Source: Vermamoeba vermiformis (lineage: Eukaryota). From it: DNA of 64,000 nucleotides. Under the pieces are notes generated by a model, which ran no database searches, was not told where the DNA came from, and saw only the letters and a list, made by a program, of their open reading frames with translations. The stretch spans positions 1 to 64,000 of the forward strand of contig JBEWZL010000155.1 in NCBI GenBank assembly GCA_045837725.1. Direction: 5' to 3'. Position numbers and translations under genes: made by a program. Numbering within the stretch: position 1 is the stretch's first letter; each line of letters starts with the position of its first letter. Shown here one piece after another: positions 1 through 64,000 of the stretch.

Positions 1-43
1 ATTTCCTTTATTGTTGTACTCGGTTAATGATTTCTATTAAAAA

Positions 44-501
44 CTAGCTCGCTAATTGCCAACGACCATCAATTTTTTGCTCTTTAACAATCATAACCTC
101 ACCGCGAACCTTATTATCTGGACTACCGTTGTATTCGATCTTTGTATTTGTACACAACCAAGGTTGATAAGGGGAGTTGATATGAATAGGTTTCATTGCC
201 TGTGATAGGAGCTTTGTAGCATGGCTGTTTTCAGGTCTGGGATCGTCTTCATCGCCTGGATAAACTTTCACAGGCCCCGTTGAAACTTGTTGACTGTAAA
301 TCATTACGTGTCGTTCGTTTTCTGAGCTCGATTGAGACGGAATGACACAAGAGTTTAAGCTTTTAATCTTGTTATTAACTTTTTGCAGGAAAAAGTTGAC
401 CAGTTCGTATGCCATAATTTCATGTTCCTGCAACAAACTTTTAATTAAAATCATTTCTGTATCTCAATCATACTTACGGTGGTAGAACCGTCAATGTCCA
501 T
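44..501 (-). CDS. Small hypothetical protein (about 135 aa, 2 exons)
   Basis: ATG at 501 gives MDIDGSTT, then a GTAAGT donor and TTGCAG acceptor splice it in frame to EHEIMAYELVNFF... of ORF 44..454. No family recognised. Confidence 0.5.
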
Positions 502-1045
502 CAACAAAATTTTGATTTTTCTCGTCACTTCGGAGTTCAAAAAACTGATCACGTGACAACCAGTCCTCGTACTAACCGCAAGCCGACCATCACTCAGCTG
601 GAAATTTCGTTAGTATTATTCTGTTGATCTAACAGATATGAGGTTCTTAATGGCCTACTTGGGAAAGTATTCCGAGGGAAGAATGGTGTCTAACGGAGAC
701 GGATCCAATTTTCAAACCATTGTTCATATCATAGAACGATATTATCATTGCACTTTGATAACTCTCAAATGTAAGCCACATGTCGTTGTAAATCATTTTA
801 ATTGGCTGATTTTCCTATGTTTTTGATATTAGCCAAACCCTAACCCTAAAAATTTTAACGTACCATCTCGCCGTTGGGCAGCACGCGTTCAGTATTCTGT
901 TTGTAATTCCATATTCTAAGCTCATTATTTTGACGAATGACTATCTAAGAAGCACATTAATATTCGGTTAAGTCATTTAAATTTCTGAGACGGATCTGCT
1001 GCACGAGATTTTTTATCGTCGTTGAAAAGATTATTAATACTCAAT

Positions 1046-2454
1046 TTAAAGGTTTTTGCACATGAATTTTCTGCGTACCTCATCACGAGTCATAATTTGT
1101 GCTTTATGCGCCGAACTAATTAATTTTTCAACGGTGACACCTGTCAAAATATCCACAACGATCAATTTCTCGCATATTCTTCCGCCCAACATTGCCAAGT
1201 AGTTGTCGTACATGGCGAAGTATCGATCGGAGATGTATTCTTCTGCAAATCCTTGTTGAAAAACTACCACGCCAGTTTCGGCGTCAACGACAAACACTTG
1301 CGAAGGATTAATACTAAAAAATTAGTTACTTACAAACAATAAAAATGGGAAATCGAAATTTCGGCTGTCTTTTCTGAGGCAAGTGACACGCGATTAATTT
1401 ATAATCGTTGACACGTGTCATCAATTTGACACGTTGATATTAATAAAACGGTACTCACTCTGGACGTTGGCTCTCTACAAATCCAACAAAATCTGAGTCA
1501 ATGCAAAAATTGTCAATGCATCGTCGAGTAATTCCAGCAAGCATCTGAAATTTAATTGAATTTGAGTCTGTAATTGATAAATCACGCTTTCTTAACGCGT
1601 CTTCGATTCTCGCCACTGAGACTTCTGAATAGGAAGGTCCACCGTACTGCAGAGAGGGCTACAAGAAATTAATTATCATTAGCAAGAAATTTCGTTTAAA
1701 TTACCGTTTTAGCGACGTATTTATTGATAAATGTATCGCAGGTAGCCTATAAGACTTTAGAAAATTAAATAGTTTACGATCTATGTGACCTACATCCACC
1801 GGTTCTTCAGTGACCATATCAAAACAATGCAGGTAAGTGCTAGAGGTAGGATAGCCTCTTTTGGACCATTCGCACAGAAAATAGTCCTTATAAAAGGCAA
1901 AGCTTTGGACTTCAGCTCTACCATAGTCAATATTCTCCGGCTCCCGTGGGGTGTCTGTCGTAACTAATGCCTTTACGATACATCTATAATTTAATTTACG
2001 ATTAATAACTAACATACTATTGAGCTGATACTTGCTTGCTTTGCTTGATGTTTTTCCGGATCAAAACGAAATCCATCACTTTTGTCTTCCAGTCAACATC
2101 GTAATCACGCTTGTACTTATACGATGATGTTGCATAATATAGATCCTAATATTTGGATAAGATTAGCAACAACCGCTTGACATAAAATATTGCAATAATT
2201 TTCTGATATTTTTACTCTTAAGATTAAGTTGCGCGGTGCTACTTATTGCCCGCGTATAAATTGACTTAAATTAATATAATATTTTAACAGTTAATGGCTC
2301 TATTAATCCAATTGACCTTCCAAAAAATCTGATCTTCATAAACAGCACGCCAATTTTTACAGACCAAGAAGCCCACGTTTACAACTGTAACAGGAGACTT
2401 TGTCCATACTAAAATTCGTTCAATAAGTTCGAGGGCTAGTGTGCTCCAATCCAT
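1046..2454 (-). CDS. F-box protein, multi-exon, C-terminal region unassigned
   Basis: N-terminus MDWSTLALELIERILVWTKSPVTVVNVGFLVCKNWRAVYEDQIFWK fits the F-box pattern. Downstream minus-strand ORFs 1701..2015 and 1046..1297 are bounded by splice sites. Exon joins and 3' end are approximate. Confidence 0.6.
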
Positions 2455-2616
2455 TTTTAAAATGAAAGATCCGGAATTCAAAACTATTTTGTGACACACC
2501 ACTGAAATAAGCATGTTTCTTTTTCGGTATCGAATATAGCATGGTACTCATTTAATTAATGAATATTGATTTGAATAGATTATATTTACAAGAGTTTTGT
2601 GAAACGAGCTGATCTT

Positions 2617-5074
2617 TTAGAATTCTTCAATTTCTTGACCTTCGCCGCTCCATTCCTGGAAAATGTCTTTCATTAGCGACAATTCGTGCGGCAAGAAGGA
2701 TCGTCGAGGATGGAACTCGTAGTCGAGCGGGTAATTATTGAAATTTTCCAGCTTGGATGTGTAGACGTCAGCGTATCGTTGTAACAAGTACGCGAACAGT
2801 GTGGCGTTAGTAAATGTCCTAAACGCGCTACCGAAGTGCTTGTTGAACATGTCTTTCAGCTCTAATAATCAGAGTTAGACTTTTAATTTTCCGATCCGAA
2901 TAGTTTTGTGGATGGATCTGGTGATTAACGAAAAATTTGAATGTTACTACTTACGCTTTCTATGTCTTTGTACTTCAAGCTCCATATCCTTCATAACGTC
3001 CATTTCCGGATCCGCAGATAGAAGGTCAAATTTTCGTCGGAGATCTTCCAACTAATTCCAAGACCGGATCAGCTTCAATTATCGCTACAAGATATTATAT
3101 TATACTTACAGTTACTAATTTTCTCAAATGATCGATGTATTCAAAGCTATTCTGAGTAACGATTTCTTGTTCTAACTCGCGAATGATAACTCCCGTACGC
3201 CATCCACTGCTGCGACTAGGCTCTCGTGCATCACTAAAATAAATAAATGAATATTTAATATTAAGAATATAAATTATCATAGACTCAAGCTTACCCGAAT
3301 AAATGGTCTCCAAAATACGCTACAGAATCGCCTTTGGGCTTGACAATGCGGTTAAATTGCTAGATTCAAATATTAGTTTAATATAAGGTTATCTATGATT
3401 ATACGAGCTTTTTGTACTGCGTTTAATTGCCAAATAAATTTGATAAATTTTTGTAACGATTCTAAACTTGGATCTACTTACAGCCAAGCACCCTTCTACG
3501 TATACATTCGATGGTGCGAATTCATTAACTTGCTCCCACTTAATAGCTCCGTTAGTAGTATCAAACGCTCTACCGAAAAATAAAGATCAGTTTGGGATCC
3601 AGTACATGCCGCTCTATTACTAGTTATAGCTTACCTAAATGGTCTATCAGACATAAAAAAGTTCGGTTTATCTCCGTTGACGATAATAATGTCAAATAGT
3701 TGCTTCCAATCACCAATATTTTCTTGGCCGTTCAAAATGTAACTCATGCCGTAATCGACGAAATTATACGGGCTATTCGTCAATAAGAACAACTATAATA
3801 CGATATATAAATGTTAATTAACGCCAATAAATAATAATTAATTTTAATACGTACTTTTTTGCCAGCTTTTTTCAAACGGGTCAAAAATGTAGCGATGCCA
3901 GCTGCGTCATCTTTCTTCAAATATAACGGCAAATTCTTCATAATTTCATTATGCAATAATTTAGTACTATGAATCAATCCGACTGCTTTTGTGATGTCGT
4001 TGTAAACGTAACTCGGATCGAATCTGAGTTTCTTTTGAACGAAAAATTCAATGACATCCGAAATAAGACCTATAATATTAATATATTAAACTATTGTCGC
4101 ATATAGATATAGTATATTATACTCACAAGTCTCTGGCAACGCGAATCGATCGATCATAGGACGCAAGTTTCCATAATAAGTGCTATTAATCTAAAGCAAA
4201 TTATATTATAATCATCGCCATTGTTATATAGTATTAATAGCTTAATATAATATGATACTTACATGAGTACCACCATAAGCGTCAATAATTTCGGTCTGAC
4301 GAAGCGGTCTTCGACCAAAATAAACAGCACCAATTTGCATATTATTCAGAAAGTCCATCTTAATCAAATTTCCTTTTTTGGTATCGTAGAATAGACCTCT
4401 AATAGGGAATGCAGGGTCATAACTCTTTTGGAGCAGTTCAGCGGGGTACCTGGATCCAAAATATTAATCCACGAACCACAAACAATTCAAAATATTCTAT
4501 TTAAATAACCTATATATTATTTCTTACCTCATGTCATTGACTAAATAATCGCGAGCGAGGTTGTAGATGAGATTCTGCAACTCATCGGTATAATCGGCCA
4601 ATGTGTAATCGTAATCGAAACCGACGTAGGTCATTTTCGATAAACTAAATATATGTATTAATTTCTATAGGATAACGAGAATGTTAATTGTATAATAAAT
4701 GCGCGGGAATTTTGTAAATGGGAAAATAAATTTAAAAATAATTACTTGAAGGCTCTGGCAACGGGATAAACCTGATTAGCAGTGCTCTGTACGGTGGGGT
4801 TCCAGAAATATTCTTGGAAGATTTTTTTCTTGATGTCCGGTTGAGTCTTGTACAAATCTAGAATTACGCTGCTGGCTTTATTGACCAAAGCTTCGTGATT
4901 GATTTTTGGCTGATAATTTTCCTTTAATGCAGGCTTATTTTTACCAAAATTAACGTCCGGCTTGCTACCGGAACAAAGTGACCGTTGAATGGTCTTGGAT
5001 GCCGCTTGATTTCCCAATGAAATCGTCAAGCATCGCTTTGCTACCAATGATACCTTCGCAAATGCTCTAAGCAT
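2617..5074 (-). CDS. NT5DC: 5'-nucleotidase domain-containing protein (HAD-IG, NT5DC/cN-II family) with probable mitochondrial presequence
   Basis: Exon near 4600 reads [13 protein letters not shown] (HAD motif I of this family). C-terminus [11 protein letters not shown]...[13 protein letters not shown]...RRSFLPHE. N-terminus is R/K/S-rich. Confidence 0.9.
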
Positions 5075-5366
5075 CTATGGTATTCTCGTTCCGAAATAAA
5101 GTTAAATCATCTACTTCGTCGCGAGATAATTTTAATCAAAACGTTGCTTTTATTTTTAGCGAAAGTCGAAAAGCCTGTGCTCGCATATAATAGAGAATAG
5201 CCAATATGCAATGATCTTGATATTTACGCTTACGTCACTCCTGAAGTTATAATAATTGGACAGAAAACTCACAGGTGACGTGTCCAGGCAACAAGTTCGA
5301 TAAATTTGGTTTTCGTTGATTCCTCCTCCTCCTTAATACAAACGAGCACAATATAGTTACAAAATC

Positions 5367-6322
5367 ATGCTCAACCAATTGAAGGATCCGAAGTTTCAAC
5401 AGTTCATGCGCGAGCAAAAAGGCCACATCTACAACGCTGCTTGGGGCGCTGGCTTGTTGTTAACTTTAATGCAAAGCATTGGTTATGCGTCCTTTTACGG
5501 CCGTTTGTTGCTCCTCCCGATGGTAAGATCAAAAGAATAGAATTCAAGTTTTTAATTTTGCAACTTAATAACAGAATATTTTTGCATTATACTCCTATGA
5601 TATTATTATTATTTATGATAATATTGCCGTTTATTTTAATCACTTTCAATAATTTTGAAATTTTTTGTCGATCACTTCCAAAAAAACCGTTTTTAAAATA
5701 TTCTCCTTAGCTTCCTCTTATGGGCGCCAACTTCCTCAACGTTATGACGACTCCTCGATCGCGCGAATTATATCAACAGATTAAGCTTCACACTAAGACG
5801 GCGAACTTAGCTTTTGGCGTCCTTCTTATTTTGCTCATGGCCTTTGGCGACTTTGAATCCCTCCACCTCTCTATTAGCATGTTCTTGTCTATCATGTGCT
5901 TCTTCGACGTATTGAAGTACGTTACGAACAACCACATTAAGAAAGGAGAGGATGCGTTCCCGGGCAAGATCTTCGACCAAAACCCTCGTGGTTTGACTCT
6001 AGCTGGCGTAGGATTATTCTACATTATTGTCCTGCCTTTCAACGTCTATCACTCTGCGTTCTGGCGTATTCTCGAAGTCGCTCTTGGCATAGTGAATCTG
6101 TTGCCTTGCCACGATGACGTCCAAAAGATGATCTATTACGGAAATCTCGCTTGGGTCGGCCTCGTGTTATGCGCAGGCATTCTCGTAGGCCCCTCATCAA
6201 TGATGTTCCCTGGATTCATTGGCTGGTCTGTTGTTGCTGGTGGTCTTGGTGCTCTTGAACGTTTGGTACTCTCCAAGTCCCCCAAGCACCACGAAGTGAC
6301 TGGTGATAAGAAGAAATATTAA
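5367..6322 (+). CDS. Multi-pass membrane protein (2 exons), possibly ER-resident
   Basis: Exon 5367..5522, intron 5523..5710, exon 5711..6322 in frame. Several hydrophobic helices and a C-terminal KKKY di-lysine-like signal. Confidence 0.7.
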
Positions 6323-6516
6323 AGCTGTTGTTAATGTAAGCACTCTCCTATTATAAATTAGACTAGTTAAAGTAGGGTCAACACTGCTACAATTTGTACT
6401 GTTCCAAAACCATCAAAATTAATTTTAAGTGCACAAAACGCTCGAGCGTAGTTGAGTTGAAGGAGCCAAACGTGAAGTCTATTCTAATATTTATTAATAA
6501 CGTACATGAAACAAAG

Positions 6517-7737
6517 TTATTTCTGTTCCAACAGCGTCTCAAACAGATCGACAAACGCATCCTTCGGTTGTGCTCCAGATAGTGCCAATCTATTAATATA
6601 AATATATTAATATTGATGAGTTAAATTGGAAGAGACGCAAGGTGACTTTAAGACGTTCAATCAACTTACTTTTTCTTCGAGCCCGGTTTGGATCCGACAA
6701 AGAAAGGCACTCCACCAATGCCCGTCCACTTCTCAGCCTCTTCAGCGATCTCTTCTTTGTCTTTATCGCTCAATAAATACTCGCGGACCTACAGGAAAAG
6801 AAATTAGTTGCGTGGGATCTGACTTTGTACCGATTTATTTCTTATTGTTGGAAGACTTACGTTAGGCAAGCCATGTCTCTCTCCAATCTCAACTAATACG
6901 TCGATATTATTGATGTTCTTATTGTTTTCAAAGTACGAACGGAACACATCTTCGATGACCTAAAACGGAAATTCAGTTAAATTATGTTAACGTCGCGTGT
7001 AATAAATTAATTCATATTATCGCTTGCATACCTCGTCTAATTTTCCATATTTTTTCGCGTAATCGTTTAATCGATGAGAATTCAAGGTCGGCACCACAAG
7101 ATCGTAAGCGAAATTAATTCCAACTTCACGTCCTATTATAATAAATATGTTAGTTTTTTGTAGTAATGTATTTATATCACATATTTAATAATTAAAAGCG
7201 TACCTTGTGCTTGCAAATATTGAACAGCGCCTCCTTTCGTGATCCGCTCGCCATATTTCTTCGTCAAGTGTTCCATTTTATCCATGCCTTCTTCAGGAAC
7301 AGCGCCAGGTGGGTTTAAGAAGAAAGGAAGCCAATTAACTTAATCGCAAAGTTAGTCACGTGAGATCTGATCGTGATCCAATAAAATTGCTCCAAAAACA
7401 ATTATTTCAATTTAATTCGCAATAAATACCTCTAAATTCAATATCTGGATACTCTTTCATTGCTTGTTCCATTCGACGCTTGCCAACGAAGCACCTGATT
7501 TTTCAAATAATTAGTAAAATTATTTTCAATTGAATTTGCGTTGCTTTAAACTGCTTACCAAGGGCATATATTGTCTGACACAACATCAATATTAATAACT
7601 TGCTTTGTAGGTGCGCTTTCCATGTTTCTAATTTGTGCGGAGAATAAGTTAACTAAATGCTTAGATTTGCTTCGAGATGCGTTGAGACCAGGAGTTGACC
7701 GAGACAATAACAGCTGTAGCGCTCGTGTTCTGAACAT
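6517..7737 (-). CDS. DsbA/FrnE-like thioredoxin-fold oxidoreductase with probable mitochondrial presequence
   Basis: Spliced INIDVVSDNICPWCFVGKRR (CPWC active site). C-terminal GIGGVPFF and LSGAQPKDAF are typical of DsbA_FrnE. Confidence 0.9.
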
Positions 7738-8545
7738 TCGAAATAATGCGCAGAGAGTCTGTCGCGACTTTTATGGTAATAAAAAAGCTTCGCGAACAAA
7801 ACAGAAGGTTCGTTCCAGAACGGAGAAATGTTTATCAACAATACCGCCACCAATAATAGCACCGTATCCAATTGCACGTGTACGAAGTGACGGCAGTCAT
7901 TTAATAAGACGAGGCTCTCGAAAGATTGTGGATGTGCAAGATGAGGCTTCAACAGGGTTTATTTAGGATCTCTCTTCTGCGTTGCATACTAGCGATATTT
8001 TTAACGTAAAATTTGAGACGCGTATATTTGTACATTAACAGGTTAGTAAATTTTAATTAATTAAATAATTGGATCGAGCAAATGATTTGCCAAAACACTC
8101 TGACTTACCAACTAAAAATATGCACGAATTACTCGTAAATTATTTTATTATTAACGATTTAAATTAAAAGACTGAAAAAAAGAGCGGGATCCTCGGAGAT
8201 GAACGAAAGATAGCACAATCGGATAAATATGAACACAAGCCGAACAAGTCTTACGTGCAGCACAAAGGGACTTGAAAGTGAAGACTTACTGGCATCATTA
8301 ATGCCAATTGGCTTGCTATTCCAGTGATCTTCGCTTGTAAGCTTACATTACCGCGCCGAAATGCCTTGCGACTGTTGACCTTCGAAATCTCGCGTGAAAG
8401 GATTGCAGTGATTGGTCAGTTCAGACATTTCCGACGATGCTCGACATTGATTGGCTGAAACAAATAGGACTCACAATCGCCATGCAAAACTCTCTTCCTC
8501 GCACCGCTTCCTCGCATTATCGCATAGCTACTGCTAGTTAACACC

Positions 8546-11429
8546 ATGGCTGCTATTCATACTTTGAGCTTGAACGATGTCGTTGAAGATCTGCACGTTA
8601 AAGTTATTAACGTGATCAAGGATCTGCCTGACGATATCGAGTACGGTGTTGCTACTGTATGCGATTTTACAGGCTCTATTAGTCTCGTCTATGATAAGAA
8701 AATGGCCGCTAAAGTCGCTGCTGGAAGAGTTTTGAAGATCGCTGGAATGGTCACATCTACGGAAGAAGGTGTCTTGGAACTGACTGTAAGTGATTATAAC
8801 CTTGATAGCAATGCTCGTAAAATTATAGATACCCGTATGGCCGGTTCTCAGATTTTTTAAGAGGCCCTGGTCAATTGCAACTTTTGAGCCCTGGCAGATT
8901 CGACCAGGATCTTGCTGCAAAAAACCTGATTAACAACGCTTATTTAGGCTGAAAGCATTGATGGAGTCAAGAAAGGTGCCGAGGAGTTCGATACCGTAGA
9001 GCTAGAGACTCCTGCTTTCAACAATGCATCCGATGCCAAAAGGTAAAGTCTGAAAATGAATTAAAAATACCTTGCAGGCACTAACAATAATTTACAGAGT
9101 TTATGGCATTATTCCTCTTCGCCGCACTTGCGAAAGGACCAACGTAGAGTATCTCTTGGTCGGAGATGCGGATAATGTTTGGTACTTCCCTGAAGTCGAG
9201 CCTGAAGAAGGAGAGAACGAGAAACGCGCTGCATTCCGTGCTGTAGATGAGCGTAAGTACTTGTTAGACATAAAATCGATGATTTATTAACCGATCGGCA
9301 GTTGGATACCACGAAGGCAGATTCAGACTCTTGTCCAAGGTCCCGCCCTTAGTCTACTACACCTCTGAAGCCGCTGAAGAAGACGAAGAGGGTGATATCT
9401 TGACCATCCACACCCTCTACATCGGCATTGCGAACGATGAAGATCTGGATTCGGATGAAGGAGAAGAAAAACCTCTCAAGAAGGAAATCATCAAGGAAAC
9501 TTCCGATAAGAAGACGTACAAGATGATTGCCTTTGAAGAAGAGCCCGACAAGATGGAAATTCAAGTCAACGAAGAAGATCTTGGCGAAGTTGAAATGAAG
9601 GACGAAGACTTCAAGGGCATCCGCTACTTCGCTTATGGCTGGTGCAACTACGAGTTCGCTTATACCATGCTTAAAATGCCAGAGCATAAGAAACTGCTAA
9701 AGAGAGCCGCCAAGTACGTCGAAGAAGCCATTAAGTTCGGCATCCTCGGAACAGAAGCGGATGCATGGCCAGAGAAGCTTATTCCCGACACCTTGCGTAA
9801 CACTAAGCCCGCTGATGTTACCCAAAAGCTTGAAGTAGTCGAAGTAACTGAAACTAATAAGGATTTGTTGCCAGTTACAGTTTTATCAGGTAAGCGCATC
9901 CGGATTCGATTTCAAAAATTCAATTCTTATTCATACTCGTATAGGATTCTTGGGCGCTGGTAAAACTACGTTGCTTCAGAATATTCTGAATAATAGAGAA
10001 GGCTTGAAGATTGCTCTCATCATTAACGATATGTCCGAAGTTAATATTGATAGCATGCTGGTCCAAGGTGAAGCTAAATTAAGCCGAAGATCAGAGAAGC
10101 TCGTTGAGATGTCTAACGGGTGCATCTGCTGCACTCTTAGAGAAGATCTGCTCGAAGAGATCAGAAAACTCGCTGCTGAAAAGAAATTCGATTACTTAAT
10201 CGTCGAATCTTCTGGAATCTCCGAGCCCTTGCCTGTAGCCGAAACATTTACCTTTACCTTCGATAAGAACGCTGCCGAAAACTCCGCTCAGAAAGACAAA
10301 TCTGATCCGCTCGCTGGAATGAACTTGTCCGATTTCGCTCGCTTGGATACTATGGTCACTGTAGTTGACGGTAAGTCGTATTAGTCCTATCATTAATTTA
10401 TAAGAGCAATTTCTAAGAAATATAATCGAATTAGGTTTCAACTTCTGGAAAGACTTCAATTCGCAAGAGTTCCTTAAAGACAGACAGCTCGAGAGTACGC
10501 CCGAAGATGGTCGTACTATCGTCAATTTATTAACGGACCAGATCGAGTTCGCTAATATTATCGTCATTAACAAATGCGATCTGATCTCTAAAGAACAACT
10601 CGAAATGCTTACCGAGACAATTAAGCGCCTAAATACCGAAGCTCGTATCATCCACTCTACATACGGCAAGATTCCTATTAAAGAGATCGTAAATACAGGT
10701 TCGTGTACTGCATACCAAATCGCACCCAGTGATTACTAAATTAGGAAATTAGGTTTGTTTAACTTTGAGAAGGCTCAGAATGCACCGGGATGGCTCAAAG
10801 AACTTCGAGGCACTCATATTCCCGAGACACAAGAGTACGGCATTAGCAGTTTCGTTTATCGAGCTCGTAAGCCGTTCCATCCAGAACGTTTGTTCAACTT
10901 GATGGACAAGCCGGAAGAAACTGCCATGAAAAGCGTGGTGAGATCTAAAGGCTTCTTCTGGTTGGCTACACGAAACGATACTATTGGCGTGTGGCACAGT
11001 GCAGGCTCGATCTATTCGGCTGTTGGATCTGATCCGTGGTAAGTCTCAATCTTCGTTTAGTAACTTTATTAAGTACCATATTATAGGCTCGCTACTATTC
11101 CTAAGAGCGATTGGCCTCCAATGCCCGTCGACAAGTTGAAAGAAGTCAGAAAAAATTGGGACAAAAAGTACGGTGACAGATCGCAAGAAATTGTCGTTAT
11201 TGGCGTGCAAATGAACAAAGCTGAGGTACTCATGTTCATATATATAATCATCATCATATACTAACAACGCTATCAGGTCGAGGCTGTTCTGAACTCATGT
11301 TTATTGACGGATGAGGAGTTCGCTATGGGCCCTGAAAAGTGGGCGAGTGAATTCAAAGATGAATTGCCGCCTTGGGAAGAAGAATGTGAGGACGTGGAGG
11401 ACGAGACTCGTCCCATTAATGGCGTTTAA
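8546..11429 (+). CDS. COG0523 (CobW/YciC-type) G3E metallochaperone GTPase with N-terminal OB-fold-like and degenerate Nudix domains
   Basis: [16 protein letters not shown] Walker [16 protein letters not shown] (CxCC), LIVESSG Walker B, INKCD G4, and CobW_C motifs [13 protein letters not shown] and [12 protein letters not shown]. Upstream exons join in frame through introns 8786..8947, about 9042..9097 and 9253..9301. Confidence 0.85.
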
Positions 11430-11514
11430 GCTTATCAAATATCATGATAATATTTGAAATAAAAATAAAACAAATACATCTTTTGCTAATGATAGTTTAA
11501 TACATTGGCGAGCA

Positions 11515-14500
11515 CTAATTAAACGGTGTTTTACACAAAGGACATTCGTTTTTGTGCGAAGTGTTGAACCATTTGAACTAGAAAAAAAAAATGTTAGCTA
11601 TCAAGTAATGAACAAGATTAAGGCTATTAATAATGACTTACCATGCATGCAGGATGGAATTTGTTTCTGCAAGTCTTGCACTTCATCGTGGGCAATGAAT
11701 TGTTCGAGGCATGGAAGATCGAGTAACAGATCGGACAACACTCGACTCCCTCAAAGTGTTGATCCAAATACTGCTTCCATAACAATACTGCATCGAGAAT
11801 AGTGCCATCTTGGGTCATAAGAAGTGTCGTCATGGACAGCAACCATTTGCGCCACAACGCGTCTTGGATGCCGATCCGACGAACCATTTCCACAGTTATG
11901 CTTCGAATAGGATAATTGGCGGGTATTTTAAGCACGACTAGGTGACGGTTAGTGTCTATTTTTAGCATTACTAAATTAGGAAAAGTTACGTACTGCTCAA
12001 TTTAACTTCATCTTTCTCGTAGGTCGCGGTGACTTCGTTTGTCATTCGACTAGCTTTCACACCAAAATAATCACTGCTGGCTTTCGTACTGAACTCGCCA
12101 ATGAGGTCGTACTCGCTCTTCAACAGCTCAGGAGTGATGTACGTGCTCGTGTACTTGTCAACCATGGCTACGAGATTTCGATCACTCAAGTCAGTCCACC
12201 ACGTGCGCACCAGCGCCGGAAGTACTCCGATAGTTTGTCGATACAAGAACGATCCAATCTATATGCCATAATGTCAGAACAAGATATAATCTGGAGTGTC
12301 AAAGTGTCAAGTTCTAGATCTGTACCTTGCTGACATAAGTATGATAGTCTTCGTTAATATCTTCCAACAAGAGTGTCAACAGCTCCTTTGCATCAGGCAA
12401 GCCAATCTTAGCGTCCATATTCGCGAACAAGAACTTCAAGTACTCGTGAGCCACGCCTTGTCGTCGCAAGTAGGTGCCCAGATCTGACTTCTCATTGGCT
12501 GGCTTTGACTTGAAAAGTTCAAAGAACACAGCCCATGACAACATCATGCCAAGACGCATATGGAACTCCTGAAAGATAAGATTAGATCTCGGTCCCGGTA
12601 CGAGAAATTCTTTTTGACACATGTCATCGTGAAGTGTCTCCGTACCTGCACGTGATCAATCTCAGCGACAGATTGGTCGTGATAAAAGTCTGAATCTTGA
12701 ATGATCTGATTGAGCTCATCGGGCAAAATACCACGGACATCAACATTGTCAGAGAAATCTAAACCAATTTGTTACCGTTAGTTGTTGCATAATAAAATTT
12801 ACGCTTATTTAACGTACCATCGTCAGGCTTTGTATTTTGAGCGGGCTTGGCGGCTTCTTGTTTTGGACCGTACTTAATGGCTCGTTCCAACAAGACATAG
12901 CTCGTGGCTTGAACGCCAACATGAGGGAACGAAAGAAGTTTGTACAAAGGTGCCTGAAGAAAATTATAAGAAAATATTGAACAACGAAATGAGTATCGAG
13001 ATATCCCTTACCTTATTGGCGTTCATGAACACGTCGTTATGAATGACAAGTCGCATAACGGTCGTCAATTGTTTCAACAAAATGAATTGACCAATGTTGT
13101 AGTGCTCTTGTTTCACTGAACAGCAAAAATATTAGGCTCAAAAAGTAATCACTAACACGCGTTTAGAATTCCTGTAAAACTTTTTCCTAGTAGACTTACG
13201 TGTGCAAAGCTCGTTGAACAAAGACTCCATGGCCTTGTTGCTGAAACTCGTCCAAAGAGCGTCAGATTTGTTTGTGTAATTCATGTGCAAATTGAAGATC
13301 AGATTGACGGCTGCAAAGATTAATGGCCAGTCTTGCGCCACAGAGACCTTAACCTAATTAGGAAAAGTCAGTAAAAGAGCGTTGTATACAGCGGTTTTCA
13401 ACTTACACGAGACACTTGCATCAAAGTATGATTGGTAATAAACCTCCAATCGTTCTCGGTCAATTCATCGCGGAACAATGCAATCAACACGTGATCGTAG
13501 AACTTGATGGCACTCAAGGCCACGTGACTATTTTTAGGCTCGGCGATGCAGTACTTTTCGAGGGCAGATTTGATCTTGAATAGAGCCTCTTTGTGCGACT
13601 TATTCAACAAAGACTTAATGGCCAATGCGTACGACTCTTGTGCCACTGAAATTCAGAAATTAGTACACCATATTTGGTAATAAATTGGTTCGTACCGATA
13701 GCATCGATAGTGTTCACAGGCAAGCCAAAGACAAATTGACGAAGTTTTTCTGCGTTCTCAGCAGAGATCTTTTCGAAGAGCGGAGCTGAGGCTTCAAATG
13801 ACGCCAAGTTTGTTTTGTCTAAAAAATTCATGAGTACTCACACGCTGTGAATAATTTTTTTCAAAGCGGTGCTTACCTAATTTGGAAATCAAGTGTTCAT
13901 GAACGACAGAATCGGCGTTGATATGGGACTTGGCGATGTTCAACAGATTGAACAAGGCTTGACCGTTCATAGCACCATGTTGAGCACATCGCAAGTAACC
14001 AACTGTGACGAGAGTGTTCATCAGATCCACGTGACCGTTCATGAACGGCAACAACGTGGTGTCCACAAAAGATTGCAACTGTTTAGCGAATACGAGCCAT
14101 TCGGCAGCATCGAACTCATGGTCGTGCAAGTTGTTCGGATGAGCCTTGACTTCGCCTTTGCTGAGAACTGAAGCGAGTAAAAGCTCGTAGATGAGTGTCG
14201 GCCACGTGTTGAGAATCTCGTTACTTCCTAATAAGGAAATCAACTCGATAGTGAACGAGATGATTCGTCGGTATTGATTGACAGCGTTCTTATTTTGAGT
14301 CTGTTTTTGCGTCAATTCTCCGGCACTAACGTTCCATGCGAGAGTGTCAAGGTCTAATTCATGAACGACATCGGAGTGCATTCCGACGATGTTTGCTTCA
14401 GTGAAAATTACGTTCTCTAACACGAAGTGCCTGTAGTCTTGCGACAAACTTTGCACTAATTGATTGACTGCTTTGACCAAATCATGAATACTAAAAATAG

Positions 14501-17500
14501 AACCCCGTTAGAAACTTGCCTTATTTGGTAATTCATTCGTACGTACTTGATATCAGCATCAACGATCAGCAACTTAATTTTACCGCAGATAGGTTCGATC
14601 AACTTGCTCTTGACGCTGTTGTTTTGGACCAAAGTCTCAATTGCTTTGTGTGCTTGGGTCCAAATAGCTTTGCACTTCCTATTGAACACGTGCTCTTGGA
14701 CTGTCGATGGAACTTTAGCCAAACGATCTTCTTCGCTGGTGTAGCTCGGGGTCAATAAACTGCCTTCGAAGATCAAGGCCAACGACTCAATCTTGAGTTC
14801 GTTCAATGCGGACAAAGTCGAGGCATCAATGAAGTGTTGCAACACGTCCAAAACACTCGACAAGAACTTGTTGTTGTTGTTAAGCTCGGGCTTTTGTTGG
14901 TTCTTTCTGATGTAGTCCTGTAGCTCTTTGTTTAAGAATCGCACCAAGTCACCGAGGACCTCCATAGAGATCAATGATTGGCCGTTTCCAGTCATCAGCA
15001 AGTTCAACAACTCCACGCTCATCGGATCCGTAGTGAATCTGTAAGAATTCTTGGCGACGTCCAAAGCTAACGTATTCAATACTGGCGAGCTCCAGTCAAG
15101 CTTCTCGCTGTGCTGGCAAACCTAAGAAAAAAAGCGTTAGCACTTCTATAAAAGGAAATATCCTCCCAAAAGTTGGGGAGGAAATTTTTGACCGAAGAGA
15201 AATGAATGATTGTATGTACCTTGTGCAAGATGTAGTGAACAAAAGACAAGTCAGAGAAGCTGCATAAGAGCGACAGCAATGAGTCCCATTGGGACTTGCG
15301 CTCGTCTTCGGCAAAGATTGAGCGTAAGAAGACTGACGACGAGATGTCCAAGGCATTCAAAACCAACTGTGATTTGTCGCCGTACTGTGCTGCCGATCGA
15401 TCGACGTTGGCAAGTTCGTCCAAAGTTTGCTTCAAATGGGTCAACAAGTCTCCTGTGTAGAACACAGTGGCTATTAAATCAGTATTAGTACTTCGTTTTT
15501 TAACACTATGGTAGGCCGTACCAGGCTTCAAACTCAAAGTTTCGACGCCAAAAGTGTTTGCAAGTTGAGACAGCAATGCCATTTCAGGAACGGACTGGGC
15601 TTTGTACATTTCACTGAAGGAGTTGAAGATCTTTTGCAACAGCTGCAAAAAGGTCTAAACACGAAATTAAGGTCCGTCCGTTATTTTCATTTGAAAAAAG
15701 GTTGACTTACTGGGTCCTCTGAGGCATAAGTAGCGGGAAATTTCACCAAAAATGAAGCCAAGTGGTCAGCGAAGATTTTTTGAGCGGTAAAATCCGTGCT
15801 CAGTGCCTCTTCGCCTCTAAGGTGCAAATGGAACTTGGACTTGCCATCGAGCGACATCCAAATCTCTTTGACTGGCTCTTGATTTTCTTTCAACTTGCTC
15901 TTGAGGTCGATAACGAAGGTCGCCATAGCCTTAGGCAATGACTCAAACAAAACTTTCTGAAATAGAATATCATTAGCTACACAAGGTAGTTATTATTATT
16001 GGTATTAGAGGTACCTCGTATTTCAAGTAGCCGGTGATTATAGGCAAGAAGTGGGTCGAAATCAAATGACTTTGCAAAGATGCACCGAAATCTCCGGCAC
16101 GAACAATCGCAAAGACAAGACATTCCATGTACGCGCTCAACGCAACACCTTCATTGTGTTTCTTAATGTTTTCGCTCTTCACGAATCCTTTCCACATGTT
16201 ATTGAAAAAATTGTCCAAGAAATCCTTGAACGATTTCTCATCCTACAAAAAGACTCAGAATCAATATATCGCTTAAATTTCCAAATATGGTAAATAAACT
16301 GGAAGCCGATGGTTATTACTTTTTTTCATGAATGAAACTTACCGAGTATATTTTTGTTGTTTTGGGGATTAGCGACAAGAAAGGCAACATGAACGGATAA
16401 GTCTGTTCAACGGATCCATAAGCACCCGAAGACAACAAAGCCCAGAGCTTAGGGAACACGACTTGGTTGTAATCAATGTGCTCCCAGCTCTGCGGAAAAA
16501 CTTTCATGTAGTTCAACACCAAGTCCCACATTTGAATATGCGTCGAGGACTCTTTCTCGCCCAACAAGCCCATTACAACGGGCGTAATCTTTTTTGAATT
16601 CTTTTCAATAAACGCTAAAAAAGCAGATTAGAATTGACGAGGACGAAGGTCTCAAGGTTTGACACGTGTCAAAGTAACGTACCAGGATAATTCGTGCACA
16701 ACGATTTTAAGACTGAATAAGCTGCGCTTCTAATTCGATTTTGTTTCGCGGTCAAAAACTTCCAAATTTTTTCATCGAGAATTTCATCGTAGTCTTCAAC
16801 TTTGGCATTTTGTTCAGGTGTCAATGACCCTTGAATTAACCATCGTTAATATCAGTAGTGAAATCTACGCAATATTTGGCAGATCTTACCAATTAAATGT
16901 CCCAACACCATGACAGCCGCAGAAACAACTCTTTCGTACTTTTCATTCGACGCGTCAGTAGCTTTACCTTCACCAGCTAATCGATTTAAATATGTTAATA
17001 CTAGTCTATAATAAAAAGTCATTAAATGTATTCTTACATAGAGTTTGAGGTGTCTGATTGAGTTTTTCTTTGATAAATTCGAGTATTTCTTTCTTGCAGA
17101 AGTTTAATGCCTCCGCATGCTTCTTTTCAGGCAAAGCAACCTAATAACGATAGTAACAATGTTAATATATATTATCGTAATATAAATATATTAGCCAATT
17201 GGTCTTACCAAAAACGATGCCTTTGCTGCAGTTCTAACTTCAGCTTCGGGATCAAAATGAGCCAGTAACCAACTTGGAATATAAACCTTCAAATGAGGTG
17301 CCAACGCTCTAATAAAAATATTATTAACTAGTCTGATAAATTGTTATTAAGAGTGCTGAGTACCTTCCAATTTTGGTGACCAAAACTTTGTGTAATTTAA
17401 GCGCGGCCTCTCGGACCTTCCAATCATTAGCTTCAACGAGTGTATCGAATTCTCGTGCCCATCTATATATTAAGATTAATATTGCACGCATTGCAACAGA

Positions 17501-18018
17501 TCAATAGTTTCGTGATCGATAAAAATTAAGATCCTTGCAAGATTTAAAGTGCTAATACCTGTTCACTATTGGCTCATAGTCTTTTTCTTCTAATTTTTCG
17601 AATACAGCTTTCAATTCATCGATAGCTTTCAATACGGTGACAGAGTCTTTTTTCGATAGCTTTTTAAAAATTACTTGGACCTCAGGAGCGATAGACTATG
17701 CATTGCACGTGTTAAAAATACGTTAAATATTATTGTACGAAATTATTTTAATTTTCGCGAATAGTGCAAGAACAGATCCATAAAAGTTGAGAAAAATAAT
17801 TAAATAAAATTGGCTGACAATAAAAATGACTTACGGTGTATAAACTTGGATCAAATGAACCAAATCCGACAAATCCACCACCGACAAGCGCTTGGGCTTG
17901 ACTAAAATAAGATCAGTCAGAAAACTGCTCGATCTGCGTTTGACTAGGGGAAACTGCTGTATTAACTTTTCGGGTGCTATATTTCATACCTGCTAGATGC
18001 CTTTGACTTTTTGCTCAT
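11515..18018 (-). CDS. LTN1: E3 ubiquitin ligase listerin (ribosome quality control)
   Basis: C-terminal RWD-like [11 protein letters not shown] and [19 protein letters not shown]...[31 protein letters not shown]-terminal exons carry GGFVGFGSF and [10 protein letters not shown]. Many small introns. Confidence 0.93.
16658..16673. repeat. Perfect 16-bp palindrome TTTGACACGTGTCAAA in an LTN1 intron (dispersed TGACAC motif)
   Basis: Related copies at 1409..1420, 12296..12310, 28290..28311, 39460..39480, 55517..55533 and 57395..57412. Confidence 0.75.
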
Positions 18019-18748
18019 GCTGATCAGTTTGTTAAATAAAAAAAAATGTTCTTGCAAAACTATCTTTCTTTTGACCGCCCGAAGAGCAACAAGCCAGCTT
18101 ATCTTTGGCATATTTGATCACCAACACATACTATTAATAAAAGACAGCCAAGATGATGATCCAACAAGTATCCAACTACTTCAAATTGAAGAAGATGCAG
18201 TATGAATTAGTGACCGGTTTGGGCATGTTGCAAACTTGGGAAAAGCTTATTATCTGTAAGTAACATATATGAAAATCTAGATCAAGGCTCTGAAACAAAT
18301 TGTAATGAAAAATCGGTTTGATCAGATCCATTTTTTAGTAATCAAATTCCCCGAGCTTAATAAATTAATCTATAACATGTCATATTAATATTACCGGTCG
18401 GGCGTGTATTTATTCACTTTGTTTCAAATTCCAACGGTAATAATTTCTAACTGACGTTTTTCATTTTCCGCAGATCTGGGTCAATTTTTCACGATCGCTT
18501 TCTTCCTCTATCGCCTTTATGTAGCTATTGTAGAATAGATGTATTTTTAATAAATTGTAATTTACTTTTCGTTTTTCCCGTTTTGTTTCACGTCAATCAT
18601 ACCGGAGCCAGATGTGACAGATGATCATTGATCGCACATAGTACTTAATAATATTACTAAACTAGGTATTATAATAATATTTATTTTTTATAATTACATG
18701 CAAAACCAAGTCCAAGATCGTCGAACTTGGACAAGAGAGCCCAGTCCT

Positions 18749-19815
18749 TTACTGGATCTTGGCGTTCTTAGAGATAACTCTCAAGTTGTATAGGCCATAA
18801 CCCAATAGAGCAGCAGGTACCGCGGTCAAAAGCGCATCCATCCACTCGCGCACGTGATAGAAGAAGTACGCATGCGAGGCAGCAAACACGAAGGTGAGCC
18901 ACAACCAATTAACAATGTATCGAGCACCCTAATAATAATAATACTATAATTAGTATATTTGTTTTGCAAATAAATCCAGCAAGTACAAATTTTTTACCTG
19001 TGGAAGGGCGTTGGTTAACCACGATATTTCAGAGAGCACAATTACCAGGATGAAGATTCCGTTCGATACACTAATAGTAGGTGACAGTGTTAATAATATA
19101 TAGGCATTATTATTGAGGAATGAAGTCATGAAGTCGAAGAGACACGTGCGAATCTGACTCGATCCGAAAATTTGGTAAGCTTACCTGAGAGTCGCCTCAT
19201 AGCTAACTTCATCGTGAGTGTAGTAGTGCTTGTACATAAATCCAAAAACAACCATAGTCATAATAAACAGACCAATAGTTGGCAAGCCCAAGAATCGGAT
19301 CGCCCATTGCTGATTCAGAGCGTGCCTTAACGAAACATTAGTTTCTTGATTAGGTAAAGACTCGCGTAATAAAGCGAAATTGGACTTTGGCAACAAGAAA
19401 CATATTGCACGAAGCGATAGGCCGTTGCGGCTGCCACGTGTGCGTAAAACAAAATCTTTTTTTCAATTTCGCTTCGTAATTACGTACAATTGTAAGAAAG
19501 GCAAAATAAATATTCCATAATGTTGCGCGTAAGAAGGCATATTGAGAAATATTATTCTTAAATTTTTTGGTGCAGCACTTACTTGTTTGAAACGATGAGC
19601 AAGATGAGCGCAACCACCCAGAACATTAAGCCCACGAGTTGATACGTAAAAAAATGGCACATTTCGTGTGTATGCTCGTGTTCATAATGCGGGACAGTCC
19701 AGTCGTGGCTCAAATAGTGGTACGTTCCGATAATTGGTCTGTAGATGGCGTACAATGCCAAGGTATATAAGCCCAGCTTAGTAATTTGAAAATTGTCCCA
19801 CTTTTGTCCTGCCAT
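18749..19815 (-). CDS. Multi-pass membrane protein (about 210 aa, 4 exons) with a His-rich loop
   Basis: Spliced ORF MAGQKWDNF...HYEHEHTHEMCHFF...HALNQQW...GARYIVNWLW...KNAKIQ*, with about 6 hydrophobic segments. Confidence 0.65.
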
Positions 19816-20440
19816 TTGTTGCCTACGAACGTTCGTTGATAAAAATATGACAGTTACAGCCGGCAGAAGATTTTTTTGGTTGCCCTTTCACGGCTGGAGT
19901 TATTATCGTGACCACAAGAGATGTAATTAGTATGTACAGATGTGGCGCAGCTAGTCGTCGCTTTGCACACCGTACCTTCTCCTTGGTTGGCGCCATCTCG
20001 GCTCAAAACAAACATAACTTGCTAAATTATTAAGCTTGGAGATACCATTCAAGACAATACACCACAAAAGCACGCGCACATAGTTCGTTTCATCTTAGAC
20101 AGTGTTTGTTAGACTACTTCGAAATGCGATCAAATCCGTCTCGCAAAAAGCTAAACAATTATCAAGCAATGTGTCTCGGTAAATATTACTATGTAAACGT
20201 CTACTACGTTTTGAATTTTATAAATTACAAATTATTATTAGAGGGCGCAATTCGATCAGCTTAATCCGCTCCCGTTTTCCTTGAGCAATTCGCACGAATA
20301 ACTACTAGTAATATAGTGGCATATATGCATACCTCATTGGCCGGTTTCAAATCGAACTAGCCGCTAGCCGCTTTACTTCAAATTCAAAAATTTGTCGCGG
20401 TAAAAACAGTTCTGAGCTGCTACTTTTAACAAACACCACA

Positions 20441-23400
20441 ATGCTGTTAACTCGAGTTCAAGTATCCAACTTCAAGTCCTTTCGCGAGCAAGAAGTCACT
20501 TTTCTTCCTCAAGGGATGAACTGCATTACAGGCCCGAATGGATTTGGTAAGCAAGAATGTCGTTACACGAGCCTTGTTGATTTCTCTTAACATTCTTTAC
20601 TAGGCAAGTCGAACTTACTCGATGCCATATCCTTCTCTTTATGCAGTCCGGTCTCAAAGCTTCGAGTTCAAGCGGAGTCGGACTTGATCCTCAAGAACGT
20701 ACTAGCTTCAAACAACGTTCGGACGTGTTATGTAAGCTTGGGTATTGTATATATTAATACAAATAACCTGATTACATCCCAGGTTATTCTTTCCTTTGAT
20801 AACTCGCGTCAGCTAGTCCCAGGTTATCCGGATCGACAATACCAACTTTTAACGAAAGTTATTTGGTAAGGACGGACTCTTATAATATAACAAATACCAA
20901 TAATATATGATAACTAGTGACGACAAGAGTACCGCGGTACTTCATCAACTTAATGGCAAGACAAAGACAAAAAAAGGCAAGTTGATCGCGCACCTTTAAG
21001 GCACTAACTTGAGCTAGATATAAAACGGTTCTTATCCGACATAAATCTCGACGTAGATGACCCTAGCTTCATTGTTTATCAAAATTCCGTTGTTCAGTTG
21101 CCGTTTCTCAAACCTCAGCAGCTGGCTCGACAGATCTTGGATGCGAGCGGGACTAGAACTTTCCACGAGAACATCAAAAGAGCGGAGCGTGACATGATCT
21201 CGTGGAGAGAATCCGAGAGTATTATATTAAAGAATATCGAGCTCCTTCAGGCTCGACTCGACGAAGACACAAAAGAAATCCGCGTCGAAAAGGAGATCAA
21301 GCGTAAGTTGCATTACGTAATAGGCCGTATTCTAATGAGATATCTAGAGCTCAAGAGCGATGTTTCTAGAGCCGAGAAGACGATAAAGTCTGCAGAAGAC
21401 AACGAGCAGAAACTTCGTGCCACGAATCTGCTAAGCGAGATCCAGCAGAACGAAGCTCTTTTAGCCAACTTCAAAGTAATATAAAATGTATTGAATTGGA
21501 TATTCAATAATGTCTTGTAGGAGGATCTTAGCAGAGTGGAGCAAAATCTAAGTGAGACTCAGACGCTAGTGGCCGAACGAAGCAGCCAGTTAAATGAAAT
21601 TGTCAACACCATTGCTGAGTTGGAATTACAAATCGAGCACTTGAGTGGCGTAGGTCTGACAGCCATTACCGAAAAATTCTAACCACGTATAGTCTATTGC
21701 TGAACAAGAGGAGTACAAGCGGTTTGAAGAGACCGAGGCACGTGAGCTAATGGACCGTAAAGCACGCCAGGAGAGCGAGCAACAATGCTTGATTAAGGAG
21801 AAAGAGGAGCTTAATGACAAGTTAGCCGCATTGAGAAGCAAGAAGACTGCTGTGGAGAGTGAGCTCAGTCAACTGAACTTCGAGTTGGAGAAGGTTTCGA
21901 AGCTGAAGTCTCAAGAAGGTACGCGAGGTCAAATAGCATTCTATAGCAATCTAACAGATAAAATCAGACCTGCGTAGGAAAGTAGACGAGCTGAGAGCTG
22001 AACTCCGATCGCTACAAGAAAGCATTTCTATTGTGAGTGACCTCATTTTGCAACTTATCCTGCCTTAACACCGCTCGATTATAGGATACTCAAGCTATTG
22101 AAAGTTGCAGCCTTGACGAGCAGCAGTTGACTCACCAGAAGAAAGAATTAGAACAGCAGCTGCGTGACTGTGGGAACGTCAAACAACGCACTGCCCTGCT
22201 GGTAAGTATCGACATGAATTCTTCTCATCAACTCGTTAACGAAATACTTGACAGAAAGAAGAGTACCAATCCATTTTGAGGTCAAAAGATAATACGAGAC
22301 GCGAGTTAAAAGAAACAGAAATCAAGTACGATACTGTTCGCAGAGACATGAGTCTTCAAAGAGTTTCTGCAGTAAGTAGTAGTATTTATGAGAACTAGCC
22401 TTGCAGAGGACTGACAGACCTTCAAGGTTAACGAGAAAGACTTGGGTTTGTTGGTTGATTTGTTTAGCGTGCAGAATGGACACGATGAGTATTGTAAGTA
22501 TTAGTTAGCATTCGTTATAGCTAATAATTCAATTAGACGACGCACTCAATCAGGTCTTCAAGTCTTTCGTGAATGTGCGAGTAACGCTCGACTCGAACAC
22601 TGCCTCGCAGTTGCTCAAAGAACCAAGCCGTAGCGCTCGTATTTGGGCACTGGACAGGCTCGAATTCAAGAATAATGAAGCACAGATGAGGCGTATTGCA
22701 GAATCTTATGGCTCCGAGCAGGTCGTCTATCCTGTTGATCTCCTGGAGTATGAGAGTCGACTTTCACCAGCTATTTATCGAGTGTAAGTGATCTGAGTTA
22801 AAATGCTCGTGCTACTAACCAACAATCAATAGGTTCGGTTCCACTCTAATAACGAGGACCGATGCAGTCGGCGAAGAAATCGTGAAGCGATTCAATGTTC
22901 GCGTTGTGTAAGTGCGGCTTTCACATGTACATAAATGTCTAACAATCTACAGCACGTTAAAGGGCACTACAATGTCATCCGGGTTGATGACAGGAGGATA
23001 TCACGCTAACAAAGGAAACATCATCAGAATGAAAATGACTTCGTTTAAACTTGCGCAAGACCTCCACCGATTGCGAGCCGAGCATGATGCTATCAAAAAA
23101 AGAGAGGACGAGGCACAAGCCCTCTTGCGCGACGCTGAACGAGAGTTGGAGGCTGAAAGGACCAACGAGAAAGTGCGTGTCACGCCATTAATATTGTACG
23201 ATTGGGACTTAAACTAACAAGAGCAGCTTCGAGCTCGTATTTCTAAGATGGAGCGGTCTCTAAGAGCCACTGTAACGAACAAGAAGCAGCTATTAGAGAA
23301 GCTTGAGCGAAATATCAGTCGAGTGTCAGTCATCGAGCAACAATTGCAACAGCTCTCTGCAACGAGCGGCGTGACAAATGGCTCGAAGACCAACGTAAAA

Positions 23401-24788
23401 TCTCTCAACAAGCAGCGAACCAAGCTACAAAAAGGTAATGAGGTGGCCTATTTTAACTGCTTAATCTTTATTTGACAGATCTGGACGACCTCGCCCGTCA
23501 AATCGAGTTGACAGAGGCTCGTGTTACGGCTATTGATGTAGAACTAGAGCACCTAAGCCGTCAACTTACCAATGTAGAGATAGAAAAGCGTGAAGGCAAT
23601 GTACAGGATTTGGAAGCACTTAAAGCGAAGTTTAGCGAGGCTAATGCTCAGTTGACATCGTTTGTTGCTTCGAGAAAGCAGCTCACTGCCGATGTCAAGA
23701 AGCTTCAAAATGGTAAGTTAAGTAACTACTCAACGTCTTACTGACGCACTCGATAGGCCTTGTGGAGTCAGAAGAAGCTAGGCAAGACTTTCTCAAGAAG
23801 ATTAGTGCCGCCAACAAACAGCTAGTGCAGCTCAACAAAGAGAGGACTCGTTTGAAGATTGATCGCGACGACGAGGATGTGCAGATGGACGTCGAAGTTG
23901 ATGTTGAGGAGCTAAAGTACACCGCGGAAGAGATACGCAAAAAGCTTCAGACGCTCAAAAGCACCCTGCGTGAGCTTCGCAAGAGCAAGAACGGGCGTGC
24001 CAATCCTGCGTTAATCGAGCAACGAGAACAGACTCTCAATGACTTCAAGAATAAGGTACGGCTCACAGTCATACAAACGAATGGAATTGACCGTTACCAT
24101 TAGGTGCTGGTCGTTCAACAAAGCTTGAAGGAGCTCGCTATTGGCATCCAACTGTCGATTGAAAAGATCAACGAAGCGAACAACATTGCATTCGAAAGTG
24201 CGTAATGGAAGCTCTTCCAGACTGATGACTAACAAGGCTTACATTGTCCAGTTGTGAGAAAGGAGTTCTCGAAGCAGTTCGCGACAGTTATTCCCAACAA
24301 AAGAGCTGACGTACGACGCGTCAATCCTGACGGGCCACTCGTATGAAAGTTTGCGCTATGTTACTTCAATCTCGATTAACTAATATTTCGTTACTATAGG
24401 AAGAGGGCATATACTTCGTTATTTCGGATATCAACTCGGATGAATGGCGCGAAGGTAGATCTCATCCTTTGTCGCGGTCGTTGTGAACTAATTTTGCCCT
24501 AGGTTTGAACGAGCTGAGTGGCGGTGAGAAGACCTTACTTGCCATGAGTTTTATTCTTAGTACTGCTGCGTTCAAGAAGCGATCTCTTTACATTTTTGAT
24601 GAGGTCGACGCGGGTAAGTAGATCAACCAGATCTGTGTAAAAAGATTCTTACTGATATTGTAATAATTCATTGTTATATGTAGCATTGGACGAGATTAAT
24701 AGCAAGCGATTAGCAGCGCTGATTAATTCGATGTTGGGGACTTCCCAAGTGATCTGCGTCAGCCACAACCAAAATTTTTCGAAGCAGG
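20441..24788 (+). CDS. SMC-family ATPase, divergent SMC2-like (terminal exon not resolved)
   Basis: MLLTRVQVSNFKSF, Walker A ITGPNGFGKSNLLDAI, Q-loop FIVYQN, long coiled coils, hinge FGSTLI...VTLKG...GLMTGG, signature WREGLNELSGGEKTL, Walker B/D-loop LYIFDEVDAALD. Confidence 0.88.
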
Positions 24789-25446
24789 TACGTACTTATA
24801 TTATCTATACATCATGTTAGATTAGTTTATATACACGGCCATTGAACGTTAATTCCACAAAAAGTTAACGGATCCAATCGATATTTGAAATGTATTCTCA
24901 TTGCAATTTCGCACTGTCGATTCCTTTTAGCGATGAAGTGTTGATAAGAATTGACGTTAAATTATGCGAAGAATTTTCTCGGACAAAAAGAGAGCCAAAA
25001 TTCTGCGTTTTTGTCGGCAAATTTCAATGGCCGTTCGCTATTTATTCAACAAAAATATCAAGCGGCGCTACAAACATAATAGAATGCAAAATTATGATGC
25101 CTTATAATTTTTTATTAAGACTTCACGCATTTAATATCGTTTTTATAAGGGAGCGCGCGAGATCCAAATTACGAAAGAAGGATTTTATTCTAAGGTGGCA
25201 AAAATTGTTGAACGATCGAATTAGGTCAATCAATATTTTTTAAAAAATATTGCGATTTTTTGATAGCCGCTAAATGAATTAGTTTATAAAAGAATAAAAT
25301 CGAACAGATCCCAGTCGGATTCAATTTCGATAGAAATTTCATGTAAAACTTGCTGAACACGACCACAGATCCAGTATTAAACGTGATTAGCGAGTGCTAT
25401 AAATATTGGCTAATGTCGAAAACCTAATTTTTCGAATCGAAACTTA

Positions 25447-28400
25447 ATGTCAGACCACGAAGGTAAACTAATCCGATCCCGATCTTCTTGACACAAACCA
25501 TTAATACTGTACTTAGTCTAATGTCTAGTCTTGAAAATATTGGCAAAATTCACAAAGGTAAGCCTATTAATTCGAACAATAGCAAATGGCGTGTTGGTGA
25601 CTACGAACAAGATCTGATCAGAAAAATTTTCGTCTTCAGGTGAAAAATCAAAAGAAAAGAAGTCAGTCAAGAACAGAATAATCAACGCAATGAAACGTAA
25701 AGGATTATCATCAGATTCATTAGACACAGTCTGCTCGCCATTAAAAAAGGTATAGAAACTAATATTTGTCTAATTCCCTGCGAATTCTAAGTATTAAATG
25801 TATTTGCACAGCACAAGTCGAGCAAAACAGACAAATTTCGAGCTAAGGTAAGTCTTATTATACTCACCTGGCTTTGGATCCAGATCAAAGATCTAAATTT
25901 TTTTGATCAGCTCGGAAAAATCATGGGCGCGGATACCAAACAAAACGAGAAGCTACAGAAGCTTATAGACAACTTAAATAAGCCAGGAAAATTGGATACT
26001 GCTTGCACAAAGCTTCTGACAGACTACGCATCCGCTTTAGACGAAAAGACATCTGCAAACGAAAAGAATAATATCACTGACAAGAGCGTCTATTTGGACC
26101 AAATTTTATTAGAAAAATTAATGTTTAAACTCGAAGAATTACAATCCCAAAGCAAGAAATATAAGAATACCACCACTGCAAGAAGTTTCCGAGACGACCT
26201 TATTACATTAATGAAATGCTTGCGAATACTTTCCAGAAATGGTAAAATTACTATAAAAGGAAATACGTAACTGAATACGATCTAATCGATTTTGTTCAGT
26301 ACAAACTTTGTCGGTCGGATTAACAGTTCAATCTTATGCCCAAACAATTCTTAAAGTCCTCGAAGACAGAATGGACGACGTTGAAGTTCAAAAATACTCT
26401 ATTGTTATATTTAACAATTTTGCGGCTCAATGTAAGTTCAAATAGTTTTTAGCGAAGAAAATGGCGCTAATTTTCTATTCCTTTTTAGGCAAGTCAATTG
26501 CAAGCGAATTACCGCAAAGTTCTACTTTGATAATTAAGTCAATTAAGACACACTTCCATAATCCCGAAATTGTAAACTTCGGAATGATCACCCTCAGAAA
26601 CTTGTCTTCCGACGGTAAGTCAAAGCACATCCGTTTCCTTCATTACTAACGGTCTTTCAGCAGACGCACAAAAATTGACAATTTACAACGAGAAGGCGTT
26701 GAAGTACGTTTTTAACGCGTTGCGAGACTACCCCAACAATTTATCCATCGTCGAAAACTGTTGCGCTGTCATTCGATTTTTGGCCTTAAATGGTAATTTC
26801 TAAATATAGTATTAGCTCGTTATAGAACCTATTCTTATTGGTCTCGTAGATGAGGTCGAGGAACAAATCGGGCTTCAAGGCGGAGTTCGAACGGTGTTGG
26901 AAGTCCTCAGCAGTTACATCAGCAAACAAAATATCGTCGTGCAAGTCGTAGGCGCCCTTTGGAACTTATCGAACAACGCCAACAACAAAGGTGATTTCAC
27001 ATTATAACGGCGTCAGATTGATTGCTGTCGTCATGAAAAGTTACGCTAAAGATGCGTACATCCAAAAAGCAACTTGCGCCGCCTTGCAAAACTTAGCAAT
27101 GAGCTGTAAGTCCGAAGAAAAATTATTGCAAAGCTTAAATTCGGAGGCTAATATTATTATCTTTAGCTCGTATTCGAGATACAATTGTTTCATGCGGTGG
27201 TATTGAAAGTGTTGTTATGAGCATGAAAAATTATCCGCACGACGCGGAAATTCAAGAACAAGCAGCTGGTGCTCTATGGAACTTTGCTTTAGATGGTAAG
27301 TGCCTAAATACAAATAACCGGACAGCATTTCGCCTAATTGTTTTTAATTATTCGGTCAATTATTGAGGAAATTTCAATTTTGCGGAACGCTCGCGCTACA
27401 ACACGTAATAACATTTTGATTTTTAGATCGCAATAAGAAGCTAATATCTGATTTAAATGGTATTCATTATATACTACGAGCGTTGAAGAGGTTTTCATTC
27501 GATGCAAATGTCGTTGAATGTTGCTGCGGTGCTTTACAGAATTTGACATTGAACGGTAAGTTAATTGATACATACACATGTAAAACACTTGTTGCAATTG
27601 AATTTGATAAATAATCGTCCAGATCCAGATGACGTGGCTAAACTTGCTTTCGCTAATGCCAAATCACTCAAGTTGCTATTGAACATTATTCGACAGCACG
27701 TGGATAACTCCGATGTATTAGAAGGTGCCATATCGGTCTTATGGAACTTATCCACCAATGGTAAGTTTTTCCGCTAGTACTCCATAAAAAACTAGTTCCT
27801 AATACTTTTTTATTAGATACCAACAAACTTTTGATCGTTTCTGAGCACGGAATTGTCGTCATTTTGGAGATCATGAGACGACATAGAATTTCAGCTGAAG
27901 TGCAAGAATGTTGCTGCGGTCTCTTACGCAATCTTTCTACGAAAGACGCATTGAGGACATTGATTGCCGAAGAGAACGGCATTGACGGCATTATTAGCAC
28001 TTTGAGCCTTCATTACAGTACGTCAAAGCCTATTAAAACCATCGAAACTGACAGGCTTGCAATAGATTTCCCGCAACTCGCCGAAGAAGCAACAGCCGCG
28101 CTTAGCAACCTTTCGGAATCACCCGAGCTGCACGTGCGAATCGTTCAAGCCAACGGCATTCAAACAGCCATTAAGACTCTCATGCACTACGAAGAAACAT
28201 TGATTGAAGGTCGCGAGCGAAGCCCTGAGATTCACACGTATACCTCTGACTTCTTGGTGAACCTCCTGTCAAACGGTAAGTCCCGAAAGTGACACTTTGA
28301 CACCTGTCAAACGATTTTCCTAACGCTAAAAACTTCAGTTGCTGGTCAAAAAGAACTCATGCTCGGCATTATCAATACGAACTCCGTGCGTTCTTTAATG

Positions 28401-29614
28401 AAGCTGCAAAAGCACACTTCAAAATTGAGCTTGAAGCACGTGTGCAAGCTCGTGCTCGCAGAGTTGCAAGAAGAATGTGTTGTGCTCTATAACGACGTCA
28501 AGGACTCAAACGAAGAGGCCTCAATGATCAAATTTGCAATGTCTTTGCCGTACTTCATTACTAAAACAAGTAAGTCTTTCCTAATTAGGTAAAAGAAGCT
28601 AACGCAGTATTTTTTCACAGCTTTGAAGCAACGAATGTACATCGAGTATGGTCTCATCGATGTTATTTTGGGCCAACTGTCCAAGTCTGATCTTCAAGAC
28701 TCCAAGGACGCTGCACGATCACTGCATTTCTTCATTCAAACCTCGTTGAAAAAACAAAAGAAACTTCCTTCGAACTTTGTTGGATTCCCGCCTCAAACAC
28801 CTGAATTTGGACTCGCTCTCAACGACGAAATGTTGTCTGATTGTGTTTTCAACGTAGAAGGTCAGAAAATTTTCGCGTCCAAGGCTATTTTGGCGACTCG
28901 ATCCGACTACTTCCGCAAACTTTTCGTAAGTACCACTTTCCATAAATGGAAATCCGGTGATATTTTACTAGCTACAGGCCCGGTCTTACCTTAAATATAG
29001 TACTAATATTCTATATTTAGTTATGTGGCATGAAAGAAAGCTTCTCGAAAGAGATCGTTGTCACGGACATCGAGTACGATATTTTCTTCAAAGTGATGCA
29101 GTTCTTGTACACCAACACGCTCAATTTGGCAAGCCACGATGAAGCCGTGAAGCTTTTAATAGCAGCCGATCGATATCAATTGGACTACTTGAAACTCCGA
29201 TGCGCGGAATATCTCCGAGAAATTATCGATACTGACAACTTCGAAACATTACTCGATTTGGCTTTCATATTCAACGCTCATACACTCCAAGCCCAAACAG
29301 TTGGATATACTTTGCGATTATGGAAGTCAATCGATAAGATCGTCGAAGCTGTAATGGCCCTGCAAAATTCAAATGGCAGATCTGATCCTAAATCTTCAAC
29401 CAAGCAAGAAGAGGATAATACGTTGCCACTTAACGAGAAACAAATTAAATTACTCGATTATTGGAACTTCAAAGAAGAATCGGCTGTGCGTGAAAAAGAA
29501 AAAATGTTGAAGAGCATGATGAGCGACAAATCGTTCACGGACAAGATCAAGTCGTTTTGTAGCGATATTATTATGAGCTTGAACAAGTCTCAAGCGAAAA
29601 TTAAAACCATGTAA
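25447..29614 (+). CDS. Armadillo-repeat plus BTB/POZ protein (probable Cullin-3 adaptor)
   Basis: Repeated ARM motifs (GALWNLS, CAALQNLA, CCGLLRNLS). BTB LSDCVFNVEGQKIFASKAILATRSDYFRKLF...MKES...LLIAADRYQLDYLK. Start codon is approximate. Confidence 0.85.
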
Positions 29615-30103
29615 ATAGTATTATTTATTTAACTTGTGATTCAAAATCCTATCATTTGGAGGCTTCTCTTGGCCTGTTTTTGAGAAGGTCCCTGGCGGAG
29701 TAGTGACAACCTCATATGAGGTTAATTATATTTGCTGGTGAATTGAACTACGGTGAGCCCTCAATTCGTTCTTGGATCTTAGATCTCGACACGACGGATA
29801 GATCAAAACCATCTCGTCATCGAAGATTAGATTTATGATTGCGCATTCAGCCGTCTACGTTCAAACTTAGTTATCAAACCGAACGATAGGTATAGATCCT
29901 TAAGGCGATACCCAGCACTAGATCAAATTACGGTCCTTCAGCCTCTTGCAAAATAAATCAAGAAGAAATCAGCATATAAAAAGCAAAGATTTTTAATGAC
30001 GAAACGTAATTTTCCTTTTTTGGAAGTTTTGATTAATTTGCTTTTGGCGGTTTTTTTCACTCTACAAAATAACTGTTGCAAGAGACCACAATTCAACATC
30101 AAT

Positions 30104-30943
30104 ATGAAACTCCAACTTGTTATCTTGCTCTCAGTCGCCTTACTGGCGTCTGCAGTCCGCGAACGCGTATTGTACGAAGCGTTTTCTGGATTGGATTGTC
30201 AGGCTGCCGACCTTGGCTCAATTACCGTGCGCTTTGAGGTGCGTACTTAATCGTATTGACCGTTCTATGGGTTTGGACTATTTAGGAAATTTATACAAAT
30301 TCAATTCTTTAATGTCCTTTGACAATTTTTAATCATTGGATGCAGGACTCGACTGAGCCTCGTTACGATTGCACCAACTACGCTACGACCTCATATAGAT
30401 CAACTGCTAATGCCCCACTTCCCGATCCTCAACCCGACTGGGCTTACGTTGCAGTACAACTCTCGGGATGCCCGATCACTGACGCAATGGAATACGCCCT
30501 TTACGCTGGTAAATATTTTTATTAACATTACGTGTGCATGACTAATAATAAATGACGCAGGAAAACCAGCGACATCGTGCTGGGTTTATTCCAACTTCCA
30601 AGTTTACGTGGATGGACCAAACAAAATGGTCTCTATCAACCTAAACGAAACTAAGTGCAAATATGTCGATTTTCTTGAAGACTACAACGAAAGTCCAGTT
30701 GGATTTTGTCGTGAGCAAACCGGTTTTTCCACGGGCTCAGCTTATGGCAAGTATCCGATCACCTTCGCTCCTGTAGCCGCTCCTGTCGATGCTCCCGTTG
30801 CTCAACAAACGCCTAATGCTGCGGGATCTCCACAAAGCAGCAATACCCCCGTCAAGAGCAACACACCATCCAAGACTAACAACGGATTCCGAACTTCTGC
30901 CGGATTTGTCGCTCTTATCAGCGTTCTCTCTCTTTGTTTGTAA
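30104..30943 (+). CDS. Secreted, probably GPI-anchored cell-surface protein (3 exons)
   Basis: Signal peptide MKLQLVILLSVALLASA, Cys-containing ectodomain, APVAAPV/Ser-Thr-Pro stalk and hydrophobic C-terminus. Confidence 0.75.
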
Positions 30944-32264
30944 GGTCGCAATTATACAGACTTATGTAAGACCATTGGGGTATATATAAACGATTACTTA
31001 CTTAAAACGTGGCTGGTGAATCTAGTTTAAGCGCCAATTTTTTTATTTCTCAATTATTGTTACGGATTGTATTTTGCAACACAACAGCCTCTAAAGTAGA
31101 TGCATAGTGTCGCGCTGCTGCTACAATCCAAAGTCAGCTTGGAGCAGTGCGTCTTGTGCCGATCCATAAAGAGTAAAGTTCTCGGGAAGCATTTGGATAA
31201 TGAGATTGTGTAAGATAATAATTTCATAGTATTTTTAGTGCTGTTTCTATAATTTTAGAGCGATAATGAAAATCAGAAATGAATTTTTACTTCAAATTTC
31301 TTATTTCTTCAGCTAATTTTTTCCTTAACAGGCAAAATAATTTAAATTTGCAACTACTGCTATTTCAGGTTCCTCGAATAATTATCCGACCATATTCCAC
31401 TCCGTGGCGGTTGCTCCGTAAGTACGATCCAAGCCTATTTTTACAAAGCAAATCCAAACCACCTTTTAGCGTCTGGCAGTCCTTAAAGGACTAACTATAT
31501 ACGTCATAAATTTCATATCATCAAATTATTTCGTCTCTTGCTCCTCTATAGTTTGAGCCCTCGCGAAATTTATTATTTAGTGCCAGATCCATTTGCAGCG
31601 CGAAGTCGAACTAGCAATTGCTCCTTCAGATAATTATGTATTGTGTTTTTTGAATAGCGCTCGTATTTCTGGGGAATCGATCGAGAATTCGTCACAGAAA
31701 TCGAGCCTTTGCGCTAGTTTCGCTTTTCATTCGTGCAACAACGCTATCTCTCCGAACGGATCCGCCTCTTAAAATAACTGTTCAGCGATTAACTCTAATG
31801 AAGGCTATAGTTTACCTTTACTACATTTCAAATTCTGGTTTTGTTTTGGCTAAAGGAATTCGTTCCGTGGATCGGAGATTGCAATCTCGTACGATGCTTT
31901 CACATTTGTTTCTATATATGGATAAGTAAGTTTAAGTGACGAGAAACTATTCAATTTCATAAAGACCATAATACTAACTGTATATAATAGGATCTCATTC
32001 GAAATTTTGCTCCAAATTGAATGTCGGCGATACATCCGTTTATACGCCTTTGAACCTTAAGATTCGCTCGCAGTTCGATGATCCAATCTTGGCTTATTGT
32101 CTGCGACGTTAAAAATGACGCCGACTTCGTTTATAAAGACTTTTTGAGAAGCAGGTTCTAAACTCCAGAATTAAAAATTTGCCTTGACGATTATGACATT
32201 TTTTGACACGGAGCCAAAAATCTCTTTTTTCCGACGGTGGTTCTTTTTATCAAAGCGAGTCCAT

Positions 32265-33663
32265 ATGACTACCACACTTCGTGTCCCACCCCAACATAAG
32301 CAGTTGAAAAAAGAATACCGTCTCTCGCGCCGAATGACAGCCGCTACTCCGCCACATCCAAATATTGAACCAACGAAGATCTGTGTCCTGGGGGCAAAGA
32401 AAGCTGGCAGCACCACTTGGACTAAGTACTTTACTAACCTGAACGAAACGGTAAGTCAATTCGATAGTTTAAAAATTATATCGGCCGGTGGTTTTATGGC
32501 AGATCTAGATCGTGCGCAAATTAAGTGTTGCGAGGCAATTTCATTTAAACTCTTATAATGACCATTAATACATTCAATGGTCATTATATTGCTACATTAT
32601 TATTAAAGTCGTCCTATTATTGGTCCCCTTCATTAAATCGCGGAGAAACGAGGGGACAGCACATCTAATCGTCGTGCCTTATATTCTATAGAGACTCCTT
32701 TAATTAATTATTGAAACATTTAATTATATCTCGCTAGCTTTATATACTTTGAGCTCGTTTACGATGCACAAGCGTATATTTAGTTGTTACGTCTTTGACC
32801 ACTTGCTGACGTTTGTCTTGCAGAAACCTCCTCAACCTATTAGTGCCATGGATGAGGCTATTCCTAAGCGATGGAAGATCGAGGAGCAAGAACATCAATT
32901 GGAAATTAGCGACACGGGAGATCTGGTAATTAATTAGCGAGAACAAATAATTTAATTTGAAAATGTGATTTTACCGCTTAAGCTTCCACCCTAATTAATT
33001 ATATTGCGAATATGATGATTGATAGCTTCATTTAAATCTTAAATTTAAATTTCGGTTGCGGATCGGCAATCAAATTGGATCTTTTCCCTAACACATTTTT
33101 AATTCGTTAGAGCTCCTTCCCTGCGCTATTCTGCCACTTTATTATAACCAACAATGGCTTTGTTGTCATCTACTCAATAACGGACAAACAATCAATAGAA
33201 TGGGCGCAAAAGACTATCATGCAGATCAAAGAGATCCGCAGCCGCGCTAAATTTCCAGGCTGCCCGATCATCTTGGTCGGCAACAAAGCAGATACGAGCT
33301 CAGAACGCGTAATCTCTACTGAGGAAGGGTAAGCGTCTCATTAATGTAACAGAAAATATTTCTATTTTTGGTAGCCACCTCGTATCTTCGTCAAACGAAA
33401 AAGTTTTCAGTTAACACAGATACTCATGAAAGTACTTTATCTGGACGCTTTTACGATGCGTTCGCAGCGGAAAGACTAGATCTGACGCTCTTTTATCGAA
33501 CAGACAAAGCTTGGCGGATAAATTTTCTTGCTTATTCATCGAGACTTCAGCGACTTCCGGAAGCAACGTAGATACGGCGTTTAATAAGTTGATAGAAGAA
33601 ATAACCAAAGTTAAACCTCAACAAGACGCTATCAAAAAATCTCGAAGTTGTCTTGTTATGTAA
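32265..33663 (+). CDS. Ras-family small GTPase-like protein with degenerate G1-G3 motifs and CAAX box (4 exons)
   Basis: KICVLGAKKAGSTT, LEISDTGDL, GFVVIYSITDKQS, PIILVGNKAD, FIETSA and C-terminal CLVM*. Confidence 0.85.
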
Positions 33664-33974
33664 CCTCAGATCTTGACCTTTGTAACATAAGACTTGTATA
33701 ATAGAATGTAAATTAGTAAACTATCTTGCGGAAATTGATAAAATATCAGCGCACATATGGAACCGAATGAGGGTGACAAGAAGTGATTCAATCGTTTTAT
33801 GTACATAATTCGGAATTGTGTTCAACATTCTTATCGGTAGGATTGAATTGAAGGTATTCAATGCAAGTTAATATGGGACTGCAAAAGATAAGATATATTT
33901 CGAAAACTAATTTATTGCTCAAAATAACAAAATGCGATTGTGCTTGTCTTTCGTGGCGGTGCATCTAGTTTGGC

Positions 33975-36803
33975 TTATTGACGAACAGTATTGACAGTAA
34001 TGGTGGTACCCTTCATGATTTTACCCCATCCAATAAGACTAATAAACGTATTAATATACCAATCTTGAATTAACAAACAGTTCGTGAAAAACTTACCGCC
34101 AATGTTTGTCGACACGACGGGACAAAGCAATCTTTTCACCTTCTTGTGTGCAGACAGGAGTGAACAATTGAATCTTGGCCAAGTCAGCCTTCACGGCCAA
34201 GACCTTGCCACCAGCAGAAGTCGAACCAATGTTGACCATCAGAACTTCGTCCTTAGCCAACTTGGACACCTTCGCTTGCTTGTCACCTTGGGACTTAACA
34301 CCCAAAAGGCGGCGCAACAAGAAAAAGTTGATTTCGATTTCAATAAAGATGTCGGGCAACTTGCCAACACCACCGAGCACTTGACCGACCAATCTAAAAA
34401 CAAGATCGTTAGATCGATCTGATCGCGGACAAAGTTCATACGACCACAAATCGATTATAGGGTAACCTTATTATAATAACGATAGTATGTCCCGAGCTAA
34501 TAAACGTGCACGATATGTTTTGTTGTTACGTACCTGTCAGCTCTGCACAAAGTCGGATCAACTTTAGTACCAACACCAATCAAACCGCCCGGAACAGCGA
34601 ACTATAAGTGCAAGTATTAATGTCAAAGCTTGATATATATGATAAACGTCAATAGGACTTACTTGAAGGTCGTTTTGATCAGCGAACAACGAGACAATGC
34701 GGCTAAAAATAGGTCGGCATTGATAGTTGCCCTCAGGATCCTTCGAAACAATACCAGGACGGATTTCAATCTCGTCGCCAATCTGCAATACAAAGGTTAG
34801 CAATTATGCCTTTGAAATCAAAAACATGGGACAAGTCCACTTTTGGGGCAGACGATCCAAACGCAAAATTAATAATTCTCAACGGAATATGTTGGCGAGA
34901 TTTAAACGAAGAACAGTAAATTGGCAATTACTATGCACGCCATTGATAATATTGGTTAAATGAAGAATGCAAGTTCCAAGTCAAGTTTAGGTTTGGTGAA
35001 TCCAAAGCGAACTTTTCATAATTAAATTCAATTGATAACGTACCTTCAATACACCAGTGATAATAGAACCACCAGCAACACCACCCTTAAGCTCTTCAAC
35101 TTCAGCACCAGGCTTGTTAACGTCGAAAGAACGAATAACGATCATTCTAAAACACATCCGTTAGCCGATCAGATCCGTTACAAACATACATCAAAAACTG
35201 GTGAAACCATTTGAATATGATTGGATGAATATAATATATAATGTTCTTATCATAGACGTACCTAGGAGAAGCAGTGAAGTCGCGAACAGGAATGGGGATC
35301 TTCTTGGTAATATATTCGAGGACGACGTCAATGTTGTACTTCAATTGAGCGGAAATCGGGATAATAGGAGCACCTTCGGCAATGGTACCCTTGACGAATC
35401 GAAGAATCTGTTTGTATTGTTCTTGGGCTTGAGGTTCCTTGACAAGATCGATCTTGTTTTGCAAAATGAGAATGTGTTTAAGCTTCATAATATCAATAGC
35501 AGCCAAGTGTTCTGAGGTTTGAGGTTGAGGGCAAGACTCGTTACCAGCAATCAATAACAACGCAGCATCCTATATAAACGAAGATCAGTTCCCTGAATCT
35601 CGTGGATCGCGACAATTTAAAAAGTTAAAGAGCTTCAATCCAACACATATATACAATGTATAATATCATAGTATGTTTCTATTTATAATGATTTATAGCA
35701 ATATGAGGACGTTGAGTGACTTACCATAACTGCAGCACCGTTTAACATAGTAGCCATCAAAATATCGTGACCCGGGCAATCGACGAATGAAACGTGACTA
35801 GTATAATATTACTTATTAGTATTCTTACTATATTTAGGAATAGCAATAAAATTGAACGAAAATGAAAGATCCTGAAAGTTGGTCAGATCGCGCGTCGGAT
35901 CTGCTCCACAATATTACTTGATCGATATAACAATACCAATTATACGTAGTAAGTGGGACCTGTATAATATATTAATACATACCGAACGAGTCTCAAGCGA
36001 CCTTCGCATCCAGCACGAGGGCAAACAGGGCTGTCTTCCTTCAAACTGCCGTAAGATTTGTAGCAGTCAGGACGAGGGCAGTCCGGGCTATCGCACTTGT
36101 AGATCTTAGCGTTAGCATAACCCAACTTAATGGTAATGTTACGCTCGAGTTCGTTCTTGAAACGGACGGTCTAAAAAATTAAAGAGAAATTAGTACGCGA
36201 TCTTAGTTAGGCTTCCTATGCTTAATTTTTATTTGCAAGTGACGATTCGCGATGATTTATCGACAAATAAATTGAATTTGTGGATAAGTTGAATAATAAG
36301 AGAATTTTAAAAATGCTAAATCTGATCATCCATGTTCATAGGCTTAAACATCGATAAATTTAACTAAAATAATTAAAATATTACAAATAAATATTATTGA
36401 GTATTACTATCGCTATGATGCAATATTTAATAGACTAGCAAAGTTTTCTTGGTTCTTGATTTGAAAATAAACTTACTTGGACACCAGAAATAGCCTTTAC
36501 GACGGTGGATTTACCGTGGGCTACGTGACCAATAGTACCTATATTCATACATTTATTAGATTTATTGGCCTCGAAAAGACTGAGAAAAAAATTGGATGCT
36601 GAATTATTAGATCTTGTCCTCGCTGATTTTGCTTGTAATTAATTCCTCGTACCAATATTAATTGTAGCTTGTCTAGAAATAACTTCAGGTGACAAAGGAG
36701 TCAATTTAGAAATGTCCAAGGTTGACAAATCTTGTTTTGCAAGATGAGTCGTATCTGCAATTCTGCCAGATATGCTCGATGAGGCAACTGTTTCTTCAGC
36801 CAT
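33975..36803 (-). CDS. EIF2S3: Translation initiation factor 2 subunit gamma
   Basis: [81 protein letters not shown] and [14 protein letters not shown]. Confidence 0.98.
34887..35020 (-). ncRNA. Candidate intronic H/ACA-like two-hairpin RNA in an eIF2-gamma intron
   Basis: Hairpin, ATATTA (H-box-like), then hairpin TGGCG...CGCCA followed by ACA plus 3 nt; about 134 nt. Guide pockets are asymmetric. Confidence 0.25.
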
Positions 36804-37532
36804 CTTGTTCAATATATAACAGACAAAAGAAAACAAATGACCTCGTGCCACTTTCTCTCTTTTGAACGAGTGCCCTGGTAACAGCTATTTTTCTGCAGAT
36901 CCAAAACCCGCGACCACACCACAACAATAATATGTTATATTAATATTCACGTTTATATGTGACGCCATGGCGTAGATAACGTTAGGATTACTCAGTTTTG
37001 CATTGGATTGGGTTGATTTTTTTGGACGATCTCAGATGAAGCAGCACAATTACTACAGAGGCCTTCACATAGTTGAAAATATTATTATGCACGATGCAGG
37101 TAAGGAGAAGTAATATCTTCCACCACAAGCAAATTACCTGAGCGAGATCCGGATTTACAACAATATTTTAGCGTTACAAAAACGTGCACGCGTCATATTA
37201 TAATATATTTAAAATATAATTGAGCTATGACAACTATTTAATTTATTCAAATACACAAATTTCAATTTGTTTTTGTTCCGTTGCAAGGCGGGATGTTCCT
37301 TCATCGCCGAGCTGGATCTTGCTTACATCTTAGTTTTTTCATCAGCTTAATGCTCTATATACTATCGTTTATGCATTGGTACGATGGGGATCTGGATTTG
37401 CTTCAGTGAACTAGCTGACGAAGTGTCACCCCAGGTTCACAAAATCTTCTGCTTATTTCATTACCGTTGTTTTCAGTTGCTGTGTGCGCGCCAAATCGAT
37501 CACATACAATCTTATTTATTCTGTGCTATGAA

Positions 37533-39234
37533 ATGAACCCTGTAAGCAATGGCACAGATGCATTTTATTGCGAGACAAACTCCGATTGCTTTGAGCACGG
37601 TATTTGCTCGGATTTGAAGTGCTTATGTTATCCTTTATGGACTGGTAAGTCTACTTTATGAATATTAATTCTAATTAATAACATCAAAAGGAAACAAAGT
37701 AAAATGTTCGCCAGGTCGTAACGGATTTTGAAATTTTTCCTCAGCTTTGTCCAAAACAAATTAAAATTATCATGATTTATCAATATTAAATATCGTTTAT
37801 ACATATTTTGTTTCAGAATAGTTTTCTAGAACATTCCACGAGTCAAGTTGCTAATTTACATTGACACATCCAGGCCAGCAATGTGAAACCAATAAAGTTG
37901 ATTCCTCGCCGGTAATATTTCGGTTCTTTTGGGCGCAGAATGCAATATGTTCCGCTTTATTTCTTGCCGTGGCTGTGGCTGCTGTAGTCCAGCTGGCAAT
38001 GCTCGACGAACGAAGAAGAAAACTAAAGAAGAATAATTACGTACGGATCAAATGAATAGCTTTATGAAGTACATTCATACTTACTTTTTTGAATATTAGG
38101 CTACTTGGACGCTTTATTCAGTTATTGCTTTTATCGGATTTGGTACGAAAGATTCTTAGCCCGCGACTTTATCTAATCGACTTTTATTAGAGCGAATTTT
38201 ATACCTAATGCTTGATCCTTATCGCTACAGAGGAATTATCGGTGCTAGTAAGAAAATGAATCAATATCGGCGTGGACCCATAATCGGAAAATTAATAGTT
38301 ATTTTTAGTTGCCGAAAGTATTTTATTCGGCTTAGCGACATGGGGCTTGGTATGCCTATACTTGATGATATTAATTATGTGGTATGTAATCACATTTAAG
38401 TGGCAAAAGATCCTCGTACTAACTCATTTGCAGGATCAAGATGTACAGAGCCACACGAAACTCCGAGGCACTCGTATCAAAGTTTGTTAAATATATTTGG
38501 GGTCTAATGGGCCTTGTTTTAGTAGTACAGGTAGTCTACGATGTTATTCGAGCGATTTATGCTGCCGGCCAAGGCCGAACTGTCGCGTTGAGTACGTTAC
38601 TTTTCATAGTTAGTGCTAAATATAGCAACACTAATTCCCCGAATATAGTTGTGTATTTTGCTATAGCCATCAGCTGCAGTGTTTTTATATCGGTGGTGTT
38701 CTTAGTCTACGGCCGCTTATTGTACAGACGTCTCATCAAGTTCAAGGATCAAGATCCAACTCGTCAAAAGAAAATTAACAAGGTACGCACCTAATGTAGA
38801 TTACTACTAATAGTACTTCCTATAGTTATCATATATTTAGCATTGAATAGTTTAAAACAGTCGCGCTAATATTTTTTCAGGTCACACGATTTACCACGAC
38901 AGCGAGTATTGTCGTCATTTCGTACAGCTTAGCATTGCTTGTGTTAATAATAGTGACGTTGATTTATGGCGAAGACGTTTTAGTCTTTTTGATCTCGCAC
39001 TTCTTGGAACGCTTGATTGAAGTTGGAGCATGCACTGCTATTCTCATCACTCACCATGTCAACATTCGACAACACAGGATCCAGATCTCGACGGCAGGTG
39101 GCAGCAGCACTAACAACACCTCAGTCAGATCTCGTTCTATGAGTGCTTTAAGAGCTTCTTCGATACCTGTCATTGAACAACAGACAGAAAAAGATGAAGA
39201 AGCGAGCGCGGGCGAGAACTCAAGTGTAGTTTAA
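37533..39234 (+). CDS. EGF-like domain plus about 7-TM membrane protein (GPCR-like / THH1-TOM1-like)
   Basis: CETNSDCFEHGICSDLKCLCYPLWTG|QQCE EGF motif followed by multiple TM segments (LDPYRYRG; VFLVYGRLLYRRL) and a Ser-rich cytosolic tail. Confidence 0.7.
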
Positions 39235-39498
39235 AATTTTTAATGTTATGTAGTTTACTGTAAATAGCTATTATTTTTTATGCACTTGAATGCTTATTAA
39301 TTGTGAGATAGAAACCAAAGAATGAAGCAGGGTTATGTATATAGATTTATTTATATATGGGTGATTTATCGTATTGACATCGCTCATACGATATTTTTAC
39401 AAATAATTACAATAGAAGCGAGATATATTCAGAGTAATTTCAAATCGAGCCTGTACAAATTTGACACGTACACATGTGTCGTGCGTCAATTTTTCCAA

Positions 39499-41465
39499 TT
39501 ACATGACGCGTACTTTACCTTCCGAAGCAGGAGCTTGAAGCAAATCGTGCTTAAAGTACCGGTCAATAAGATCACTAGCCTTCTTGCTCTTATCGTTCTT
39601 CAGCTGCAATAGTCTCGCGACACCATCGCAATGTCGGATCTGCTGGATCACTTGCTCGCACAACTCTTGGATGCACAACAACGATTCTAAAGCTTGCAAA
39701 GCCTTGTCTTTTGAACTTCCCTCGAAGAGACTAGTGCAAATAAGCTTCACAATGCCGAGCTCAGCGTTCACAAAGTATCGTAGCAGATCCACATTGCCAC
39801 GGCAAGACGTGATGGCGTTGGCAAAGTAATAAGTGATCTCGCGTTGTGCCCAGTCCTGATCACGGGGCAAATGGACGACTTTGTTCAGAATGCCCAAATC
39901 GATCATTCGTCGCACGCAATCTTGTTGGCAGATCGCGACGTTGGACAGAATTCTTCCTGCATTCACGTTGGTCGCGAACAATTTCTCGACGAAAGGGTAC
40001 ACGCCGTGATTGACCAAGTCCAGCTCAAAGTCGTAGTTCACTGCGATGGCGTCAACAGAGTCGAATGCCCACCCCACGTGCTCCCTAAACAACCGTTATT
40101 ATACCGATCTGAGTATCTACTTCGTCCAGGAACTAAGAAATAAATTTGATAATTTCACGAGCAAAAGGTGCGCATGTCAATGAGATTGCCTAATTTGGTC
40201 ATCAATTCGCTTCGACAGCAAAACGAACAGATATGAATATGAAGAGGTCTGTCATATAGAATGCACTTACGAGGCTAGTTGAATGACTAACGAAGTCAGA
40301 TCCAAGTCCATCATTTGCTTCAGTTGCTGTTTCGTGATGCTCGGCACCCTGACGCAGGCTTTGAACACTCTGCCAGCATTCGAGACAATGCGCTTGTTGC
40401 TGCATCGAATGAGGTGTGGCAGCTGTTTTATGATTGGTGTGATTTTCGACCAATCTTCAGACGAAAATTCATCGGAAAGGTGACGACACACACGCGATGA
40501 CATTTCGAGCAGTTCTTCGTCCTCACTTGTCGCCAAAATCTTGACAACAGGTGTAATGACATTCGAATTGAATATGTACGAGCGGTTCTGAACGCGTGGT
40601 AAGAATTTGCAAAGAATTTTCGGATGCACATCCGAAATCTGGATCAGGATCTTACCATGCCTGACGCGGAGGCGATATTGCCCAGCGTGAATAAGGCGTT
40701 AATAACGTAGTCTTTCGAAGGGCATGAAAGCAATTCAATTAGAATGGGTACCGCACCAGCAGCAGTTATAATGCTGTTGTAGTGAGTTTTCTTCGTGAGA
40801 TTGGCCAATGACGACAAGGCCAGGCCCTAGGAAGGTTAGGAAAGGCTAATATAAGACAAGTACTATTCATACTTTGAGGTCGTCGTACTCCTCAGACTTG
40901 AGTAAGTCAATTATCTTTGGTATGATCTTGGAGTCTTTTAGGGCGATCTGATCGTCAAAACTCACTAAAAATTGTCAGTCAAATGATTTCCGAGGTAAAA
41001 TTATTCATACAATCTTGCGCGGCTCGCTCTCGAAAATGAGTGGCGGCTCGTAATCGAGTTTGAATCGAGCTTCCTTGGGAAAACAGATCTGCTATAAGCC
41101 GGGGAATCTCCTCTTTTAATTGATGCTGGCATAATATTGCCTTCAATGTAATAGTGCTAATTTGGTTTCCTTCATCACCGTAGAACATAAAACGGAGGCG
41201 CATCCAGACCCCTTTGTCGTGAATGAAGGTTTTTTGTCTTTTAAAAATTTGCAGGTTAAATATTTAATAAGAATAATATATAATGGGAAATAAGATACCT
41301 CTTAGATGTGGCTCTAATATTCAGCAACGATTTAGGAAAAGGGAGTAAATTTGAAAAAATAATTTCGCATAGCTCTTTCAATTCCAAAATGTTGAGGGCC
41401 AAACCTGGTAGAGCCTCTTCGGAATCTACTAGCATGGGCGTGTATCCTTCTTCTAGGTCCTGCAT
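39499..41465 (-). CDS. F-box-like plus importin-alpha-like ARM repeat protein
   Basis: ALNILELKELCEIIFSNLLPFPKSLLNIRATSKR (F-box-like). ARM segments AGAVPILIELLS, TLGNIAS, GRILSNVA and AQREITYYFANA. Confidence 0.65.
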
Positions 41466-41597
41466 CTCGCTTCTGGTCGTCTGAACTCGAAAGATTGCGT
41501 TTTTGACCAAGCTGATCTGCCGACCAAATTTTCTCTGTGTTGTTATTTACAAGACTTTATTTCTATTCATCTATATGTACATTAAAAATTACCAAGT

Positions 41598-44523
<2,926 letters not shown>

Positions 44524-44943
44524 TCTTATTAATGCTGTAAATTTATTTCTTTTTTATTTAGTTGGCATCCGCGACCAAAGTTCGTATCTTTTAGATTATC
44601 CGAGCTAAAGTTAACAATAATATAATATGTGCCGTGTTAGATTTGAAAAGGTAGACGATAAGTTGCCTTGCCTAGTCAATCACAACAGTTCGTTAAAAAA
44701 ATAGTTTTGTGTTTTGCGCGAAACGGAATTGAAGCCGAATGTCGGCTGAGGTCGGTTTGGACAAATAGAACTGACTTTTAGTTTATAAAAGTATGCCTAC
44801 TAAAGAGTTTGCTCATTATTCGAAATATTCAGAGAAGGCGAATTCTACGATCAGATTTGTTATTCCGAAAAAGGAAAGCCGAGAGGATCTGCCTTCAAAT
44901 GCATATTTACTAGCAGTGCATATCGTCAACCAATAATATTATC

Positions 44944-46196
<1,253 letters not shown>

Positions 46197-46299
46197 GCTT
46201 GGAGGTGTTATTCAGGCTGGTAAAACAAAAATATGACCGTTTCATTGTGCACGATCTTGCTCTTTGGAACAACACGTTCCAATAAATATAACGAGTATA

Positions 46300-47668
46300 A
46301 TGGAGCGACCCAGAGATGATAGTGGTGAAGATTTAGGTGAGCCTGCAATGAAGAAACGTCGTATTGAGCACGAGAACGGTAATCTAGTGGATCTGCCAAG
46401 GTATTAACAGAATCTATCCGTTTTTCGTTCAAAAATCAAAATAAATCTAAAAGCTAATAGATAATTATTTTTACGGTATTTTTTAAAGGTTTGAAGGCTC
46501 TGATATTAATTTTAATTTTTCAAGTCAGAATCCGCCATTAGCAGACCTTGAACAACCCGCCAATACAATTAACACAACACCCAATAATACAAACAACAAT
46601 GAAGAGGCGAAAAATATTGAAAATGTTGACAACGAAGAAAAACCCAGTTCTGGATCGGACAAATCTACCCTTCCAAAAGTACTAAATGTCTATAAGCCGA
46701 TATCTAAGACCCCTCTCGAAGTTATTCAAGCATTACAGCAACAATTTCCTGAATATTCTCAAATAGATCCTGAAACTGGTAGACAACTTAAAATCGGTAA
46801 GAGTTCAAGCTAACGCAATACTCGACATTTTCTGGACTCATTTCTAACATTTTATACACTATATTATATGAAATATAGCTAATGAGTAATTACAGGTTAT
46901 GCTGGACGTTTGGATCCGATGGCTCACGGAGTGCTTATTTTGTTGATGGGCGAAGAGAACAAAGACCGCAAAAACTACGAAAATCTTAAGAAAGAATATC
47001 GCTTCGAGGTCATGTTTGGATTAACTACGGACACATATGATGTACTAGGCATGATCGACAGCACAGAGGTCAAAGTGGATGTACCTATCGAGGATCTTCA
47101 AAACAAGATAAACGAGCTTATAACGAAGGAATTTATTGGTCAACATGACCAACCATACCCGCCCTATAGTTCAGCACGAGTCAAGGGCAAGCCACTGTTT
47201 CAATGGGCACGTGATGGAAAATTGAACGAGATCGAGATCCCGGTCAAGCGGATTACGATTGAAGACATGAAAATATTCAATATATACGAGATAAGCATCG
47301 AAGATATGGAGAATAGGATTATTGAGCGGATTAATGGCGTTAAGGGCGATTTCAGACAAAAAGAAATTATCGAAAAATGGCGCCAAGTCTTCGGATCCGT
47401 TGGCTCCAAGGACTTCAAGCTACAAATAGTCACAATAGACGTGCAAGTTACTACAGGCACGTACGTCAGATCAATCGCCCACGAGTTGGGCAAGAAGATG
47501 GGACGAGGAGCTATCGTGGTGGATCTCTTGCGGACACGTGCAGGTGAATTCAAGCTTGAAGACTCACTTCGCTTAGAAGAGGGCACTGGTAATGCAGTAG
47601 CGCCTAGCAGTAGCGTTGTTGAAACTAAGGAGAACAATACTAATGTGTCCAAGGCACCCGAACCATAG
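46300..47668 (+). CDS. TruB-family tRNA pseudouridine synthase with NLS-like N-terminus (3 exons)
   Basis: VLNVYKPISKTP, KIGYAGRLDPMAHGVL (catalytic Asp, spliced across intron 46797..46895), FGLTTDTYD, QPYPPYSSARVKGKPL, GTYVRSIA and LLRTRAG. N-terminal PAMKKRR. Confidence 0.9.
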
Positions 47669-48004
47669 ATCTATCTGTCGCTTTTAAGCCCAAAATGAGG
47701 CATGCCAATAGCACCATTATTTGAAACGCTTTAGCCAATTGATGAAAAAAGCAAAGCTATTCAAGGCAGAGGAGCTTTGTACTCACAAAGGCATTGGCCG
47801 ACAAACTTCATGAAACAGACAGCAGGAGTTTTCACACCCACTTCAAGGTCTAATGAATCAATTGTACCAATAAATTCTTGACCAATTTGCACCTATTTTA
47901 CGCAATTACATTTTATTTCTATGCAGAAAATTCGTCTAGATTCAAATCGCTGAAATGCTGAGCGGATCTACGCGTCGAAGAAGCACTGTTAAATGATGCC
48001 AGTT

Positions 48005-49526
48005 TTAAGCATCATCTGAATCTGGGCAACCGTGTTCGACAGCGTAAGCATAGCAATCTAATTGACTCCATTTCCTTGCTTCTATGCACGTCGATTCGTT
48101 CCAAGTACCTTAGAATGACATCTGTCAGTAAGTCATAACGATATTGAAGTGTACGTACATCCGTGTTCGTGTGCGTAGATTAAACAATCTAATCGTCCAA
48201 ATTTAGCTGCTGTTGCACAAACATCCGATTCCCATGGTGCGCCATTCTCATGTGCATAGGCTAAGCATTCCACATTGCCTCCCATTGCAGCCTGTTGACA
48301 CACTCCAAAACCCCATTCGGCTCCATTCTCGTGCGCATACTTTAGACATTCCAAGTTGCCACTAGAAGCTGCCTTGCGGCACACTTGTGGCCTCCATGCC
48401 ACGCCTTTTTCATGAATATATTTTAAGCACTTAAGGTTGTCCGTTGCAGCTTCAATGGCATCATACTGAAGTTCGCATCCTTGTATATAGATTAATAAGG
48501 TAACAGCACAAAGGTTACGCACCATTTTCGACCAAGTACTCCAAGCAGTCAAAGTGTCTATTGGCCGCAGCTGATGTTGCAAATTCTCCTTTGAATTCAC
48601 CTGGCGAATCTTAGCTTAATGTTTCCGATAACAATGGACTTACCTCCTTGTTTGTGAGCGTACTTAATGGCATTCAAGTTTCCGCGGCGCGCCGACCAGT
48701 GAATAACATCGTCTACTTTCCAAGGACACCCGTGTTCGCGTGCATAAACAAGGCATTCGTATTGCCCTTTGCGAGCAGCTACTTCGCAAGTTATCTCGTC
48801 CCACTCACTGCCATGCTCGCGTGCGTAGATCAAACAAGATAAATGGCCACGGGCAGCTGCTTCGTCGCACGTGGCTAAATGCCAGGGAGCCCCAGTCTCA
48901 TGGAGATACTTGAGAGTTTCTAGGTGGCCATGTTTGGCTGCAGTCTTGCATGCACCATGCTCCCATTTAACTTTGAATATTTAGTCCACGTGACATGAAT
49001 GGCTGGAACACATACCGCCCACGCTGTGCATGTATTTCAGGGCTTCCATTTGTCCAATGCATGCCGCTGCCTCCACACATCGGGCAGTAAACGTTCCACC
49101 TTGCTCGTGGTAATACTTGAGGAGTTGGAAGTTGGCACGAAACATGGCGTTGAACGCAACTTGCTCGATAAGGGGGTATCCTATTTGATGCAGGTACTTG
49201 ACACAGTTGACCCCCTCCTCTCGCGAAACACGATCAATGAAGATCTCGGGGCTTAACAGCTTCACATCCAGTCCAAAGGTATGGCTCACTAAGCGAGCGT
49301 GTTGGCACCAAAGTCTGTGGAGTCTTTTAGAGACCCATGAAATAAATACTGCGGTGTGTGCAACAGTATAATCAAGTGAGCCATCGTCTCTTTCGAAGAG
49401 CAGACTAATAATGACGGACCAAATGTCATCTGGCAGCTCGATGGTCGGGGTTATTCCGTCTTCCAGGCGAATCCTTTTCAAGCGTCGCTCTTTGTCTTTT
49501 GAGTTGTCACTTCTTCGCCGCTTCAT
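48005..49526 (-). CDS. F-box plus ankyrin-repeat protein (GxPW...CxxAAxxGxLxCLxYAHEHG repeat type)
   Basis: ELPDDIWSVIISLL (F-box-like), basic NLS MKRRR...RRLKR, and roughly ten repeats such as VCRKAASSGNLECLKYAHENGAEW. Confidence 0.85.
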
Positions 49527-49970
49527 ATAACAGCACTCGTTGTTTCTAAGTTAATTAGCTCAGATCTATAATTTTTAATAATTAATGTTTTTTAATTAAA
49601 AATGTAATTCGTATTACAAAGTAATAACGAATCTCCAATTTTATAATGCCCTTATCGCCATATTATAACATTTTTTTTAGGCCCTTACTTTGTTGTCGCG
49701 TTTTTGTTGAGTTGTGTTTGTGCGTTGAGAAAAAATAGGCATTCAGTCATTTAATTTGCGAAGTTTCATTTATGGACTGATCCAGAAAAATAGGCAGGAC
49801 AATGCAGCGGGCCTAACTCTCATCTCATCTAACTTGATCTGCAAGGCGGTTTCGTTCTCGCTACGAATCAAACTAAGCCAGCTAGGACCCTGCAATTTTG
49901 CAGCACATGGTGCACATACTACCAAGTATCGAGAAGACAAGTCATGTTCCAATTTATTTTTTTTGTAACG

Positions 49971-52386
49971 ATGAGCACAACGCCTGTATCATTATTATTT
50001 ATTCTCCTCGTGTGCTCGTGTTCTGCTAGTCCTATTCTATGGGCAGGTGGCGTCACGTCCACGTCAGCGGAGTTCAGAGTGGAATCTGATGGGGATCGAA
50101 ACTTCCTTCTCGCGTCAGAACCAGACTTCTGCGAGAATTCGATTGTATATTCGACACCTATTACTAGTGGATTGAATGCAATATCAGTACAATCATTAAA
50201 ACCCCACCAACGATATTATTATGCAGTAGATTCGGATCTGTATTATTTTGGCGAGTTCCAAACATTTCCTCCTGAAGGCCAACATTTTTCTTTTAATTTT
50301 ACCTTCGGCTCCTGCGCATTTACAGGTAAATAGATAATTATTGACAATTTTAAAAATATTATTGAATACAATTTATTTTCAAAAACACTGCTTGGGTACC
50401 AAAATCAATATTAATGTCTATTTATAGGCGCCGAGAGTCTTGCCTTCGAAGAAATGAATCAGCGCCATCCATTGCTGTTCTTGCATTTAGGAGATCTCAA
50501 TTATGGAAACGTCGCCTGTAACTGCCACCAATGCTACTTGAATGCTATTAAAAAGGTACTACATATATATACTAACATTTAAGCTATAATATGATAGTTA
50601 CGGCCTCTAATTCGATTGAATTGTACCAGACTTGGAATTCTACGTTACAATCATCCATGTTCCGCAGTACTGCAATGGCTTATATGTACGACGACCACGA
50701 CTTTGGACCAGACGATTCTGACGCTAATCATCCTGGCAAAGAGGCTGCGAAGCTGATCTACCACCAAGCATTCCCGCATTATCCGCTACATTTTGAAAAG
50801 CCAAGCGACGGTCCTTTATTCCAAGTAACCATTATATTGAATATTAGTACCGATAGCAATATAATTTACCTATACGACGTTATTTTAGGCATTTACCGTT
50901 GGTCGAGTTCGCTTTATTTTGACTGATCTGCGATCTGAATCCACCGAAACTCAAGTCTTAGGCGACGTTCAAAAGGCTGTGAGTAATCATACTAAATTTT
51001 CCTATGAATATTCATGATGCTAATTCATTTGTAGTGGCTATTTGAAGAGTTTGGCAAAGCGAAAGATTATGCGATTGTTGTCTGGGGCAGTACAAAGCCT
51101 TGGATCGGAGATTATGTGAAAGACGATGCTTGGTACAGTTATATTGAAGAGCGACGAGAAATAGCGAACAAGATTGCTGAATTACAAATCGATAATTTGG
51201 TGCTGTTACACGGCGATACGCATTACTTGGCAGCTGGTACGAATATCGATTATTAATTTCTGCGAAATAATGCTAATAATTACTATGTATTTTAGACGAT
51301 GGAACCAATTCAGATTACGCTGATAACGGTGGTGCTGGTTTTCCTGTATTTTGTGCAGCTCCGTTCTATCATATTGGAACGTACAAAGGTGAGTCAATTT
51401 ACTTCTTAAATATAAAATTTCATCATAATTAACTGATAATGTTGCTAGCTGGTCCGTACTCTGAAGGATGCTGGTCGAATCCGCTCGGTCAAAAAGAAAA
51501 AGTTTTGCAACACTACGGAGTCGTGAATATAGTCGATGAAGTTGACGGTGAAACGTGCATTCATTATCGGGGTTTTGAAGTTGGCAATGCTGAGCCAATT
51601 GTTCAAGTGCACAAGTGCCGCCCTTGGGTCGTGAAAGGTTCGCGTACTGAAGAAGTGTCTTCTTGCGTCACGAAACGATTTGAAGACGAAGAATTATGTA
51701 AGTTAATGTTTATTACGCAATATTCATTAAGATATTCTGATTATATGTCTACTCGAGTTCTAATTTTTGGATGTGGATCCGGATCTCGTACAAATTTTAC
51801 ATTACTTAGCCAGCTGACGGAATATTTGGTATTGTTATATATTGTTGCTAATATGGTACTTAATTTAGATTGTGCGAGATGCAAGGAAAAATGTGGCCAA
51901 TGTTACGACACTGAAGGATGCTGCAAAAGCGGAAAAATGTCGCGCGAAGAATGTCCGCAATGCTTGGCTTGCAGCTTGCAAGAAGTTTCAGACGAAGATT
52001 TTGTGTTTAATTACAGGTGCAAACTTTCGTGCAAAAATTCGTGCTTGAGAGTTATGGACAACCAAACAATCGATGAAAATAGTTGCGTGCCTGATGAACC
52101 TCCAGCGGAAATTTCGCAAATTGTCGGCGAGGCTTATACTAATTTTGGCCCACATGATACGACTGACGAGATGAAAATGATGGCTGCTGCTAAAGCAAAC
52201 GAAAAGAAAGAAAAAAAAGATAAAGAAAAGAAAGATAAGGACGAAAAAGATAAAAAAGATAAAGAGAAGAAAAATAACGATGATGAAAAAAAAGATAAAA
52301 AAGGAAAAAAAGAGAAAAAAGATGAAGACGATGAGAAAGAAGATAAAAAGCAAAAAAAGGATAAGAAGTCTAGTAAGAAAGAATAA
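49971..52386 (+). CDS. Secreted PhoD-like alkaline phosphatase with Cys-rich and Lys/Asp/Glu-rich C-terminal extension
   Basis: Signal peptide, FTFGSCA, LFLHLGDLNYG, YMYDDHDFG, FILTDLRS and LLHGDTH (PhoD metallophosphoesterase motifs). Confidence 0.88.
52200..52383 (+). repeat. Low-complexity A/G-rich coding repeat (KKDKE...)
   Basis: AAAGAT/AAAGAA units encoding the K/D/E tail of the PhoD protein. Confidence 0.85.
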
Positions 52387-52441
52387 CAAAACTTGTACGA
52401 CCACTAATCTAATACAATAATTTATATTAAATCCAACCGTA

Positions 52442-53422
52442 TTATTGTTTATTATTTACAGTTTTATTCGCCGCTCGGATCATGCGTCTAAAATTGTTCG
52501 GGAACGCTAAAAACGTTCAAATTAGCGTTTGTACCGTTTTTTTGTGTATAATAAGGAGTACTTACAATATAATCTCCATAACAAATAACCACTAATTATT
52601 AACATGTAACCATAAGCCAAAATATTATTGCTTTTAATGATGACTTTGAAGATCTCGAACCAAACCAAGACTATCGACAAAATTTATCATTAGAATATTA
52701 TGCCCTATATAATATATAATATTTCTTACATTCTGCGATCAGACTAACAGGATATAAGAACAATTCCGCAAAGTATCTCAATTCAGCCAATATTAACGGC
52801 GCTATTTTCCAAGTATTCAATGCGTAATATGGAAATCTGATTAAATCTAGTGTGCACCAAATAAGTAGCATGATGCCCGCATATGTATTTTGAGCCTGAT
52901 CCACAAATTAATTACCGGTATTTGTCCAACAATTTTTCTTACCTCGTTAAAAATATACAGAGCCGCGAATAAATTTAACCTCCTTAATACTTTGCAATGA
53001 ATAAGGAGTAATACTGAAATATCCGCCATTGGCGTAACGATTCCAAGCAAAACGTGGATGGCGTCACCGAAGACAAGAAGCAGGAAAAATCCTAGAATAT
53101 CGCAAAGTAATTATTAATATTTAATTAATAATTATTGGCATACCTATCGTTGTAATATTATCACGCCAAGCGTGTGAAAGTATTTTGACACCTTCTGTTA
53201 ACGATCCAGCAATGATGTATGTTAATAAATAGCCCCTATATTTTCGAATAAGTATCATTAATTATTAATGTAATCTATTTACCATCCTGCTGCGTTTAAA
53301 ATATTATACAAAAATAAATAAGTTTTGATCAATGGAGATCGTGCTTGTTTTGGCCTGACCGAGCGTTCTGTTTTAGGCACAAGCACGGATTGTGGTGAAT
53401 TGATATCTGTTAAGCAGCTCAT
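52442..53422 (-). CDS. HACD: Very-long-chain 3-hydroxyacyl-CoA dehydratase (PTPLA/PHS1/HACD family)
   Basis: YLFLYNILNAAGW and IWCTLDLIRFPYY...LRYFAELFLYPVSLIAE (LYP...E catalytic region). Start uncertain (53422 or 53554). Confidence 0.8.
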
Positions 53423-53583
53423 GAGCTGAGTATGTTCAACAGATGATATGAAATCGTAATAATGACAAGACCTAAAAAAATCTTCAGGTCTTGCTGCTGC
53501 ACGAGGATTTTTTTTTTCAAATTTTTCTTCGCCCACGATCAACGCAACACTCATAGTCTGCAAAAGGCGCCTAAAATTGTGCG

Positions 53584-55777
53584 ATGGATACCTTACCTAA
53601 CGAGCTGATCGAGATCATTTTGTCGATGGTTCCAACCGACGACCTCGTAACTAAATTTAGAGCAGTAAATAAGTCATATTTTGCCATATCACAGCGAATG
53701 TAAGTCTCCAACAGCACTTTTTGATTTTTAATTAGTTTATTAAAATTTAAATTAGATTTTCACTATTTAACGAAGAGTATGAGCATATTTGCGATATTGA
53801 TTTTACATGCAGAAATTAAATAATATTTCATTTCAGCAATTTGGAATTCTACTTGATCTAACGACTGATTTTGTTTTAGCGTCTCCGAGATTGGTCCTTC
53901 TTTTAAGCGAGACCATACATACAATGACCATCAAATAATGGTTCTAGCTCGTGATTATCCTTCAATCACTTCACTGAACGTTTCGAAATGGGATCTCAGC
54001 ACAGCTGCTTTGCGCGTCATTTTTACGCAATTTCCGCACTTAAAAACGCTCAAACTAAATCCTATATGTAAGTAATGACATATTTTGATATTTAAGAGAT
54101 TAAATAACTTATTTCACATAATCTGTAAGCTGCAGTAACGACTATTTGGTAGCTAAAAATGGAGCTAATTTTTTTTGTAGATCTGATGCCCGGAAACGAG
54201 CTACGCAAGCATGTTATCCCTTCTGTGACTTCATTAAGCATTAAAGTGGCATCCACGCGCTATTCTCGCTTCAATAGCGGAACTTTTGAAGTTGCATCCA
54301 TCAACACAATTTTTCCGAATCTGGAACACTTGGAAATTCTTGACGAGCCTACTCAAGCCAATGTCGATGATTTATTAAAGGACGTTAAGACCATCAAGAG
54401 TATGACGGTCGAAGGACCTAATATCGAGAAAATTGCGAAGGTGCCACTTTTGAAGACGTTAACTATCGCGAATAATCACCAAAGTAGCATCCAAATAGTG
54501 GATTGTCCTATGCTCGAGACCCTTAATATCAAGTATAGTCAGTTGGCGCAATTTGATTTCTTGAAGAAGATACCGAACGTGCAACATGTGACCCTTCAGC
54601 GAGGTTTTGCAGATCTGTGGAATAGATACGAACATCAAGTCGTGGGGCTTATTAACAACCTGATACAGTACTGTCGTAATATAAGATCACTTTGGATCGA
54701 GCAGTACCAAATCACATCCAAAGATCTAGAACGATTGGTCAACGAACTTCCAAATCTGAAAAAGATAGTGATAACCCCAAGCAAATACGATGAAAACTTG
54801 CCTACCACTGCCGTAATTTTACAAGAAAAGCACAAAAACGTCAAAATCACCGTTACTGCTCGAAATTTCACGGTACGTACTGTAGATCTTGCATCCTTAG
54901 CGGACTTGTGCTAATTGATTTATTTAGACCGGTATCGATATCGACGAATATAATCAGCTTATTAAGGTTGAAAAGACACGTGACCCCTATGTTGAATGTC
55001 AATACTGTCACCTTCAGTATCAATGTGCCCCGGAGGTAGGTAGCGGATCTGACCTCACTTAGGCACTTAAAGGCCATATTTTTCGGTACTAAATAATATT
55101 ATTATAGATTCACGAAGAAGTGTGTTACAAGTGGCCAGCTTGGGACTGTTTGTTCGTGCACGACGGATGTGGTAAGACAGGAATGACCAAGGACGAGTTC
55201 AGAGCGCACATTGACAAGTGCGATTACAACTTCATCAAATGTCCGTTTGAAGAGTGTCCCGAGACTATTCGAAGACACGAACGACACGAGCATTGGAAGG
55301 TAAATTCATGAACAATTTTTTCACGGAACCAAAATATTTCCTTCTGTGATAATCTTTGCAAAAATTTTATTGCTATTTGCGATAATACAATGCTAATACC
55401 ATATTTAGAAACACGAAAAGACGTTTTCGTTCCGTTTGAAAGAGACTCATATGATTTGTCCGAACGTCCAATACGGATGCTTGGACATGTTCGATACACC
55501 TGCAGCCTGCTTAAATCACGTGTCAAAGTGTCAGCACTTGCACCCCCTCTGCATGTCATGCAAAAAGGAGTTCGCATCGATCGATGAGTGCGCGAAACAT
55601 ATGTCCGAATGTAAGGTCACGCAAAAGCGACGAGTCATGCCTGAAGAGTCCATTGCTACTATTTTGGAAAAAGCAGCGAAATTTGCCAAGACCAATGAGG
55701 CACGAGATCAAAATCATTTTCATCTTCGGGGCTATTCACCGGTCTACTTGGGCTCGTCGTACGATGGATACTACTAA
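53584..55777 (+). CDS. F-box / LRR / TRAF-type zinc-finger protein, copy 1
   Basis: MDTLPNELIEIILSMVP...FRAVNK F-box, LRRs (FPNLEHLEI, LPNLKKI), then C/H-rich repeats HIDKCDYNFIKCPFEEC and CPNVQYGC...HVSKC. Confidence 0.8.
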
Positions 55778-55963
55778 AGACACCATATCCAGACTTTTAC
55801 ATTGTAATAATATTTCCCGTAATTTACACGTGCCCTGTAACAAGCCCTGTAACAAGCCCGTTCGTAATTAGGAAAAAATAAAAATAAATACAAAATTTTT
55901 AAACATTTCAATTTCGTTCCGGCACACAAGGCAAGTTATCACGAGTACTGTACTGCTGGTATA

Positions 55964-58264
55964 ATGGATGAATTACCATGGGAGATCGTAGAAATGATTT
56001 TATCGCAGATCCCGAAAGAGGAGCTTGTAACCACATTTCGCGCCGTTAGCAAGCAGTATTTTCAAGTAGCTCAATCGTTGTAAGTAAATATGGAACGATG
56101 GCTCTCCAGCTCAAGTTGTATCGTTTATACTGCAAGATTGATCTCGAAAATCTTTTTGATTTTGTACAAAATTATTACTGCATAATTGAGTACATAATAG
56201 TCGAATATATTAATTTAATTGCACAATATAATTATTAAAAATACTGTAATTGTTCGTTATTAGTCGCGTGAGATCTGATCAAAAAATTCTAACCTAATTT
56301 TTATTCACTAGAGTCACAACGCTGAGCTTTTCGACATTTAAATATGCCCGCAATAATCATGATCGTAATATTATGACATTAGCAAGAGATTTTCCTTTGT
56401 TGGAACATTTGGACATGACCGGATCTTTTCCGTTATCAAATACAGGCCACAAAATTATCTATGGACAAATGACGCAGTTAAAATCGCTCAAAATGACTTC
56501 TATGAGCAAATTAACTTCAAGTTTCTTCTTAAAATGTCGTTTGACAAATCTAGTAAGTAATCATAAACTTTGACGAAACTCGATCTGCCTAAAATTTTAA
56601 ACTTAACGACTCTAATACCCCTAATTATAATATAAATGTGTAGGAAATTTACTATTTAATATTTATTGACGGTAATTCATTTGTGTAGAAAAAGCTGGAC
56701 ATGCATCAAATGGGCAATGAATACGGCGGTTACAAATTACTCTTTGAAGGACGAGAACGACCCGTATTCGTAGCTGCAAATGTATTTCCTAATTTGGAAG
56801 ATTTGAAGATTCACAGAAACGTCACGCAAGGCGATTTGCAGCCAGTTTTAGAGAGTTTGAAACAACTCAGAACATTGCGGATCGAGCTTTGTTCAGCCCC
56901 GATAGTTATAGACAAAAATAGTTCATTAAGGCAGCTAATATTAGAACAATATATGGCGTTTACTATATTTATTGATACACCGACTATCGAAGTGATCGAC
57001 ATCCGATCAAAATTTATGGAGTGGAATCGTTTCAAATGGACTTTCTTGAAAAAATGCCCGAATTTACGCGTATTAAAAGCTGGATCAGTTGAAATCTCTG
57101 AAATTCCAAGCAGTGGATTGGTAGAGCAATTAACAACGTTCAATCCAAAACTGGAAGTACTTCATTTGCACGGACTTATCAAAGAGCCTGAAGAATTAGA
57201 GCAATTAGTATTATGCTTGACGGAACTAAAAGAATTGAACATTTGGCACAGATCTCAACTGAAGAACTCGCGGATGCAAAACGCTATCGAATCCATCAAG
57301 AAAAACTTTCCGAGATTAAAACTGAACTATGCTTGGGCTAAGATAATAGTACGTATTATGTTAATATTAAAGCAAAATTTTTACGTTTTTCATTCGATGA
57401 CACGTGTCATCGCAAACGGGTGGATCTGCACCACTACAGCTCGATACAGCTAACTCTAATTATGATTTATTTAGGTCGATGATGTTATAGATGTCCCTGA
57501 GAAAGATGATACAGTGACTAAATGTCTATTTTGTGCTCAGACTATGACTATAAGTGACTTAAAGGTGCGTGCTCAAACGAACAGATCCAAAAAAACTTTC
57601 TTCAAATTCTAATAATTTTCTTATTATAGGACCACGAAGAAGTATGTCTTAAATGGCCAGGCCATTATTGTCCTTTAAGACCACAAGGCTGCACTGCAGA
57701 AAAAATGACGAAAAATGAAATTCTGATCCACATCCACACGTGCCCGCATTGGATTTATAAATGTGCTGTATGCGGTGAATCAATAAGGCGTCCGGAAAGG
57801 TTAGAGCACGAGAAAGTAAGTAACCGTTTTATCTGTTTGACGAGAAATTTTTGTTGCTGAATCCGATCAGAAATTTTTATCCGGTTTGCAATTACTTATC
57901 AATTTCATTTATGGTTCTCGTGATTTTATGACGTTCAAATATGACAATTTTAGTCTAATCTATGCTTTTTCAGCTACACGAAAAAACTTACAGTTTTGCT
58001 CTTCGATCTGTGTACCATTATTGTCCCTTGGTTATCGACGAATGTCCGGCTCTATTTGATTATAGTGGAGACTACTTTCATCATCTTAGTAACTGTAATC
58101 ATTATAGTTGCTTCTGTCCTAGTTGCAGAAAAGAATTCTCTTCGAGATCCGATGCGGAAAAACACTTGTTTAGCGACGAATGCAAGGGTCCTAGAAGATT
58201 AGAAGAGACTAAGTTCTTATTTAATACATTAGTTCAGCATGCATCAGAGTTAATCTTTTCATGA
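55964..58264 (+). CDS. F-box / LRR / TRAF-type zinc-finger protein, copy 2 (tandem paralogue)
   Basis: MDELPWEIVEMILSQIP...FRAVSK, LRRs, HEEVCLKWP...HIHTCPHWIYKC...HEKTYSFAL. Motifs and intron layout match copy 1. Confidence 0.8.
57395..57412. repeat. Perfect 18-bp palindrome CGATGACACGTGTCATCG in an intron
   Basis: Read directly; same TGACACGTGTCA core as 1409..1420 and 16660..16671. Confidence 0.75.
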
Positions 58265-58491
58265 TCGCGATCTTGTGTACAAATCTGTCAAATCTTTTTG
58301 AAATAAATGGCAAGATCGCCGCTAATTAGCGCACTAGGAGTGAACATAGCGTTGTGGAGCTTATAATATCGTTAATTATTGCACTAATTAGGGAATTTAA
58401 GCCGGGGGATTTCGAAAAAACTTTTGTGTCCTTTGACGTTTTGCGAAAAGATTAATAAATTGTCATTCCTCACCAAAACAAAGCACCACAC

Positions 58492-59892
58492 ATGAAGACC
58501 TCGTTGGTTATTTGCTGCCTTATTGCTGCAGCTTTTTTCGTCAGCGCCATCCAAGCGCAATCAACTCTCTGCCCAACTCTTGCAGTAAGAGCTGTTGGCG
58601 GTGATAAGACCGAACAAACCTTCGTTTCTTTGTGGGTTAATGCTAGCTTTGCTGCCTATGCGAATAATACTCAATTTGGCTCATACTTTGTCAACGCAAG
58701 TGACGCAACTCTATCTGCTCACGTAAGCTTTTATGCAAGGTAAGTCAAATAATTAATATATATTTATGCAAGTTCTTATTTTTATTCATTTGATTTTGCA
58801 ATAGAAATAGTTTTTGTTCCAAAAGAGTCTGAAATTGATCTAGATCGCAAAATCTTTTGTTTCGAACATTGACAACCTTTTGTTCTCGCAATTTCACTAA
58901 TAGGTACTATTTTATATAGTCTCATTGGATGCACTGAAGCCTTCACTCCTGTTGCAAATGATAACATGACGGATGTGCACGCCAACTTTACTATTCCCGC
59001 CGCGGATTTTGAAGCCTACGTTGAACTGACGCGCCAAGCCCTTCAAACAGTAGTTCCTGACCTGACTGTTGCTGAAGCTACTCAATTCTACCAAATCTTC
59101 GAATCTTTCCACGAATCTAATTCGACCAAGCTGATCTGCAACCAAGCTGACTGCCAATCCGTTGAAACTGTCACTATTAGTGGTACCACTGAACCTATTG
59201 CATTCGGCGATTTATATATCCCTATCTCCGCCACATCTTTGACGGTAGATAACCCAACCACTTTTTCAGTCAAACTTTATTACATGCCTTCAAATTCAAC
59301 TGCATGCGCCTCATCAGTCTCATTACAAGATATACTTCCCGAAGTAATGGGCCAAACTCTTGATCTTCCGTTCACTGAAACAGGGATCTACTACATCTAC
59401 CAAGTCACTATTGCGGCCACAGAGTGCTTCTTGAACACGACTGTATTCAACACTAGTGTGCTCATTGTGGACTTTACTTTGCCTCCTGTCTTGCCTCCAG
59501 TCGACACTCCCATTGCACCGCCAGTAGAGCCTCCAGTCAGCAATGTCACCGAGCCTATTGCTCCTCCAGTCAGCAACGACACAGCCCCTGTCACTGAGCC
59601 CATTGCACCGCCCGTGAACAACGACACCGTGCCCGTCTCTCCCCCTGTCGTTGAGCCCCCTGTCACTCCCCCCGTTGCCGAAGTGCCAGTAGATGCACCA
59701 GTCACTGCCGTGCCCATTTCAGCGCCAGCCTCTGACGGCAATGTTACGCCCGCAGCTGCGAATGAAAAGTTCGAAGCAGGTGGTTATATTGCAGGTATTG
59801 TCATCTTAGTGCTCATCGTGATTGGTCTGCTTATTGCGGTCATTGTTATGGGTGTCAAATTGCGACGAAACAGCACCGTAGTTGTTGCTTAA
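58492..59892 (+). CDS. Type-I membrane protein with extracellular truncated-haemoglobin (2/2 globin)-like domain, beta-rich domain, Pro-rich stalk and TM helix
   Basis: Exons 58492..58739 and 58920..59892. Signal peptide, then ...QFGSYF...LSAHVSFYASLIGC...MTDVHANFTIPAADFEAYVELTRQAL, which aligns by eye to group-I trHb. TM GYIAGIVILVLIVIGLLIAVIVMGV followed by KLRR. Confidence 0.75.
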
Positions 59893-60331
59893 AACAAGCT
59901 AATAATATAGTATTGTAGCAAGCAAAACAAACGTAAAACATTATTTATTTTCAAAAACGTACTTCTTCAGACAACGAAATAGCGGAATATTCCGGTCGCT
60001 GCAGCTCAGTGGAGCGAGAGCGAAGACCGATGCGGCTATGATGTTAGCAGTGTCCTGGTTTAAACTCTTGGATAGTCAAAGAACAAAAGAGACTGATGAC
60101 TAGGGTCGAGTATAAGAGCCAAGTATTTCAGCAACTTGCTTATTGCAATTGTTCCAAAAGCAGTGCAAATGGCTGTACCATCTTTGGAATGACATCCATG
60201 GCCGAAGACAAGACAGAGACCTTGATAGAAGACCAATACCAAGCTACCTACTGCTAGGTTCTGGTAGTCACCAGGTAATCAAAGGGGGTTTTGTGGTTTA
60301 ACAGTCCATGCTTTATTGATTCAAAACCTTC

Positions 60332-62099
60332 TTATAATGCCTCTTCGTCTTCTTCATTCGGATCGCCAATAAAAACTATGTTGAAAGGCAATCTGGCTTT
60401 GAGATCCTTACGGTAACCACGCCAATAGGTTAACTCCATTACTTGTGTTAGTTTAGCAAAGTCATTGATGGTATCATCGCTAGGAGCATCACTGAACAAA
60501 AGACTGCCCAGATTCGGAAGTCGTTCAAGACTGGGGATCATCTCTAAAAAAGGAGAAATTTGATTAAACTGATGCTAATGATATATAAATTACCTTTTGG
60601 AGCTATAGGAAGCATAACAAGCGCAGTAAGACGAGTCAGTTGCGTGATCCAACGAGCCATCAAAGTCGCATTGAAGTTGTTATGATCGCACTCAAGACGT
60701 TTAAGTTTAGTTAGGCCACAAATAGTCGTAATATTCTCTTCTGTCACTTCGTTTGATGTACCAAGGTGTTCTAAGCTTGGTGGCAAAGCTGACATTTTGA
60801 AGCCTTTTCCGCGAAAGACAAAAGAAGTTAAGTTCGTAAAATGTGATAATTCTGCCGTTTCCATCTTCGTATCAATTTCTAACTCCATTAGCGTCGTTAA
60901 TTTCGTTAAATAGCCAAAATCGAGATTTCCGTCAAAATTGCTGATACTCAGCCGGGTCAGATGCGATAGCTGACCAATGAAAGAAGCGTCTGCCAAATAC
61001 TCTTCTTGATTGAAATCCCATGGATAAGTCAGAGTCAAGTTGGATAAATTCGGCAAACTGTAAAGTAGTTTCAGACTCGTGGATTTGATCCCTGGGTTGT
61101 GATGCATTACAAGCCTTTGCAAATTGGTCAAGTTCGTTATCTTTGTGAACGATTGGTCGGTAATATTGCTACTATTGTGGGCAATTTCAAGGCATTGGAG
61201 TTGTGTTAAGCCCATCACATCTGGCCACATGGCGTCATCCAAATTGTCGCAGAATGAAAGGGCCAAGCTCTTCAGCTGAGTCAATAAATTTACTCCAATA
61301 ACTAAAAAATAAGGTTAGTAATTAGAGTTTTAATGACCAAACTTAACGTTCAATTTCAAGTCCGGATTTGGTTATCGATAAGCTTCGAACGAAAGTTTAA
61401 ATTTAAATATTATTTTATGTTCTACTTACGCTTGCTATCTGTTCGAATCCTAAGCATCGTTAATCTCGTGTGATCAATGAAAAATTGGCCAATATTGAAG
61501 TTTTGCTCGACTTCAGCAGTGTACCAATTCAACATTTGCAATTGAATGTTCTTCAATATTAAATCATTAACGCTACTGCTGCTTTTTTTGAATTTTTTAT
61601 CAGGAAAATTGAAGTCTACTGTCAACGAGTGCAGATTCGTAAGTTTTGAATGCTTGAGAGACTCGAGCTGTTGCAGCAATAGAGGAACTTTAGTCTTCTC
61701 AGATTGAAATGCTTGTTCGCTGGGCTGGTAAACTAGATATAAATTGCAAACGTGAGACAGATCTCGAGCCAAAACCGAAGAAAAAGCGTCGATCGGCCAC
61801 CCGTGTTCAACTGATATTTCTTGGCAGCATGTCCACGTTAAATCGAGCATATTTTTCGCTGTCATGCCAAATCTAAATGTAAACGATCAAAATAAATATC
61901 GAAAAAATCAAATCCGAATTTTTCCCTCGAACAATTAAATAGCTAATGCACTCCGTTCACACGCTAATCGTACCTTTTTAATATTTCAAAAAATAAATAT
62001 TATGATATCGTAATTTTACCTTAAAACGTCAGGCAAACTTAAATTATTCCAGATGGTGCGAAGCACATCCAACGGCAACTCCAGCAAATTATGGCCCAT
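60332..62099 (-). CDS. F-box / LRR protein
   Basis: MGHNLLELPLDVLRTIWNNLSLPDVLR F-box and many LTxLxxLxL repeats. Confidence 0.85.
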
Positions 62100-62295
62100 A
62101 TGCGGCAACTAATTAATTTGTGGTGGATATGACTTCAACAAATAAATTCTAAACTTGTGGGTTGGTGCAGAGTATTTTGTAGGTAGAAGCCCTGGTTGAG
62201 TTACTGACAGATCCACATAGGGCTGCTAAAACTTGCTAATAGTTACGTTAAGTCTTTATAATTTATTCATTTAGTGGTTACACAAGGTATGTCGC

Positions 62296-63543
62296 TTAAT
62301 TTTTTATGAGAGAAGCAAGATCCGGCTTCTTTCTGTTCTTCGAAGGCGAGTCCGTTGTTGTATTCGTTGCTAACACGTACTCGACTGCTTCTTTCGCTGA
62401 TGAAGTTCTATGTACGATGAAATATTGTTGCAACGCTGCCGTGCTCATGTGCTTGAAGTTGTTACGGATTTGGATCACCCGATCAACAAAGTCTTTAGCG
62501 AGACCAGCTTCAGCTTGAGGGTAGTACTGCTTGAACATTTGCTCTATCTGTTCGTCGGTGATTACTGCAGGGTATTCTAGCTGCATGTCTACTCGACCAG
62601 GGCGAATTAAAGCCGGATCCAATTTTTCAATGTGATTTGTAGTCAACACAAAAATTGATGCGTCTTTGCCGCCTATTCCATCGAGCGCGTTTAATAGTCC
62701 ACTAAAAGATAATGGAATATTTTCCAACTTTGTGCGATCTGAGCCGAAAAGAGCATCCACATCTTCCAAAACGACCACGGATTTGTTCGGAACTGTTTGC
62801 AAAGCTTTCTTTAATAATGAATCGGTCATCTTCGGGTCCGATACGTGCAAGTAAGCCACATTTCTGTCGGTATAGGACGCTAAGGCAGTAATAGTGGATG
62901 TCTTGCCAGTACCAGGTGGACCATAAAACAAATACGACCGCTTATATGGAATGCAATGCGTAGCATACCAACGAGCAGTCTCTTTGCCTAAGAAGTTGTT
63001 CACGTCGTCGAGAAGTTGTTCTTTGAGATCTGCAGGCAAGATGACGGATTCCATCGTTCTTTTTCGCTTGATTATTGAGCGAGACCAGCACTGATTGTTG
63101 ACATTAAATGCATATACCGAAAATACGGTATTGTTGGTATGATTGTCCCATGCAGTGACTTTGTCGATAAAAGATTTTAGCACATCCAACTTTGTCGTGC
63201 CTTCCATAAGTAGCACTAGTGTCGTAAGATATTGCGGACCCATAACTGGCTTGCCATGAACTGCGTGAATGAAGTGTATAGTATTGCCTTCGTAGTCAAT
63301 CTTGAAGGTGCCCAAGCCCAAAGAAAAGCTGCATCCGTTTGATTTTTCTTCGTCTTCTGGATCTATCGTTGATAAAGTACCAATGCGCACGCTCTTCTTG
63401 CAACCACAGACGTTGGTCAAGTACTTGCATATAGAAGAGTAAGAAGATTCTGTTGATTTGAGTTCTAAAGACGTGCACTGATCGGGATCGAGGTTAATCG
63501 ATCTGATTGATTCTAAGCTGTAAGGATAATATGATGTATTCAT
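62296..63543 (-). CDS. BCS1-like AAA+ ATPase, intronless
   Basis: WYATHCIPYKRSYLFYGPPGTGKTS, VVVLEDVDALF, LSFSGLLNALDG and TTNHIEKLDPALIRPGRVD. First ATG is at 63543. Confidence 0.88.
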   Translation of the reverse strand: MNTSYYPYSLESIRSINLDPDQCTSLELKSTESSYSSICKYLTNVCGCKKSVRIGTLSTIDPEDEEKSNGCSFSLGLGTFKIDYEGNTIHFIHAVHGKPVMGPQYLTTLVLLMEGTTKLDVLKSFIDKVTAWDNHTNNTVFSVYAFNVNNQCWSRSIIKRKRTMESVILPADLKEQLLDDVNNFLGKETARWYATHCIPYKRSYLFYGPPGTGKTSTITALASYTDRNVAYLHVSDPKMTDSLLKKALQTVPNKSVVVLEDVDALFGSDRTKLENIPLSFSGLLNALDGIGGKDASIFVLTTNHIEKLDPALIRPGRVDMQLEYPAVITDEQIEQMFKQYYPQAEAGLAKDFVDRVIQIRNNFKHMSTAALQQYFIVHRTSSAKEAVEYVLATNTTTDSPSKNRKKPDLASLIKN

Positions 63544-63653
63544 GTTGCTGGCTTCTGGTGGATTAATAATTAGCACGAAAATAATGGTGCGTCGTGCCTT
63601 TTTCTGCCTTTTGCTCTGGTTTTTCTGGCCAATTTTCCTGCGCAAAATAATTC

Positions 63654-63935
63654 CTAGAAACGAACAGTTGTGAACTTTTGAACAGCAGTTGTGGTTGTGT
63701 GACGCGGCAAGCAATGTCTTGGCGCTTTCTGCTCATTCATCAGCCCATAAAAATAGGAAGGCCGTACCTACATAATATTAGTTACAAATAATGAAATGGT
63801 GCGTGATAACAGTTGTAAACAACAAATTGCGGATATTAATAATCTGTTTGTAATTGTAAAAATTAAAAATCAAAAATAATTAAAATAGCCTACCGTCAGA
63901 AACACCAAACAGTAAATACAAAGCACAAAAATTCT
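63654..63935 (-). CDS. Probable 3' end of a membrane-protein gene running off the window
   Basis: Spliced across an intron at about 63768..63893: IFVLCIYCLVFLT|VRPSYFYGLMNEQKAPRHCLPRH...VRF*. Confidence 0.4.
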
Positions 63936-64000
63936 TCATAGAATTAGCGTATTAAATAAATTTAGCCAGAAAAAACGCAAGGCATCCAATTATTGAAGTT

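Follow-up and report, generated by a model that had tools for sequence, protein, structure and literature searches.

Truncated haemoglobins have been studied as small cytoplasmic proteins, and some of them are six-coordinate, such as cyanobacterial GlbN, with a His as the distal ligand, and Chlamydomonas THB1, with a Lys. To our knowledge, an outward-facing, membrane-anchored arrangement of a truncated globin has not been described for eukaryotic globins. A secretory-pathway, membrane-tethered truncated haemoglobin of a eukaryote, if true, would place the globin superfamily in a new cellular location, and would raise haem loading in the secretory pathway and extracellular electron supply as questions.

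The window analysed here (the whole stretch of DNA, 64,000 nucleotides in length) harbors a gene, the product of which carries a small, well delimited globin-like N-domain. The preliminary description of this locus regarded truncated globins as normally soluble and intracellular, a statement that has to be qualified, as surface-located or periplasmic ones have been reported for bacteria (PMC9536834, PMC11976967). Surface-located YjbI of B. subtilis guards surface proteins from oxidation, and M. tuberculosis HbN is cited in the same paper as a precedent for a surface redox role (PMC9536834). Similar to YjbI and the glycosylated HbN, the window protein would be a truncated haemoglobin outside the cytoplasmic membrane; however, no export route is known for the two bacterial proteins, which lack both a signal peptide and a membrane anchor (PMC9536834), whereas the window gene is eukaryotic and encodes its own targeting signals. 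In cable bacteria, periplasmic pentahaem cytochromes are fused to truncated-haemoglobin domains (lPHCtX; PMC11976967). This family shares with the window protein a signal peptide and an exported truncated-haemoglobin domain, and also has an immunoglobulin-like domain, but it is bacterial, represents a multihaem cytochrome fusion supplying electrons, and has no stalk or TM anchor; no sequence relationship between lPHCtX and the window protein was found. The extracellular 3-on-3 globins of invertebrates are secreted, disulfide-bearing and made with signal peptides (PMC7549130). Unlike the window protein, they have full-length 3-on-3 folds and form soluble, oxygen-carrying multimers with no membrane anchor.

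The predicted fold of the N-domain (hereafter, the head) resembles that of truncated (2-on-2) haemoglobins of groups I and II, e.g., M. tuberculosis HbN (1idr) and those of Paramecium (1dlw), Tetrahymena (3aq5) and Arabidopsis (GLB3, 4c44), with the same helix order and a TMt of up to 0.75. Like truncated haemoglobins, the head has a Phe at a CD1-like position and a pair of aromatic residues at E14/E15-like positions. The spacing of M-x-x-V-H, in which Ile follows the proximal His at +5 and Phe follows it at +10, is group I-like, and the aromatic residue at +13 (G8) is group II-like. Assignment of the putative globin head to group I, II or III is not possible. Unlike truncated haemoglobins, with which it shares 9–17% identity in structural alignments, the head misses the Pfam cut-off, has no Tyr B10, and possesses a His at the E11-like position and four conserved Cys residues. 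The signal peptide, N-glycan sequons and stalk-plus-TM fusion further distinguish the window protein from the small, soluble cytoplasmic members. In GlbN and THB1, the iron can be bound by a residue of the E helix that lies one turn away from E7, and by this likeness His77 of the window protein is a candidate ligand; THB1 structures (4xdi, 6cii) are among the Foldseek matches of the N-domain model.

Gene model and predicted membrane topology

An exhaustive phmmer search of 5.8 billion protein clusters returned three matches, so the family consists of four known sequences. Word-based searches recovered only P0003, P0004 and P0005 itself, and pattern scans confirmed no further relatives among 271 and 449 stretches from metagenome contigs, 234 from prokaryotic genomes and 46 from viral contigs. 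No paralogue was detected elsewhere in the 64-kb window by tblastn. The features of the gene are as follows.

58492..58739, plus strand: exon 1, encoding residues 1–82 and two bases of codon 83, which cover the start codon, the signal peptide and the N-terminal half of the globin-like domain
58492..58557, plus strand: signal peptide, residues 1–22, with predicted cleavage after A-I-Q-A and small residues at −3 and −1, also in P0005
58558..58739, plus strand: globin-like N-domain, part 1, residues 23–82, with Cys27, predicted A/B/C/E helices, Phe66 (CD1-like) and His77 (E11-like; codon 58720–58722), based on AF2 on the homologue, profile alignment and P0005 conservation
58740..58919, plus strand: intron of 180 nt (GT..AG), in phase 2, located where the predicted E helix ends
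58920..59892, plus strand: exon 2, which completes the globin-like domain and encodes the beta-rich domain, stalk (Pro/Val-rich), TM helix and tail; TAA at 59890–59892; homologues P0003, P0004 and P0005
58920..59154, plus strand: globin-like N-domain, part 2, residues 83–161, with Cys87, M-x-x-V-H containing His103 (F8-like; codon 58978–58980), Ile108, Phe113, Tyr116 (G8-like), predicted G/H helices, Cys156 and Cys161
59155..59475, plus strand: beta-rich domain, residues 162–268, with conserved Cys212 and Cys252 and zero histidine (AF2 model)
59476..59772, plus strand: Pro/Val/Ala/Thr-rich stalk, residues 269–367, with NVT/NDT sequons (assigned by composition)
59785..59856, plus strand: predicted transmembrane helix, residues 372–395, Kyte-Doolittle 19-residue mean of up to 3.5
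59857..59889, plus strand: predicted cytoplasmic tail, 11 residues, KLRRNSTVVVA

The gene starts with the ATG at 58492; exon 1 ends in GCAAG and is followed by GTAAGT (58739/58740), and the intron ends in TATATAG and is followed by TC (58919/58920). The joined CDS of 1221 nt is in frame and encodes 406 aa, while the intron (58740..58919) contains stops in all frames. A 495-nt Logan contig in public run X1, labelled RNA by guess only, covers exon 1 at 58497–58737 and joins 58737 to 58918, skipping 180 nt with GT..AG ends (with a shift of +2, the cut lies at 58739/58920), and the depth of this run is nil both in the intron 58740..58919 and in the flanks. The N-terminus of exon 1 aligns to that of P0005 (361 aa), a colinear protein that runs gap-free across the 58739/58920 junction. 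Thus, the removal of 58740..58919, as proposed in the preliminary description, is backed by the in-frame 406-aa CDS, the X1 contig and the colinear P0005. All of the peptide strings quoted in that description are present in the exon translations.

Judged from its sequence, the gene product is a 406-aa, single-pass type I membrane protein, predicted to be glycosylated. The predicted cleavage after A-I-Q-A follows the signal-peptide cleavage rule. Hydrophobic stretches span residues 1–24 and 366–399 (core 372–395), and the stalk region contains 28 Pro and 20 Val per 100 residues (266–365), with an Ala/Pro/Val-rich stretch at the equivalent position of P0005. Along with the 11-residue tail, these values agree with the signal peptide, PV/PP-rich stalk, single TM helix and tail of about 11 aa reported for the locus earlier. 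The protein contains 14 NxS/T sequons, 13 of which are found in the ectodomain, including N105 near the proximal histidine, and the ectodomain has six Cys residues.

Predicted fold and putative haem-pocket residues of the N-domain

The evidence for the fold comes from P0005, a homologue with 44% identity to the window protein, residues 22–168 of which were modelled with AF2 on alignment A3 (6 rows). A3 was preferred over MAFFT alignment A2, in which the exon 1 end was misplaced; the depth behind the model is very shallow, corresponding to about three independent lineages. The model is all-helical, with eight helices, a pLDDT of 63.8 and a pTM of 0.66. Its confidence is moderate: no residue has a pLDDT of ≥90, and values drop to about 34–53 in the EF loop, the F helix and the C-terminus. 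A 2-on-2 alpha-helical sandwich (B/E over G/H, with a short F helix) is seen in this prediction for the homologue. Among the Foldseek PDB matches listed, all 36 rows within ranks 1–44 were haemoglobins, the majority with truncated or 2-on-2 in their names (prob 0.98–1.00, TMq 0.51–0.64, TMt up to 0.75), and globins made up 38 of the 40 listed rows, the remaining two having a TM of ≤0.25. No PDB match reached an E-value of ≤0.001, the best being 0.014. Against BFVD, the sole row with prob >0.6 among those listed was 'Globin [Edafosvirus sp.]', a giant-virus globin (TMq 0.54). In contrast, the poor model of the neighbouring beta-rich domain gave Foldseek rows that were all at prob ≤0.10. Thus, the AlphaFold and Foldseek comparison suggested earlier for the head returned truncated haemoglobins almost exclusively, with the model of P0005 and E-values of at least 0.014. 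The head very likely has the 2-on-2 truncated-haemoglobin fold.

Against the curated gathering threshold of 21 bits for PF01152 (Bac_globin), residues 1–34 of P0004 match profile positions 70–103 with 11.9 bits (E 0.27), the only Pfam match of this protein, while P0005, P0003 and the window exon products (P0001 and P0002) gave no Bac_globin match at E-values up to 10. The exon products and homologues had no NCBIfam match above threshold, and neither P0002 nor the A3 profile retrieved a globin in searches of PDB sequences at E-values up to 10, the best match being a thermosome (E 0.53). The public models of two relatives from genomic contigs start at a Met located just before the proximal His, and therefore they are devoid of the first half of the domain. 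The case shows how such proteins evade annotation, through shortened public models and the lack of a curated profile match at threshold.

Four home-made truncated-haemoglobin profiles were derived from bacterial PF01152 matches. The spliced window N-domain scored 15.6 bits over 68 columns against a 6-sequence profile (E 1.1e-6 in a search space of one, a value that, like the other E-values of these profiles, needs a small correction because four of them were tried), and 9.0–10.8 bits against two other shuffle-tested profiles. Shuffling of the window domain never produced its real score, either in 10,000 trials with the 'short' or 'oth' profile or in 3,000 trials with the combined profile. With hhalign, the local mode gave a P of 4.4e-4 and a probability of 33%, and the global mode a probability of 0.6%.

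The F8-like His, E-helix His, and CD1-like and E14/E15-like aromatics are haem-contact positions in truncated haemoglobins. In all four family sequences and with all four home-made profiles, His103 falls on the proximal (F8) His of the profile; it is conserved in 4/4 sequences and lies in the short F helix predicted by AF2 for the homologue. The frame around it reads M-x-x-(V/I)-H ... I ... F ... Y in the family, and Met99, Ile108, Phe113, Tyr116, Cys156 and Cys161 are conserved in 4/4 sequences, while His77, Phe66, Cys27 and Cys87 are conserved in both of the sequences that cover them. In the 68-column alignment, Phe66 is placed on the conserved Phe of the profile, and Phe80 and Tyr81 on an aromatic pair, at the CD1 and E14/E15 positions, respectively; the three residues correspond to Phe, Tyr and Tyr in P0005. 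The profile alignments thereby place His103, His77 and Phe66 at F8, E11 and CD1, as assigned before, with the E10 or E11 register of His77 remaining uncertain at this model quality.

Tyr B10 is near-universal in truncated-haemoglobin groups I–III. The preliminary description had a Phe in its place; the absence of Tyr holds, and the register is uncertain, the position being occupied by Phe53 (Ile in P0005) when counted back from CD1 or by Val49 in the global hhalign alignment. In groups I and II, the AB and EF corners typically carry Gly-Gly hinges, which are seen only in part here: global hhalign pairs Gly36-Gly37 of the window protein with the Gly-Gly of the AB corner (Ala-Gly in P0005), and the EF corner has Gly-Cys (Ser-Cys in P0005). 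Taken together, the globin reading of the N-domain is largely supported: of the exoplasmic truncated-haemoglobin domain proposed at the outset, the fold and key residues are supported by AF2/Foldseek and the home-made profiles, and the outward placement by the signal peptide, TM helix, ectodomain sequons and conserved Cys pairs, but the Pfam threshold is missed.

Proposed role and rival readings

In our best explanation, to which as a whole we give a probability of about 0.5, a tethered globin head would hold haem on the exoplasmic side and serve as a redox or gas scavenger or sensor with a membrane partner. The protein would comprise, in order, a cleaved signal peptide, a 2-on-2 head of about 140 residues, the beta-rich domain, a glycosylated Pro/Val-rich stalk of about 100 residues, the TM helix and the 11-residue tail. 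The head probably has two disulfides, formed from Cys27, Cys87, Cys156 and Cys161. That it binds haem is reasonably likely: one haem b would be held via His103, with His77 (E helix, E11-like) and Tyr116 (G8-like) facing the distal side, and, as the distal pocket is devoid of Tyr B10, a bis-histidyl six-coordinate haem is plausible. The haem would be exposed either on the cell surface or to the lumen of an endocytic/phagosomal compartment, where it may react with gases or small oxidants such as NO, O2 and peroxides. The TM helix, which is unusually conserved (identity of TM and tail, 68% to P0005 and 100% to P0003), may dock the protein to a partner in the membrane, which could be an electron donor or a signalling/transport subunit. 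As a haem enzyme on the exoplasmic face, the protein would depend on a supply of electrons, which was counted against this explanation, and a redox or gas role, rather than haem capture, is given somewhat less than an even chance.

The same haem-binding globin head could have a nutritional role, i.e., that of a stalked haem-capture receptor taking haem from the medium or digested prey and handing it on by endocytosis or to a TM-docked transporter. No reductase partner would then be necessary. The long glycosylated stalk, the strong conservation of the TM helix and the lack of any signalling domain on the cytoplasmic side are in line with a receptor that works with a partner in the membrane, and the architecture is like that of other stalked surface haem-binding receptors. 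We know, however, of no globin-fold haem-uptake receptor, globins hold haem very tightly, the roles reported for surface truncated haemoglobins are redox ones, and no iron or haem genes were found near the gene among the 10 ORFs scanned in the window. Haem capture is considered unlikely.

Less probable still is a globin fold without haem, that is, a module for recognition or adhesion that has no cofactor or is liganded differently, comparable to the non-haem globin-fold domains of RsbR or photoglobin. Non-haem globin families do exist (PMC8717448), and the missing Tyr B10, the sequon N105 close to the proximal histidine and the scores below family thresholds would all be in keeping with such a module. 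This reading is opposed by the F8-like His, present in 4/4 sequences within the conserved M-x-x-(V/I)-H...I...F...Y frame, by the E-helix His, present in 2/2, and by the retained CD1-like and E14/E15-like aromatics. A lineage-specific, disulfide-bonded helical bundle that is no globin, with the AF2/Foldseek result as an artefact of a shallow alignment and a chance local motif, would account for the moderate pLDDT, for Foldseek E-values that never reach 0.001 and for the lack of curated-profile or PDB sequence matches, but it is the least probable reading, since globins are the only good matches in two structure libraries independently, the poor model of the neighbouring beta domain returns noise, and the calibrated profile scores exceed 10,000 of 10,000 shuffles for the window domain, with the same His on F8 in all four sequences.

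Returning to the proposed tethered haem-binding head, a more far-reaching proposal can be put forward tentatively, as clearly less likely than not: the protein may represent a new class of eukaryotic surface haem proteins, in which a disulfide-locked, bis-histidyl 2-on-2 globin sits on a glycosylated stalk and a conserved TM helix links it to a membrane partner, giving a protist a haem-based means of sensing or scavenging NO, O2 or peroxide outside the cell, or a haem-uptake receptor of globin fold. If so, among eukaryotic truncated haemoglobins it would be the first to be membrane-anchored and to enter the secretory pathway.

The beta-rich domain and conservation across the family

The beta-rich domain, as predicted, has one conserved Cys pair. 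Its AF2 model consists mostly of strands and three short helical turns, is of poor quality (pLDDT 53), and gave no credible Foldseek match, with all rows at prob ≤0.10. The cupredoxin-like fold previously suggested for it was rejected: plastocyanin/azurin rows are at noise level (E 3.7–9.8, prob ≤0.02, TM ≤0.27), and the domain (162–268) has no histidine, as the only His residues of the protein are 77, 103 and 147, whereas the copper of a cupredoxin, which is a Greek-key beta sandwich, is liganded by His, Cys, His and Met. An atlas search with residues 1–185 of the exon 2 product had its best score (0.77) to bacterial clusters with Ig-like domains (Y_Y_Y, PKD, filamin), which is below the useful range and represents a weak lead. 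The matches of P0005 to CEMIP_X (E 0.076) and of the TM region to ECSCR and LapA were treated as chance. Across the family, the N-domain is more conserved than the beta-rich domain in each of the three comparisons, with identities of 98 vs. 85%, 68 vs. 32%, and 44 vs. 29%.

Gene model, transcription and protein anatomy

The gene consists of two exons, which encode a predicted membrane protein.

58492, + strand: ATG start codon
58492–58739, + strand: exon 1, with ...GCAAG followed by GTAAGT at its 3′ boundary
58740–58919, + strand: intron (180 nt), with the 3′ end ...TATATAG
58920–59892, + strand: exon 2, with the stop codon TAA at 59890–59892

The joined coding sequence of 1221 nt gives 406 residues, and every peptide string quoted in the preliminary description was found in the exon translations. 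The intron that it proposed is borne out by a 495-nt contig from X1, a sequencing run labelled RNA only by a guess. The contig skips 180 nt with GT..AG ends, joining 58737 to 58918 (cut +2), and in X1 the depth was zero both inside the intron and in the flanks; with the run taken as RNA by that guess only, this shows that the spliced form is transcribed in a near relative. The full-length public homologue P0005 (361 aa) aligns gap-free across the splice junction, its N-terminus agrees with the start of the window protein, and in a tblastn search it matched both exons, the rest of the window giving no match. In X21 and X22, RNA runs from another organism, ~240 reads each on the gene are confined to short conserved parts (90–95% likeness) and continue into unlike sequence beyond them, which points to an expressed, diverged relative in that organism as well. 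Window 59083–59115 (33 nt, in the predicted H helix) is the sole match of ~190 RNA reads per run in X21 and X22; these reads diverge on both sides, and their source looks like a well-expressed diverged orthologue from another organism.

The protein is divided as follows.

Residues 1–22: predicted signal peptide, with small residues at −3 and −1
Residues 23–161: helical head, with Cys27, Cys87, Cys156 and Cys161
Residues 162–268: beta-rich domain, with Cys212 and Cys252
Residues 269–367: Pro/Val/Ala/Thr-rich stalk
Residues 372–395: predicted TM helix
Residues 396–406: cytoplasmic tail of 11 residues

Thirteen of the 14 NxS/T sequons lie N-terminal to the TM helix, and all six ectodomain cysteines are kept in P0005 despite an ectodomain identity of 29–44%, as is expected from sequence for an exoplasmic, disulfide-bonded, glycosylated type I membrane protein. 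The head would lie on the exoplasmic side, exposed either on the cell surface or inside an endocytic compartment.

Predicted globin fold and key residues of the head

Curated profiles yielded a single trace of a globin. The homologue P0004 has Bac_globin (PF01152) as its sole Pfam match (E-value, 0.27; 11.9 bits, cut-off 21), its residues 1–34 aligning with profile positions 70–103. Pfam searches with the other family pieces (window exon products and homologues) gave no match above threshold and none to Bac_globin, nothing was found in NCBIfam, and sequence searches of the PDB retrieved no globin.

For structure prediction, residues 22–168 of P0005 served as a stand-in for the window head, with a 6-row alignment (A3) of P0005, both window exon products, P0003 and P0004. 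The AlphaFold2 model is all-helical (mean pLDDT, 63.8; pTM, 0.66), with helices at 6–13, 17–34, 36–42, 46–63, 66–69, 80–87, 93–109 and 115–132; their order is that of 2-on-2 globins (A, B, C, E, short F, G, H), and the long E-like helix carries one of the conserved histidines, while the second is placed at the end of the short F-like one. A Foldseek search of the PDB gave no match at E ≤ 0.001 (best E-value, 0.014), but all 36 listed rows among ranks 1–44 are haemoglobins, most of them named truncated or 2-on-2 (probability, 0.98–1.00; TMq, 0.51–0.64; TMt, up to 0.75). They include Arabidopsis GLB3, Hell's Gate globin IV and HbN and HbO of M. tuberculosis, as well as proteins from Paramecium, Tetrahymena, Chlamydomonas, Bacillus, Shewanella and others, while the first non-globin rows among the matches listed stand at ranks 46–47 (TM ≤ 0.25). 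Among predicted viral structures, only a giant-virus protein with the name Globin exceeded both 0.6 in probability and 0.5 in TM. A weak model alone does not yield such a coherent family of matches, since the beta-domain model (pLDDT, 53) retrieved, in contrast, only rows with probability ≤ 0.10. A non-globin helical bundle is a less likely reading of the head.

Local profiles were built from 38 bacterial PF01152 matches and used with a search space of one; as four profiles were tried, a small correction is due on their scores. The profile of 32 near-full-length domains gave domain-only scores of 10.9 bits for P0005, 9.0 for the spliced N-domain of the window and 8.1 for P0004, which were reached by 0, 0 and 1 of 3,000 shuffles, respectively. 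With the profile of six shorter matches, the window head scored 15.6 bits (E-value, 1.1 × 10−6) over 68 columns that start in the CD region, take in the E helix and the proximal histidine and end in the G helix; no shuffle among 10,000 scored as high (top shuffle, 10.5). Local hhalign of the family against a truncated-haemoglobin alignment gave P = 4.4 × 10−4 over 32 columns at a probability of only 33%, and the global comparison was weak (P = 0.044). The hypothesis had been set before these tests by the preliminary description, but because it came from the same motif, the profile tests measure that motif and are not independent evidence.

Head residues and their presumed positions (names which we take from the truncated-haemoglobin literature)
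His103: F8 (proximal), on the profile's proximal His in 4/4 sequences and 4/4 profiles; conserved 4/4
Met99: F4, Met in 4/4 sequences
Val102: F7, Val, but Ile in P0005
Ile108, Phe113: F8 +5 and +10, group I-like spacing
Tyr116: F8 +13 (G8), aligned with the G8 Trp of a group II-like profile
Phe66: CD1, 68-column alignment
Thr73: E7, 68-column alignment
His77: E11, 68-column alignment; 2/2
Phe80, Tyr81: E14 and E15, 68-column alignment

The F8, E11 and CD1 placements of the preliminary description thus recur in the profile alignments. Its Phe for Tyr at B10 held in part: the residue is non-Tyr in both registers, but Phe in one only (Phe53 when counted back from CD1, Val49 in the global hhalign). 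The Gly-Gly hinges are kept only in part, and His147 is not conserved. The +5/+10 spacing is like that of group I and the residue at +13 is a group II feature; the spacing mixes features of both groups and therefore allows no assignment to a group.

For the globin interpretation, support extends to the fold and the key residues and stops short of biochemistry. The most fitting description of the protein is a divergent, membrane-anchored variant of the truncated-haemoglobin kind, rather than a proven member of the family.

Conservation and proposed role

When 5.8 billion protein clusters were searched by words, the only family members to emerge were P0003 (93% identical, 307 aa), P0004 (57% identical, 101 aa) and P0005 itself, and exhaustive phmmer with exon-2 residues 1–188 against 1.84 billion representatives returned only the same three. 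No relative was confirmed by scanning metagenome contigs, prokaryotic genomes and viral contigs for patterns. P0005 is complete (source contig, 1135 nt), whereas P0003 and P0004 are without the first half of the head because their public models take exon 2's first ATG as the start (aligned from window 58966), four residues ahead of the conserved histidine; the intron position is probably common to their genes.

The head is more conserved than the beta domain in all three comparisons (98 vs. 85% for P0003, 68 vs. 32% for P0004, 44 vs. 29% for P0005). The X1 contigs are closely related, with eight differences listed inside the head; of these, six fall at third codon positions (own count), and the other two form a single Ser-to-Val codon change identical to that of P0003. 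At the deepest comparison, the TM helix and tail (window 59785–59889, + strand) are the best-conserved part (68% with P0005); the most conserved segment takes in the juxtamembrane GVKLR motif, and both tails end in Val-Ala. Conservation within the membrane suggests contact with a partner or with itself, and together with the motif and the shared ends it may be a hint of a partner in the membrane or of a sorting signal.

The head may bind one haem b through His103, with His77 and Tyr116 on the distal side, in a pocket that is apolar apart from them. Such a pocket would favour a bis-histidyl six-coordinate state, which occurs in some known truncated haemoglobins. Tethered to the membrane, the protein could then scavenge or sense NO, O2 or peroxides, and electrons or signalling would come through a partner at the TM helix. 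On analogy, this role is favoured because extracytoplasmic truncated haemoglobins are reported to act in redox chemistry: one source describes the removal of protein hydroperoxides by YjbI at the B. subtilis surface and a glycosylated, surface-located M. tuberculosis HbN (PMC9536834), and another proposes truncated-haemoglobin fusions of cable bacteria as periplasmic oxygen reductases (PMC11976967). In full-text literature, mostly outside subscription journals, no eukaryotic membrane-anchored or secretory-pathway truncated haemoglobin was found. A stalked haem-capture receptor, sharing the same exoplasmic head, is the main functional rival to the scavenger or sensor; a globin fold without haem is less likely, the proximal histidine being kept in all four sequences.

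Second domain and neighbouring genes

The cupredoxin-like fold proposed for the second domain found no backing in its poor model and low-probability Foldseek rows, and a cupredoxin copper site is excluded because the beta-rich domain has no histidine. None of the neighbouring ORFs scanned in the window is related to haem or iron.

46886–47668, + strand: TruB-family pseudouridine synthase ORF (TruB_N; E-value, 3 × 10−26)
51433–52386, + strand: Cys-rich ORF with a long Lys/Glu/Asp low-complexity C-terminal tail, without Pfam match
54153–54914 (+), 56689–57453 (+) and 60544–61314 (−): leucine-rich-repeat ORFs (Pfam LRR_4, LRR_14) flanking the gene
57475–58264, + strand: series of short Cys/His-rich ORFs just upstream of the gene
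62299–63543, − strand: BCS1-like AAA ATPase ORF

The three flanking ORFs look like a local LRR gene cluster. The Cys/His-rich ORFs are probably exons of one gene and resemble TRAF-type zinc fingers by eye; two pieces of them gave no Pfam match at E ≤ 0.01. Giant viruses (Nucleocytoviricota) account for most of the nearest Atlas clusters of the BCS1-like ORF (scores, 0.98–0.99), and one more cluster is mainly from haptophytes; this may reflect viral ancestry or sampling bias only.
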